From positions 310,001 through 374,000 of the forward strand of contig AP026153.1 in the NCBI GenBank assembly GCA_030295235.1: 64,000 bases of DNA. Direction: 5' to 3'. This DNA comes from Fistulifera solaris. Lineage: Eukaryota. The notes under the pieces are model-generated. The model was not told the DNA's origin. It did not search any database and saw only the letters and a list, made by a program, of their open reading frames with translations. This document shows positions 1 through 64,000 of the stretch, piece after piece. The position numbers were made by a program, and so were the translations under genes. The number at the start of each line of letters is the position of its first letter. Position 1 is the stretch's first letter.

Positions 1-557
1 CTAGACTAGACTTACAGAAGGTCAAGAAGTTGCAGTCTGGCTCGAAACAAGAGGGATTCCTGACTGAACTGCAGTCGTGGGGAACGTCGTCTACACTTTG
101 ACAGTATAGTTAATTTTAAGATAACGATAGTTTATTCCCAAAGATTTAGTTTACGACGAAAATACGCACAGCTATTTTAGTCAAGATGCTGATGATTATG
201 ATTGTTTTTTAAAAAATATAGCGGATTTTTCAAGAGCTTGCAATTTTCGGGATTTCGTGCTAGGACTGGATTTTTTTTTAGTCGTCGGAGACATTCCTAC
301 ATTTTTTAGGATACTACTAATTAAGTTCCAAAGTGTCAACGCGCGCCACAGAACACACACAGAACGCGGCGTTTTGCTGCAAGCACGGTTTCAAACCATT
401 TTTATTTATTTTACAGCAAAGCAGCGGCATAAAAAGAAGGTGAACGCTTTAGAGCTGTATTTTGATCCTAATAAAGCAACGAACATTCGACACAGACCTG
501 ATTTCAACAAGGAATAGTTACAGACCGCTTCTTTTAAGTTCTGGGGAAGCTGTGACG

Positions 558-3500
558 ATGGCAGAAAACGAATCGTCATCTTGTTGTCAAAACCGTACTC
601 GTCCTTGTTCGTCATCGTCCTCCGGGAAGTCCTCTTACCATGACCCCTCAACAACAACGGAGACGAAACAGTCCATACTGGCGGTGGTGCAAGAGAATGG
701 GACGGATGTTGTCGTCTTTGATGCGTCCGGAAAGCCTCGAACCTTTCACGGCACGCAATCGTTGTGCTTTCAGACGCACGGAAATAATACGGCGGGCTAT
801 TTATTGACGCCGTGTTTTGATGAAAATGGCAATCACGGTGATCCCGAAGAAGATTGCTTTTGCGGAATTGATACGCCACATTTACACGCTCATGCGTACG
901 ATCCTCACGGATGTCACGATGATGCGAATTACGCGGGAGACAAAATGTCACTGCTGGCTTCGCACATTCTTCATCCCGTTACCGAAGAGAATAAAAGTTT
1001 GATCCAGATTGGTGTCTCCGAATTTATGCCGAACGAATGCAACGCTCGTGTGTGGCAAGACAAGAAAGGATATCATCCAGGCCGTCGCGTACACGAGGTG
1101 CAACACGACGATCACGTCGATTATTTAGTTTACAATCAAACGACCGGACAATTGCATTTGGAGCATCCGTGCGACGACTGTGGACAAAATGACATTCACG
1201 GCGCTTTTCGTAATATCGGTGAACGTCGCTTGAAGTTCGCGGCGGGGAATCATGCCATGCACTTTTTTCAAGTTTCGTCGAAACCCTTCACACTCCTCGA
1301 TTACATCCATTCAGCTTTTGATATCCACTCGGATCGTGTCGCGGCCGCGACGCTGGATCACGGCACTATTGAGCGTTTCCCGTCCTCCCGACCAGTGCAC
1401 GAGATTGTTTCCTCGACCCTTTCTTGTGGAGGTATTTGTTGTGCTTCTGAATCTCCGATCATTGAGAAGCGACTGTCGGTAATACCTGGTGTAGAAAAGG
1501 TGATGATCAATGTACCTCTCAAACAAGTGATTGTGAAGCACAATCTGCACTTGGTTACCGCCAAAGAGCTCGAGCGGGCTTTGAATGAAGAAAACATGAA
1601 GGCCACGATAATGCGAGACGGAGGCGCCAGCAAGCCATCCTCTCGCTCTCAGTTTTTCGTGCGGCACATTTGTTGTGCCAGCGAAATACCGGCCATTCGG
1701 AAAATAGTAGAGCCCATACCAGGAGTGACTGCGGTTGCGATCAATACGACGACGAAGGCTGTTTATGTGGATCATGAAACAACAATTGTGTCAGCGCAAG
1801 AGATTTGTGACGCTTTGAATCGAGAAAAGTTTGGTGCCGAAATCCGGTACGACGCAGCGACCAGCACTGCAGCTTCTTTAACGAGTTTTGTTCAATCCAC
1901 TTTATCGCTGGACGATCCCGCCGATCGTCCCAACTCAGACACGCTCAAAAGAGAGCTACTTGGCGAATTTGATAACTCACAAATCGAATCGATCCTTGTG
2001 GATGTTACAAATCGAAAGATAACTGTAGTGCACAACCCCTTTCTGGTCAGTGCTGAGACCATCGCTGCGTTTCTGAGAGACAAGGCCAATTTGCATGTAT
2101 CTGTATCCGTAGATGGTTCGGATCCGTCCCGGTGGTCTCTTCCCGTAGTCGAAGTGAACGACTCTGAAGTAGTGCCGATGGGTGAAGAAGTGCCGAAATA
2201 TCCCAGAGCATCGGTGGTCATGAGTGGTGTATTTTGGATCATATCCATGTTACATTACATCGGCGATAACTGGTGAGTCCATTCCGTTACTTGTAGTTTT
2301 TGTTTGCTATGCAAGTGGCATATGTCGTTGTCTAACATTGTCTACGTTTTGCATCATGTAGGGAATACTTGAAATACGTTGGGCTGTTGTCGGTTGCTTC
2401 TGGTCTGCCCCCTATAGCCATGAAAGCTATGCGAACAATGCGTCGATTCCAATTTGACGCTAATTGTCTTATGTTGTTTGCGTCCATTGGAGCGGTTGCA
2501 CTTCAGGATTATCCAGAGGCTGCTGCTGTCGTCTTTCTATTCTCGTTGTCAGAATGGCTGGAATTTCGCGCAACATCAAGAGCCCGTCGCGCTCTCTCTG
2601 CTATTGTCAACCTGTGTCCAGAGAAAGCAAACCTAATCCACCCAAAATCTCAGGAAATGATTTGCGTATCAGCGACCTCTGTTCCAGTCGGTGCTTTGGT
2701 TGTTGTTCGAACTGGGGATAGAATCCCGTGCGATGGAGTGGTCACTTCGGGTCAGTCGACTGTAGATGAGTCTTCTCTGACGGGGGAATCAAGACCGATT
2801 CGAAAAGGTCCAGGGGACAGCGTGTCGGGTGGCACATTGAATTCCGGATTATCGCAGTTGACAGTTCGAACAACGGCAAGTGCCGAAAATTCTGCCGTGG
2901 CCCGGCTTATTCGCTTAGTCGAGGAAGCGCAAGCAAATCGATCTGAAACAGAAAAAATTGTGGATGAGTTTGCGCGATGGTACACGCCACTAATTTTGAC
3001 TGCTGCCATTCTCATGTGTAGTATTCCTTGGATGTTCGGAGCAGATACTGGGAAAGAATGGACTGCGAATGGTCTCATTCTGATTGTAGTTGCTTGTCCA
3101 TGTGCCCTTGTGATTTCAACGCCCGTCGCATACGTTGCTGGTTTAGCTGCAACAGCGCAAAGAGGCATTCTCATAAAAGGCGGCGCGATCCTTGAAGCGC
3201 TTGCATGTGTCGAAAATATCTGTTTCGACAAAACAGGAACTCTTACAAATGGAGAGTTTGCGTTGCTTCATCTTCAGCTAGTTTCCAGCGAGCTATCTCG
3301 CATTGAAGTTTTGGGGTATTTGAGTGCGATGGAAGAGCGAGCATCACATCCGGTTGCCCAGGCGATTGTAAATGCCGCAAGGAATGAGAAAGCTTTTGCG
3401 CGAGCCAACTATAAGGTTGAGAAGCACATGCTTGTGGCTGGGGCCGGTGTAGAAGGAATTATTAACGGCAAGCATGTACGTATCGGTAATGATCGTCTTT

Positions 3501-4426
3501 TCCAGGGCCTTGACGTGCTACACAGTTTGAGCCCACAGATTTGCGCAGAGGTGGAATCATGGAAAGCGTTAGGCGGCACGATTGGTTTTATGAGCATTGA
3601 AGGTTATGGTATTGTGTGTGCCTTCTGTGCAGCAGATGCGGTTCGCTCTGAATCTGCTGATGTTATTTGGAAGCTAGCAAAGGCAGGTATTAACATAACT
3701 ATGCTGACCGGAGATAACCAAGACACAGCGCTTGCGATCGGACGCCAAGTTGGGCTCTCGCCGACACAGGTGAAGTCGAAGCTGCTCCCGGAAGAAAAGC
3801 TTCAATTTATTGAAGGGTTGAGCGACCAGAAAATAGCAAAGTCTATATTTCTGAATATGTTAGGAAAGAGAAATGTGACTGTCATGTGTGGCGACGGTAA
3901 GCATTTGTTGCAGCGAAGTCCACTATGACTAATCACATTCTCAAACCTTGTTTTTTGCCGTCTGTAATTAGGTGTGAACGACGCCCCTAGCCTTGCGATG
4001 GCCAATGTAGGAGTTGCAATGGGGCACGGAGCTGCACTTGCAATGGAAACCGCTGATGTCACTCTTCTCGACTCAAATCTAGAAAAGCTTTCTTTCTGCA
4101 TCGAAATGGGCAAGAAGGTGACCAGGAAAATTAAAGAAAATGTCTTTTTTAGTATTGTCGTGAAGCTCATCGTTCTTGCTTTTGCAATTGCGGGGCTTAC
4201 GCACCTTTGGGTTGCTATCGCCAGCGACGTTGGATCAATGATTTTGGTGACGTTGAATGCAATGACAATCTTACCAAAGCGGCAGAAAGACTTGCCTTCT
4301 GGAGACACATGCGACGTAGAAGATGGGTGTTTATCCTCTAAAGTCGCGTTCTGTGAAACTAAGAAATTAGCAACTTCGTGTTCATCTGGCTGCTGTAAAG
4401 TGGGAAAAAATACAAGCTACACCTAG
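558..4426 (+). CDS. P1B-type heavy-metal (Zn/Cd-like) transporting ATPase, 3 exons (558-2272, 2362-3896, 3972-4426)
   Basis: Motifs TGES, CPCALVIS, DKTGTLT and SHP, plus GDGVNDAP reconstituted across the GT-AG intron 3897-3971. Intron 2273-2361 joins in frame (W-E-Y-L-K-Y). Two HMA domains with (G/H)ICCASE resemble plant HMA2/HMA4. N-terminus is His/Cys-rich and the C-terminal tail is Cys-rich. Confidence 0.95.
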
Positions 4427-4526
4427 GGAACTTTGCTAAGAAAGAATACTTCACATAAAGACACAATATGGGTGGAATTTTTGGTTAAGCAATGATTCGA
4501 ACGGTGTTATGGGTAAACAGTTCATG

Positions 4527-5964
4527 CTAAAGCGAGCACAACCCATACTCTTTCTCAAATGTATTGGACTCGGCGCCGAGCGAAGACTGGCCTGTCTCAA
4601 ATGGCGGATAGTTTGTCATGAAGTCATACTCACGGTCAGCGTCATCATACAATGATAGCGACGCCAAGGATCTTGGAAAGGACATAACGATTTGAGGCGG
4701 GCTTGGTTTCTGCTTCACTACTTTTTGTGGAGCTGCTTCTTCTGGTTCTTTCTTGACATTTTCGTTGCGAAGTCGTCGACAGGTGAAAACACCAAATGAA
4801 AACATAGCAGCGGCGATTAGAATCAAAACCACAGAGAGGAAAATGGACAGAGCCGAGACGTCGTTTGACTCCGCGTTACTAGTTTGTGAGCTCACTGGCT
4901 CACCATTCAGCTCAATGTCAACGCGATCAGATCCAAGGTACTCTTGTAGATGATCGGTTCCCCAAAGCGAGAAGTACGTCCGTAGATGAGCTGTGATATC
5001 ATCATAAGTTGGGTGGTCTTCGCGTTCGTAGAATACTTTGCCCGAAAGAAGCACAACTAATGGCGATAAGTATTCCACATCGACGAACAAATCAGCAGTG
5101 ACAAAGGACATTGAGTTAGGACCCGTCGCCAGGACTTCCAAGAAAAAAGCTTGTAGCTTGTCTTTGAACAGGGCTTTGTCGACTTCTATCTCCACCAACG
5201 AGAGCGCAACATGAATTTGAATTTTGGGGATTGGAGCTTCGAAATACGAGCTTGGAGCCTGGTTATGTTTGTTGTCGCCATAGCGTTGCTGATCTTCGCT
5301 CGAAGGTGTCTGCGTACTGAATTGGTTATCACGATCCTCTTTCGAAGTTTGCGCCGTCGGTGCTTGAGTGGGCCGCCTTTTATGACTTTGAGAGTTCGGT
5401 GCGTCAGAGGTCGGCTGCGTGGTTGTAGCGGTCACCGTCGTTTGCTCGGAGTTACCCAGCGAGGGTGTCATCGCCGGAAAGTTCGGTAGCATCAATGGGG
5501 ATAGTGATTTAATTGTAGCCGTATCTGCTGAGGGAACGAGTTGCGGAACGTTGATGATTGACGGTGAAAGTGTTTGTGGTCCATGCGGAGGAAAACTTAA
5601 CACGGCCGACAGGGGGGGAGTAAGACGGATATTTCCCAGCAAGTGCATCCGAGAAAGTCGCCGTTGGACTCAAGCTTGGCAAACGACTTGGTGATGTGAC
5701 GGGTTGTGACGAAGGACTTGGGGTCATCGCAAATCTTGTTGGTGGAGAACTTGAAGCCGATGGTCCTGGGGAGATCCATGGCTCTTTTGGGATATTTGAG
5801 AAGTAAATGGGGGCACTGGCTGGATTCAGAGCAGTGAACGTGTTCAAGGTGCGCAATGAACTCGAGTTTTCATAAGGAAATGTGCTTTCGAAGTGCAGCG
5901 CGTCTGCACCTGTGGTAGCTACTGCCGAGATGAATGTAGTAATTGCAAGTCTCAAGCTTGACAT
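4527..5964 (-). CDS. Putative type I membrane protein (signal peptide, Pro/Ser/Thr-rich stalk, globular segment, one TM, cytoplasmic tail); apparent frameshift near 5612-5618
   Basis: ATG at 5964 starts MSSLRLAITTFISAVATTGADA. ORFs 5509-6036 and 4527-5648 join at a G homopolymer. Hydrophobic segment LSIFLSVVLILIAAAMFSFGVF is followed by RRLR. Confidence 0.6.
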
Positions 5965-6579
5965 CTTGTCGAGGTAGTCGAAATCAATTTGTAAGCTCAT
6001 CAAGTCCAGGACCACTAAAAAGTAATTACCCAGCAAAGTTGCTGCACCAAGGGGCGAAGTCGTCCGATCTGAATTTTTTATAAATTACATTATTTGATAC
6101 TTCGTATTTCACTGTTGCTATCTCAATAAATAATATGCCAAGCTGTTTCCGGTTTAAGCTGGTCAGAGCGAAAAAGGCCAAAACGTTTAACTCATAAGTA
6201 TTTTACCGTCACTCGAAAACGGCTATCTATTTTGTCGTCGACGAACTTTCGTTCACCGTATAACATAACAGCCTAGATGCCAAAGTATCTGTTTTTTGTT
6301 TCAAATTACCTTATGCTATTGCTTTAGGAGCCCATCTCGTTGAATGAGACAATCAGTATTTGTAGCATCAGTAGGCGGCTGTTCGAACAAGTTCCGAAAT
6401 CATCTAAGAAAGTAACCGTGAAATCGACATCGTTTGTCCAGCGAGAGAAGACATATTTGGTAAGCACGTTAACGGATCCGCTCGCTTTCTTGCCATGGTG
6501 CATGATTACCTTCTTGATGCCAACAAGAAGTGCCAATTCATGCCAAGTTTGAGCAAGGCTGCATGCATCAAATGCCGTG

Positions 6580-7659
6580 CTAGTTTCGAGCTTTCTTATG
6601 AGAAGGACTTCCTGGTTCGCCTTCTGTGTCCATTGCAGAATCCTCAAAGACGCCTGGCTTGGCCCAGAACGAAACTTTCCGGTCCGACGTCATACCTCCT
6701 GAACATAGGAAGGGCAACTTGTCGTGTGCATCAACCGCTAGGATGACCCCTTCATTTTCGTGTTCCAGTACCTGCTGCACTTCGGCAGTCTGCAAGTCAT
6801 AAACGACTACCTTTCCCGTTTCTGACCCCACCACCACAGACTTTCCGTCACTGGTAAAGGCTGCGACAGTCGAATAACGGGAGTGAACATGAGCGCCGGC
6901 GTGGGTTGTTCCTTGATGCGTCGCATACGATTGAACGCACTGGTTGCTAGCTGTTCGCGAGATGGGCCACAATCGCAATACAGAATCTAAAGTCCCGGCT
7001 AGCAAATACTTTCCGTTGGGGGCGTATCGTAATGTAGAAACAGGCGGATTTCCTGCTGCGTAGATCGTCTTCAAGCATTCTCCCGTAGCGACATCCCAGA
7101 TGCGAATCAAGCCGTCGTGACTCGCACTCGCGACAGTCGTTCCGTCTCGACCGAACGAAACAGCCGTCACGGGGTCACTGTGTGCCGGCAACGTGCACAC
7201 ACATTCTCCGCTGCGAACGTCCCACAATTTCACCGTTTCATCGAACGAGCCGCTCACCAGCATATTATTGGTCTGGTCGACGCAAAACACAAACGACGAA
7301 TGTCCCCGAAATTCTACCAGAGCTTCCGCAGTAACAGCATCCCACAAACGAACCGTCCGATCGTCGGAAGCGGTCGCCAAGAAGGGAGCCGCTCGGTTCC
7401 AGGAGACTTGATTGATACCCCGCGCATGACCCGTACACGTTCCCAGAGGCTTTAGTTGAGAAGATGAGAGCGAAATATCCCATATCTTCGCGGTTCCGTC
7501 GGCACTAGCACTAGCGCACATGACATTATTCGGCTTGATAAAGTTGGAGGGAGCAAATTGCAGAGTCGAAACGGCACGCTTGTGTTCGCCGTGAAAGGGA
7601 AGAAGATAAAATTCATCTTTCGAGCCCAGAGGACGCTTCTTGTTAGCTGGAGATGTCAT
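6580..7659 (-). CDS. WD40-repeat protein, WDR5/SWD3-like (COMPASS subunit)
   Basis: Several WD repeats: ATASDDRTVRLWD, VSGSFDETVKLWDVRSGECVCTLPAHSDPVTAV, SASHDGLIRIWD, YAPNGKYLLAGTLD. These closely match WDR5. Confidence 0.85.
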   Translation of the reverse strand: MTSPANKKRPLGSKDEFYLLPFHGEHKRAVSTLQFAPSNFIKPNNVMCASASADGTAKIWDISLSSSQLKPLGTCTGHARGINQVSWNRAAPFLATASDDRTVRLWDAVTAEALVEFRGHSSFVFCVDQTNNMLVSGSFDETVKLWDVRSGECVCTLPAHSDPVTAVSFGRDGTTVASASHDGLIRIWDVATGECLKTIYAAGNPPVSTLRYAPNGKYLLAGTLDSVLRLWPISRTASNQCVQSYATHQGTTHAGAHVHSRYSTVAAFTSDGKSVVVGSETGKVVVYDLQTAEVQQVLEHENEGVILAVDAHDKLPFLCSGGMTSDRKVSFWAKPGVFEDSAMDTEGEPGSPSHKKARN

Positions 7660-8858
7660 CTTTGAGATATTATGCTTGTTGTTTCACAAAGAAGGTAAAT
7701 ACATGCAATGAAGACGACTTCTTGACTTTCATTTTGCATCGCAATAATCGCAGATCGCAGATGATCGCAGCAGTGTCTGTTTAGCCGGAGCAGGAACAGA
7801 CGACGGAAGGGGAAATTGTGCGTACCGATAAGACTCAATGTAGGTTTTCACCTAGTCCAGCAAATTTTTGAATATTTATTGCCTCAAAGGACTTAGTAAT
7901 AACACGTAGTTGACCGTCTACTGTTTTTGTTAGTGTGATCACTTCCGTTTGTACGTTGGAAGATCAAACGGAGAACAAAGGTGCGCGGTTCCGCTGTGCG
8001 CGCTCCTGAGTCAGAAAAAGTACCTCGAGAAACAACATTGCCCCCAATGTAGATAGAAACGTAAGTAGGCGAAATAGACACTTAAAGAAGAAGTAGGATC
8101 CTTTAATAAGTGTCTATCTCAACTGTCTAAGCATGAAACGTGGTATCGTGGTATCTGTCAGCGGTACACAACTTCGTCCAATCGCAACTTTGTTTTTGTC
8201 TCGTTTCTGTCGTCGAAGCGGAAAGTGCGCAAAATCTTTTCCCGTTACACTCTTTTAGAAAGTACTATGGATGGATCCAAAATATCCAGTGTTCGAAAAT
8301 GTCATCCACACGTGCACATCTACGTAAACTTTGTACTAAAGTACAAGATCGATTTTTTTCTCGACTTTTGTCTTCAAACGACAAAAGCTCTTTCACTTTG
8401 CACCGCGAGCGTGGGAGATTTAGCCACTCCAACCGAAAGACCAAGGGTCGACAAAATACGTCGTGCGCTCCGTCGAATGCATCCTTGTTGTTTGCATTTA
8501 TTTATCATCACTTGTGTGGCTGGATCCGAGTGTTTTGCGATCGTTTGACATTCGAGTTACTCAATAAACTTCCTTGCAACATCATTTAAGGTGTCGAAGC
8601 AAGGAATTTATTGCGCAACAGTGACCTGGATATTTTTTGCACCGGGCTCATTCATCCTGGGCGCTTCTTATCTTTTGCTTGCTGGCTCTTTCGTCTGTCG
8701 GTGAACAAAGATATCACTTTGTTTCTCCAGATAGGGCGTTAACGTGTATTTCGTTAAGGGGGATCAAGTAACAGTCGCCGGGGGAGTTCGTACTCAAAGT
8801 CGCATAAAAATCAACAAAGTGCGCACCCTATCATTTCGTGCGTTGAGACCCTCGGGCT

Positions 8859-11800
8859 ATGAAACCAGAGGAAACAGTCATATCCTCAATCATGCAGGTT
8901 CCCGATGATGACCGAATGGAGAGACAGCTTCGACATTTAAACTTAGATGCTGCCGAATTCACCTTCTCGGGTTCTTTGGAGAAAAACTCGCATCTGACAC
9001 CTTCCTGGAGTCAAGCCACAACTAGTAATCTCGAAGGCTGGGACTTTAACTCGTCGACGGCTTTTCGCGATAAGCAACAGGCGGAAGAACGATATCAATA
9101 TTCCCCTCCCACGCAACATCAGCAATGGAGTGATACCGGGTCGCACAACAGCGGAGGAAGTGGAATTTGGGGCGATGATCACTCTCGAGGATCCCAGACT
9201 TCCGGTACAATTCCTTCTTACAACCCGACGTTGACTGATTACTTGTCGAGATCAGATGCCCCACTCAAACCTATCGGCAATCAGGATCATTCATTGATCT
9301 CGGACGATTTCCGTGCGATCGGAGCACCTCCGTACGGAAACTTTTTGAAGGAAACCCAGCAGGAAGACAATTCGTCTAGCTATTTTGACAGCAATGCATT
9401 CTCGAGTGCAGATTACTTCGGATCCATGTCGTCACAATCAATTGGCAGTATTCCGGGCTTAGTTCCAAGTTCAAGCTCGATCACCAGCGCAGGCTCGGGG
9501 TGGAAGTCGCAAACCAGTTCCTTGCTTCCGAAGAAACAGTCCTCGCTCGCGGCTGCCATCGCCGCTGCCAGCAGCAGTAACGCAATGGGACCACCTCCTG
9601 GCTTTCACTCGGAAAATTACGATGAGGATGAGCCCTCCGAACGATCCATAGGGTCTAGGGATAGATATGACAGCAACAATCGTCGCCGCGGCAAGAATAC
9701 AAAGGGGCCCCGTGCGAACGTCGGCAACAGTCGGCGACAGAATCCGATGCGAAAGAGCGAAGGCGAGTCTCCTAGTTTTCTTCCAGCTACCTCATTGTCT
9801 GATCCAGGTTCGATGATGAGCTCTCAGGCGATTCAGCAGTTGTTGCGACCAGAAAACAAGCCGTCAAAAGTGTCTGGTCGTCCCAGTACGATCTCGGAAG
9901 ATTATTCCGAAAGCAACTACAGTCTGACCGGTCATTACTTCGATCACAACATTCAAAAGCAGTCCATTTTACCGCAACCTGTGCTGGAAGATGTCAGCTC
10001 GTTCTTTGGCGGGCGGAATCAGTATTATGGGATTGAGCAGGCAGAAGATGGTGAGGACGATGTTGAGTTCATTTTCGGCGCACGGTCAGAAGACGATGAA
10101 GACACGGACTCGTTTGACGATGGCTATCTAGATCAGCAAGGGGATGACTCGTCCCCGCGAGCCAAGAAGCGCGAATGGTTGTTGCGCATGAACAAAAAGC
10201 TAGCCGAGACACCCGTTGGTGAATTAGACCCAGCTGTCATACCGCTGACAGCTTGCATGAATTCGTGGGCTAAGACCAAAAGTGCGAATGGAGCTTCGAT
10301 GGCAGAAATGTGGCTTAAACGCGCAGAAGAGGAGAAGGCGGCGGGCAATACCGCCGTTGTACCAACGACGAAGATGTATACGATGGCCGGTAAGTGTATT
10401 CACGCAGCATGTTAAGGGTAAAAGATTAAATCTAACTGCCCTTTTCCTTGCAGTTGATGCTTGGGCTCGCAGTGGACAGGGTGCTGTCGCCGCACAAAAC
10501 GCCGAAGCTCTTCTCCAGCGCATGTATAATGAATATCAAAGTTCAGGAAAACCAGAGGCATTGCGCCCCACTAATGCTATATTCAACGCTGTGATTAATG
10601 CGTGGGCTCGCTCTCAAGAACCAACAGCTCCTCACCGCGCAGAACAGATTTTAAACTGGATGCAGCAGCTCGGAGAGCTTGATGTTCAGCCAGATAAATA
10701 CACTTTCAATACAGGTAAGTTTGGAAATGCGTAAATGTTAGTTTAGCGATGAAGGGGTATCTGATGTGTTGCCGTTACAGTGATCCACGCTTACGCGAAA
10801 GTTGGAGGTGCCGACGCCGCCATCAAGGCCCAAGATTTATTGGCGCGCATGCATAAAATGTACGAAGAAGGAAACCTCCTCGCTAAGCCCGACACTATAT
10901 CTTATAACGTCGTCATCAACTCGCTTGCGAAGAGTGGCGGAAAAGGTGCATGCAATGAAGCTGAGAAACTTCTTTCAAAGATGCATTACTTGTACGAACG
11001 CGGTGACAGGGATGTCAAACCCAACGTCGTGACATACGGCGCTGTAATTGACAGTTTTGCCAAGAGTGGCGAACCTGACGCAGCCACCAGAGCGGATTCC
11101 TTGTTAGCCACCATGATTCAGCTACACCAATCGGACCCGGTTCGACATGCCGATTTGCTCCCTAATACATATGTATTCAACACAGGTACGTTTTAGTCAT
11201 GCTCGACTAGCTCCGGTCCCTTTTACGCTGACAGACGCCTTTTTTATAGTTATCAACAGCTGGGCCAAAAACAAGGACAGAGATGCTGCTTCCAAAGCCG
11301 AAGAAATGCTTGTCGCGATGAGCAGACTACATGCATCTGGTATGCCTAGTTTGAAACCTGACAATTTTACATACACAGCTGTAATTGACGCTTGGAGCAA
11401 GAGTGGTTGCCGTGGAGCTGCCGCAAGGGCAGATCAGTTGCTGGATAAGATGGAGGCGAAGTATCTAGCTGGTGACAAAAGCTTAAAGCCCAACAGCTAC
11501 ACATATAACGCGGTTATTTGTGCGCTTGCCAAGTCTGGCGAGCCCGGTGCAGCCGCCCGTGCGGAAAGAGTACTTCAGAATATGGTCAACCGACACAAGG
11601 TAGGCGGCGATGATGATGTAAAACCAACCACAATCAACTTCAACACAGTATTGGATGCATATGCAAAATCTGGAGGCGGGAGAAGCGCGGCTGAGCGGGC
11701 CGAAGAGATTCTCGAGTGGATGGATAGTCTCCACAAGAATGGTAATCCAGATGTGAAGGTTGATACCATTTCCTTCAATGCTGTTCTTGATGCATGGGCC

Positions 11801-12727
11801 AGAAGTGGTGATCAAATGGCACCAAGGCGAGCTGAGCAGATCTTGGACCATATGGATGATCTTTATCGATCAGGAAACAAAGGAGTTAAGCCCGACAGGT
11901 ACACTTACAATACTCTCATCAATGTATGGTAAGTGAACGACACTATCAACAATATGTCGAGCATTATGTATAACCCATTTGCACTTTGCACAGGGCCAAA
12001 TCGGGTGAACGCGGTTCTGCAGCACGCGCCGAACATGTTCTTGCTGTTATGGAAAAGCGTTGTCGTGACGGAGACCAGGATTTCAAACCGAATACACGAA
12101 CATACACAAGCGTAATCGATTCATGGGCGAAGTCAGGAGAAAAAGGAGCTGCTCGTCGTGCTGAACAGATTCTGAACAACATGATTAGTCGGTATGAAGC
12201 AGCCGGTGATCCAGATGTCAAGCCAAATGTTCATACTACGAATGCTGTCTGCAATGTAAGTATCTATCTCGGTCCGCCTACATTTCCTTCATCAGTATTC
12301 GCTAACAAAATATTAGGCCTGTGCATTTTCCAAGCACCCCGACGACAGGGAAGAGGCACTACAGATAGCTTTTCGTGTGTACAACTGGCTGAAAATGCAA
12401 CCGGACATGTGTCCCGACTCTTACACATACACAATCCTCCTTTCAGTTTGCGCCAACTTGCTTCCTCGAGAAAACTCTGTAGCCCGCTATAATCAAGCTA
12501 GCGCCTTTTTTGAGAGTTGCCGAAATGCTGGCTACGTGAACGATTACGTACTTCGAAAACTCCGACAGACTGTGTCGGACGACGAGTTCCTGATGCTTGT
12601 GGAGTATCGTACCGAAGCCTCGGCGTCGAGCCTTCCGCATTCTTGGACTCGGAATGCAAAGCTTGAATCTCACGGACGAAGTCGGAAAGCTAGCGGAAAT
12701 TGGTCGAGCCGGCGCAAGGGCAAATAG
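8859..12727 (+). CDS. Pentatricopeptide-repeat (PPR) protein with long Ser-rich N-terminal extension, 6 exons
   Basis: Repeated units of the form KPxxxTYNxVIxAWAKSG...AAxRAExLLxxM. GT-AG introns 10390-10453, 10715-10780, 11186-11249, 11929-11993 and 12256-12316 all splice in frame. Confidence 0.9.
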
Positions 12728-13180
12728 AGCTCACGGCAGCGACAAAAAGTTTTACATATCATCCCATCCAAATTATTCATACAATCCGGATTTTATATTT
12801 ATCCATAAAAAATCAGTGTATCAGCAAAGGTCGATGTTTTACCCGAAAGCAGAAGACCAGAGCTGGTTGAGTTAATTTCAAGACTAAAGAATAGTAATTC
12901 CAGTTCATATTATCTGAAGAAAGCTTCGATATCTGGTTAACCATTCCGATATAAGATAGGCGACAGAGAATTTCGAATCAGCAAATAACATGGTGCGCGC
13001 TACGGTAATGAGAAGCCATTGAACACGACGATCACCTGCCGAAAAATTATGGATCTATTTTATGAAAGCTACCTATTGATTTTCAGAGAGGAAATGGCAC
13101 GACGAACTATTCACGGTAGCTGATTACGTTCGCTCAGTCTACGGGTCTCTTGACTGCATCTTCTCATCAAGTAGCGTACT

Positions 13181-13987
13181 TCAAACCTTCCAAGCCTGAA
13201 GTGCGGCTGTCTGCCATTTGTCAACCGACTGCTGTAGTTGCTGTTGCTGCTGATCAAGTGTACGGGTTTGATCTTGCATTGCTTGCTCAAGTCGACCCAT
13301 TTGTGTTTGTAGCAATGCGATTTGACTCTCTTGATGAAGCAGTCGACCTTGTAGCAAGGCGGCTTGGCATTCTTGATGTTGTCGAAATTCAAGTTGCATC
13401 TCGCGAAGCTGGGACTGAATAGATTCCCATGGATGTGCAGGAGGATTCGACGAAACCTGACTTGGAGCGGACCCCATCAAACTCCCACTAACAGAGCCGA
13501 TTCGGGCGACACCCGTGCTCCGAAATATAGTTCCTTGATCGAGATCCGACTGTGTAAAGGCTTTCTGCTGAATCGACCCTTCCTCTTTTGATGCAGGACG
13601 ATAATGTTTTGAATGCTTGGTAACGAGATTCCAGGACATTGATCTGCCATTCGAAAAGGACAATTTCCGCTTTCCATCCTTTTTCGCTGAACCGGTTCGT
13701 TGAATTATTACTCCTTTCGAGTCAACAACCAAAGTACTGTCATCAGAATCATCATCAGAAAAGATAGAAAACGCACTTTGCTCAGTCTTCTTGCCGGAGT
13801 GAAGTCCCAAAGGATCGTCATCATCCTCAGAAAAATGTCGTGAGAAGCTTAGTCGTCGTCCGCCGGATCCACTCAAAGATTCTTGCATTTGATCCACGTT
13901 GCGTTTGCGTTGCACGTTTTCCGTTGCTTGACTTGCAGAAGAATCAAATTTCTTACCAGCATTGCCGGTTGCACTTAAACTATTCAT
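13181..13987 (-). CDS. Hypothetical protein, Ser/Asp-rich N-half and Gln-rich coiled-coil C-terminus
   Basis: Uninterrupted 268-aa ATG-started ORF with protein-like composition. No family recognised. Confidence 0.55.
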   Translation of the reverse strand: MNSLSATGNAGKKFDSSASQATENVQRKRNVDQMQESLSGSGGRRLSFSRHFSEDDDDPLGLHSGKKTEQSAFSIFSDDDSDDSTLVVDSKGVIIQRTGSAKKDGKRKLSFSNGRSMSWNLVTKHSKHYRPASKEEGSIQQKAFTQSDLDQGTIFRSTGVARIGSVSGSLMGSAPSQVSSNPPAHPWESIQSQLREMQLEFRQHQECQAALLQGRLLHQESQIALLQTQMGRLEQAMQDQTRTLDQQQQQLQQSVDKWQTAALQAWKV

Positions 13988-14555
13988 GATCGGCTTTGCG
14001 AGTCTTGAAAATGAAAGTTATACGGCAAGTTTAGCGATTGCAAATATGAACAAGTAGTTTGCAGGAATATTTGAAAAATTTATTGCATCCAAGCAGAGCC
14101 GTCATTGTCGTATCCCGCAAAAGACAATGCGGCGGACGTCGCACACAACAATGATGGATGCGTCGTCGATAGTCACCTCAGTCCGCTCACGTCGACGTAT
14201 ATGTAAGTGTTTGACTATCCTGATCCTTCCTCTTTATCAAAGAGATTCATTGACGAAAAGGTTTTTTGTGCTTTCGAAAAGAATGATACGAAGGTGAATG
14301 TTGGCTCGCTCAAAGGACGAATGAAAGATTGAATGTCGCGTTGCAAAAAGCAAGGATTTCCCCTTGCAAAACGAAAAAAGAACGCAAAGAATTTCGTATC
14401 CCGTTTCGAAGTGAACTCGGGTCTCATGGAACGCGGTACGACGTACGACGGATATTTCAGTACGATGTGGAACACACAAGTTGTCACACTCACGTAAAAG
14501 TTTACATGAAGAATCATCGTACTACCAGGTACGGAACTAAAATCGAAAGTATTAT

Positions 14556-14866
14556 TGTTAGAAAAAGCAAATTCCACTTGACGATTCACGAACTTTATTC
14601 GCGAACCAAAACAATCACTACGCAGCAATCAGCTTATGTAGGGCCGAACTCGATACAATAACTTGTCAATAAAAGGAGAGTAAATAAAACTTCCGTCTAT
14701 TAACTGGATTGTTTCAAGAGAATGAGCTCTTGAAACCACCACGAACTTCGCCCAAGTTACCGTTTTACTTGTTTTGGCATCGGCTCGTTCGTCTTTTCTT
14801 ACGTCAGTTTTCTCCTTTTCAACTTCACTATGGTTAGAGCTCGCTGCAGACTCGCATCTTCCAACA
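14556..14866 (-). repeat. 3' LTR of the copia element (311 bp)
   Basis: TGTTAG...CCAACA. By eye it matches 20774-21089 apart from two small indel sites. Preceded on the sense strand by purine-rich CCGAGGAGCG (putative PPT, 14867-14876). Confidence 0.95.
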
Positions 14867-17800
14867 CGCTCCTCGGTCTGTAGCGAGTCTTCGTCATTCA
14901 AGGAGTTGATGTGAACATGCCCCATGATCACGGACCTTAGTTTCAGAAACAACTTCCCTTGCAACGGCTTCGTGAAAAAATCGGCTATCATCTTTAGAGT
15001 GGGACAGTGTCGAATCGTTATTCCCTCGGCTTTAACCCTGTCTTTGATGAAGAAATATCGAATGTTGATGTGACGAGATTTCGGTCCCGCGGAAGTTCTG
15101 CCGTTTTTCTCGAGCTTAATCGCACTCTCGTTGTCCTGCTCAAAAGCATTATCCTCAATTTTGTGTCCTTGAGCCTCCAAAAACATCTTCATCCATAACG
15201 TGTTCGGTAGATAGTCGCTGGCACCAACAAGCTCGGCCTCAGTGGAACTTTTCGTATTTAATTTTTGCTTTGTCGATTTACAGATCAAACCTCCTGTTCC
15301 GAACGAAATGACGCCACCCATGTGGCTCCTCATGTCAGGATGCACAGCATACGAGGCATCTACCCACGTTCTCATCTTTCCCAAATCGCCGGCTCCCACG
15401 GTAATGCGACAAGTCTAGCGTTCCTTTCAGATATTCCAAGACCCTTTTCAATTTCCGTTCGTCTTCCTCGGTAGCCTTTGAAACGCGGGTGCAAAGGAAA
15501 CAGACCGGTAACAGGATGTCCATTCTGGCGCTGTCGCTACGCATTACAAAAGTTTCGCTGAAACGCTATGGAAAATATCGTTTCGGTTTTTGTCGAGTCT
15601 CGGCGAATTTTCGTCCACTTCAAAAAGGTAGTGCTTAGCGGGAGTGGACGCCCAGTTCTCGAAATTTCCATACCGGACTCCGCAATAGCCTCCTCAAGAT
15701 CACGAGCTCATGGTAATCGTTGCCGTGTTGTTTTCGTTGTAGACTACTTTCATGCCCAAAAATTCGTGTTCCTTCCCGCGCCTGACGGTCATCTTTCCGA
15801 AACTTGACTCGATGTTCGATATGACAGCGGAAACTACTTCAGGATCTTTGTGTGAGACTTTCATGTCGTCGACGTACCAAACAATAGTGCACTGTGATCC
15901 GTTGAAATCGCAATTCGCCACACACTGGTCGTGCGGGTTCAACTCAAAACCCATATCTTGTAGTGTCTCGGAGAACATCTTGTACCATAACAGAGCACTT
16001 TTGACACATCCGTGTAACCCCTTCTTTAGTTGCGTAGATGACCTTTTTTCCATTTTCGAGGCAAACGTATGGCAGATATTTTTCGCTCATCTTACACAGG
16101 ATTTCGACTGCTCTCCCGGTAAACTTTAGAATCACAAAGTCGTCCATCATGGCTTTCAGGTAGGCCCCTGCAACATCGCATATCCCAGCGTCTCTTCCTT
16201 CAAAAACGTCAATTAAGAAAGAAGTAATGAGCGGTCGATAGACACAGTTGGCGAGGCTGTCTCCGATTTGTCGTACAGCGATCTCTGCTTGCTTCCATCG
16301 GCTACGGTTCTACCCTTTAGGCTCCCGTCGCGCTTCTCTTTTAGCAGGTTCAATGCTCTTAGGGCTGCGCGCTTTTCATCATCAGTAAGTTAAACTAGCG
16401 TGTCGAGGGAATGAAAACGGTGAGGTCGTCGAGTTGCTGGAACTCCTGCATGAGGGCATTCTCTGCTTTTTCTCCGTGTTTTCGAAGGCCCGCTTGTTCC
16501 GACATTTGGGTCAGAATGATTGCTACTACCACGCCGGGCGGACCGAGTCAGTAACTACACTTTCTTTTACGCTTTCCGCTGCGTGTTGCAGCATGCAAAA
16601 CACGTTTCTGCTGGGCTTTTCTACGCTGTCGTCGTCTTCCTGTACAGTTTCCACCAAGGGGTCCTCGGACGCTCCTTGGTCCTCAACCAATGAAACGTCG
16701 CCTTCGCCGTGGGCGGTATTCTGAATCATCATTGCTGTCGGCATTTGCGTTGCGGTCCTGCGGTGTATTGGCCGTCGTGGTGTCCGTTTTGGCGATGTCG
16801 AGTGCTACGGGTTCCGCTCCTGAGTCATCCGCTCCTATGTTTGCAACGGGTTCGGACACAATGGGGACTTTAATTTGCGGCTCCATGCTCGCTCCTTGGT
16901 CCACTCCAGAAGGAGATGGGACACTAAAAGGAGACGCCAAGGAAATCGAGTTCATCATCATCAACAGGAAGAAAACTGTCGTCCAGGTCATGGTCAGCGG
17001 CACGGGCGGTGACGGGGGGCATATAGTCTTTGTCGTATTCATCGTCGTCGATGGGCATATCAGGGTCCCATTCGAAAACAAGACCAGACTCTTGAATGAG
17101 TGGTTGATCTTCCGCTTAAAGAGCAAGGGCGTGCACCCGGTCGATGGCGGTGTCGGGAATACGACCAACGCGCTCCCATTGATGGCGGGTAACGCAAGCG
17201 CCGGTGGCGAGTGACATAAAAGCGTAGTCAACGTTGGCGTTGCCGCTGGGGCCAAGGGCAATGGCTCCGAGTGTACGGGAGTGAAGTGTGTTGCTGGGTG
17301 TTGTGGGCTCGAAGATTTGAACGTATTCACCGAACTCCAGGGTCATTTTGTTGTAGTCTGGGAGACCTTCCCCGGTGACGATGGTGTTCGGGCTCATGGT
17401 GTCGGAGATGCCGTCTCTCCGAGGAAATAAATTGAGGCATCGCACGGCTTCCTTAACGAGTTCAATCACCATAAGCTTCGGGAGACGTTTGTGTTGTCAC
17501 AGTGCATCCCATGGACGGTAAAACCACGAGTGTTGTATAAATTGATGGCCCGCTGCGTCTCGCGAAGAATTGTCTTTTTGGAACGGTCAGAGGCGGTGAG
17601 CGTGCGATAACCGATGTTAAGCGAGATGGTGTGAAAAAATGGAATGCCTTGCACAAACAGAAAATCTGTGCACAGGGTGACGTCGCGGTGATGGAGCAAG
17701 ATGGGCGGTGGAATCGGGACTGCCTTGAAAGATGGCACGCGTGGTGCGTCAGCGCCGCAACGAGTTTTTCCTTTAAGCGTTCGCGACATCTGGCCCGTAA

Positions 17801-20324
17801 ATGGCCAGAGCGCTTTGTCGTCATCAGGGCGTGACTGGAGAGTTCGCGAATGAAATTTTTTCGTAAGTACCACTCGAAATCCTCCTCGGAAGGGCGACCA
17901 GCAATTCTGTAAATGCGCCTCGCTTCGTCAGCGGCCTCGATTTGCCGTTTGTTCCACAATTTCTTCTGACCAGCTACAGTTTGGAGCAACGTATACATTT
18001 TAACGGCGGTGCTATCGTTAGGGCTAAAAACGTATAGACCAGAATCCGCTTCCTCAAAACGCATTTCGGAACCGTCTAAACGATGCACGGCGAATGCACG
18101 CGGGAGACTCGGATGTATCCATGGTAACGCGGCACACTCGGCGCACCTTGGCAAGAGACAAAATGTTGGCAATGGACTCCGGATTGTACCACACCGGACC
18201 CAAATTGGGAAAATCACCCACCAGATGGGATGTTTGACTGCCGCCCGTTGGTGATGGCGCTGGTAAGACCTGGTCGCTGGGACGGATGTTGCTGAGCATG
18301 GACGCATTTCGGAACACCGACACAGTTGACTGAGAGTCGAGGAGAATCCAGTTGGGGTCGATCCCGTCGCCAGTGGACGAGTGAGCCAGCACGAAACCGT
18401 GTTGCATCAGCGTGGTGCCGGACACCGTAGTTTGTCCGTTGGGGCATCGATTGGCAAAGTGGCCCGGCTGTTTGCATTTGCTGCAGGTGATGTGGGCAAA
18501 CACTTCGCCGTTCGTGCCGGGGACGACCGTTCCAACTTCGCGCAAAGGTTATTCCATTGACTTCGTTCGGGGCAGAGGCCGGAGTGGGAGAGGTAGTAGG
18601 TGGTGACAGATTTATAATAAGATTGATTCCTGGGTGTTCATGACTGGACAGTCCGTTTGTCTGTCAGGTGTATTTTGGGTGGTTCATGACTGGGAGTGAG
18701 TCATGAAGCTTGAAGTTGAAGTTGAATACCAGTGTGAGGAAGATATGTTTTTGGATTCTTCTCTACACGTCAGTGACCACGTCAGTATTTTGAGAAGGAT
18801 GAGACAGCTTCTCATTTTCATTAGTTTTAGATAATGCTCACAATTTAGAAACCCAGTTGATAATGAACTAGTTGTCATTACCTCGTATCGAGTACGGTCA
18901 GAGATACATTTGCTGTGTGGAATCTCAGAGGGTTGGCACACCTTGTGAGAACGGTTGAGTCGAGTTGGCACACTTGACGAACCAGTGTTAGGAGAAGGCT
19001 GGCACGCCCGGATCTTTATACTGAAGCAGTAAGTACGCGCATTTCGGTTGGCACGCCCGGATTGTACTTATTGACCTATACGGCAGCGGGTGGCCAGTTG
19101 TCGTACTCTTTGTTTGTAGTGTGCAGTGACACGGTCGGGTCATTCGTTCATAGCGAGTTTGGGTGATTTTGACGTCTGTGCGTCGATTGTTGCGTGTGTC
19201 GAGTTACACGTGGCATTGGATTGTGTCGTTTGTACTCTCGCGTGGAGAGTCTCAAATTCTGGGAGCTATCTGTGCGCTCAGAATTTTGTCAGGTGGAGCC
19301 GTTGACTTGTGTGTTGCCTGGGACTGATTTGTGTTCCTATTTTGCTGCTGGGGCGGCTTGGGAGAGATAAGAGGACGGTAGTTCACAAGAAGATTGTAGG
19401 CGGCCGTGGAATCCTTTGGATATTTGTCTTGGCCGAGGGAGAAAAGCGTTTGCCAATTCGTTTCTGAGACTTCCAAAACATGCACCGTCGGGCGTTCGGG
19501 ATAATGGCGAGGGCAAGGGTTTCTTCACGAGCTCGGTTGTATCCGTCAAGATCCGGAACGGCATCGGGATAGTCCCGGTCGCAAAAAATGTACTCCGCGA
19601 ATGTGGCCGCCGTAGCATTCAATGGCCTCAGCCCATCCCCGCAGGTTTTCCACGTAGCTTTCGACCGATTCACTGGCGTGCTGAGAACAATTTAGGAAGT
19701 TGAAACGAGCATCAAGGAGAGACAAACCGATCTTTTTGGTAGCGTCGAATTGCAGCATGATCGACCGGATGTTGGTGAACAGCCACACGCAATCAGTCGT
19801 CTGGGACGCCGTCCGGTACCCGTCGAGTGCTTTCAAACGCACTTTCATGGCTGGGGTGCACTGTTTCCAACCGGCGTTGAACAGGGTCGGCAGACTCACA
19901 TCCTCCAGCTGATCGTAGTGCTTTCCGTAGCGCTTCCACTGGTACTCGTACTGGTCTTGCAGATACTTGGGAGCGTCGGCGGCCGGGGGATCAGGCGGTT
20001 TGAGGCGTGGTGCCTCAATGGTTTCTCCGAAAAGCGGGGCTAGGTCTTCGGGCGTGGGTAATGGTGGAGCGGGCGTAACCCTGCAGCTCCTCCATTGTCC
20101 TGCCGAGCGATGGCCGAGTTTGTCTCTCCTCGGCTGTCTCGAATACGTATCCGTTCATTTCGGCTATCTCACCCTCGTCGCGGTACTCGTGCTTTTGGCT
20201 TTGGAGGCGCCGTCGCCCGTCTTTGCCCTCGGTTCCGATTGCGATTCCGTCCGCCCTCGTCCTGCTGAGGGCGTGCCGTCGGCCGCCACCCTGTTCAGCC
20301 GGTCGGCTTGGTCTCGCTACTCAT
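14714..20324 (-). pseudogene. copia gag-pol polyprotein, broken by many frameshifts and a nested insertion
   Basis: Gag N-terminus (GEIAEMNGYVFE), zinc knuckle CSKCKQPGHFANRC, protease WILLDSQSTVSVF, integrase region (DVTLCTDFLFVQGIPFFHTIS; LEFGEYVQIFE), RT (GCVKSALLWY; WYVDDMKVSH) and RNase H (WVDASYAVHPDMRSH; SSTEAELVG; EQDNESAIKLE; ADFFTKPLQG). Confidence 0.9.
18604..19291. mobile_element. Nested solo LTR (688 bp) of a different retrotransposon inserted in gag
   Basis: Termini TGACAGATTT...AATTTTGTCA. Flanked by the 5-bp duplication GGTGG (18599-18603 and 19292-19296). Removing it rejoins gag as ...KSTAPP-TTSPTPASAPNEVNGITFA. Confidence 0.85.
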
Positions 20325-20698
20325 GGTTTGTTTGGGGCTCAGGTGTGCGATGCGATATGTTGTTCGGTGCGCGACAGACTTCGAGGTTTAACTCGTTTCG
20401 CAGGTATACACGCGTGCGAGTGATGCGCGTCACAACACCGCTGACGATACTGCTCGATGGTTTGAGCGTTCCAGGAACCAGTCCAGGTGGCAGGTCGATT
20501 CACTTGGTTGTCAATTCGGACGTGGTCTCCAATCTCGAATACAAAAACCTCTTCAAAATCCCCCGGACTCGTCAGCTCCTTGCGTGCGGCGAGCATTGTT
20601 GATTCCCTCAACTTTCGCGAATTAAAAACGCTTTCTCGTAGTCGTAGGCTCTGCAATTCTTTGATTATGGCAGCAATTAAGCCGTCGTCGTCTTGCAT
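20317..20698 (-). CDS. Extra small ORF upstream of gag (helical N-half, SH3/KOW-like C-half), one frameshift near 20440
   Basis: Reads MQDDDGLIAAIIKELQSLRLRE...FEIGDHVRIDNQVNRP..., then in the adjacent frame GVVTRITRTRVYLRNELNLEVCRAPNNISHRTPEPQTNHE*. Its end overlaps the putative gag ATG (CATGAGTAG). Confidence 0.6.
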
Positions 20699-20759
20699 CC
20701 GTGTAGGGCGACAACAGCGATCGAAAACAGGTTCAAAACAGTAGAGAAAAATGATATTT

Positions 20760-20773
20760 TTCTCTTGAAACAA
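20760..20773 (-). promoter_or_regulatory. Primer-binding-site position: TTGTTTCAAGAGAA, complementary to the element's own LTR
   Basis: Directly abuts the 5' LTR end. Does not start with TGG. Exact reverse complement of 20928-20941 within the LTR. Confidence 0.75.
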
Positions 20774-21089
20774 TGTTAGAAAAAGCAAATTCCACTTGAC
20801 GATTCACGAACTTTATTCAGCGAACCAAAACAATCACTACGCAGCAATCAGCTTATGTAGGGCCGAACTCGATACAATAACTTGTCAATAAAAGGAGAGT
20901 AAATAAAACTTCCGTCTATTAACTGGATTGTTTCAAGAGAATGAGCTCTTGAAACCACCACGAACAACGCTCGCCCAAGTTACCGTTTTACTTGTTTTGG
21001 CATCGGCTCGTTCGTCTTTTCTTACGTCAGTTTTCTCCTTTTCAACTTCACTATGGTTAGAGCTCGCTGCAGACTCGCATCTTCCAACA
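20774..21089 (-). repeat. 5' LTR of the copia element (316 bp)
   Basis: TGTTAG...CCAACA followed by TSD ATTAT. Contains the hairpin GTTTCAAGAG-6nt-CTCTTGAAAC (20930-20955). Confidence 0.95.
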
Positions 21090-22587
21090 ATTATGCCCTT
21101 CAAGCCTTCAAGATACTACGTACCAAACGTTAAATACCAAAAATCCTGCTTGAAGTATTACGACTTTACTTAAGACTTATGACCTGTGCCCTGTGCAAGA
21201 TGTCTTTTTGTCTTGAGAGGTCATAAGACCAACAAAAAACAAACTAGCTTATGGCTTATGGGCACCTTTTTGAAGAAGTCGAGGCAAGTCGGCAAGCGCC
21301 GGCAACAAGAAGGAAAGCTCACGAGGGTTATTACTTGTACCTGGTACAGGTACAGCTGGTGTCCGATCGTCTCAACTCCATGTAGCCCTCGTAGAAGCCT
21401 ACCACAACGGAAAAAATATGATTTGAGTACCGGTCCAAAAACTCCTCCAAACTCTTTTTATCGCGACAAATTTTGTGTTGTTTTGACGATGCCGATCATT
21501 CCATTCGATCACTGATAACTCGTTCTAAACATCTCACCTCGTGGATCGAAACACTTATACTGTGTAACTTTTAATTTCGCGTCGAACGGTATAACTTGAT
21601 CCACGAGATCAGATCATGACGGACTTCAAAAACATCGCAAGAACAAGGCACTCACTTGTTGGTCAAGTTGAATTGGACGATTATCATGGATACGTTGATC
21701 TGTGACGAAATTTTCTTTCCGTTTCTTATCAAATACAGCCCATTTTCGGCAATTACGTTCAAGAGGGACTCTAGACGTGCCAACTTCGTCCGAGTAATCC
21801 TGTTCGAAGTCCCTCATTAAATGCCTCATGTTGGTCTTCCGGAAGTTTACCGTAATCAAATCAAGGTATTATGACCAAATAAAGAAAGCAAGCGCGCGGT
21901 TCATTATAACTTCGGCAAGCTCTTATGAAGAGAGGACTTGGGGCGATGGCAATCACGCAGACGACCTCGAAAAGATAGTAAAGAAGTTAAAGACTTCCGC
22001 TGTGTCATGAATTTTGACGGGTGTTTCGTCAGGGCAGTGGTGAATACAAAGCGCAAATAATCTTTGATGAGAAAGTAGCATGAGATATCAAATGAGTGGA
22101 GCGATTACCAGCCATCAGATAGAGAATTTGACGAGGAACTGGCATAACTAATAATTTTATATACTAATTTGTCAATATTTCCATCGTGTTTGCTTACTGG
22201 TGATAGAGTTCTGCTTCAGACTGAGTAAACTATTAAATATAATTATGAACAATGATGTATTTTAGTCAAACAAACCTATACAAGTGGGAATCGTCGCCTG
22301 CATAACATAGTTAACATGACTCATGACTGACTAGTGACTGAGGCGAAAATCTAGGTTAATCTCATTTCAAGGTCAAGAAAACACGAAATCGAACCAGCTA
22401 ACCGTAGATTATATTCCTACATGTGTAAGATTGTCAACAGAAGGAATAAAATGTAATTGAAATTGAGTTCATGATTATTCTTTCTTAGATTCTTTACTTT
22501 CAATTTACTCCTACGGAGAAATGGGACGTAGAAAATGTACTACACGTAAAAAAAGACACCAGCTGTATTTGAATGAATGATGAATCA

Positions 22588-22590
<3 letters not shown>

Positions 22591-22657
<67 letters not shown>
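22591..22657. repeat. (CT)n microsatellite, about 33 units
   Basis: Perfect CT dinucleotide run. Confidence 0.98.
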
Positions 22658-22659
<2 letters not shown>

Positions 22660-23352
22660 AGCTCAGAGAGCCTACCGGTAAGAACTAGAGAGAGCTAGAG
22701 CCTACTAAAGCCTAGAGCGAGGAGAGGAGAACCCGCCGCCCGCCGATCTCAAGTTCGTTCTGTGGTATGTGGTGTCTGTTGGTCTTAGGTCGTCAAAAAG
22801 CGGAATGTTGAAAGTTATAAATGCTAAATTGGAAGAGGGCGAACTCCGAACTGCGAACCGTTGAAGATGGTGACATCTGTGAATCTTTGTAGAATTGATT
22901 TGAGATTTTAAGGGCGTGCCAAGACGGTCATAAATAATTGTGAAAGCGTGCGATGCGGTGAAAAGTGAAGGCTGAACTGCTGTTGTAGAACGCATTGTAC
23001 TGTATGGAGTACGTATTCGTATTGCGGAAGAACGAACAACGAACAAAGTAAGCTCGAAAAGTAGATCCTTTTTTATTTCACGCCACACCACACGCCCATC
23101 TCTTCACGACTACAACGTCTGATCTAGCTAAGTCCTATTTATCTTGAATCGGACGCGGAGATACAAAAGAGTAGTATCCAGCATTTATAGGAGATAATCT
23201 TGCGTTCGGGTGTCTGAAAAATCAAGATTAGGGCCGACCAAAAAAATCATCACATCTCACCTTTTCGTGAAATCTCCAAGGCATCACAACTTTGAACGGA
23301 ATCAAAACGTTGTCCTTTTCCTCTTTAGAACAAAGAAAGACCAAAGATAAGA

Positions 23353-26300
23353 ATGAAAATCATCCACAGTGCGCTAGTTGCCGCTGCTTTCTTTGCCTCC
23401 GATGTAGATGCGCAGGTAAGTGGTGGCGTAATTGGAATAATGAAGAGGCCGCGCTCACTTTGAAAGTGTCATCTGATCACACTTGTTTCCACTCATTAGG
23501 CATCGACCAAGCGAACCTTGGGACAGTCTTGTCAAGTTACCTACAGCTCCACTGCAAACAAGTACATGCCCGAGAAGGGTTATGAATGCGACTCCGGCCT
23601 CGTTTGTTCCGAGCTCAACGATAACGGTCTAGACGGGGTTGCATTTATCGGTGTTTGCAACAAAGAATCGTGCGACGGAACTGCGGATCCTTCAAAAGAC
23701 CAACCTATCAGCTCTCATCGTGTCACTATCTGCCATCGCACTTGCTCCGAAACGAACCCGTGGGTGCGCATTACCATCGATGATGACGCCTGGGGCGGCG
23801 CCGAAGCATCCGGATGCGGTCACCAGCGAGAGCACAACGTCACTGAAGATTGCAAAAGGACGATTACTCTGCCTGGGGACCCAACCGTGTCGACTACCTA
23901 ATCAAAGATCACGGAACCCGCTCAGATGTTCGCATCAGAAACTCATTCACCACTGCTCAAGAAAAAGCATACTGGTTCTACTGGGAACGTGCATGCCCGT
24001 ACGTGCGTGCCAAAAAGCTCGGCAACCCATGCTGTGACTGGGCAAAGGCGAGTGCTGCGGCCCTCATCCCGACGACAAGTGTCCCATGGACCCCGACAAG
24101 ACAGCGCCAGGCCAATGCGGGTGTGGTGTGGCTGATAAAGATTCGGATGACGATGGCGTCGCTGATTGCCTTGACACGTGCCCCATGAACTCGGCTGTCA
24201 AGACGGAAGCCGATCTGAACGGTTGTACGTGTGGGGATACTGCCGCTACCATCGCAGCAGGTTGCGGTGCACCGGAAATAATCGAAGTTCCCCCATGCCC
24301 CGTGTGTGGATGCGGTAGCCAAGACATTGATTCAGATGGAGACGGAACGCTAGACTGCTTCGATGTCTGCCCGAATGATGCTTCCAAGACCACGTCTGCG
24401 GGACACTGTGGCTGCAGTGTCTCTGAAGTGGACTCGGACGGTGACGGAACGCCTGACTGCAAGGACTTGTGCCCCCAAGACGAAGACAAGCTCAGCCCGG
24501 GCACGTGCGGATGCGGAGTTTCAGACAAAGACTCGGATACGGACGGAACTCCGGATTGCAACGACCAATGTCCGATGGATAACCTCAAGCTCGAGCCTGG
24601 TATTTGCGGTTGCGGAATTTCAGACTGCGATACCGATGGTGATGGCGTGCCCGACTGCATGGATGGATGCTCTCGCGATGCCACCAAAACCGAAGAGGGC
24701 GTGTGTGGTTGTGGAGTGAGTGATGTCGATACGGACGGCGATGGAACGCCCGACTGTAATGATGCTTGCCAAGACGACCCCTCGAAGACCGAGCCCGGTT
24801 TTTGCGGTTGCGGCAAAGCGGATTCGGATAACGATGGAACGTGCGATGCCAACGACCAGTGCCCCATGGATCCCAACAAGAACGAAGTGGGACAGTGCGG
24901 TTGTGGCGTGGGTGAGACCGATTCCGATCTCGACGGAACGCCTGATTGCAAGGATGGATGCTCCCTCGATAGCAACAAGATCACTCCAGGAACTTGTGGC
25001 TGCGGTACGCCTGAAACGGATTCGGACAATGATGGTACGCCCGATTGCATCGATGGCTGCTCGACCGACTCTACCAAGATTGCTCCTGGCATTTGCGGAT
25101 GCGGAACGCCTGATGTTGACTCGGATGGAGATGGCACGCCTGACTGTGTAGACGAGTGCCCTCAGGATGGTAGCAAGATCTTGGCTGGAACATGTGGCTG
25201 TGGAGTTTCGGAGAAAGATTCGGACGGAGACGGAACCAAGGACTGCCAGGACGGTTGTTCGACCGACCCGGAGAAGATCATTCCAGGAAAATGCGGATGC
25301 GGAACGCCTGATACGGATACGGACGGCGACGGTGTCCCCGATTGTATGGATTCATGCAGCACCGACCCCAACAAGACAAATCCTGGTGCGTGTGGATGTG
25401 GAGCGTCGGACATTGATTCGGATGCCGATGGAACACCTGATTGCAAGGACGAATGCCCCAACGATACTGGCAAGACTTCCCCAGGACAGTGTGGCTGTGG
25501 TCTGAGCGACACGGACTCTGACAATGATGGAACCGCTGACTGCAACGACGAGTGCCCGATGGACCCCGCCAAGATCATTCCTGGCGAGTGCGGATGCGGA
25601 GTGGTGGATGCGGACGCTGACGCTGACGGAACATGTGATCACGAAGACAAATGTCCCTCGGATCCCAACAAGACAGAAGGAGGCGTTTGTGGTTGCAATG
25701 TTGCTGACACGGATTCGGACGGAGACATGACCCCAGACTGTAACGACGAATGCTCGGAAGACCCTTCAAAGACAGCTCCTGGCGCGTGTGGTTGTGGAAC
25801 ACCGGATACAGATAGCGATGGCGACGGTGTTGCTGATTGCAATGATGGCTGCTCGGAAGACGCTGACAAGACGGAACCAGGAACGTGCGGTTGCGGTTCG
25901 CCTGATGTGGATAGTGACGGCGATGGAGTACTTGACTGTAACGATGGATGCTCGGCTGACCCTGAAAAGACAGAACCAGGAACGTGTGGCTGTGGCGTTC
26001 CGGAGACGGATTCTGACAACGATGGCGTCCCAGACTGCACTGACTTGTGCCCCAACGACATTTACAAGACCGATCCCGGCTCGTGCGGATGCAACAAGCA
26101 GGATACTGATGCCGACAGCGATGGAACACCTGACTGCAATGATCTATGCCCTTTGAACCCCGCGATGACGACCGATGTCGACTCGGACGGCGATGGTACG
26201 CTTGACTGCAATGATGGATGCTCCGCAGATCCGGAGAAGATCGCCCCCGGTGAATGCGGCTGCGGTTTCCCTGATGTCGATTCCAATGACGATGGTGTGA

Positions 26301-27724
26301 TGGACTGCAATGAAGTGCGTGAAGATATCACATTGACCAGCTCGAACCTCATCGGAACGACCGAAACATACAAGGAGTGCTACAAGATGTATAACGCCGG
26401 AAACAGCGACCCCAACTTTTCAGGATATGTCGAAGCTGCCACCGCTTATTGCCTCGCCGACTGCGTCGCTGGCGCATACTGCATCAAGGTTCAGGCAGCC
26501 TCTGGCATTCAACTCGCAGACAAGGAAGCCTGGTTCAAGGACTACAGTGTTGGCACGTCTAGTCTGCAGCCGCTTGCACCCGGAATCAAGCTCACCTACG
26601 ACACTAGCGGCCAAGTCATCATGTGGGAAGGATGCTTCAAGATTCCGGAAGGAGCCACAGGAGAGAACATCGAGATTCACGCCAACTGGGGATACTCGGG
26701 AAGCACCGGCCTCGGAAACACTGCTTCGACCGGAAAGCTTGACGGCGTCGCAATGGACTATCCCGAATGCCTCTCCTCTGAAACCACTCCTTTGACGACT
26801 CCTGTCGACGCACCCGCCGACGTTCCAGTTGAAACACCTGTTGATGCACCTGTCGATACACCCGTCGAGTCGCCCGTTGAACTCGAATCTTCCCCGTGTC
26901 CTCGCCCACAGGTGCTGATGTTGACAACGACCCCACCGTCGGCCTTCCCACCGCAAACCAAGTTGGTGATGGCGAGTCAGGCGGTGGATTCGGTGATCCT
27001 CACTTGAAGACCTGGATGGGAGAGGTGTACGACTTCCACGGAGCCTGCGACCTAGTTCTTGTCAAGACCGCGACTTTCAACAATGGAGCTGGCCTTGACC
27101 TTCACATCCGTACCAAGATCCGTGACGACTGGTCTTTCATTTCTGATGCAGCTGTTCGCATTGGTGACGATGTTTTGGAAGTCGGAACTCGCGCTTACTA
27201 CTACTTGAATGGAGTTGCCGGTGCCGAAATGCCCGCCACAGTTGGTGGATTCCCCGTCTCTCTCACTCACTTTGGAACCAAGCGCCACAAGTTCGAGATC
27301 GACCTCGGTCACATGGGTGTCATTTCGATCAAGGTGTTCAACGAATTCCTCGCTGTCGAAGTCAACAACGCTCACAGCGACGGATTCGGTGACAGTGTCG
27401 GTCTTATGGGCACTTTTACTGACGGTAGCCTGGTTGGACGCAGCGGCTTGGTTCACGCAGATAACAACGAGTTTGGTTTGAACTGGCAGGTGCATGATGC
27501 CGATGGTCTTTTTGTTCCAAGAGGCCGAAGGACCTCAGTATCCTCAACTCTGCCAGATGCCTGCTCCCATGGCATTGAAGAACCGTCGCATGTCGGAATC
27601 TCTTGTCAGCTTTGAAGATGCCGCTATTGCTTGCGCTGACTGGTCGGAGGAGACTCGCGAATCTTGCATTTACGATGTCATGTCGACCGGTGATCTGGAC
27701 ATGGCTGAAGCGGGTGCCTTTTAA
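23353..27724 (+). CDS. Secreted Cys/Asp-repeat (TSP type-3-like) + GDPH-VWD protein, paralogue 1; four apparent homopolymer frameshifts
   Basis: Signal-peptide exon 23353-23415 (MKIIHSALVAAAFFASDVDAQ), intron 23416-23499, then KRTL. About 21 DxDxDGxPDCxDxCxxDxxKxxPGxCGCG repeats, a Pro/Thr linker and GGFGDPHLKTW...DFHGACDLVL. Frame breaks near 23855, 24045, 26893 and 27510 relative to paralogues 3 and 4. Confidence 0.88.
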
Positions 27725-28971
27725 GAATCAGGTCAATGCGTGTGGGCGAATCGTAGATCACATAGGAAAAGATAAATGATGATATAGTCCACTAATAGAA
27801 TGAGTAGGACATTCCTTTCGAATTCAATGCAATAGTTCTCTTGACTTTTCTCTTGCCTTGGTTATAAGGTCTCATAGAAACGTCACAATGTCGATCTTTT
27901 GCAAAGCAGAGACATGCACCAAGCTACATCTTCGTTTCTGTTGCTCAGGATTGGGATTTGATTATCTGTTACACGTTTCGCTGGCTTCAGCTTTTCATTG
28001 ACATGCGTTGATTTTGCGCGACGACAGATGTCGATCGATTCGTATTCGGATGACGGGAGACGCTGGGTTTTCAGAGTAAAAATCTTCTTGTTTCGCGCAG
28101 CCCTGACTTGTCCAGCCGGTTCCTAAGAAAAGAAAACTTGCAAGCAAAACAGCGATCTCTCAGAGACAATCTGGAGTGTGCGAAAATGTTTGTTATTTCC
28201 GCAAATCGGCCATTATCCAACCTCTCTCTGAAACCTCCGTCTTCATGGCTTGATGATTTATATAGTTCTCTTGTGCTACTGAACAACGTTGAGTCGCGTG
28301 TCGAGTTTGATACTTCAAATATAGTGAATGGAAGAGAGAGCCTCGAAGAGTGATTGTCATTGCTTGATTTCTTTATTTGTAAAAGCACGGGGCAGTGCTT
28401 TCTGCCCATAAAAATCCTAGGTGATGAAAAGTACAACCTTTTCAAAAAAGACTTCGAGTCAAATGAAAGGCAACAGTGAAGCACGCTGTCGGAACAAAGC
28501 AAAGGTACTGGACCGACGTCTTCGAAACTGAAAGGCGCGAAAGCATCGTCGCGTCGAAAAATGCGGCTGTTTCCTCTTATACCCCCACCAAAATAATGCC
28601 ATCCTCTCCTGGAGGATCCTGGAGGAAGTGCCTAATGCTTGCGGAGATTCGTTTGGCAGCAAACAGCAAGAATAATCGCTTCTTTTGACTTCCATGGTCA
28701 AAAATGAAGTGCGATGTCGTCGCGGCTCTTGCTGCCGCGCTTGAAACAAGCCAATAATGCCATCATACAGTAGGGATGAGGATCGATAGTGTCTGTCCTC
28801 GTTCCGTTGCTAGCGTCAATTTTCATTCCTCTAGACAATCTATACTGTAGTAGATATGGTCAATTCAAACTCTATTATCCATGACTAACGATAGCTTTGG
28901 ATGCTAGTGGGAATAAAAATCAAAAGAATAAATGGATTTTCCGCACAATGAGGAATGAACATTTTCTGTAT

Positions 28972-28992
28972 CATGACTGAAATGCAGTCGTG
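28972..28992 (+). repeat. Dispersed intergenic hairpin motif CATGACTG-AAATG-CAGTCGTG (other copies at 59-79, 29191-29211, 54178-54198, and 51373-51393 on minus)
   Basis: Five copies, with an 8-bp stem (one G-U) and a 5-nt loop. Some pairs share longer flanking similarity. Confidence 0.8.
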
Positions 28993-30608
28993 GCGAAAAA
29001 GTCGTCTACACGAAGGGCTTATAGTGAATTAGGAAAATAACGATTTTACAATTTACAACGACTTGCGACAAGAAATAAGAGATGGAGTGCAAAGCTGTTG
29101 ACGGTGATCCACTTGCAATATAAACTACTTTTAGGAATCAAACCATAAATGCAGCTTGAATAGCACACACTTCTTCGGAAAATCATGATTCATGACTGAA
29201 ATGCAGTCGTGGCGAAAACTTCGGGTCTATGATTAATTCGGACGGAAACAAGCAAGCGGTGGTTTGCACAATTTGCTTGTCTTAAAAAAAGAAATGCATA
29301 GCCTAAGTTAATAGAGCTACTAGTAAGAGAAAGTGGTGAAGGTAATGTACATGGACTCATTTTAATGAAAAATTCTGTCTTTAGTTTATAGTTTTGATTG
29401 AATACTTATAATATAGGTCTGAAAGCGGTCGTGATTCAAGTCGCCGACATTGGGTTGAAAAGTTGTTAAGGTATCCTTATCCGAATAAAGGCCAAATTAC
29501 CTTAACATACTTTGTAGAGCTATGGCAACTTTTGCACTCGGATATCAACGAGTAAACCTTTCTTTGAAAACGATTGTTAAACATAGCAGTGACTCCTCTT
29601 AGAAACCTCAGTCGTTTCGTAGGGTAAGGGAATTTCCGGGCATTAAGATGTGCATTTAGTATTACTCTTGCTCGCATTCTTTGATGGCTAATGTCCTGAA
29701 TCGAGGCCTTTTCACTTGATGGGTAGTCAGCTTGACCTTACCCTGGAGATTTATTTCTCTGCTGCTATCATTTTGTTACACAGGCTGGTAGGATGATGTC
29801 GATGCTGATTTAGAGCTGCCTTCGTTTGGCATGAGAGCTCCCTAGCTCTAGGTGGGACTTGTCCCCCATTCCTTTGCGTTTTGGGGCGTTTACTTTTTAC
29901 TTTATTTCCACATTGAAGTCTGATGCCCTGATGTCAGATAGAAAAAAGTACTTGTTGCTGACGACTCATAACTCATAAATAACACACATGGTACCCAAAA
30001 CGCCAGACAAGATTCCCAAAGAATTTTTAGCCCCTTTGACTATAGCACCGAAAGTAGATTACGTATTATAGAGTTGACTGGCGAACTGGTAGAAAATTGT
30101 AAGAGCATTCAGAAGCCTTGCAAATATTGCCCTTGAAAAATACATAAGCCCTTTCGAATAAAGCGGAGATATGGATTTTCATGACTAAATCCACTCGCCT
30201 TAACGTAGTTCGAGATCCGTTTATTGGTCACGGTTCCAGATTTATGGGACGATTCGTACTGGACAGCAGTCATGCGATGCCTCCGAGTCCCCAATAAACT
30301 CCAAGAATGCGAAGCACTATAGAGCTGTAAAGATAAATAATGGAAGATCACGACCAGAAAGAAGGACCAAGGGCATGTCATTATCCCCCAAAGAGTTAAC
30401 GCGAGTCACGAGATAGTACACAACGGCTTGACACATGGCACCAAAAGTCATAAAGTTGGGGGGGAGTTTTATGTTTTATTCGGATTTTGCGCCGTGCTTC
30501 TCCAAAACCGTTTCAGCCATCGATCGTATCTATTCACAACTTTGTGTGAAAAGCAAAACGTTGTCTTCCCCCTCTTGCTGAACAAGAAACCAAGTTTGAA
30601 AGTAAAAG

Positions 30609-33600
30609 ATGAAAGTCTTCAACAGTTTCCTCGCTGTGGTTGCGCTCCTCAGCTGCGCCGCTGATGCTGAAGTAAGTGTTCGAAAAATGGCAATATCGTT
30701 TGTGTCATAACATGTGCTATGCATCTTATCTTGGGAGGTTCATTCGTTTCATTTACACCATTTGACCGCACTAATGTCGTCTTCTTTGCTACCACTCACT
30801 AGTCTGTGGAACGCAACCTCGGAAAAACGATACCCAAGATGATACGCGGACAAGCATGCAAAGTTCGTTACAACACAAACGCCGACAAGTACATGCCCGA
30901 GAAGGATTTCGAATGCGACACTGGACTTGTTTGCGCTGAGCTTAACGATAGTGGTGTAGATGGTGTGGTTTTTACAGGAGTCTGCAGCCCAGAATCGTGC
31001 GACGGAACTGCGGATCCTTCAAAAGACCAACCTATCAGCTCTCATCGTGTCACTATCTGCCATCGCACTTGCTCCGAAACGAACCCGTGGGTGCGCATTA
31101 CCATCGATGATGACGCCTGGGGCGGCGCCGAAGCATCCGGATGTGGTCATCAGCGCGAGCACAACGTCACTGAAGATTGCAAAAGGACGATTACTCTGCC
31201 TGGGGTCCCAACCGTGTCGACTACCTAATCAAAGACCACGGAACCCGCTCGGATGTTCGCATCAGAAACTCCTTTACCCCCGCTGAAGAGAAAGCGTACT
31301 GGTTCCACTGGGAACGCGCTTGTCCTTACGTCCGAGCCAAAAAGCTGAACAAACCGTGCTGCGACTGGGAAAAAGGCGAATGCTGCGGCCCTCACCCTGA
31401 CGACAAGTGCCCGATGGATCCCGACAAGACAGCGCCAGGCCAATGCGGTTGCGGTGTCCCTGATACCGATACCGACCAAGATGGTGTCGCTGATTGCCTT
31501 GACCCGTGCCCTACTAATGCCGCTGTCAAGACTGAGGCAGACCTGAACGGTTGTACGTGTGGGGATACTGCCGCTACTATTGCCGCAGGTTGCGGTGCAC
31601 CGGAAATCGTCGAGGTTCCCCCATGCCCTGTGTGTGGATGTGGAAGCCAAGACATTGACTCTGATGGAGACGGAACGCTAGACTGCTTCGATGTCTGCCC
31701 GAATGATGCTTCCAAGACCACGTCTGCAGGACATTGCGGCTGCGGTGTATCTGAAGTGGACTCGGACGGTGACGGAACGCCTGACTGCAAGGACTTGTGC
31801 CCCCAAGACAAAGACAAGCTCAGCCCAGGAACGTGCGGATGTGGCGTTTCCGACAAAGACTCGGATGCGGACGGAACTCCCGATTGCAACGACAAGTGTC
31901 CGATGGATAACCTCAAGCTCGAGCCTGGTATTTGCGGTTGCGGAATTTCTGACTGCGATACCGATGGCGATGGCGTGCCCGACTGCATGGATGGATGCTC
32001 TCGCGATGCCACCAAGACCGAAGAAGGCGTGTGTGGTTGTGGAGTGAGTGATGTCGATACTGACGGCGATGGAACGCCCGACTGTAATGATGCTTGCCAA
32101 GACGACCCCTCGAAGACCGAGCCCGGCCTCTGTGGTTGTGGCAAAGCGGATTCCGATAACGACGGAACATGCGATGCCAACGACCAGTGTCCCATGGATC
32201 CCAACAAGAATCAAATGGGATTGTGCGGTTGTGGCGTGGGTGAGACCGATTCGGATCTCGATGGAACGCCTGATTGTGTGGATGGATGCTCTCTCGACAG
32301 CACCAAGGTCACTCCAGGAATTTGTGGCTGCGGTATGCCTGACACGGACTCGGACAATGATGGTACACCGGATTGCAACGATGGCTGCTCGACCGACTCC
32401 ACCAAGATTGCTCCTGGCGTTTGTGGATGTGGAACGCCTGATGTTGACTCAGACGGAGACGGCACGCCTGACTGTTTGGACGAGTGCCCTCAGGATGGTA
32501 GCAAGATCTTGGCTGGAACATGCGGCTGTGGAGTTTCGGAGAAAGATTCGGACGGAGACGGAACCAAGGATTGCCAGGACGGTTGTTCGACCGACCCGGA
32601 GAAGATCATTCCAGGAAAATGCGGATGCGGAACGCCTGATACGGATACGGACGGCGATGGTGTCCCCGATTGCATGGATTCGTGCAGCACCGACCCGAAC
32701 AAGACAAATCCTGGTGCGTGTGGATGTGGAGCGTCGGACATTGATTCGGATGCCGATGGAACACCTGATTGCAGGGACGAATGCCCCAACGATATGGGCA
32801 AGACTTCCCCAGGACAGTGTGGTTGTGGTCTGAGCGAAACGGACACTGACAACGATGGTACCGCTGATTGCAACGACCAGTGCCCGATGGACCCCGCCAA
32901 GATCCTTCCGGGCGAATGTGGATGCGGAGTTGTTGATGCCGATGCCGACGCTGACGGAACATGCGATCACGAAGACAAATGTCCCTCGGATCCCAACAAG
33001 ACAGAAGGAGGCGTTTGTGGTTGCAATGTTGCTGACACGGATTCGGACGGAGACATGACCCCAGACTGTAACGACGAATGCTCGGAAGACCCTTCAAAGA
33101 CAGCTCCTGGCGCGTGTGGTTGTGGAACACCGGATACAGATAGCGATGGCGACGGTGTTGCTGATTGCAATGATGGCTGCTCGGAAGACGCTGACAAGAC
33201 GGAACCAGGAACGTGCGGTTGCGGTTCGCCTGATGTGGATAGTGACGGCGATGGAGTACTTGACTGTAACGATGGATGCTCGGCTGACCCTGAAAAGACA
33301 GAACCAGGAACGTGTGGCTGTGGAACGCCTGAGACGGATTCTGACAACGATGGCGTCCCAGACTGTAAAGATTTGTGCCCCAACGACATTTACAAGACCG
33401 AGCCTGGCTCTTGCGGATGCAACAAGCAGGACACGGATGCAGACAACGATGGAACACCTGACTGTAATGATCTTTGTCCTTTAGACCCCACCATGACGAC
33501 CGATGTTGACACAGACGGCGATGGAACGCTTGACTGCAACGACGGATGTTCTGAAGATCCGGAGAAGATTGCTCCTGGTGAATGCGGCTGCGGCTTTCCG

Positions 33601-35024
33601 GATGAAGATTCCGATGGGGACGGCGTGATGGACTGTAATGAAGTTCGTGAAGACATCACATTGACCAGCTCGAACCTCATCGGAACGACCGAAACATACA
33701 AGGAGTGCTACAAGATGTACAACGCCGGAAACAGCGACCCCAACTTTTCAGGATATGTCGAAGCTGCCACCGCTTATTGCCTCGCCGACTGCGTCGCTGG
33801 CGCATACTGCATCAAGGTCCAGGCAGCTTCTGGCATTCAACTCGCAGACAAGGAAGCCTGGTTCAAGGACTACAGTGTTGGCACGTCTAGTCTGCAGCCG
33901 CTTGCACCCGGAATCAAGCTCACCTACGAACAAGGCAAGGTAATTGCCTGGGAAGGATGCTTCGAAATTCCGGAAGGAGCTACAGGAGAGAACATCGAGA
34001 TTCACGCCAACTGGGGATACACCGGAAGCAAAAAACTTGGTAACACTGCATCCACAGGCAAACCGAATGGAGTCGTAATGGACTACCCCGAATGTCTTTC
34101 TACTGAAACCACTCCTTTGACGACTCCTGTCGACGCACCTGCCGACGTTCCAGTTGAAGCACCCGTCGAGTCGCCTGTGGAACTCGAATCTTCCCCGTGT
34201 CCTCGCCCACCGGCGCTGATGTTGACAACGACCCCACTGTTGGCCTACCCACCGCGAACCAAGTTGGAGACGGTGAATCGGGCGGTGGATTCGGTGATCC
34301 TCACTTGAAGACCTGGATGGGAGAGGTTTACGACTTCCACGGAGCTTGCGACCTTGTACTTGTCAAGACCTCGACTTTCAACAACGGAGCTGGCCTTGAC
34401 CTCCACATCCGTACCAAGATCCGTGACGACTGGTCTTTCATTTCCGATGCCGCTGTTCGTATCGGTGACGATGTTTTGGAAGTTGGAACCCGTGCCTTTT
34501 ACTACTTGAACGGAGTTGCTGGTGCCGAAATGCCCGCTACGGTTGGTGGATTCCCTGTCTCTCTCACTCACTTCGGCACTCGCCGTCACAAGTTCGAGAT
34601 CGACCTCGGTCACATGGGTGTCATTTCGATCAAGGTGTTCAACGAGTTCTTGGCTGTCGAAGTCAACAACGCCCACAGCGACGGATTTGGTGACAGTGTT
34701 GGTCTCATGGGTGCTTTCACAGACGGCAGTCTCATCGGTCGCAACGGCCTGGTTCACGCCGACCACAACGAGTTCGGTTTGAGCTGGCAGGTTCACGATA
34801 CGGATGTCACCTTGTTCCAGAAGGTCGAAGGTCCCCAGTATCCTCAGCTTTGTCAGATGCCTGCACCAAAAGCTTTGAAGAGCCGCCGCATGTCGGAAGC
34901 GCTTGTCAGCTTTGAAGATGCCGCCAAGGCCTGCGCTGACTGGTCGGAGGAAACTCGCGAATCTTGCATTTACGATGTCATGTCGACTGGCGACTTGGAT
35001 ATGGCTGAAGCTGGTGCCTTTTAA
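30609..35024 (+). CDS. Secreted Cys/Asp-repeat + GDPH-VWD protein, paralogue 2; two apparent homopolymer frameshifts
   Basis: Signal exon 30609-30671, intron 30672-30802, then SVERNLG. Same architecture as paralogue 1. Frame breaks near 31183 and 34194. Confidence 0.9.
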
Positions 35025-36666
35025 ACGAGCGAGCGAGCAAGCTCAAATGTTTTGGGGTTTTTTAGTTCTGCGATGTAAAGGATAAAATTGCATCTTTTGC
35101 CCAAATATTTGCCGATTTCTTTGATCCGTTGATTTGTTTCTGAGTTTATGCATTCACGTAGTAAAGAAGTTTGTTTTGTGTCGTTTGGGCTCGCGAAGAT
35201 CTCAGCCGAAGAAGGAAAACAAACATGATGATATAGCTCACCGATAGTAGTGCACAAGGATTGACCGGTAGCTTGATACATCGATCAAGATCAGGTTCAT
35301 TATTGATATTTGTATAGAAGGTCTGCTTGACACCAAGTGCATGGACAAGAACATGTATTTCAGAAGGACATAATAAAGCCCGCCTCTCAGTGCAGCTTTT
35401 CGATTCTTCATCGCCCGCATTTGAAGACTCACATAACTTTTTGCCGTTTCAATTGAAAAGCACTAATGGGGAAGACCGACCCCTGATCCGTGCGTACTTC
35501 GACCAAAATAGCTGCTGAGACAAAACGCATACTGTCATGCAACATCAAGGGCGTGAAGAGTCGTTCATAAGCCTTGATCTGCATAGGTTCATCAGGTACC
35601 TCAATTCAGACCAGCCAGCTTCTTTCTTATTTCTTCCTTTGAATAGTACTGTAATGGAACGACCTTCTTCGTCGCGATGAAGAGACTGTACCGAGGAGGA
35701 GTCGTCGTCTTCGTGGATAACGGATGGCAAATTGCGCTGAGGATGAGTCGTCTTTGCTTTCGTCGCATCTCTAGAGGGAAAAGTTCACGTGAAATGCAGT
35801 TTTTATGTATGCAAAAACGTTTTGACTACTACCATCATTCATCATCTTGAATTGAATATTGAACGAAGAGGAAAGACAAACCGCAATGCTGTCACTGGCA
35901 ACTGGCAACGAATGAATGAAGGAGGCATGGCTGCGCGCTGAACACTCGATCATTTTGAGGACCAGTAAGGTTGCGGTTAGGCCTTTTTCGTTTCCACAAC
36001 TACTGTATACAGCATAGAGTCAGGTGATTCTATAGTTCTTTAATGTACGTAGTACCAGTATCCCTAATTATGACGACTAACTCATGACTCATCGCCGCCT
36101 TCATATGTGAAGGAGGAGTCATGCTTATTGTAAGTGGATAACATTATTTCGTTTCTCGCATCAGCAATGGTCGGAATTTTTGATCACCAAGATATTAAGA
36201 CCTATAGTTTTTTAATCGTTGCAGCTGCAAAGATGATTGGTGTTGATTGACTGAGTGCCATCGACCCGCTCTTTCATCTTTATGTCCAATTTGTAAATAC
36301 GTCGAATAAATTTCCCTAGGGGCCTACGATCTACGTAGACATTTGCAACATTGCATATTTTCTATGCTCAATGCTCTAATAAAATCGATTTTGTAAATGG
36401 TCTCTATGAAGGTATGTTGAGAAATATTACGATGAAATTTGTCGCTGTCGGACCCGCGTAAAGTTGATGAGGTCGAATGAATTCGATAAGTTTGCATCGA
36501 TAAAATTCCTACTGGACCTACGTGATATTCACGTAGACGTTGGAAGCGTCGTATCTTCTCTCTTTTTCACATTTCGAAATGATTTGCTTGCTGTTCAATC
36601 AATCTGAATAGCATAAGCCACTCTTTTTCCTTACCAGGTAGCGGTTGACGACTCATGACTCGGGAC

Positions 36667-36747
36667 GGAAACGACGTTAAAATTCTGCCTCGCCGTAGGC
36701 ATTACGTTGAAACTTGTACTGAGAGGCAGAATTTTAACGTCCTTTCC
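36667..36747. mobile_element. 81-bp MITE-like inverted-repeat element
   Basis: 25-bp arms GGAAACGACGTTAAAATTCTGCCTC / GAGGCAGAATTTTAACGTCCTTTCC with one mismatch and a 31-nt spacer. Flanked by the direct repeat GGGAC (36662-36666 and 36748-36752). Confidence 0.55.
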
Positions 36748-37148
36748 GGGACTTTTACAAACCACCTTTTCATCTTCTACAGACTACAGACTACAGACTC
36801 TCTACACTCTACACTCTCTCTAGAGAGATTAGTCTCTAGCCGAAGAACGAAAGAACACTTCGCACTGCAGAATGCAGAATGCATAGTACTTAAAAAAAAT
36901 ATAGTGTAGAGCGAAATTTCTCCGGAAGAAGTCATTATTTTTTCTTTTTGACTGTATAATGGATAACGGAAACTTCTCCATACAGTACCTCCTTCGGATT
37001 TACCGTCAGGCCAACGTCAGTGTTCTCTATTGAATATTGAATATCTAATAACAATATACATTATTAATAATCCGAAATCCGAAGTCTTAAGTCATTCGCT
37101 CATTTTTTGTCGTGCATTTTCTCATGCTTAAAACTATACGACATACGA

Positions 37149-37183
37149 CTCATCGCTCATCGCTCATCGCTCATCGCTCGTCG
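37149..37183. repeat. (CTCATCG)n short tandem repeat, 4 perfect units plus 1 variant
   Basis: Read directly from the sequence. Confidence 0.85.
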
Positions 37184-37584
37184 CTCTACTATCGACTTGG
37201 GACTTGGGATTAAAAAGTTCGCCGTATGCCTCGCATTTCCCAGTGAAATCGAAAAGACGTAAATTTTCATGATGCTGATTGCGGCAATGAGAAATCACGA
37301 TCAAAATCCGGATCCATCGAATTCCGACTATCGTATGAATTATGAAATTCTTTCTGGATTGGGCCTTCGTCGGGCACAAAAGTCATAGGTAGTCTGGGGA
37401 ATCGATATTCTTACAGTAAGTTTTATTTCGTACGATAAGAATGTTCCTTGTCTTTAGTCTGTAAAAAGTCATTTTAGACTAGATAAAACAAGCCGATTGT
37501 CCCGCCCACAACTTTGAAATCCATCAAACGTTGTCTTCATCTTCGTTTTCCTTTAAAAAGAAAGAAAAAAAGCTAAAATAAAGA

Positions 37585-40500
37585 ATGAAAGTCATCAACA
37601 ATGCGCTGATTTTCACGGCGCTATTGACTTGGTTAACAGATGCACAAGTAAGTGTTTATGGACTGATGTCAATCGAGCAAGCGGAAGGAGCATATGAAAT
37701 TCTAACGATACAGCTGCTTATTTCTCTCAGTCTGTTGAGCGCGTTCTACAAAAAACCTCAACAAGTAGTTCAGGTGGCTCGGGTGGGTCAACGACAAGAA
37801 GAGCACTTGGGCAATCATGTCAAGTCACCTACAACACAGGTGCAGATAAGTACATGGGTGTGAAGGGCATGGAATGCGCTTCAGGACTTGTCTGCTCCGA
37901 CCTTAACGACAACGGACTAGATGGCGTCGTGTTTACGGGTGTGTGCAACCGCGAATCTTGCGATGGAACTGCCGACCCATCCCTTGACCAGGCCATTAGC
38001 TCTCGCCGTGTCACCATTTGCCACCGCACTTGCTCGCCGACCAACCCCTGGGTTCGTATTACTATCGACGATGATGCATGGGGTGGACCAGACGCTTCCG
38101 GATGTGGTCATCAACGCAATCACAACGTCACTCAAGACTGCAAAAGAGCCGATTACTCTCCTTGGGGCCCTAATCGTGTCGATTACTTGATCAAAGATCA
38201 CGGTACTCGCTCGGACGTTCGTGCCAGAAACCCTACTTGGAACACTGCTCAAGAGAAGGCATACTGGTTCTATTGGGAGCGTGCTTGCCCTTATGTTCGC
38301 GCCAAGAAACTCAGCAAGCCGTGCTGTGATTGGGCCAAAGGAGAGTGCTGCGGTCCACACCCCGACGATCTATGTCCTATGGATCCTAATAAGATGGCGC
38401 CTGGCCAGTGTGGATGCGGGGTTCCTGATACCGATACCGACCAGGATGGTGTCGCTGATTGCCTTGACAAGTGCCCTGGGCACAACGATAGCATTGACAC
38501 GGACAAAGACGGAATCCCTGATGGCTGCGACAAATGCGCCACAGGCGACGACAAGATCGACAAGGATGGAGATGGTGTTCCTGACGCTTGCGATCGTTGC
38601 CCCGACAACAAGTTCGTTTCCACGGAAGCCGGCCTCAAAGGATGCACGTGCACTGCAACGCAGACTCAGCTGCAAACTGGGTGCGTTCAGGAGGTGGTAC
38701 AATGTCCTCTTTGCGGCTGTGGAAAGCAAGACTTAGACACCGATCGTGATGGTATTTTGGACTGCTTTGATGTCTGTCCAAACGATCCCAAGAAATCTGC
38801 GAATGCTGGTACCTGCGGTTGCGGCAAGCCTGAAACGGACTCGGATGCCGACGGAACACCTGACTGCTTGGATGTATGTCCCAACGACAAGACTAAGACC
38901 ACATCTGCTGGACACTGTGGTTGCGGTGTCTCTGAGGTGGATTCTGATGGCGATGGTACACCTGATTGTAAAGACTCCTGCCCCCGGGATCGATTAAAAG
39001 TCTATGAAGGGAAATGTGGATGCGGTGTTTCCGATAAAGATTCGGATACGGATGGAACACCTGACTGCACGGATGCCTGTCCCTCCGACAACCTAAAAAT
39101 TGCGCCTGGTATTTGCGGATGCGGCATTTCAGACTGTGATTCTGACCTGGACGGAACTGTGGATTGCAAGGATGAGTGCCCTCAAGATCCGCTCAAAATC
39201 AAAGCCGGGGTGTGCGGCTGTGGAGTGAGGGATGTGGATACGGATGGCGATGGAACACCCGACTGTCAAGACGCATGCCAAGACGACCCTTTAAAGACCG
39301 AGCCCGGCCTCTGTGGTTGTGGCAAAGCGGATTCCGATAACGACGGAACATGCGATGCCAACGACCAGTGTCCCATGGATCCCAACAAGAATCAAATGGG
39401 ATTGTGCGGTTGTGGCGTGGGTGAGACCGATTCGGATCTCGATGGAACGCCTGATTGTGTGGATGGATGCTCTCTCGACAGCACCAAGGTCACTCCAGGA
39501 ATTTGTGGCTGCGGTATGCCTGACACGGACTCGGACAATGATGGTACACCGGATTGCAACGATGGCTGCTCGACCGACTCCACCAAGATTGCTCCTGGAG
39601 TTTGTGGATGCGGGCAATCCGATGTCGATACGGACAAGGATGGTGCACCGGATTGTGTTGATGAATGCCCTCAGGATGGTAGCAAGACCTTGGCTGGCAC
39701 ATGTGGCTGTGGAGTTTCTGAAAAGGATTTGGACGGTGACGGCACTAAAGATTGCCAGGATGGTTGCTCAGCTGATCCGGACAAAATCAGTCCAGGAAAA
39801 TGCGGTTGCGGTATTCCAGACGTTGATTCAGACGGTGATGGTACCCCCGATTGTTTGGACGCATGCAGCACTGATCCTACCAAGACAGCGGCTGGTGTTT
39901 GCGGCTGTGGAACTTCGGATGTTGATTCGGATGCTGATGGTGTCCCCGATTGCAACGATAAATGCCCGTACGATCAAGGAAAGACTTCCCCAGGACAGTG
40001 TGGATGTGGTAACGCTGACACCGATTCGGATTCAGATGGTACTGCTGACTGCAACGACAAGTGTCCCACAGACGCCAAGAAGACTGAACCCGGCGAGTGC
40101 GGATGCGGCGTGGTTGATGCGGACGCTGATAAAGACGGAACATGCGATCACAATGATTCCTGCCCTGCTGATCCGAAGAAGAATGCCTTGGGTCTCTGTG
40201 GATGTGGTATAGCTGATACGGATTCAGATGGCGACAAAGTCCCCGACTGTCTCGACGGTTGCCCATCTGACGCTACGAAGACAGCTCCTGGGGCCTGTGG
40301 ATGTGGAAAAGCGGACACAGATAGCGATGGCGACGGTGTTCCTGATTGCAATGATGGCTGCGCTGAAGATGCTGACAAAACGGAGCCGGGAACGTGCGGT
40401 TGCGGTTCGCCTGATGTGGATACGGACAAAGACGGTGTCCTTGATTGCGATGACGGCTGCTCGGTCGACCCCGAAAAGACTGAGCCAGGCTTGTGCGGAT

Positions 40501-42266
40501 GCGGCACGCCGGAGGCGGACTCTGACAACGATGGCGTCCCAGACTGCAATGACTTGTGCCCCAACGACAATTACAAGACCGAACCCGGCTCGTGCGGATG
40601 TGGCAAACAAGACACAGACGCAGACAACGACGGTACACCTGACTGTAACGATCTTTGCCCCTTAGACCCCACCATGACGACCGATGTTGACACAGACGGC
40701 GATGGAACGCTTGACTGCAACGACGGATGTTCTGAAGATCCGGAGAAGATTGCTCCTGGTGAATGTGGCTGTGGCTTCCCTGACGTTGATTCTGATGAAG
40801 ATGGTGTGATGGACTGCAAGGAAGTTCGCGAAGATATCACATTGACAAGCTCCAACCTGATCGGAACTACTCAACCGTACAAGGAGTGCTTTAAGATGTA
40901 CAACGCCGGAAACAGCGATCCCAAATTCTCGGGGTACGTTGAGGCTGCCAAAGCATATTGTCTAACCGACTGTGCTATCGGAGCGATGTGCATCACAGTT
41001 CAAGCGGCTCCCGGAATCCAGCTCGCTGACAAGGAAGCGTGGTTCAAGGACTACACCGTCGGCACCTCCAGTTTGCAGCCGCTTGCCCCGGGAATCAAGT
41101 TGACCTTCGACAAGAGCGGCAAGCAGGTTATCGCCTGGGAAGGTTGCTTCGAAATCCCAGAAGGGGCGACTGGAGAAAATGTTGAGATTCACGCAAACTG
41201 GGGCTACTCAGGAAGCAAGAAGGTTGGAAACACCGCCTCGACAGGCAAACCCAACGGTGTGGTTATGGCGTACGATCAATGTCTCCTAACAGAAGCCAAT
41301 GTGGTGACTACAGCGGCTCCAGTAGTAACGCCCGTTGCTGTTCCTGTTAGCACTCCGGTAGCAGCACCAACTGGAAGCCCTGTTGCCACACCTGTTGACA
41401 CTCCAGTTGAGGCGCCTGTTGAACTAGAGTCGTCTCCCGTTTCCTCACCCACCGGCGCCAATGTTGACAATGACCCCACCGTTGGCCTTCCCACCGCCAA
41501 TCAAGAAGGCGATGGCGAGTCCGGAGGTGGCTACGGTGATCCCCACTTGAAGACCTGGATGGGAGAGGTTTACGACTTCCACGGAGCTTGCGACCTTGTT
41601 CTTGTATCGAGTCAAACGTTCCACAACGGAGCGGGTCTTGACCTACACATTCGTACCAAGATCCGTGACGACTGGTCTTTCATTTCCGATGCTGCTCTTC
41701 GCATTGGTGACGATGTATTGGAGGTTGGAACTCGTGCCTATTACTACTTGAATGACGTTGCCGGTGCCGAAATGCCCGCCACCGTCGGAGGATTCCCTGT
41801 CTCGTTGACTCACTTCGGCACTCGCCGTCACAAATTCGAGATCGACCTCGGTCACATGGGTGTCATTGTCATTAAAGTCTTCAATGAGTTCTTGGCTGTT
41901 GAAGTCAACAACGCCCACAGCGACGGATTTGGTGACAGTGTCGGTCTCATGGGTGCTTTCACGGACGGCAGCCTTGTTGGTCGCAATGGCAAGGTCCACG
42001 AGGATCACAACGAGTTCGGTTTGAGCTGGCAGGTTCACGATACGGATGATAACTTGTTCCAGAAGGCTGAGGGACCGCAGTATCCTCAACTCTGTCAAAT
42101 GCCTGCTCCCAAGTCAATGAAGAGTCGCCGCATGTCGGAATCGCTTGTCAGTTTCGATGTTGCGGAGAAAGCCTGCGCTGACTGGTCGGAGGAGACTCGC
42201 GAATCTTGCATTTACGATGTCATGTCGACCGGTGATTTGGACATGGCGGAAGCTGGTGCATTCTAA
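37585..42266 (+). CDS. Secreted Cys/Asp-repeat + GDPH-VWD protein, paralogue 3 (intact, 1532 aa)
   Basis: Signal exon 37585-37647 and intron 37648-37730 splice in frame (SVERVLQK...RRALGQSC) into the 1470-aa ORF. Contains GGYGDPH. Confidence 0.93.
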
Positions 42267-43360
42267 ATCATGATCTTGAAATTGCTTTGCGGTGGCAAAA
42301 GTGAAGGAAAGAAACATGCAGATGGTGAACTCCTGAGCACACATTCAATTCATAGTATTCAGTTTCATAACAATAAGAAGAATGTTTTCACTTCGTAGCT
42401 GGCGAACGGCTTCGACTTTGCTGGGAATGTTGGCCCCCATCCGTAATTACTCTTGGTGGTCGAGTTGTAAGTGATTAAGGCTTAAGGTTACCCATTGCAG
42501 GAGATCTCAGCCTCTCCGCTCGCCCCAAGGAGGCTCTCCGCCCCCTTGCCCTTTCCGTCTCCTCTCCGCTCCGCTTCTCGTGTGCCGGTCATTATTCCTT
42601 ACAGTTTAATGCACAGCCCCGATGATTTTCCGAGTGACTGAGACACAAGGCCCAATGACATAGAACTCCTTTGCCAAGGAAGAAGGAAGTAAGTCGTCGG
42701 GAAACGGGAAATGCGAATGCTACAGAGTACTTGTACACGGAGCACGGAGTAAAAACAATTACAGTAATGGCATTGCGGAAACTCCGGACTCCGGAGAAGC
42801 TAGGGTTGTATTGGGCGTCCTGACTTTATGGGCCATAATGATGGCTAACGGAAAACCGGGACGGTAATGTTCAGCCGAATATTCAGTACTAATAGTTTAG
42901 TCAAATTTTGAGGCCCAAAATGTCAAAGCTCAAGCTGTTGAGGGTCACGTTTCAACTTCTACCTCCGCACGATGACATGTTCCACGGTCGTCTCTACATG
43001 AATACGAAATCTTACTTACTCTACACAGTTCGGCAGGCAGTGAGGAGTACTTGCATGCTTAGCGTCTCTAAATAAATTACCAGTGAAACAGTCAGTGATT
43101 GCTCAGCATTCAGATACAGTACTTTTGAGTTGACAAAGGGGAGATCATCCGGTGAACGAGCAAGATCGGAAACAGTACCGGAATGTGTTTGAATTATGGT
43201 TGCGTACAAACTCTGTGGCGCGAATCAAGACCTAAGATCCGGCCCTGCGCGTCATCATGTCCCAAGAGTTTCTTGATCGATCGAGCCAAGAAATCTCTCA
43301 CAACTTTGAAAATCATCCAAACGTTGTCCTCGTCTTTTTGAAAAGTAAGCCAAAATAAGC

Positions 43361-46300
43361 ATGAAATTCATCAACAGTGCGCTCATTGCGGCAGCTCTCT
43401 TTCTGTCCGTCGCAGATGCTCAGGTAAGTTAAGGGTCCGTGCTTGATTGTGTTCATTGCCTTGGTAATCACTGAAATCATTCTTTCATCGCTTTCAAGGT
43501 GACGGCACGATTTCTCCAAAAAACAAAAACGACCAGCTACGGCGGTTGCAGCCCTGCGAGATCTCTTGGACAATCCTGTCAAGTTACCTACAATGCAAAC
43601 GCCGACAAGTACATGGGTGTGAAGGGCATGGAATGTGCTTCTGGCCTCGTTTGCTCTGAACTCAACGACAATGGTGTAGACGGAGTGGCGTTTACTGGTG
43701 TTTGCAACAAAGAAGATGACTACGGACTGGCAGACCCTGATGGCAGCAGCAAATGCGGCTCTCGTCGTGTCACCATCTGTCATCGCACGTGCTCGCCCAC
43801 GAACCCTTGGGTGCGTATCACGATTGATTCTAGCGCGTGGTATGGTCCAACCGGAACAGGTGGAGGCCACCAACGTGAACACGATGTCTTGAAAGACTGC
43901 AAGAGAGACGATTACTCTCCCTGGGGTCCCAACACGAAAGATTATTTGATCAGAGACCACGGAACTCGCTACGATGTCAAGGCCAGAAACCCTACATGGA
44001 ACAGTGCTCAAGAAAAAGCTTACTGGTCCTACTGGGAACGTGCTTGCCCCTACGTCCGCTCCGCGAAGTTGAATGGCAAGATGTGCTGTGACTGGGCCAA
44101 GGGCGAATGCTGCGGTGTCCACCCCAACGACAAGTGCCCTCTCGACCCCAACAAGATGGAGCCAGGCCAGTGCGGTTGCGGAAAACCCGATATTGATACG
44201 GACAAGGACGGCGTTGCTGACTGCCTCGACAAGTGCCCTGGACACAATGACAAAATGGACGCTGATAAAGATGGAATACCTGACGGCTGCGACAAGTGCG
44301 CCACAGGCGACGACAAGATCGACACTGACAAAGACGGCGTCCCTGATGCTTGCGATCGGTGCCCTAATAACAAGTTCGTTTCCACGGAAGCCGGCCTTAA
44401 GGGATGCACCTGCGCTGCAACTGAAACGCAGCTCCAGACTGGATGCATTGAGACGAAAACCATCCAGTGTCCTCGCTGCGGCTGCGGTAAGGTTGATGTC
44501 GACACCGATGGTGACGGTACCTTGGACTGCTTCGACGTCTGTCCCAACGATCCTAAGAAGACAACTTGTGCTGGAAGATGCGGTTGTGGCAAGCCTGAAA
44601 CAGACTCGGACGGCGACGGAACACCTGACTGCTTGGATGCATGCCCCAACGACAAGACCAAGACCACATCCGCAGGCCACTGTGGTTGCGGAGTTTCAGA
44701 GGTGGACTCCGATGGCGATGGTACACCTGATTGCAAGGACGGATGCCCTCGCGATAAAACTAAACTTACTCCCGGAGTGTGCGGATGTGGAGTCTCGGAC
44801 AAAGATTCGGATACGGATGGCACCGCTGACTGCAAGGACGGCTGTCCCTCTGATAACCTGAAGATTGAGCCCGGTATTTGCGGATGTGGTGCTTCTGATA
44901 GAGATTCTGACTTGGACGGAACTGTGGACTGCAAGGACGAGTGCCCTCGAGATCCTCTGAAGATCAAAGCCGGGGTGTGCGGCTGTGGAGTCAGTGACGT
45001 TGATACCGACGGCGATGGAACTCCTGACTGCAAAGATGCCTGCCAGTACGATCCTACGAAGACTCAACCAGGCCTCTGTGGATGCGGAAAAACTGATACG
45101 GATAATGATGGAACATGCGATGCAAATGACCAGTGCCCGACTGATCCCAACAAGAATAAGATGGGAGTGTGTGGTTGTGGCGTGGGTGAGACCGATTCGG
45201 ATCTCGATGGAACACCCGACTGCGTGGATGGATGCACCATCGATAGCACCAAGATCACTCCAGGAGTTTGTGGCTGCGGTGTGCCTGAGACGGACTCGGA
45301 CAATGATGGTACCCCGGATTGTGACGACGACTGCCCAAGTGATGCCACGAAGATCGCCCCTGGCGTTTGCGGCTGTGGCGTACCTGATGTTGATACGGAC
45401 AAAGATGGAACACCTGACTGTGCCGATGAATGTCCTCAAGATGGGAAGAAGCTCGTTCCCGGAATTTGTGGCTGCGGAGTTTCTGAAATTGATTCCGATG
45501 GTGATGGCGTGCCTGATTGCCAGGATACTTGTCCCAATGACCCGGACAAGATCTGTCCTGAACTTTGTGGCTGCGGTATTCCGGACGTTGATACAGACGG
45601 CGATGGTACCCCCGATTGTTTGGACGCATGCAGCGCCGATCCTACCAAGACAGCGGCTGGTGTATGCGGCTGTGGAACTGCGGACGTTGATTCGGATGCT
45701 GATGGTATCCCCGATTGCAACGATCAGTGCCCCTACGATCAAGGAAAGACTACCCCAGGACAGTGTGGATGTGGTAGCGCGGAAACGGATTCTGACAATG
45801 ATGGAGTTGCCGACTGCAAAGACAACTGCCCCAAGGACCCTAAGAAGACCGAACCCGGACAGTGCGGATGCGGCGTTGTTGATGCCGATGCCGACGCTGA
45901 TAATACCTGCGACCACAACGACTCCTGTCCCTCAGACCCCAAGAAGACTGCCCCGGGTCTCTGTGGATGTGGTGTAGCTGATACGGATTCAGATGGCGAT
46001 AAAGTCCCAGACTGCAATGACGAGTGCCCTTCGGACCCTGCGAAGACAGCCGCTGGAGCCTGTGGATGTGGAAACCCAGATACGGATACGGATAAAGACG
46101 GTGTCCCTGATTGCAATGATGGATGCTCTGAAGATGCCGACAAGACAGAGCCAGGATTGTGCGGATGCGGTTCCCCGGACGTTGATACCGATGGCGACGG
46201 TGTCTTTGACTGCGATGATGGCTGCTCGCAAGATGCCAACAAAACTGAAGCCGGACTTTGTGGCTGTGGCGTTCCGGAGACGGACTCTGACAACGACGGT

Positions 46301-48010
46301 GTTCCGGATTGCAAAGACCTGTGCCCCAATGACATTTTCAAGACCGAGCCCGGATCGTGTGGATGTGGAAAAGAAGACACGGATACCGACAACGATGGCA
46401 CGCCCGACTGCAACGATCTTTGCCCCACGGACCCCACCATGACGACCGACATTGATACCGATCTAGATGGTGTCTACGACTGCGAAGACGAGTGCTTTGA
46501 AGACCCTCTAAAGACTGAACCTGGTGTTTGTGGATGCGGAGTTCCTGACACCGACTCCGACGCCGATGGTGTAGTGGATTGCAAAGAAGTTCGCGAAGTC
46601 CTCAATTTCACAAGCTCCAACCTCATCTCCACGACTGAAACGTACAAGGAATGCTACAAGATGTACAACGCCGGAAGAAACGACACCAAGTTCTCTGGAT
46701 TCCTCCAAGCCGCCACCGCTTACTGCCTTGCTGATTGCAAGGCCGGTGCCCTGTGTCTCAAGGTCCAGGCCGCTCCTGGTATCCAGCTTGGCAACACCGA
46801 GGCCTGGTTCAAGGATTACACTGACTGCAACAGCGCTGTCCAGCCTCTTCCTCCTGGTATTACGCTCACGCACGACAAGAGCGGCAAGGTGATTGCATGG
46901 GAAGGATGCTTCAAGATTCCTGAAGGAGCTACAGGTGAAGAAATCGAGATTCATGCCAACTGGGGCTTCTCGGGCAGCACGGTCATTGGAAACACCGCTT
47001 CCACTGGCAAGAAACCCGGCGTCAAGATGGACTACCCCGAATGTCTCATTCCTGGAGGCAACCTTGTGGGCACTCCTGAATCCACACCTGTTACTACTCC
47101 TACCTCTGCTCCTATTGACACTCGTGTCACTCCGCCTATCGATACTCCCGTTGAGTCACCTGTCGAACTCGAAACGACCCCTGTTGCTGCGCCGTCCGGT
47201 GCTGAAGTTGACAATGACCCCACCGTTGGCCTTCCCACTGCCAATCAAGAAGGCGATGGCGAATCTGGAGGTGGCTTCGGTGATCCTCACTTGAAGACTT
47301 GGATGGGAGAGGTTTACGACTTCCACGGAGCTTGCGACCTTGTTCTTGTCAAGACCGCCACTTTCAACAACGGAGCCGGCCTTGACCTCCACATCCGTAC
47401 CAAGATCCGTGACGACTGGTCTTTCATTTCTGATGCCGCTGTTCGCATTGGTGACGATGTTTTGGAAGTCGGAACTCGCGCTTATTACTACTTGAATGGA
47501 GTTGCCGGTGCCGAAATGCCCGCCACGGTTGGTGGATTCCCAGTCTCTCTCACTCACTTTGGAACCAAACGTCACAAGTTCGAGATCGACCTCGGTCACA
47601 TGGGTGTCATCTCCATCAAGGTGTTCAACGAGTTTCTCGCTGTCGAAGTCAACAACGCTCACAGCGACGGATTCGGTGACAGTGTTGGTCTCATGGGTGC
47701 TTTCACGGACGGTAGCCTTGTTGGACGCAACGGCTTGGTTCATGTCGATCACAACGAGTTTGGTTTGAGCTGGCAGGTGCATGATGCTGATGGTCTTTTG
47801 TTCCAGAAGGCCGAAGGACCTCAGTATCCTCAACTCTGCCAGATGCCTGCCCCCATGGCATTGAAGAGTCGTCGCATGTCGGAATCCCTTGTCAGCTTTG
47901 AAGATGCCGCTGTTGCTTGCGCTGACTGGACCGAGGAAACTCGCGAATCTTGCATTTACGATGTCATGTCGACTGGTGATTTGGACATGGCTCAAGCTGG
48001 TGCCTTCTAA
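43361..48010 (+). CDS. Secreted Cys/Asp-repeat + GDPH-VWD protein, paralogue 4 (intact, 1524 aa)
   Basis: Signal exon 43361-43423 (MKFINSALIAAALFLSVADAQ) and intron 43424-43498, then VTARFLQ... as a 1503-codon open frame. Contains GGFGDPH. Confidence 0.93.
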
Positions 48011-48476
48011 GCGCGAGCTCAAAGGTTTGGGCTTTTTTAGTTCTACGATGTAAGGGATATAATTACATCTTTTTGCCCAAATTTCCGTCTATTTATATCT
48101 CTTTTCATGCGTTCTTGTAGTTATGAAGTTCACCATTCATCGCGAAAAGAGAATAACAAGACGATGGTTAGACTAGAATGAGATGCATTATTTGTGCAGT
48201 GCCTTTTCGCGAGGCGTCATGGTCATTGTTTTTTTGTGTGATGAGGCCGCGGTTCTTTCGATAGATCGATCTTTTGCAGTAAACCTTAAGGCTTAAGGCT
48301 TAAGGTTTATCCTAGTCTGACCGTCGCTGGTCTGTGGCTCACAGTACAATAATAGTACTGTACTCGTATAAACTGAACTTGCATCCGTCGATCGCGCGTT
48401 TTCATTCATTCTTCGCAGTAAAGAGATGTTGCTGCTCTTGTGAAAGAGAATTCAACAATAATTTTGTGTCTACACC

Positions 48477-49481
48477 ATGTCCACAGGGAATCAGAATGAC
48501 GAACAGCAACAGGAAGGAGCGCTTATTGATGCCACCGAACTACAGCGTCTGTTAGAACGCTCGTTACCCGTCGATGAAATCCTGCATTGCTTCGCGTACG
48601 GGTCGGGTGTCTTTGCACAACAAAGTAACATGGCTACTCCGAATGTTGTGGATTTGATTGTCGTCGTACGTGATACCTACCAGTTTCATCGTAGCAATTT
48701 GCAACAGAATCCGGTTCATTATGCCGGATCCCCCTTGTTGTGGTGTCGTGATCCGGCTCGGTGCATCACTTCCTTTCAACGGCACGACCTGGAGTTCTAT
48801 AAATGGCTTCGAAATCCGAAATTTTATTTTAATTTGTGCGAGAATAATTTGAAGTACGGCGTCGTCCAGAAAGAGGACTTTTTGGAAGATTTGCAGCAAT
48901 GGAAGTATCTTTACGGAGCCGGGCGTTGTCATAAGCCGGTACTGACCTTTGTGGAGCACGATGGCGAGATCGCGGAGGCGCAAGAAACAATGAATTTACC
49001 GGGAGCATTAGCAGCAGCTTTATTATTGTCAGAATCGGATACACTGTCGTGTGTGGAGCTATTTACACGAATCGCTGGACTATCGTACGCCGGAGATCCT
49101 CGGATGCAAGTAGGGGCGGAGGATCCAAACAAAGTCGAAAGCTTAGTCAGAAGCCCAGGACAGCTTCGGCGGTTCTCACAACTGTATCAAAGAAGCATAG
49201 AAGAACTCGAAAAACAAGGGATTGTCAATCGTTTGCGTTATACGGATGAAGTAAATCATCAACGGATCGAGTGGGATATTCGGAACCCCCGCGCTCGGGA
49301 AATCTTGTGGAAGAATATCCCGTTCTCGGTGACACAAAATAGCAATTTGCAGGAACGGCTAAGATCGACCGTCGCTGCCGCAGCAAGGTATCAATCCATG
49401 AAAGGCTTGATAACAGCAGGCTTCGGCAAAAGTTTAGCGTATGCTACCCGTAAGTTGTCGAAAGGCTTGTTGAGACGCTAA
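48477..49481 (+). CDS. TAM41: Mitochondrial phosphatidate cytidylyltransferase (Tam41/Mmp37 family)
   Basis: Motifs FAYGSGVF, VDLIVVV, LKYGVV...DLQQWKYLYGAGRCHKPV, IAGLSYAGDPRM..AEDPNKV and QSMKGLITAG. Confidence 0.92.
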   Translation: MSTGNQNDEQQQEGALIDATELQRLLERSLPVDEILHCFAYGSGVFAQQSNMATPNVVDLIVVVRDTYQFHRSNLQQNPVHYAGSPLLWCRDPARCITSFQRHDLEFYKWLRNPKFYFNLCENNLKYGVVQKEDFLEDLQQWKYLYGAGRCHKPVLTFVEHDGEIAEAQETMNLPGALAAALLLSESDTLSCVELFTRIAGLSYAGDPRMQVGAEDPNKVESLVRSPGQLRRFSQLYQRSIEELEKQGIVNRLRYTDEVNHQRIEWDIRNPRAREILWKNIPFSVTQNSNLQERLRSTVAAAARYQSMKGLITAGFGKSLAYATRKLSKGLLRR

Positions 49482-49537
49482 CAAAATTTAGAAAATGCTA
49501 CATAGAGATATCATGAATAGACTTTTTAGCTTTGTTA

Positions 49538-49694
49538 CCACCCCAGATTTTCTGTATGATGTATGAATGAAATGAATTTCTGGACCTCAAAAGATTTTCG
49601 TTTCGAATGAAATATACACCTGGTCCAGAATTTTTGGACCACCCCAGATTTTCTGTATGAATGAATTAAAGCTGGTCCAGAATTTCTGGACCAC
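49538..49694. repeat. Intergenic tandem repeat containing two 21-bp palindromes TGGTCCAGAA-T-TT(C/T)TGGACCA
   Basis: Palindromes at 49621-49641 and 49673-49693. CCACCCCAGATTTTCTGTATGA is repeated at 49538 and 49639. Confidence 0.8.
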
Positions 49695-49980
49695 AAAAGA
49701 CATCCAGACCTCTTGTGCTTCCCGGGATAAAGATCCGTTTGAATATGAATACCTCATTTGTAATCAACCAAAATATGTGCACTTCAAAGCTATTAGAGCC
49801 ACAACAAGTAGCGGGAAGAGTCGTCGTTTCACGCGCCGGAATTAAAACATGAATCATCATCATCGAAGGAGGACTTATGAGACTAAGAGTGCGATTAACG
49901 CTCGTATCTAATGGTTAAAGATTTTTGGGCTAATGTTGCTTTAGTTAATACATTTGCAATGTATTTTTACAGTATTACCG

Positions 49981-50005
49981 TTCCGTTCCGTTCCGTTCCG
50001 TTCCG
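49981..50005. repeat. (TTCCG)5 microsatellite
   Basis: Read directly from the sequence. Confidence 0.9.
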
Positions 50006-50073
50006 AATTAGGAGTATGAATGAACCAGACCGACGGCAACTTCACCAGCGTCGATGTGATCGTCATCTTATTA

Positions 50074-50981
50074 CTACCCATTGTACACAAGCTCATCCAG
50101 TTGTTGCCAAAATACCGCTCGTTCAGGGCTATCCCTTGCTAAAGCCGACAAGTCGGTTATATCTTTCAAAGGCCCCCGTCGAAACTTGATTCGTTTTTTG
50201 ACCGCGTCAGGAAAGAGAGGCGTAAAGAGTTTCACGAGCGCCGCCAAGAGTGTGGGTAAATTGAGCAACAACGTGGGCCCGACGGTACTATCTGGATATA
50301 CTTCCGTCGCTTGTTTACTGCTTTGACTAAGAGCTTGTCGAAATTCCGAAGAACCGCCGACCAACTGAACACCACTCAAATCGTTGGCCGCCAAGACGCA
50401 TAACAACTGATCGGTCGCCAAGGATCGATCGTTCGCGACTAAATTATTGACTTCTTTTGTGTACAAAAGAACTCCGACATTTGATCGACCGTCACTTGTC
50501 CCATGAGTTTCGTGTCGTCGATCTTCCCGGCCCGAATGCAATAGACCAAGTCTCCTTGCGAAGAAGTGGTGGTGATGGTAGCCGGCGAGAGAAAGGGGAT
50601 GATATGTGAAGAATACGGTGCCGCCGCAATGACAGGGGCGTTATCCCATTTGCCATTCGCCGTGGCTTGTGTGACGGCCGATACGGCGGCTTCGCATATG
50701 GATTTTCCCGGACCTGTCCGCCACGAAAGTGTGTTACGGAATTGGTCTTCCAACAATCCCTCCTCGGACAAGCAATATCTCAGAAAGAAGACTGGATTCG
50801 AATAGGGAGCTTGATCGAGAGAAATACCCATGGATTCTGTGATTTTTTGCAGCTGCGCGATTTCGTCGCGATGTGATTGAATGAGCTGTGTCACTGATAC
50901 TTCTTTGTTGGCCAGCGCCATGGCTTTCGCCACCGTGGGGAGGCCTAGAAAGCTCACTATCATCCAACACCGATTTGTCAT
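50074..50981 (-). CDS. CRAL-TRIO/Sec14-like lipid-binding protein with possible signal peptide; apparent frameshift near 50465
   Basis: FFLRYCLS...TLSWR, LVYCIRAG, ANDLSGV, YPDSTVGPTLLLNLP...KLFTPLFPDAVKKRIKF fit the CRAL-TRIO pattern. The two ORFs join at a T homopolymer on the coding strand. Confidence 0.7.
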
Positions 50982-51904
50982 TCTGAAATGTGCTTCTTGA
51001 TCTATGAATGAAGGGATTAACACGTTTCTGTTCGAATGCAATGAAGGGAAATGAATGAATCTCGCTCTATTTTCACTGACTCGAGTTGATTGGTGCAAAT
51101 CACCGTCACTTTTTTTCTCGTGTCGAGATGATGGCTTTCTGACGTCATCGCGTGAAGATAGCAACTCGTACAGTACGACGGACGCACAGCAAAGTCGAAG
51201 AAGAATATCTTCGGTTTTTCCCATCCGAACCTAGTCTAGAGAGCAAGCTTCAACGATACAATGCAAATTTATGAGATTTAAAATAAAGAGAAAGTGTTCC
51301 TTGATTCCGACAAATACATCACGAGAGGGTTAGCCTCGCGGATCGTTCTGTTATTCGGACTTCCATAGACTACACGACTGGATTTCAGTCATGACTTGAT
51401 ATCTATCCGAGTTAGACCGAAGCATCTGGTGCTCGATTGTCGCTTTTACCACGGTCGATCTGTTTCTTATCTTGAACAACTATGTTTTAATTACATGAGA
51501 GATGCATCTTTCTGTGAAGGATTTCGACAACTGTCTTGGATGGCAAAACAAAGAGCACTGAATTTCCATGTTGATGAAATGCATTTCCAGATTTTCTGGC
51601 TACTCAAAGATACATTTGTTACAGAATTTCCGTGTACCTGAAAATAAATAGTCAGATTTTCTGGCTATGTAAAGAGTAACACCCTCTCACAGAATTTCCG
51701 TGTACAGAAAATGCACGCCCTGTCAAGATTGGATGATTCTCTGTCGTGAGCAAAACCGCAGCGATGTTTTTTGGTTTTGCTGCATTTTATGCGATGATTT
51801 TTTTCGGCGCCATTGTCTCGCATCACTCTCGCCTTCAAGCGAACAATGATCACACAACACGAATCGTTGTTTGTGGTTGGATAGTAATTGAGTAAAAAGT
51901 AAGG

Positions 51905-52238
51905 ATGAGCGACAAACCGGATCCAAGCGAGAAGCTTTCGGAGTGGTAAGCAACTTGATCTCGAACTCGTCCGCTGCTGGCGTTCACACGCCTCACTGCC
52001 GATTCATTTTAGTTTGTTTTCGCAATATTCCTTGACTGTCGCAGGTGTCATGAGCGCTACCGGCTATTCACTCTACAAGCGTCCGAAGAACGGAATTGCC
52101 GTCATGTTGGTGGCCGGCGGTGTCGGTACCATGGCCGATCTCGCGTACGGATGGTCGACCAAATGTCGTCCGTACGTGCTGGAATGGCAAAAACATCAAC
52201 AGGAGATGCAACGAAACGAGAAATCAAACGAAAAATAG
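51905..52238 (+). CDS. Small hydrophobic protein (88 aa), 2 exons (51905-51945, 52013-52238)
   Basis: GT-AG intron 51946-52012 splices in frame to give MSDKPDPSEKLSECLFSQYSLTVAGVMSATG. Two hydrophobic stretches. Confidence 0.65.
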
Positions 52239-55083
52239 TGGTCTGAAAGAGTGGTAACAGGGTCTTCCTGTCTCCATCCCGATCGTACTCCACAATCCAC
52301 GACATGTTGAGACCAAAGAACGATACTATATACAGTAGGGAATCGACGGACATAGTGAAGGATGGAATCTGCTGCTTTACCTTGCTTCGAATGTTGAAAC
52401 TATACAATCGACCAAAACTAAACGCTCAATATGTTTGTCAAGCTATTTAGCTACCACGTGCCGGTACTGTAGTGGAGAGTCTACCGTCGGCATTTTGGGA
52501 CAAGTCGTGCTTAATAGTGTTCTTCTTTCTCTTCGGCTCTTTTAAAACTCATAGCATGAGAGATTTATAGTTGCAAAATCGTCGTGTGAGATGAAACGCA
52601 ATGAAAAGATTTTTTTATTAAAAAATAAAAAAACTTGCTACCAGTACACTTTGGTATACAGTGATCATGAATATAACGGTCCGCGAGCTATTCACTACAG
52701 ACTGAATTTCCGTATGCTTTGAATTTTTTCTAAACAGTTACCGGTACAGGCAGTCGTGAACTTTGCCACGACGTCACACCGCGTTTCAACCGCTAAGAAA
52801 GTAAGAAAGACAATATTTTTTCGCTGTTTATTGGATCGAAGCATGCATGCGAATGAATAACTTTCATTCCTTGTCTCTTGTCGTCATCGTATGACATGCT
52901 ACGTCAAAGAAGTGCTTGTTCCCGTTTCATCATGTGTTCGACACGCGTTTTCTCGCTGCGCTGACAAAAGGTGCAAAGCCCATTCTTTCATCGCACTAAC
53001 AAAATATAAATGCCGCATCACCGAGGACACAATCAAAGCAACAAGCGAGGCAAGAAAAGCCGTAAGCAACCGAACGCAACGCGGGCGCTGATCGTCTCCT
53101 TCCGCAGCGCCCTTCAAGCGCGCCTTCGGACGAAGCAGCCAATGCTGCAAAGAACGGTGGCTGTTACGCCATGTACAAAGAGGGCGACCTTCCAGTTTTA
53201 CAACTGGATATCCCGTGAAGGCTGCCCCCACATGAAGATGACTGCGGTCAACGATTATCGCATGGGTGCACAGTTCAATTTGGGTCACAACAGGACCGCT
53301 GCACATGAAGAAAAACGGCGGTAAACTTCATCGTGGCACCCCGGGAAATCATGGCGAGCCTCGCGTCGAGTATTGCGAGAGAAAGTAGCCGCGGACCGCT
53401 TTGTCAGTGATCTGGGGCATCAATATATCCTTGATGTGCTCAAATACTGTTTGATTGCTCTTCGCTTTTAAATTGAAGCTGTTGTAATCCAGATTATTCG
53501 AAATTATACGTGAATGTGGTTTACTTGAACAGTTCCAAATCAGATATCGTTCAAATGACATCGGATCATCAATCTGCATTAGCTTTCGAAGCGAGCAAGC
53601 GCCGCAAAGATCCAGCTAATTCACAATTTTGTTCGTATCGAACGACATCCATCTTCTTTGTACAAATCAAATAACACGCAGTGGGTCCCGGTCTCCGAAA
53701 ATCATAAACCCTGTCCCTCCATTCAAGAGCGCGCAACTGAGTATTTTATCGTAAAGAGTATCGAAGTAGTACTGGCTTTGTTGATTGGCTCTCAAGTGAT
53801 GAGTAGCGCCAAGGTGCATGTCCTTCGAGGCACCGATAGTGGCGTCATTTGCCGGCCGGCATCTCGGAACCAGCCGTACTCATTGTTCTTCTTCTTTCAC
53901 TTTGATCCTTTGGAGAATAAAAGCAAGAGAGATCTATAATTATTGGTAATTGCAAAGGCAGCCCCATTGTGTGATGATTCGTGGTAAAGGTGATGTACAC
54001 TTTGTAATACAGTAATTAAAAACAAGAGCCGAGAGCTTTTCGATCTCATGAATCGATGCCTGCATTGCCAATTAGGCTCATCAAAGCTGCATCATGCTTT
54101 CAACTGCCACTGCATCCTACCAAACGAGGAGATCGAACGAAATTTTCGTGGTAGTTTGGCTCGAAAGAATATGGACTCATGACTGAAATGCAGTCGTGGT
54201 TATGTTAAGCCTACATTTGAATTTGTAGATGCAGTGATTTCATTCTAAAAAACAACGGCCCGCGGACATTTCTTCGGCATCATAAAACATAAAGAATTGA
54301 TGCTTGAAATTTATAGCTTTGAAAGGAAGACTATGATGCTCAAAAAGAATGGAAACCGAACGAAGATTAGGTAGCTCTGGATGAAATGCTGTCGCGGCAA
54401 AAGTTGAGGACCCTTTGCAACACATGGCTGGCCGTCATAGATGCGCAGCAGCTATTCATTCATGGACTTGTACATACGGGCAATCAAAGTACTACCAGTA
54501 GAGCATTAAAATGAGCTAGGAAATGTGCGTTGGCGTTTCCGTTTCCTAGAGTTACCCCGTGCGCCGCGCTTGTCTCTTTGTGTCAGAAAGTTCGGACAAA
54601 GAACACGTCCTACTATTCAGGCTACAGTGGCACGCATATGGCCTTTTTACCGATAAAACCACAAAAGCGAGGACGGAACGAAAGTGCAACGTTAGTTAGT
54701 ACCGCATGTCACCTTTCACGGTCCACAGATAGCAAATTGGTTTTCGTTGTAAGAGAACGAGCGAACGTGTCAGCAGTCCGGTGAAATCTTTCTTGGGTCA
54801 TGCCGGCGTACCGAAGCTACACTACACACGATAGTGATGTGGCCGGGTATCTTTTGGTGCAACGCGAATCACACAATTTGATTGGCGAACCGAACTGTCA
54901 TCATCGGAGGTGAGTGAAGTGTTGATGATGATGGTTTTGCATTCCGGATCCATCTGCTTGACACCTCCCAAGCTCGCATAAAAGGATACGAACCCTTTGG
55001 CCATCCATTCAGTTCAACATTGAACCAGCGCTCTTCTTCCTTAACGCCGATACTAACCAGTTCTTCGAAAGCTTTTGACCATC

Positions 55084-57651
55084 ATGGGCGTCGATGATAC
55101 TGTTCCGAGGCTTACGGGATGCTCGGCTTACGACGGCTTCCCTTGCAACACCGACGCAATCACTGCGGCATCATTGGGTCTCGCGGCCGGTGGTGCTTCG
55201 CTGCTTTTTGTCTATTATTTGAACGTCAATGTAAGTAACATATGCTGGATGCTTTCAAGAATTCAAAGCTTACACGAGTTCTCACTCCTCATGCTTTATT
55301 GACAGCTTCAAAAACAACCTCGCGGCAATGACTTGATGAACTCCATTAGCGACAAGATCAAGTCCGGGTCGCAAGCCTTCCTCGAGACCGAGTACAAGTA
55401 CTTGTCGATGTACCTCGTGACCTTCTTTGCTTTGCTCACGGTCCTCTATTCCTTAGATCCGCCTTCGGGTGATCGCACTGACGGTATCCGTTACGGCGTC
55501 TGCTTTTTGGTGGGTGGTATCCTGTCGGCGGCGTCGGGATGGGGCGGCATGTCGGTCGCCACCGACGCCAACGTGCGAACGACGCAAGCCGCTTCGGCGG
55601 AAGGTCTGGGCAAGGCACTCCGTGTCGCATTCACGGGCGGAGCCGTCATGGGCTTTACCGTGGTGGGTCTGGGTTTGCTCGGACTTTCTCTCATGCTCTA
55701 CGTCATGACGCTGGGATACGACGACGCGCCGGATCTCAGCAACCGCTTGTATTATGCTTCCTCCAGTCTCGCTGGATTCGGATTCGGAGCGTCTTCGATC
55801 GCTCTCTTTGCCCGTGTCGCGGGAGGAATCTACACCAAGGCCGCCGACGTCGGTGCCGATTTGGTCGGAAAGATCGAGATGGACATTCCCGAAGACGACC
55901 CACGCAACCCGGCCGTCATTGCCGATAACGTCGGTGACAATGTAGGTGATGTGGCGGGTATGGGAGCCGATCTATTCGAGTCCTACGTCGGCAGTATCAT
56001 TGCGGCTATCGCACTGGGAGAAGGCGACATTTTGCTCACCTTGCTCCCCATCTGGGTGGCAGCCTGTGGTATCGTGGCCTCGGTAGCCGGATATTTCGCC
56101 GTGCACGCCAACGACGATGCCGACCAGAAGGACTTGATGCGGGCCTTGCACAAGGGCACCGTTGTTTCTTCGCTTCTTGTTCTCGGATTCTGCGCTGCAC
56201 TGACCTACATTCTATTCGGTATGGATATCGATCGTAGTAAAGAGGGATGGGAAATCTACGGATGCATTGTGATTGGTCTAATTGCCGGTGTATTGATCGG
56301 TCAGGTTACCGAATACTTTACAAGCTACTCGTTTTGGCCCGTCAGGTAAGTGAAATACTATCAAAGGTCATTCTCCGCGTTGATACGATGGGTGCGTATC
56401 TCATATCTGCTTTCTACTTCCGTTTTACTAGATCCATTACCGAGGCCGGAGTTACTGGACCTGCTACTGTCATTATTCAAGGTTTGGGAGTCGGTATGAT
56501 CTCCACTGTTTTCCCGGTGTTGATTTTGGTGGGAACGATTTTGGGCTGCGATGCCTTGGCAGGACAGTACGGAATTGCCATGTCTGCGGTAGGAATGTTG
56601 TCCACATTGGGTGTAACGTTGGCTATGGACGCTTACGGTCCAGTTGCTGACAACGCCGGCGGTATTGCAGAAATGGCCGAACTCGACGAACGTGTTCGCA
56701 GCACTACGGATGCTCTTGATGCCCTTGGAAACACAACGGCTGCTACCGGTAAAGGATTTGCGATTGGTAGTGCTGTTCTTACCGCACTTTCGCTCTTGTC
56801 TGCCTTTACGAGCAAAGCTGGCGTCCGCGATGTCGATATTGGTGATCCAGTCATTCTTGCCGGCGTCTTGATTGGTGCCATGTTGCCGTTCTTGTTTGCT
56901 GCTTTGACTATGCTTTCCGTTCAAAAGGTAAGTGAGCATGTTCTGGATTCCCATTCAATTGCTTCCGCGTCAAAAAATCTGACAATGTTTTCCCCACAGG
57001 CTGCCGGTGCCATTATCATTGAAGTCCGTCGTCAGTTCGCCGAAATCCCTGGATTACGTGGAAGGAACCGCCGAAGCCGATTCGGACCGTTGCGTAGCGA
57101 TTTCGACGCAGTCTTCTGTGGAGGAAATGGTCTTGCCCGGTTTGTACGCCGTGTTGTCTCCCATTACTGTCGGTTTCTTGGTCGGACCGCGTTGCCTCAC
57201 CGGTCTTCTCGGTGGATCCATCGCATCCGGAATGATGCTTGCGCTCATGATGGCCAACGCCGGCGGAGCTTGGGACAACTCCAAGAAGTACATTGAAATC
57301 GAAGGAGCTTGTGGTGGCAAGGGTACCGAAACTCACAAAGCCTGTGTAGTTGGTGACACTGTCGGTGACCCATTCAAAGACACATCGGGACCGGCTTTGA
57401 ATATTTTGATTAAACTCATGTCGATCATCGCCCTTACGATTGCTCCGTTGTTGGAAGGCAACGACGACTGGGATGTTTGGTATTATGGATTGATTCCGCT
57501 CGGAGGCATGCTCCTCGGTACTGTTTTGGTCTACCACTTTTTCTGGAGCGAGGTCGCTGACATTACCGCCGACATGGGCGGCAAGAAAGAAGTTGAGGAG
57601 AAGGTAGTTCAGGACGATGACGCTGAAGCTGAGATTGAGAAGGTTGCTTAG
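55084..57651 (+). CDS. Membrane-integral cation-pumping pyrophosphatase, K+-dependent type; 4 exons, apparent 1-nt insertion near 57060
   Basis: [74 protein letters not shown] and [14 protein letters not shown]. Introns 55231-55305, 56346-56431 and 56928-56999. Confidence 0.95.
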
Positions 57652-58150
57652 ATAGAGTAGCTTTTAGATGGAATTGATGTTAGTAAAGAAATGTGTTAAT
57701 GTGAAGAAAAAAGCGTTGCAGTTCGTATTCACTGACTCCTCTACCAGCTTTAGAGATCCTGTTGATATTTTTTATTAGAAAATATATTTAAAAAAAATTG
57801 AATTAGGCTGCTGTATAGCTGTGAGTTTTTATTGCGATGTGTTTACTAGTTTATGTATCGACGTACCATAGTCTCGAATAAAAAAGTTTTTTAAAAATAA
57901 AGTGAGTTTAGCCTTTAGCCACGATTGGATCGGATATCAGTCACGGTAGAGTCCGTCCGCTTGTACGAGCAAAAACCATCGCACGCGATGAGGTCGTCGT
58001 CGCGAGGAATAACGCGGCGGAGCGGTTCTCATCGCTTTCATACATCATGACACTAGTCTACTAGCCGACGAAAATGAATATTACCAGGTACGCAGTAATA
58101 ACACTATTTTCTAATTCCTTCTGTATTGGGTTGCATAATTTACAATAGTC

Positions 58151-59879
58151 ATGGCCCCCAAACGTGGAATCGATGCGCTTTTCACACAAGCCGGGAAATC
58201 CTTGCCCACCGGAGGCAGTTTGTCGTTTCGTTTAGTGAAAGGTCCGGCGACCGTCGCCGTAGCGGACCCCGTCGACCCGAATGCCCCACCGCAAGAGTTC
58301 CCCTTACTAGCCAAGTTTCCCGAATCGGTCGTTCGCCCGGACTTTACGAAACATCCCTGGAATTCGGGTCGATTGTATCAACAAGAAGTACCGAGGCCGG
58401 TCGATGATGAGGAGGAAGAGGAGGATCAGCAGCAACAGAAAAAGAAACGATGGAAGTACAACCGCAATCACAATGCACAGAGGCAGTGGATATTGCAGGA
58501 AGAAGTTGATTTCTTAGAAACTATGGTAGCGAAAAGGGAGAAGCGCGAGACGAAGAAATTATCGAGTCGTTACGAAGGAGTTCCGGAACACAATGCGAGT
58601 CAGTATGTCATCTTTTTCGCTTCCGACAACAACGCATACTTGAATCATGAAGACGCCAGTGATGATCAGCCGACAGCGTTGCTGCAAGTGCGTACGCTGC
58701 CGTCGCCGCTAGGAACCATTCCTTTTGCTCAACCCGCCGTTCGGCACAGCTATTCGTTGGCCGAGGCGGAAAACGCGATTCAGGATCAGCGCATGGGTAT
58801 ACGAACACTACGACCGGACGAATCCGGTGATACACAACCCATCCTTCGAATCCGAAAAACGGAAGCTGGAAGTAAAAGTCGTTTGATGGATAAGTTGAAG
58901 GCGAAAAGTGCGAACGACGACGTCGAGGAAGGCGACGACGTTATGGGGGACGTGGCGTACCGCAATCGTAAAAGCGGAGGCGCACGTCGCGAACTTTTGC
59001 AGGATATCGGAGAAGGTATCCTCGTTTCTGAAGATGGAGTACTGGGTGGAGCTAATGATGCGGTATTTGGAGGGAAGGAACGGTTTGGAGAATTGAAAGC
59101 GGAAAAGATCGCCACTGACGAGCAACCGTCCGGAGATCCAGACAATGGCAACACAGAACGTGGAGCAGATGGGGCTGCCATGGCCGATGATTTCTATACT
59201 CGAGACGTAAAAGCTGAATATGACGAGCTAGATTACGATGCTAACGAACAGTTTGACGATGATGATGTTGATTTGGGCGAATCTGAGATGGTAGCAGACG
59301 CTGGTGGGTTCGCTGACGACGATGATGAAGCTGATGCGCTTGATGACGATGAAGACGAAGAGGCTGAGGTAGCTGGTGCCGAAGGCCTCGCTTCTGCTGC
59401 TGGGTTCAAAATGATGCTGGCCAAAGCTCGCGGAGAACTACCACAGCTCGTGACGGCTGCCGATCTCCGGTCCGACGCCGCGAACAGCAGAGGCGACAAA
59501 GAAGCAGGTGTGGATGCAGACGATCACATTTCGAAAATTATGAAAGCAGCAGAAAAGGCCGCTGCTGAAGCAGGTCACAAAGTTAATCAGGAGCCACAAG
59601 CATCTGCAGCAGACTCTGCAGCGCCGGCAGCTAGCATTCAAGTCGACGAGCACGGCTTTAGAATAATAAGCCTAGACGCTGTGCGGCGTGAGATTTGGTT
59701 GAATCATGGTCAGATCCCGATGAAGCGACTTATGAAAATCTTTGACATAAAAAAAGAAATCCACGGCAGAGCGACAGGCAAAGTTTCGTGAGATGGTGAA
59801 GGAACTTTGCACGATGGTGAATGATCCCGTGTCCGGACGAATGCTTGTATTGAAACAGCACTACTCGAATATGAAATAA
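58151..59879 (+). CDS. Probable transcription initiation factor IIF alpha subunit (RAP74/Tfg1-like); apparent frameshift in an A run near 59750
   Basis: Segments QWIL...RYEG...SQYVIF, YSLAEAE and acidic ELDYDANEQFDDDD. Removing one A gives a winged-helix-like C-terminus, ISLDAVRREI...PMKRLMKIFDIKKKSTAERQAKFREMVKELC...MLVLKQHYSNMK*. Confidence 0.65.
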
Positions 59880-59986
59880 AGTTGAAGAATAATTATGATT
59901 CTTTAATAGCTTTTGTTTTTGTATGATTTTACTGGATTGTGTATCAGCATTTGCATTACCAGGCGATACTCGAGGTTTCGCCTGGT

Positions 59987-61025
59987 CTACCGAATAAAAA
60001 AAGATCGCGGAGATGTAGCAAAAAGACTTCCTCCATGTGGCGAAATAATCGTGGCCTGCTTTTGGGCCAGGAGTCTCTGATAGTCATCTAGCGGAAATGC
60101 AGGGTTGCCTCCAGACTTTACGGGTGAGAAAATAAGGGGCGCTCGAGGCGGCAATTTGTATGCCGCATTATTACAGTAAGAAGCGGCCCCATTGAGTGTC
60201 AAAGTCCCACGAGGCATTGGTTTGTAAGAGTCTAGGCGCATTTCATTGTTGTGCGATGCAGCGTAGAAGGAGGCCTTTTGTTGGGAGGGGATGACATCAT
60301 TAGCAATATGTACTGGGAAGGAGCTTCCAACCACTGCTTGGGCTTCATAAATTGACTGTACAGGAGGTAGAATAGTAGTTGGTGGTGGAGGAGGTGGTGG
60401 TGGTGGTGAAGGACTCTGCTCAGATCTATCAAGCACATTTTTGAGACCAAAAGCGGAAGTGGAGAAGGCGGCGGTGCCACCATAACTTTGGCTCATAAAT
60501 GGTAAACCACCGGCGCATGCTATGCTTTTGCCATTCGTAGGCTTCTCCATAAATTGTACATTTGTTAGGGTGCGATTCGAAATAGAAGAGTTTTGCGGCG
60601 TGGCGTCGTCATCCAAAAATCTCCCTCGGAATCAAGGCTTGAGCCTTTGCTTGTTGACTCTTCCGATTCTTTCTACCTCCCCGACATCCACGGGGACGAT
60701 GACTTCGACGTTTTGGTTCAATGAGATTTGGATCAGAGTTCAAGGCTTTCACGTCTTTACCGATCGGAAGATTAACATTGGAAGGGTCGACAAGCTCGAT
60801 CATTTTATTTACCCCATTCTTCCTCTCTGTCAATGTGTTGGAATCGGTTTCACTCGACACTCGATTTTCGTACACCGATGCCCTTGTCGTCTCATAAAGT
60901 TGATAGTTGAGCGCTTGTCGAGACGACGCCGATAGGAGGGACGAGTGTACTCCGTCGGATAGAAAGGATGTGTGGATCCTTTTGTTATCTCCAAACATTT
61001 TCAGGCTTCGACGAGCTTGCAACAC
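59987..61025 (-). CDS. Hypothetical Pro/Ser-rich protein with basic motif KRRSHRPRGCRGGRKNRK; frameshift near 60617, 5' end uncertain
   Basis: Two abutting ORFs (60609-61025, 59987-60616) join at a homopolymer. An acceptor-like sequence upstream suggests a further exon. Confidence 0.55.
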
Positions 61026-61521
61026 AATGACAAATAAAAAGTCAGCTTGGGGTTTCTTTGACGGGGACGCCTAACATAGATTGCTCTCCGGCAACAATGA
61101 GCGAAGCGAGAAACTGCTCCACAATTCAAAACAAAGGTGAGCGATGTTGCGAAAAAGTGATGGGCGATCGTTGTTGGCGATGGGTTTCGATTTGAAAACG
61201 GTACGACATATGCATAGGTTGTAGTTAAATCAATTCGATGTGTTTCAGGTAAATAAAATAATTGTCAGTACGGTAGTGTGTACTAAAAATATTCAGGTTT
61301 CTAAGATACTTATGGAGGTTAAAAGAACTGATAGTACAAAGTACTTAGTTGAATTTCTCGTCTTTCGTCCGCGTGCGTAGCCTTAACCCTTAACCCTAAC
61401 GAAAATGAACAAAAATGTTTCCCTGGACGCATGAACACGATAGACTAGACTAGAAAAAATGGCAAAATGCTTTTTCACACTATAAGAGGCAACCATATCT
61501 GATTATATAGCGCAAGGAAAC

Positions 61522-62157
61522 ATGAGTAAATTAACAGATTACTCGAAATTTGACCAAATTGATACGGAGAGCGAGGAAGAGGAAGAGAAAATTGTGAATT
61601 TATGCCCTACGGACGCCAAGATGATTCACGATGACTTGACGGGGCGTTACTTCTTTCTCTACAAAAATGCTAGAGTTTATGAATGGGAACAGAAGCTGTC
61701 GGAAGTCATAGTGTATATCGCTGCACCGCCAATTCAGAATTTGTCGAAAGATTCGATCGACTGTCAAATAACACCAAATCATGTGAAGCTCGGCTTGAGG
61801 GGACAAAATCCATTTATTGACGAACAAACGGCTGAAACTGTCGAAGCTGGAAAGTCCCTCTGGTGTATCGAAGAAGTTGAAACAACAACAAGTGATTCGC
61901 CACAGAAACTGCAAGAAATAAAAATGATTGTAATTTATCTTCACAAAGCAAATAAAGCAAAAGTTTGGGAGAATGTTTTCGTGGGGAAGTTTCCAGGAAT
62001 CTCGTTGGATCCTTTTCAGGTCGAAAACGAGAAGCGAGCTCTATTACTCGAAAGATATGGAGAAGAGCACGGTGCTGGATTTGATTTCCGAGATGCAAAA
62101 ATAACGGGCAGTGTCCCCGATCCTCGAACATTCATGGGCGGCGTGTCACATGATTAG
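61522..62157 (+). CDS. NudC/CS (p23-like) domain protein, NUDCD2-like
   Basis: YEWEQKLSEVIVYI, SLWCIE, IYLHKA...WENVF and C-terminal LLERYGEEHGAGFDFRDAKITGSVPD. Confidence 0.8.
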   Translation: MSKLTDYSKFDQIDTESEEEEEKIVNLCPTDAKMIHDDLTGRYFFLYKNARVYEWEQKLSEVIVYIAAPPIQNLSKDSIDCQITPNHVKLGLRGQNPFIDEQTAETVEAGKSLWCIEEVETTTSDSPQKLQEIKMIVIYLHKANKAKVWENVFVGKFPGISLDPFQVENEKRALLLERYGEEHGAGFDFRDAKITGSVPDPRTFMGGVSHD

Positions 62158-62307
62158 TCTCTATTCATTAAAATTGAAGTAGCGTCAAAGTGGATATAAT
62201 GTAAAAATAGAAACTGTGAATAGATTGAGGGATTATAAAATTGGTTTACAAAAGCCTGTTTTCTGATCAAAGACCGAGCCGCTCCGATGAAAGGCTTCTT
62301 GCAGGAC

Positions 62308-62902
62308 TTATGAAGAAGATGCAGCAAGTGTATCCATCACCATTTCTTCATTCTTTTCTCTACCAGTAGAATTTGCGGCAACATCTGCGGTCAAATGATG
62401 TTGTAAAAACCCGGCAGCCACAACGTGGGGAATCTGATTACGAACGGGCATAATGTTTTCGCGAGCAAAGTTTGACATTTCGTCCACTGTAGAAAAGCCC
62501 AGGACAGGAACCAGATAGGCCGGTATGTTTTTGGAAGAGCCAAACTTGCGCAAACAAGCCACGCGGAAAGCGTGCGAGATCTCATTGACGTACGTTTGTA
62601 CGAAAGGGTGAGATGTGTTGCTGTAAAGCTGTTCCAACGACTTCCAAACGGCGGCCAAATCAGGTTTTCAATGCCGCCTTGGCCACTTCGTACCAAGGCT
62701 CCAGTTCACCCATTTCTCCGCTGCGTCGAAATAAATGACGGGCTGCCATCCAGTTTTGATGATAGAGAAGACCCGCGATGTGAATGATGTAAAGGTCGAG
62801 GTCAGGACTGCCTCCCGCAACTTCCATGGCTTGACAGTATTTCAAGTCCAGCTGCCTCAAGGATGCAGGGGGCCATTCCTGTGGTACGACTATATTATTC
62901 AT
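62308..62902 (-). CDS. Probable COP9 signalosome subunit 8-like (PCI) protein; apparent frameshift near 62666
   Basis: HIAGLLYHQNWMAARHLFRR...PWYEVAKAAL...VWKSLEQL...AFRVACLRKF resembles CSN8. The ORFs join by removing one A. Confidence 0.5.
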
Positions 62903-63491
62903 TGCTAATTGATGTGAAAAATGATTTTTCGCCGAAAACGAGTCAAAGAAGCAGTTTATGTTGCATTGAAATAGCGCTACAATCCGTCAGTAACGGCGCC
63001 TCGGCCATCATTCGTGACTTCTGTGTCACGAAACTCTTGCTCGTCTGATCGTCATCCGACTTGGTGTCAAGCAAACGGGGAAGTTTTGGCAGCGTCATTT
63101 CGTGGCTGATTTTCTGTCTTCTGTCATCGACGCTCGCGGGGTTCGCACCGCGAGCAAGGGAGGGTGGCGCTTCTACTCCGACACGTCAAAGACACTTCAA
63201 CAATTACCGTGTCTTTCTGTCCCGAATTGGATACCAAACGCACCCCTAATAACGTGCGATAGAAAGCGCAAAAGATTTACTGGTACTGTTTTACTTTATA
63301 GAAAAAGTACAAGTATCCCAAAGAATGTAATCGATAAACATCAACCCGAACTCGTCATTCCTCTGAAAACCGAGATTTTCTCCTTTTCCTTGACACCTTC
63401 ATTCTAGAAACAAACGGATCTGTCTTCGAAGTGACCCCAACATAAAATCTACCGACCCCCATCGGAACCCTAAAACAATAAAGATAACACC

Positions 63492-64000
63492 ATGATCTTG
63501 AATACGGCTGCGCGCTTGATTCTCCTCCAGAGCCGTCAAACGCTCACCAAGGCCGTTGCTGCTCGGTCGGTCGCTTCTTTGGCCGGCTCTTCGTTGCGTT
63601 CTACGGTTCGTACAACCTCGCCGTGCCGTCAACAGTTCGCCTTCAAGTCGACGGCTATGCACCCTGCCGATGATACGGCCGGTCGTGACGCGTATGATAT
63701 CGCCCGCACCGTCGAAGGAACGGATGCTTGCTTGAAGATGGGTTTGAACCGCTTGGGAATCACCGGTCCCACCAAACTCTTCAGCAATCTCACGTATCAA
63801 GAGCTCTTTGACCACGAAGTCGCCAACAAGGAAGGCGTCGTTGCGAAAGCTGAGTATGGTGATACCTTCACTGTCGACACGGGCAAGTTCACCGGCCGTT
63901 CGCCTCTGGATCGCTGGATCGTTCTCAATCCGGGAAGCGAGACGGCCGAACACATGGACTGGAACAAGATCAACCAGCCGACGACTCCCGAAGTCTTCGA
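63492..64000 (+). CDS. PCK: Phosphoenolpyruvate carboxykinase (ATP), 5' part, with mitochondrial-type presequence; runs off the window
   Basis: Open frame from ATG 63492. Arg/Ser/Ala-rich leader, then NLTYQELFDHE...TVDTGKFTGRSPLDRWIV...DWNKINQP. Confidence 0.92.
   Translation, partial: MILNTAARLILLQSRQTLTKAVAARSVASLAGSSLRSTVRTTSPCRQQFAFKSTAMHPADDTAGRDAYDIARTVEGTDACLKMGLNRLGITGPTKLFSNLTYQELFDHEVANKEGVVAKAEYGDTFTVDTGKFTGRSPLDRWIVLNPGSETAEHMDWNKINQPTTPEVF

Follow-up and report, generated by a model that had tools for sequence, protein, structure and literature searches.

A copia lineage of diatoms very probably self-primes its reverse transcription, judging from the sequence of its members. We analysed a 64,000-nt stretch of the Fistulifera solaris genome, referred to here as the window, which carries one such element. 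The site that directly follows its 5′ LTR is, in our estimation with good likelihood, the primer-binding site (PBS) of a self-primed Ty1/copia retrotransposon. Four observations can be made directly: the PBS is complementary to a segment inside the LTR, it sits exactly at the LTR edge, the arrangement is kept across a clade while its sequences co-vary, and an initiator-like (Inr-like) motif marks a fixed outer edge of the duplex.

The element lies on the minus strand of the window and consists of the following parts.

14556..21089, minus strand: whole LTR retrotransposon of the Ty1/copia type, 6534 nt (LTR pair, target duplication, Pfam matches)
20774..21089, minus strand: 5′ LTR, 316 nt, TGTTGG...TCTAACA (LTR-LTR alignment)
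14556..14866, minus strand: 3′ LTR, 311 nt, shorter than the 5′ LTR by a 4-nt and a 1-nt deletion (alignment)
21090..21094 (left copy) and 14551-14555 (right copy), minus strand: target-site duplication ATAAT, 5 bp (read from the flanks)
14867..14874, minus strand: polypurine tract, purine-rich GAGGAGCG, abutting the 3′ LTR (sequence)
18438..18488, minus strand: gag zinc knuckle, zf-CCHC (Pfam, E 1.3e-05)
15730..16050, minus strand: fragment of a copia-type reverse transcriptase, RVT_2 (Pfam, E 7.9e-10)
20812..20817, minus strand: possible poly(A) signal AATAAA, about 40 nt before the LTR end (sequence, motif scan)

Both LTRs have TG..CA ends, and their alignment shows three differences, namely an indel of 4 nt, one of 1 nt and a substitution. 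If the AATAAA at 20812..20817 acts as a poly(A) signal, which is possible, it would give the element a long R and a short U5.

To assign the element, we searched with its coding parts and with those of its relatives. The coding region of the window copy is split into many short broken frames. The RNase H-proximal frame used as a query matched 1639 proteins at E <= 0.001, many of which are polyproteins of 1600-1800 residues, and the closest named homologues of the element are copia polyproteins from the diatoms Fragilaria crotonensis and Fistulifera solaris. Full-length relatives match RVT_2 at E 1e-16 to 1e-19. Searches with Pfam and with PDB profiles detected no integrase in the polyproteins of the relatives. 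The segment between gag and the reverse transcriptase (RT) of one relative (L001), about 430 residues upstream of YVDD, was modelled with a pLDDT of 83.7, and the model matches retroviral integrases and intasomes (RSV, PFV, HIV) with a Foldseek E of about 3e-08. A stretch homologous to this segment is recognisable in the window in frame 17465-18406. Since the integrase fold lies upstream of RT in the relatives, the gene order gag-integrase-RT-RNase H is, on this modelled placement, the order of copia elements. The assignment to Ty1/copia made in an earlier reading of the window from its letters alone (the sequence-only reading) is thereby upheld by two features, the RVT_2 reverse transcriptase and the integrase fold upstream of RT in the relatives.

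A separate observation concerns the frames of the relatives. Many of them (L001, L024, L039, L045, L060, L069, L077 and alignment A1) encode gag and pol together in a single unbroken frame of 1600-1890 residues, whose start is no more than tens of bases from the PBS and whose stop lies inside the 3′ LTR. The integrase of these single-frame relatives is invisible to Pfam and is recognised by its fold alone.

The window copy itself is defective and cannot be active, since another sequence is nested in it, many of its frames are broken and its 3′ LTR lacks 4 nt. The insertion lies within gag.

18604..19291, no strand assigned: nested insertion, 688 nt, TGACAG...TTGTCA, with GGTGG on both flanks, interrupting gag (a contig without it, and depth)

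A public contig joins position 18597 to 19291 and so skips 693 nt. In public runs the nested stretch reaches about tenfold the depth of the rest of the element, with loose ends at 18603/18604 and 19291/19292, and it is probably the solo LTR of another, more abundant family. When public contigs at single-copy depth were compared with the element (14837-20787), dozens of 1-3-nt indels were found, as against none in the flanks. Part of the element's frameshifts may be assembly errors or belong to another allele; the nested insertion and the 4-nt deletion in the 3′ LTR stand whether or not this is the case. Of four public runs, all consisting of contigs, two cover the flanks at the depth of the element and look like DNA. 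Elsewhere in the window, at about 23500-48100, there are four tandem paralogous units of about 5.7-7.3 kb, each with long arrays of a 99-nt repeat whose copies share 60-95% identity. The arrangement resembles a tandem gene family with 33-residue repeats.

On the minus strand the 5′ LTR ends with ...TTTTTCTAACA at 20774 and is followed by TTGTTTCAAGAGAA at 20773-20760. This sequence is the exact complement of TTCTCTTGAAACAA at 20941-20928, inside the same LTR. A 20774, the final base of the LTR, pairs with T 20927 and brings the duplex to 15 bp, and the pairing extends no further on either side. The two arms are as follows.

20760..20774, minus strand: primer-binding site ATTGTTTCAAGAGAA, whose first base is the last LTR base, without TGG (sequence)
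20927..20941, minus strand, with a 3′ LTR copy at 14708-14722: proposed self-primer TTCTCTTGAAACAAT, inferred start of R (PBS complement, co-variation)

The sequence-only reading had described a 14-nt exact complement in the LTR, a fifteenth pair through the last LTR base and the lack of a TGG at the PBS, and all of these are borne out. When one mismatch at most was allowed, the 15-mer occurred at three sites in the 64-kb window, namely both LTR copies and, on the opposite strand, the PBS; 100 dinucleotide shuffles of the window contained no match. No tRNA gene was found within the window by ARAGORN. The RNA from 20941 to 20750 folds at -52.8 kcal/mol with a z-score of -4.5 (0 of 200 shuffles were as stable), and the primer-PBS helix closes this fold.

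We then turned to related elements, searching metagenome contigs with aligned RT/RNase H sequences as the query. The search confirmed 394 stretches, and 79 loci with 42-67% identity were kept. Many of these contigs are circularly permuted, running from pol through one LTR and the PBS into gag, and this order is the assembler's product from a multi-copy element. Within the 79 loci we counted 62 inverted pairs of at least 11 nt with arms 60-450 nt apart, compared with 21.8 in shuffles. Pairs were retained when the downstream arm began at or just after the LTR-terminal ..ACA (..CA), and four chance-like pairs (second pairs in L028 and L039, and those of L064 and L073) were left out by inspection, as was the tandem duplicate L063. 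With this selection 34 loci and the window keep a pair of 11-17 nt, and its length is at least 14 nt in 33 of the 35. The same arrangement was present in four further loci, two with short loops (L048, L079) and two on permuted contigs (L024, L077) that hold primer and PBS at opposite ends. The LTR-complementary PBS geometry is thus found in 38 of the 79 related loci. That these loci share the geometry of the window while their sequences co-vary strongly supports the reading proposed from the sequence alone, self-priming in the manner of the yeast element Tf1. One relative (L069) is a complete element with both LTRs and a target duplication, and it has the same geometry. The R-U5 loop between the arms spans about 150 nt in the window and 27-205 nt, mostly 95-130 nt, in the relatives.

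Of the other 41 loci, gag is visible in only 8, and the contigs of 4 of these include the LTR-gag border or sequence near it. The complement is present in L051, where a T run carries a 1-nt indel, and L001 has a PBS sequence of the family type on a contig without the primer part of the LTR. No primer-PBS complement was detected in the remaining two of these four, L043 and L057. One sub-family (L009:883-952, L011:970-1039, L013:1010-1073, L053:895-964) displays a perfect 10-13-bp hairpin, TCCGCTACCTCCA / TGGAGGTAGCGGA, that straddles the polypurine tract and the LTR start, and these contigs show no clear self-primer/PBS pair. In the otherwise complete L039 (L039:1-240) the 5′ LTR is truncated only a few bases from the primer start, and the sequence in front of it is unrelated; this could reflect an aberrant reverse-transcription product, a deletion or an assembly chimera. 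This break was dropped as evidence for the start site, as it lies inside the primer and not at its first base and is a single case.

Next, we analysed how primer and PBS vary together. The 35 sources contain 33 distinct primer sequences. When each primer was compared with its own PBS, 14 of 14 positions matched in 35 of 37 sources, against a mean of 6.4 of 14 across loci. Counted from the inner end of the duplex, offsets 0-13 form Watson-Crick pairs in 34-35 of the 35 sources, a perfection that is partly built in inside the seed, as the loci for the co-variation counts were chosen by a perfect 11-nt seed. Free of this bias are the extension to 14-15 nt (offset 14 is paired in 29 of 35), the position and the fixed edges. 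Outside the duplex, pairing drops to the background level, with 11 of 35 at the next offset.

Alignment A3 comprises 26 sequences with both arms in register; it leaves out two sequences of alignment A2 that were misaligned by MAFFT, the sources whose register is 12 or 14 nt and the four loci with short loops or on permuted contigs. Subject to the same seed choice, all 390 cells of A3 are paired and none of them is a G-U pair. Changes on both sides were found in 14 of the 15 pairs, amounting to 131 two-sided cells and no one-sided cell. None of 500 shuffles reached the score of A3, and controls in which the arms were slid pair at 36-47%. The RNAalifold consensus is the primer-PBS helix alone. 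At the inner edge, A3 has an invariant T15 together with a nearly invariant A14 and C16. Compensatory co-variation between the PBS and the LTR motif, which the sequence-only reading had suggested looking for in related elements, is therefore present.

RNA stems that are kept only by structural selection normally tolerate G-U pairs. In retroviral replication as usually described, the primer still attached to the minus-strand DNA is copied into plus-strand strong-stop DNA, which regenerates the PBS. The lack of G-U pairs and of one-sided changes fits what would be expected if the PBS is copied from the primer. In addition, 33 different PBS/primer sequences mean that one shared host tRNA or tRNA half cannot match them all, and on this diversity of aligned sites a single shared tRNA primer is ruled out. 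A tRNA fragment that matches the PBS of the window alone would be excluded solely via the PBS diversity in the relatives.

A small hairpin, GGATTAATTGTCC / AGACTAAAGGTCT, recurs in the R-U5 loop of a subset of the sequences (A3 columns about 216-229, e.g. L017, L018, L020, L015) and shows apparent compensatory changes. By analogy, it might correspond to the U5-IR stem-loop of Tf1, a structure that Tf1 needs.

The outer edge of the duplex was examined together with the bases that precede it.

20942..20945, minus strand: Inr-like motif CTCA, directly upstream of the primer (published motif comparison and relatives)

In 29 of 39 sources the duplex edge falls exactly after YYA-H-W, mostly CTCA. 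Six more sources have the edge 1-2 nt earlier, as chance extension would give. An Inr-like motif TCAH(+1)W has been proposed for diatoms, and CAY(+1)A is cited for the mapped starts of FCP genes in the same article (PMC4686930). In oomycetes the INR is YCAYTYY, most commonly TCATTCT, and the sections of that report dealing with the diatom T. pseudonana describe it as being without the oomycete INR+FPR and FPR motifs (PMC3599244). The position of CTCA at the duplex edge fits the diatom motif TCAH(+1)W, and it agrees with the transcript start at about 20941-20943 that the sequence-only reading had predicted. The TCATT before the primer, to which the sequence-only reading had pointed as initiator-like, was right in so far as an Inr-like motif (CTCA) is there, but its TT already forms the first two primer bases.

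A primer that reached further 5′ would have lengthened the PBS by copying, and the edge is instead sharp. This sharp edge argues for a 5′ end of the primer, and so probably for a transcript start, at 20941 (the first paired base) or 20942. A 150-nt contig ending at 20940 was considered as a hint to the start and rejected, being explained by the 4-nt LTR indel and the 31-mer overlap of the assembly graph. Contig ends were also inspected for poly(A) tails as a sign of RNA origin; just two A-runs, at contig starts, came up, and they were uninformative.

Two further features lie at or near the proposed start.

20946..20955, minus strand: GTTTCAAGAG, upstream arm of a 10-bp hairpin, in the inferred U3 (pairs with 20930-20939 inside the primer)
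20933..20935, minus strand: pol-frame stop TGA in the 5′ LTR copy (...VTWASVVRGGFKSSFS followed by the stop), inside the primer (sequence)

GTTTCAAGAG is a second partner of the same LTR motif that pairs with the PBS and is absent from the sequence-only reading. A stem of at least 8 contiguous bp across the proposed start was detected in 19 of 38 sources, compared with 115 of 1406 cross-locus controls (8%). In the hairpin of the relatives, bases upstream of the start pair with CTCA and/or with the first primer bases. A first hairpin test took the complements of the primer itself alone and found few; it was replaced by this wider test. If the start lies between the two arms, only the 3′ LTR copy in the RNA would form the hairpin, and if transcription starts upstream, the hairpin would stand at the RNA 5′ end. 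Speculatively, the hairpin may serve to mask the redundant primer copy in the 3′ LTR.

The open frame of pol continues across the polypurine tract and into the LTR. The tract is read as EER in this frame, and EERVG is kept in the protein alignment of the relatives, whose C-terminal consensus is EERVG...VTWADVV. Relatives with long frames have their stop at about -52 to +20 nt from the primer start. As the pol frame runs into the LTR and stops near the primer, the inferred U3 is, as far as the predicted frames tell, almost entirely coding.

From these data we infer a start site, a cleavage and a priming step, which together would work as follows. RNA polymerase II would start in the LTR right after CTCA, at about 20941. 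The first 15 nt of the transcript would fold back on the sequence that begins with the last LTR base, closing the R-U5 loop. The RNase H of the element would then cut at the 3′ end of the paired segment, beside the invariant T15, and the freed 3′-OH would prime minus-strand strong-stop DNA, as for Tf1. Finally, plus-strand synthesis would copy the RNA primer and rewrite the PBS of each new copy. Such rewriting would explain why the pairing is perfect, free of G-U and sharply limited at the transcript 5′ end.

The primer could also derive from the element's own LTR without being the 5′ end of the RNA, either because transcription starts upstream or because the primer is supplied in trans by the 3′ copy or another transcript. 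Priming needs the 3′-OH of the primer alone and not its 5′ end, which leaves room for this version, and the co-varying hairpin, with its 5′ arm before CTCA (present in 19 of 38 sources and in 8% of cross-locus controls), needs both arms in RNA or DNA. The fully transcribed 3′ LTR copy, however, accounts for the hairpin just as well, and the complementarity ends at a fixed point after the Inr-like motif in 29 of 39 sources, with 11 of 35 paired at the next offset. We therefore regard this version as unlikely. Half-tRNA priming is known in several Ty1/copia lineages (PMC6317226), and the duplex could be a leader stem that serves, for example, packaging, dimerisation or presentation of another site, with a host tRNA or tRNA fragment acting as the primer as in copia, Ty5, Osser and Bianca. 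Such a stem would occupy the very U5-adjacent spot at which the primer must bind and which is without TGG. Moreover, the 33 sequences among 35 sources cannot all fit one tRNA, and neither a G-U pair nor a one-sided change occurs in 390 cells; the lack of a tRNA gene in the window adds little weight. Taken together, a leader stem with tRNA priming seems to us quite improbable.

Chance inverted repeats or assembly artefacts also have to be weighed, given that 11-nt inverted pairs are common by chance (21.8 per shuffled locus set) and that the metagenome contigs are circularly permuted assemblies. Against this stand the 15-mer without a match in 100 shuffles of the window, the recurrence of the geometry in 38 loci on many contigs, its presence in complete elements (L069, for example) that have two LTRs and a target duplication, and the two public runs that cover the LTR edges of the window. 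These data, with the co-variation, refute an origin by chance or artefact.

In Tf1/Tf2 of Schizosaccharomyces pombe and in Tj1, as in the diatom element, the PBS after the 5′ LTR complements a sequence internal to the LTR that is taken to be the 5′ end of the mRNA, without use of a tRNA. In Tf1 it is the first 11 nt of the RNA that form the duplex with the PBS, and RNase H cleaves between nt 11 and 12 (PMC7175516); Tj1 of S. japonicus has the same self-priming arrangement as Tf1 (PMC4600332). The Tf1/sushi group belongs to Ty3/gypsy and has the gypsy gene order, whereas the diatom element is a copia element. The primer is 11 nt long in Tf1/Tj1 as compared with 14-15 nt in the diatom clade. Unlike Tf1/Tj1, the diatom clade has a pol frame that runs through U3 and ends at or in the primer, as well as the extra co-varying hairpin across the proposed start. 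RNase H cleavage has been demonstrated for Tf1, while the diatom element is known from sequence alone.

Within Ty1/copia, self-priming was predicted for the plant TAR lineage by Neumann et al., on the basis of at least 10 bp of complementarity between the 5′ LTR and the region 0-5 bp after the LTR (PMC6317226). The same article credits Capy 2005 with the earlier proposal of self-priming for Houba and Osr-1 (PMC6317226). The sequence-only reading knew of no demonstrated copia case. With TAR there is a copia precedent, albeit a predicted one, and as far as that article says no copia case has been proved by experiment (PMC6317226). TAR, which includes Houba and Osr-1, resembles the diatom clade in being copia with an LTR-complementary PBS, and the hosts are land plants in the former and diatoms in the latter. 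Priming by a half-tRNA is described for Copia, Ty5, Osser, Bryco and Bianca, whose PBS is without the TGG for the tRNA 3′ end (PMC6317226). Within each of these lineages the PBS is conserved and corresponds to an internal stretch of tRNA-Met or tRNA-Ile, whereas the PBS of the diatom clade varies between elements and is in every case matched to the LTR of its own element. Copia elements of the fungal GalEa type are described as having a ‘conserved hairpin site’, an unusual structure where the PBS would be, with no classical PBS and no complementary LTR sequence that could be found (PMC5445492). The GalEa site is a local palindrome, while the partner of the diatom PBS lies in the LTR.

The literature that we searched contained no report of self-priming in diatom elements, and the main text of the paper that defined the CoDi groups of diatoms yielded no passage on PBS, tRNA or priming (Maumus 2009, PMC2806351). 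The diatom case is not the first for copia, as self-priming had already been predicted for plant TAR. What is new here is the clade-wide co-variation, the pol frame that ends at the primer and the second co-varying hairpin across the proposed start. To our knowledge, experimental demonstration of self-priming is confined to the Tf1/sushi branch of gypsy elements, and for copia there is so far a prediction for one plant lineage.

A wider picture can be drawn, which we put forward tentatively and consider rather doubtful as a whole. A widespread environmental clade of diatom copia elements would self-prime, with an origin independent of the fungal and vertebrate Tf1/sushi elements and of plant TAR; the co-varying U3/R hairpin, a feature described for neither of these groups, would hide the 3′ primer copy; pol would stop at or in the primer, leaving U3 almost all coding; and each PBS would record the transcript start of its own element, because it is rewritten from the primer in every cycle.

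If true, a second self-priming copia lineage, in stramenopile algae, would mean that independence from tRNA either arises repeatedly or has a greater age than assumed. An ancestor of LTR elements that was itself self-priming has been proposed (PMC3601003). In practical terms, LTR-element finders that rely on a PBS matching a tRNA will overlook or misjudge these diatom elements. Host defences based on tRNA-fragment mimicry of the PBS would be ineffective against them. With its dozens of natural compensatory primer/PBS variants, the clade provides unusually clean material on primer choice and cutting.
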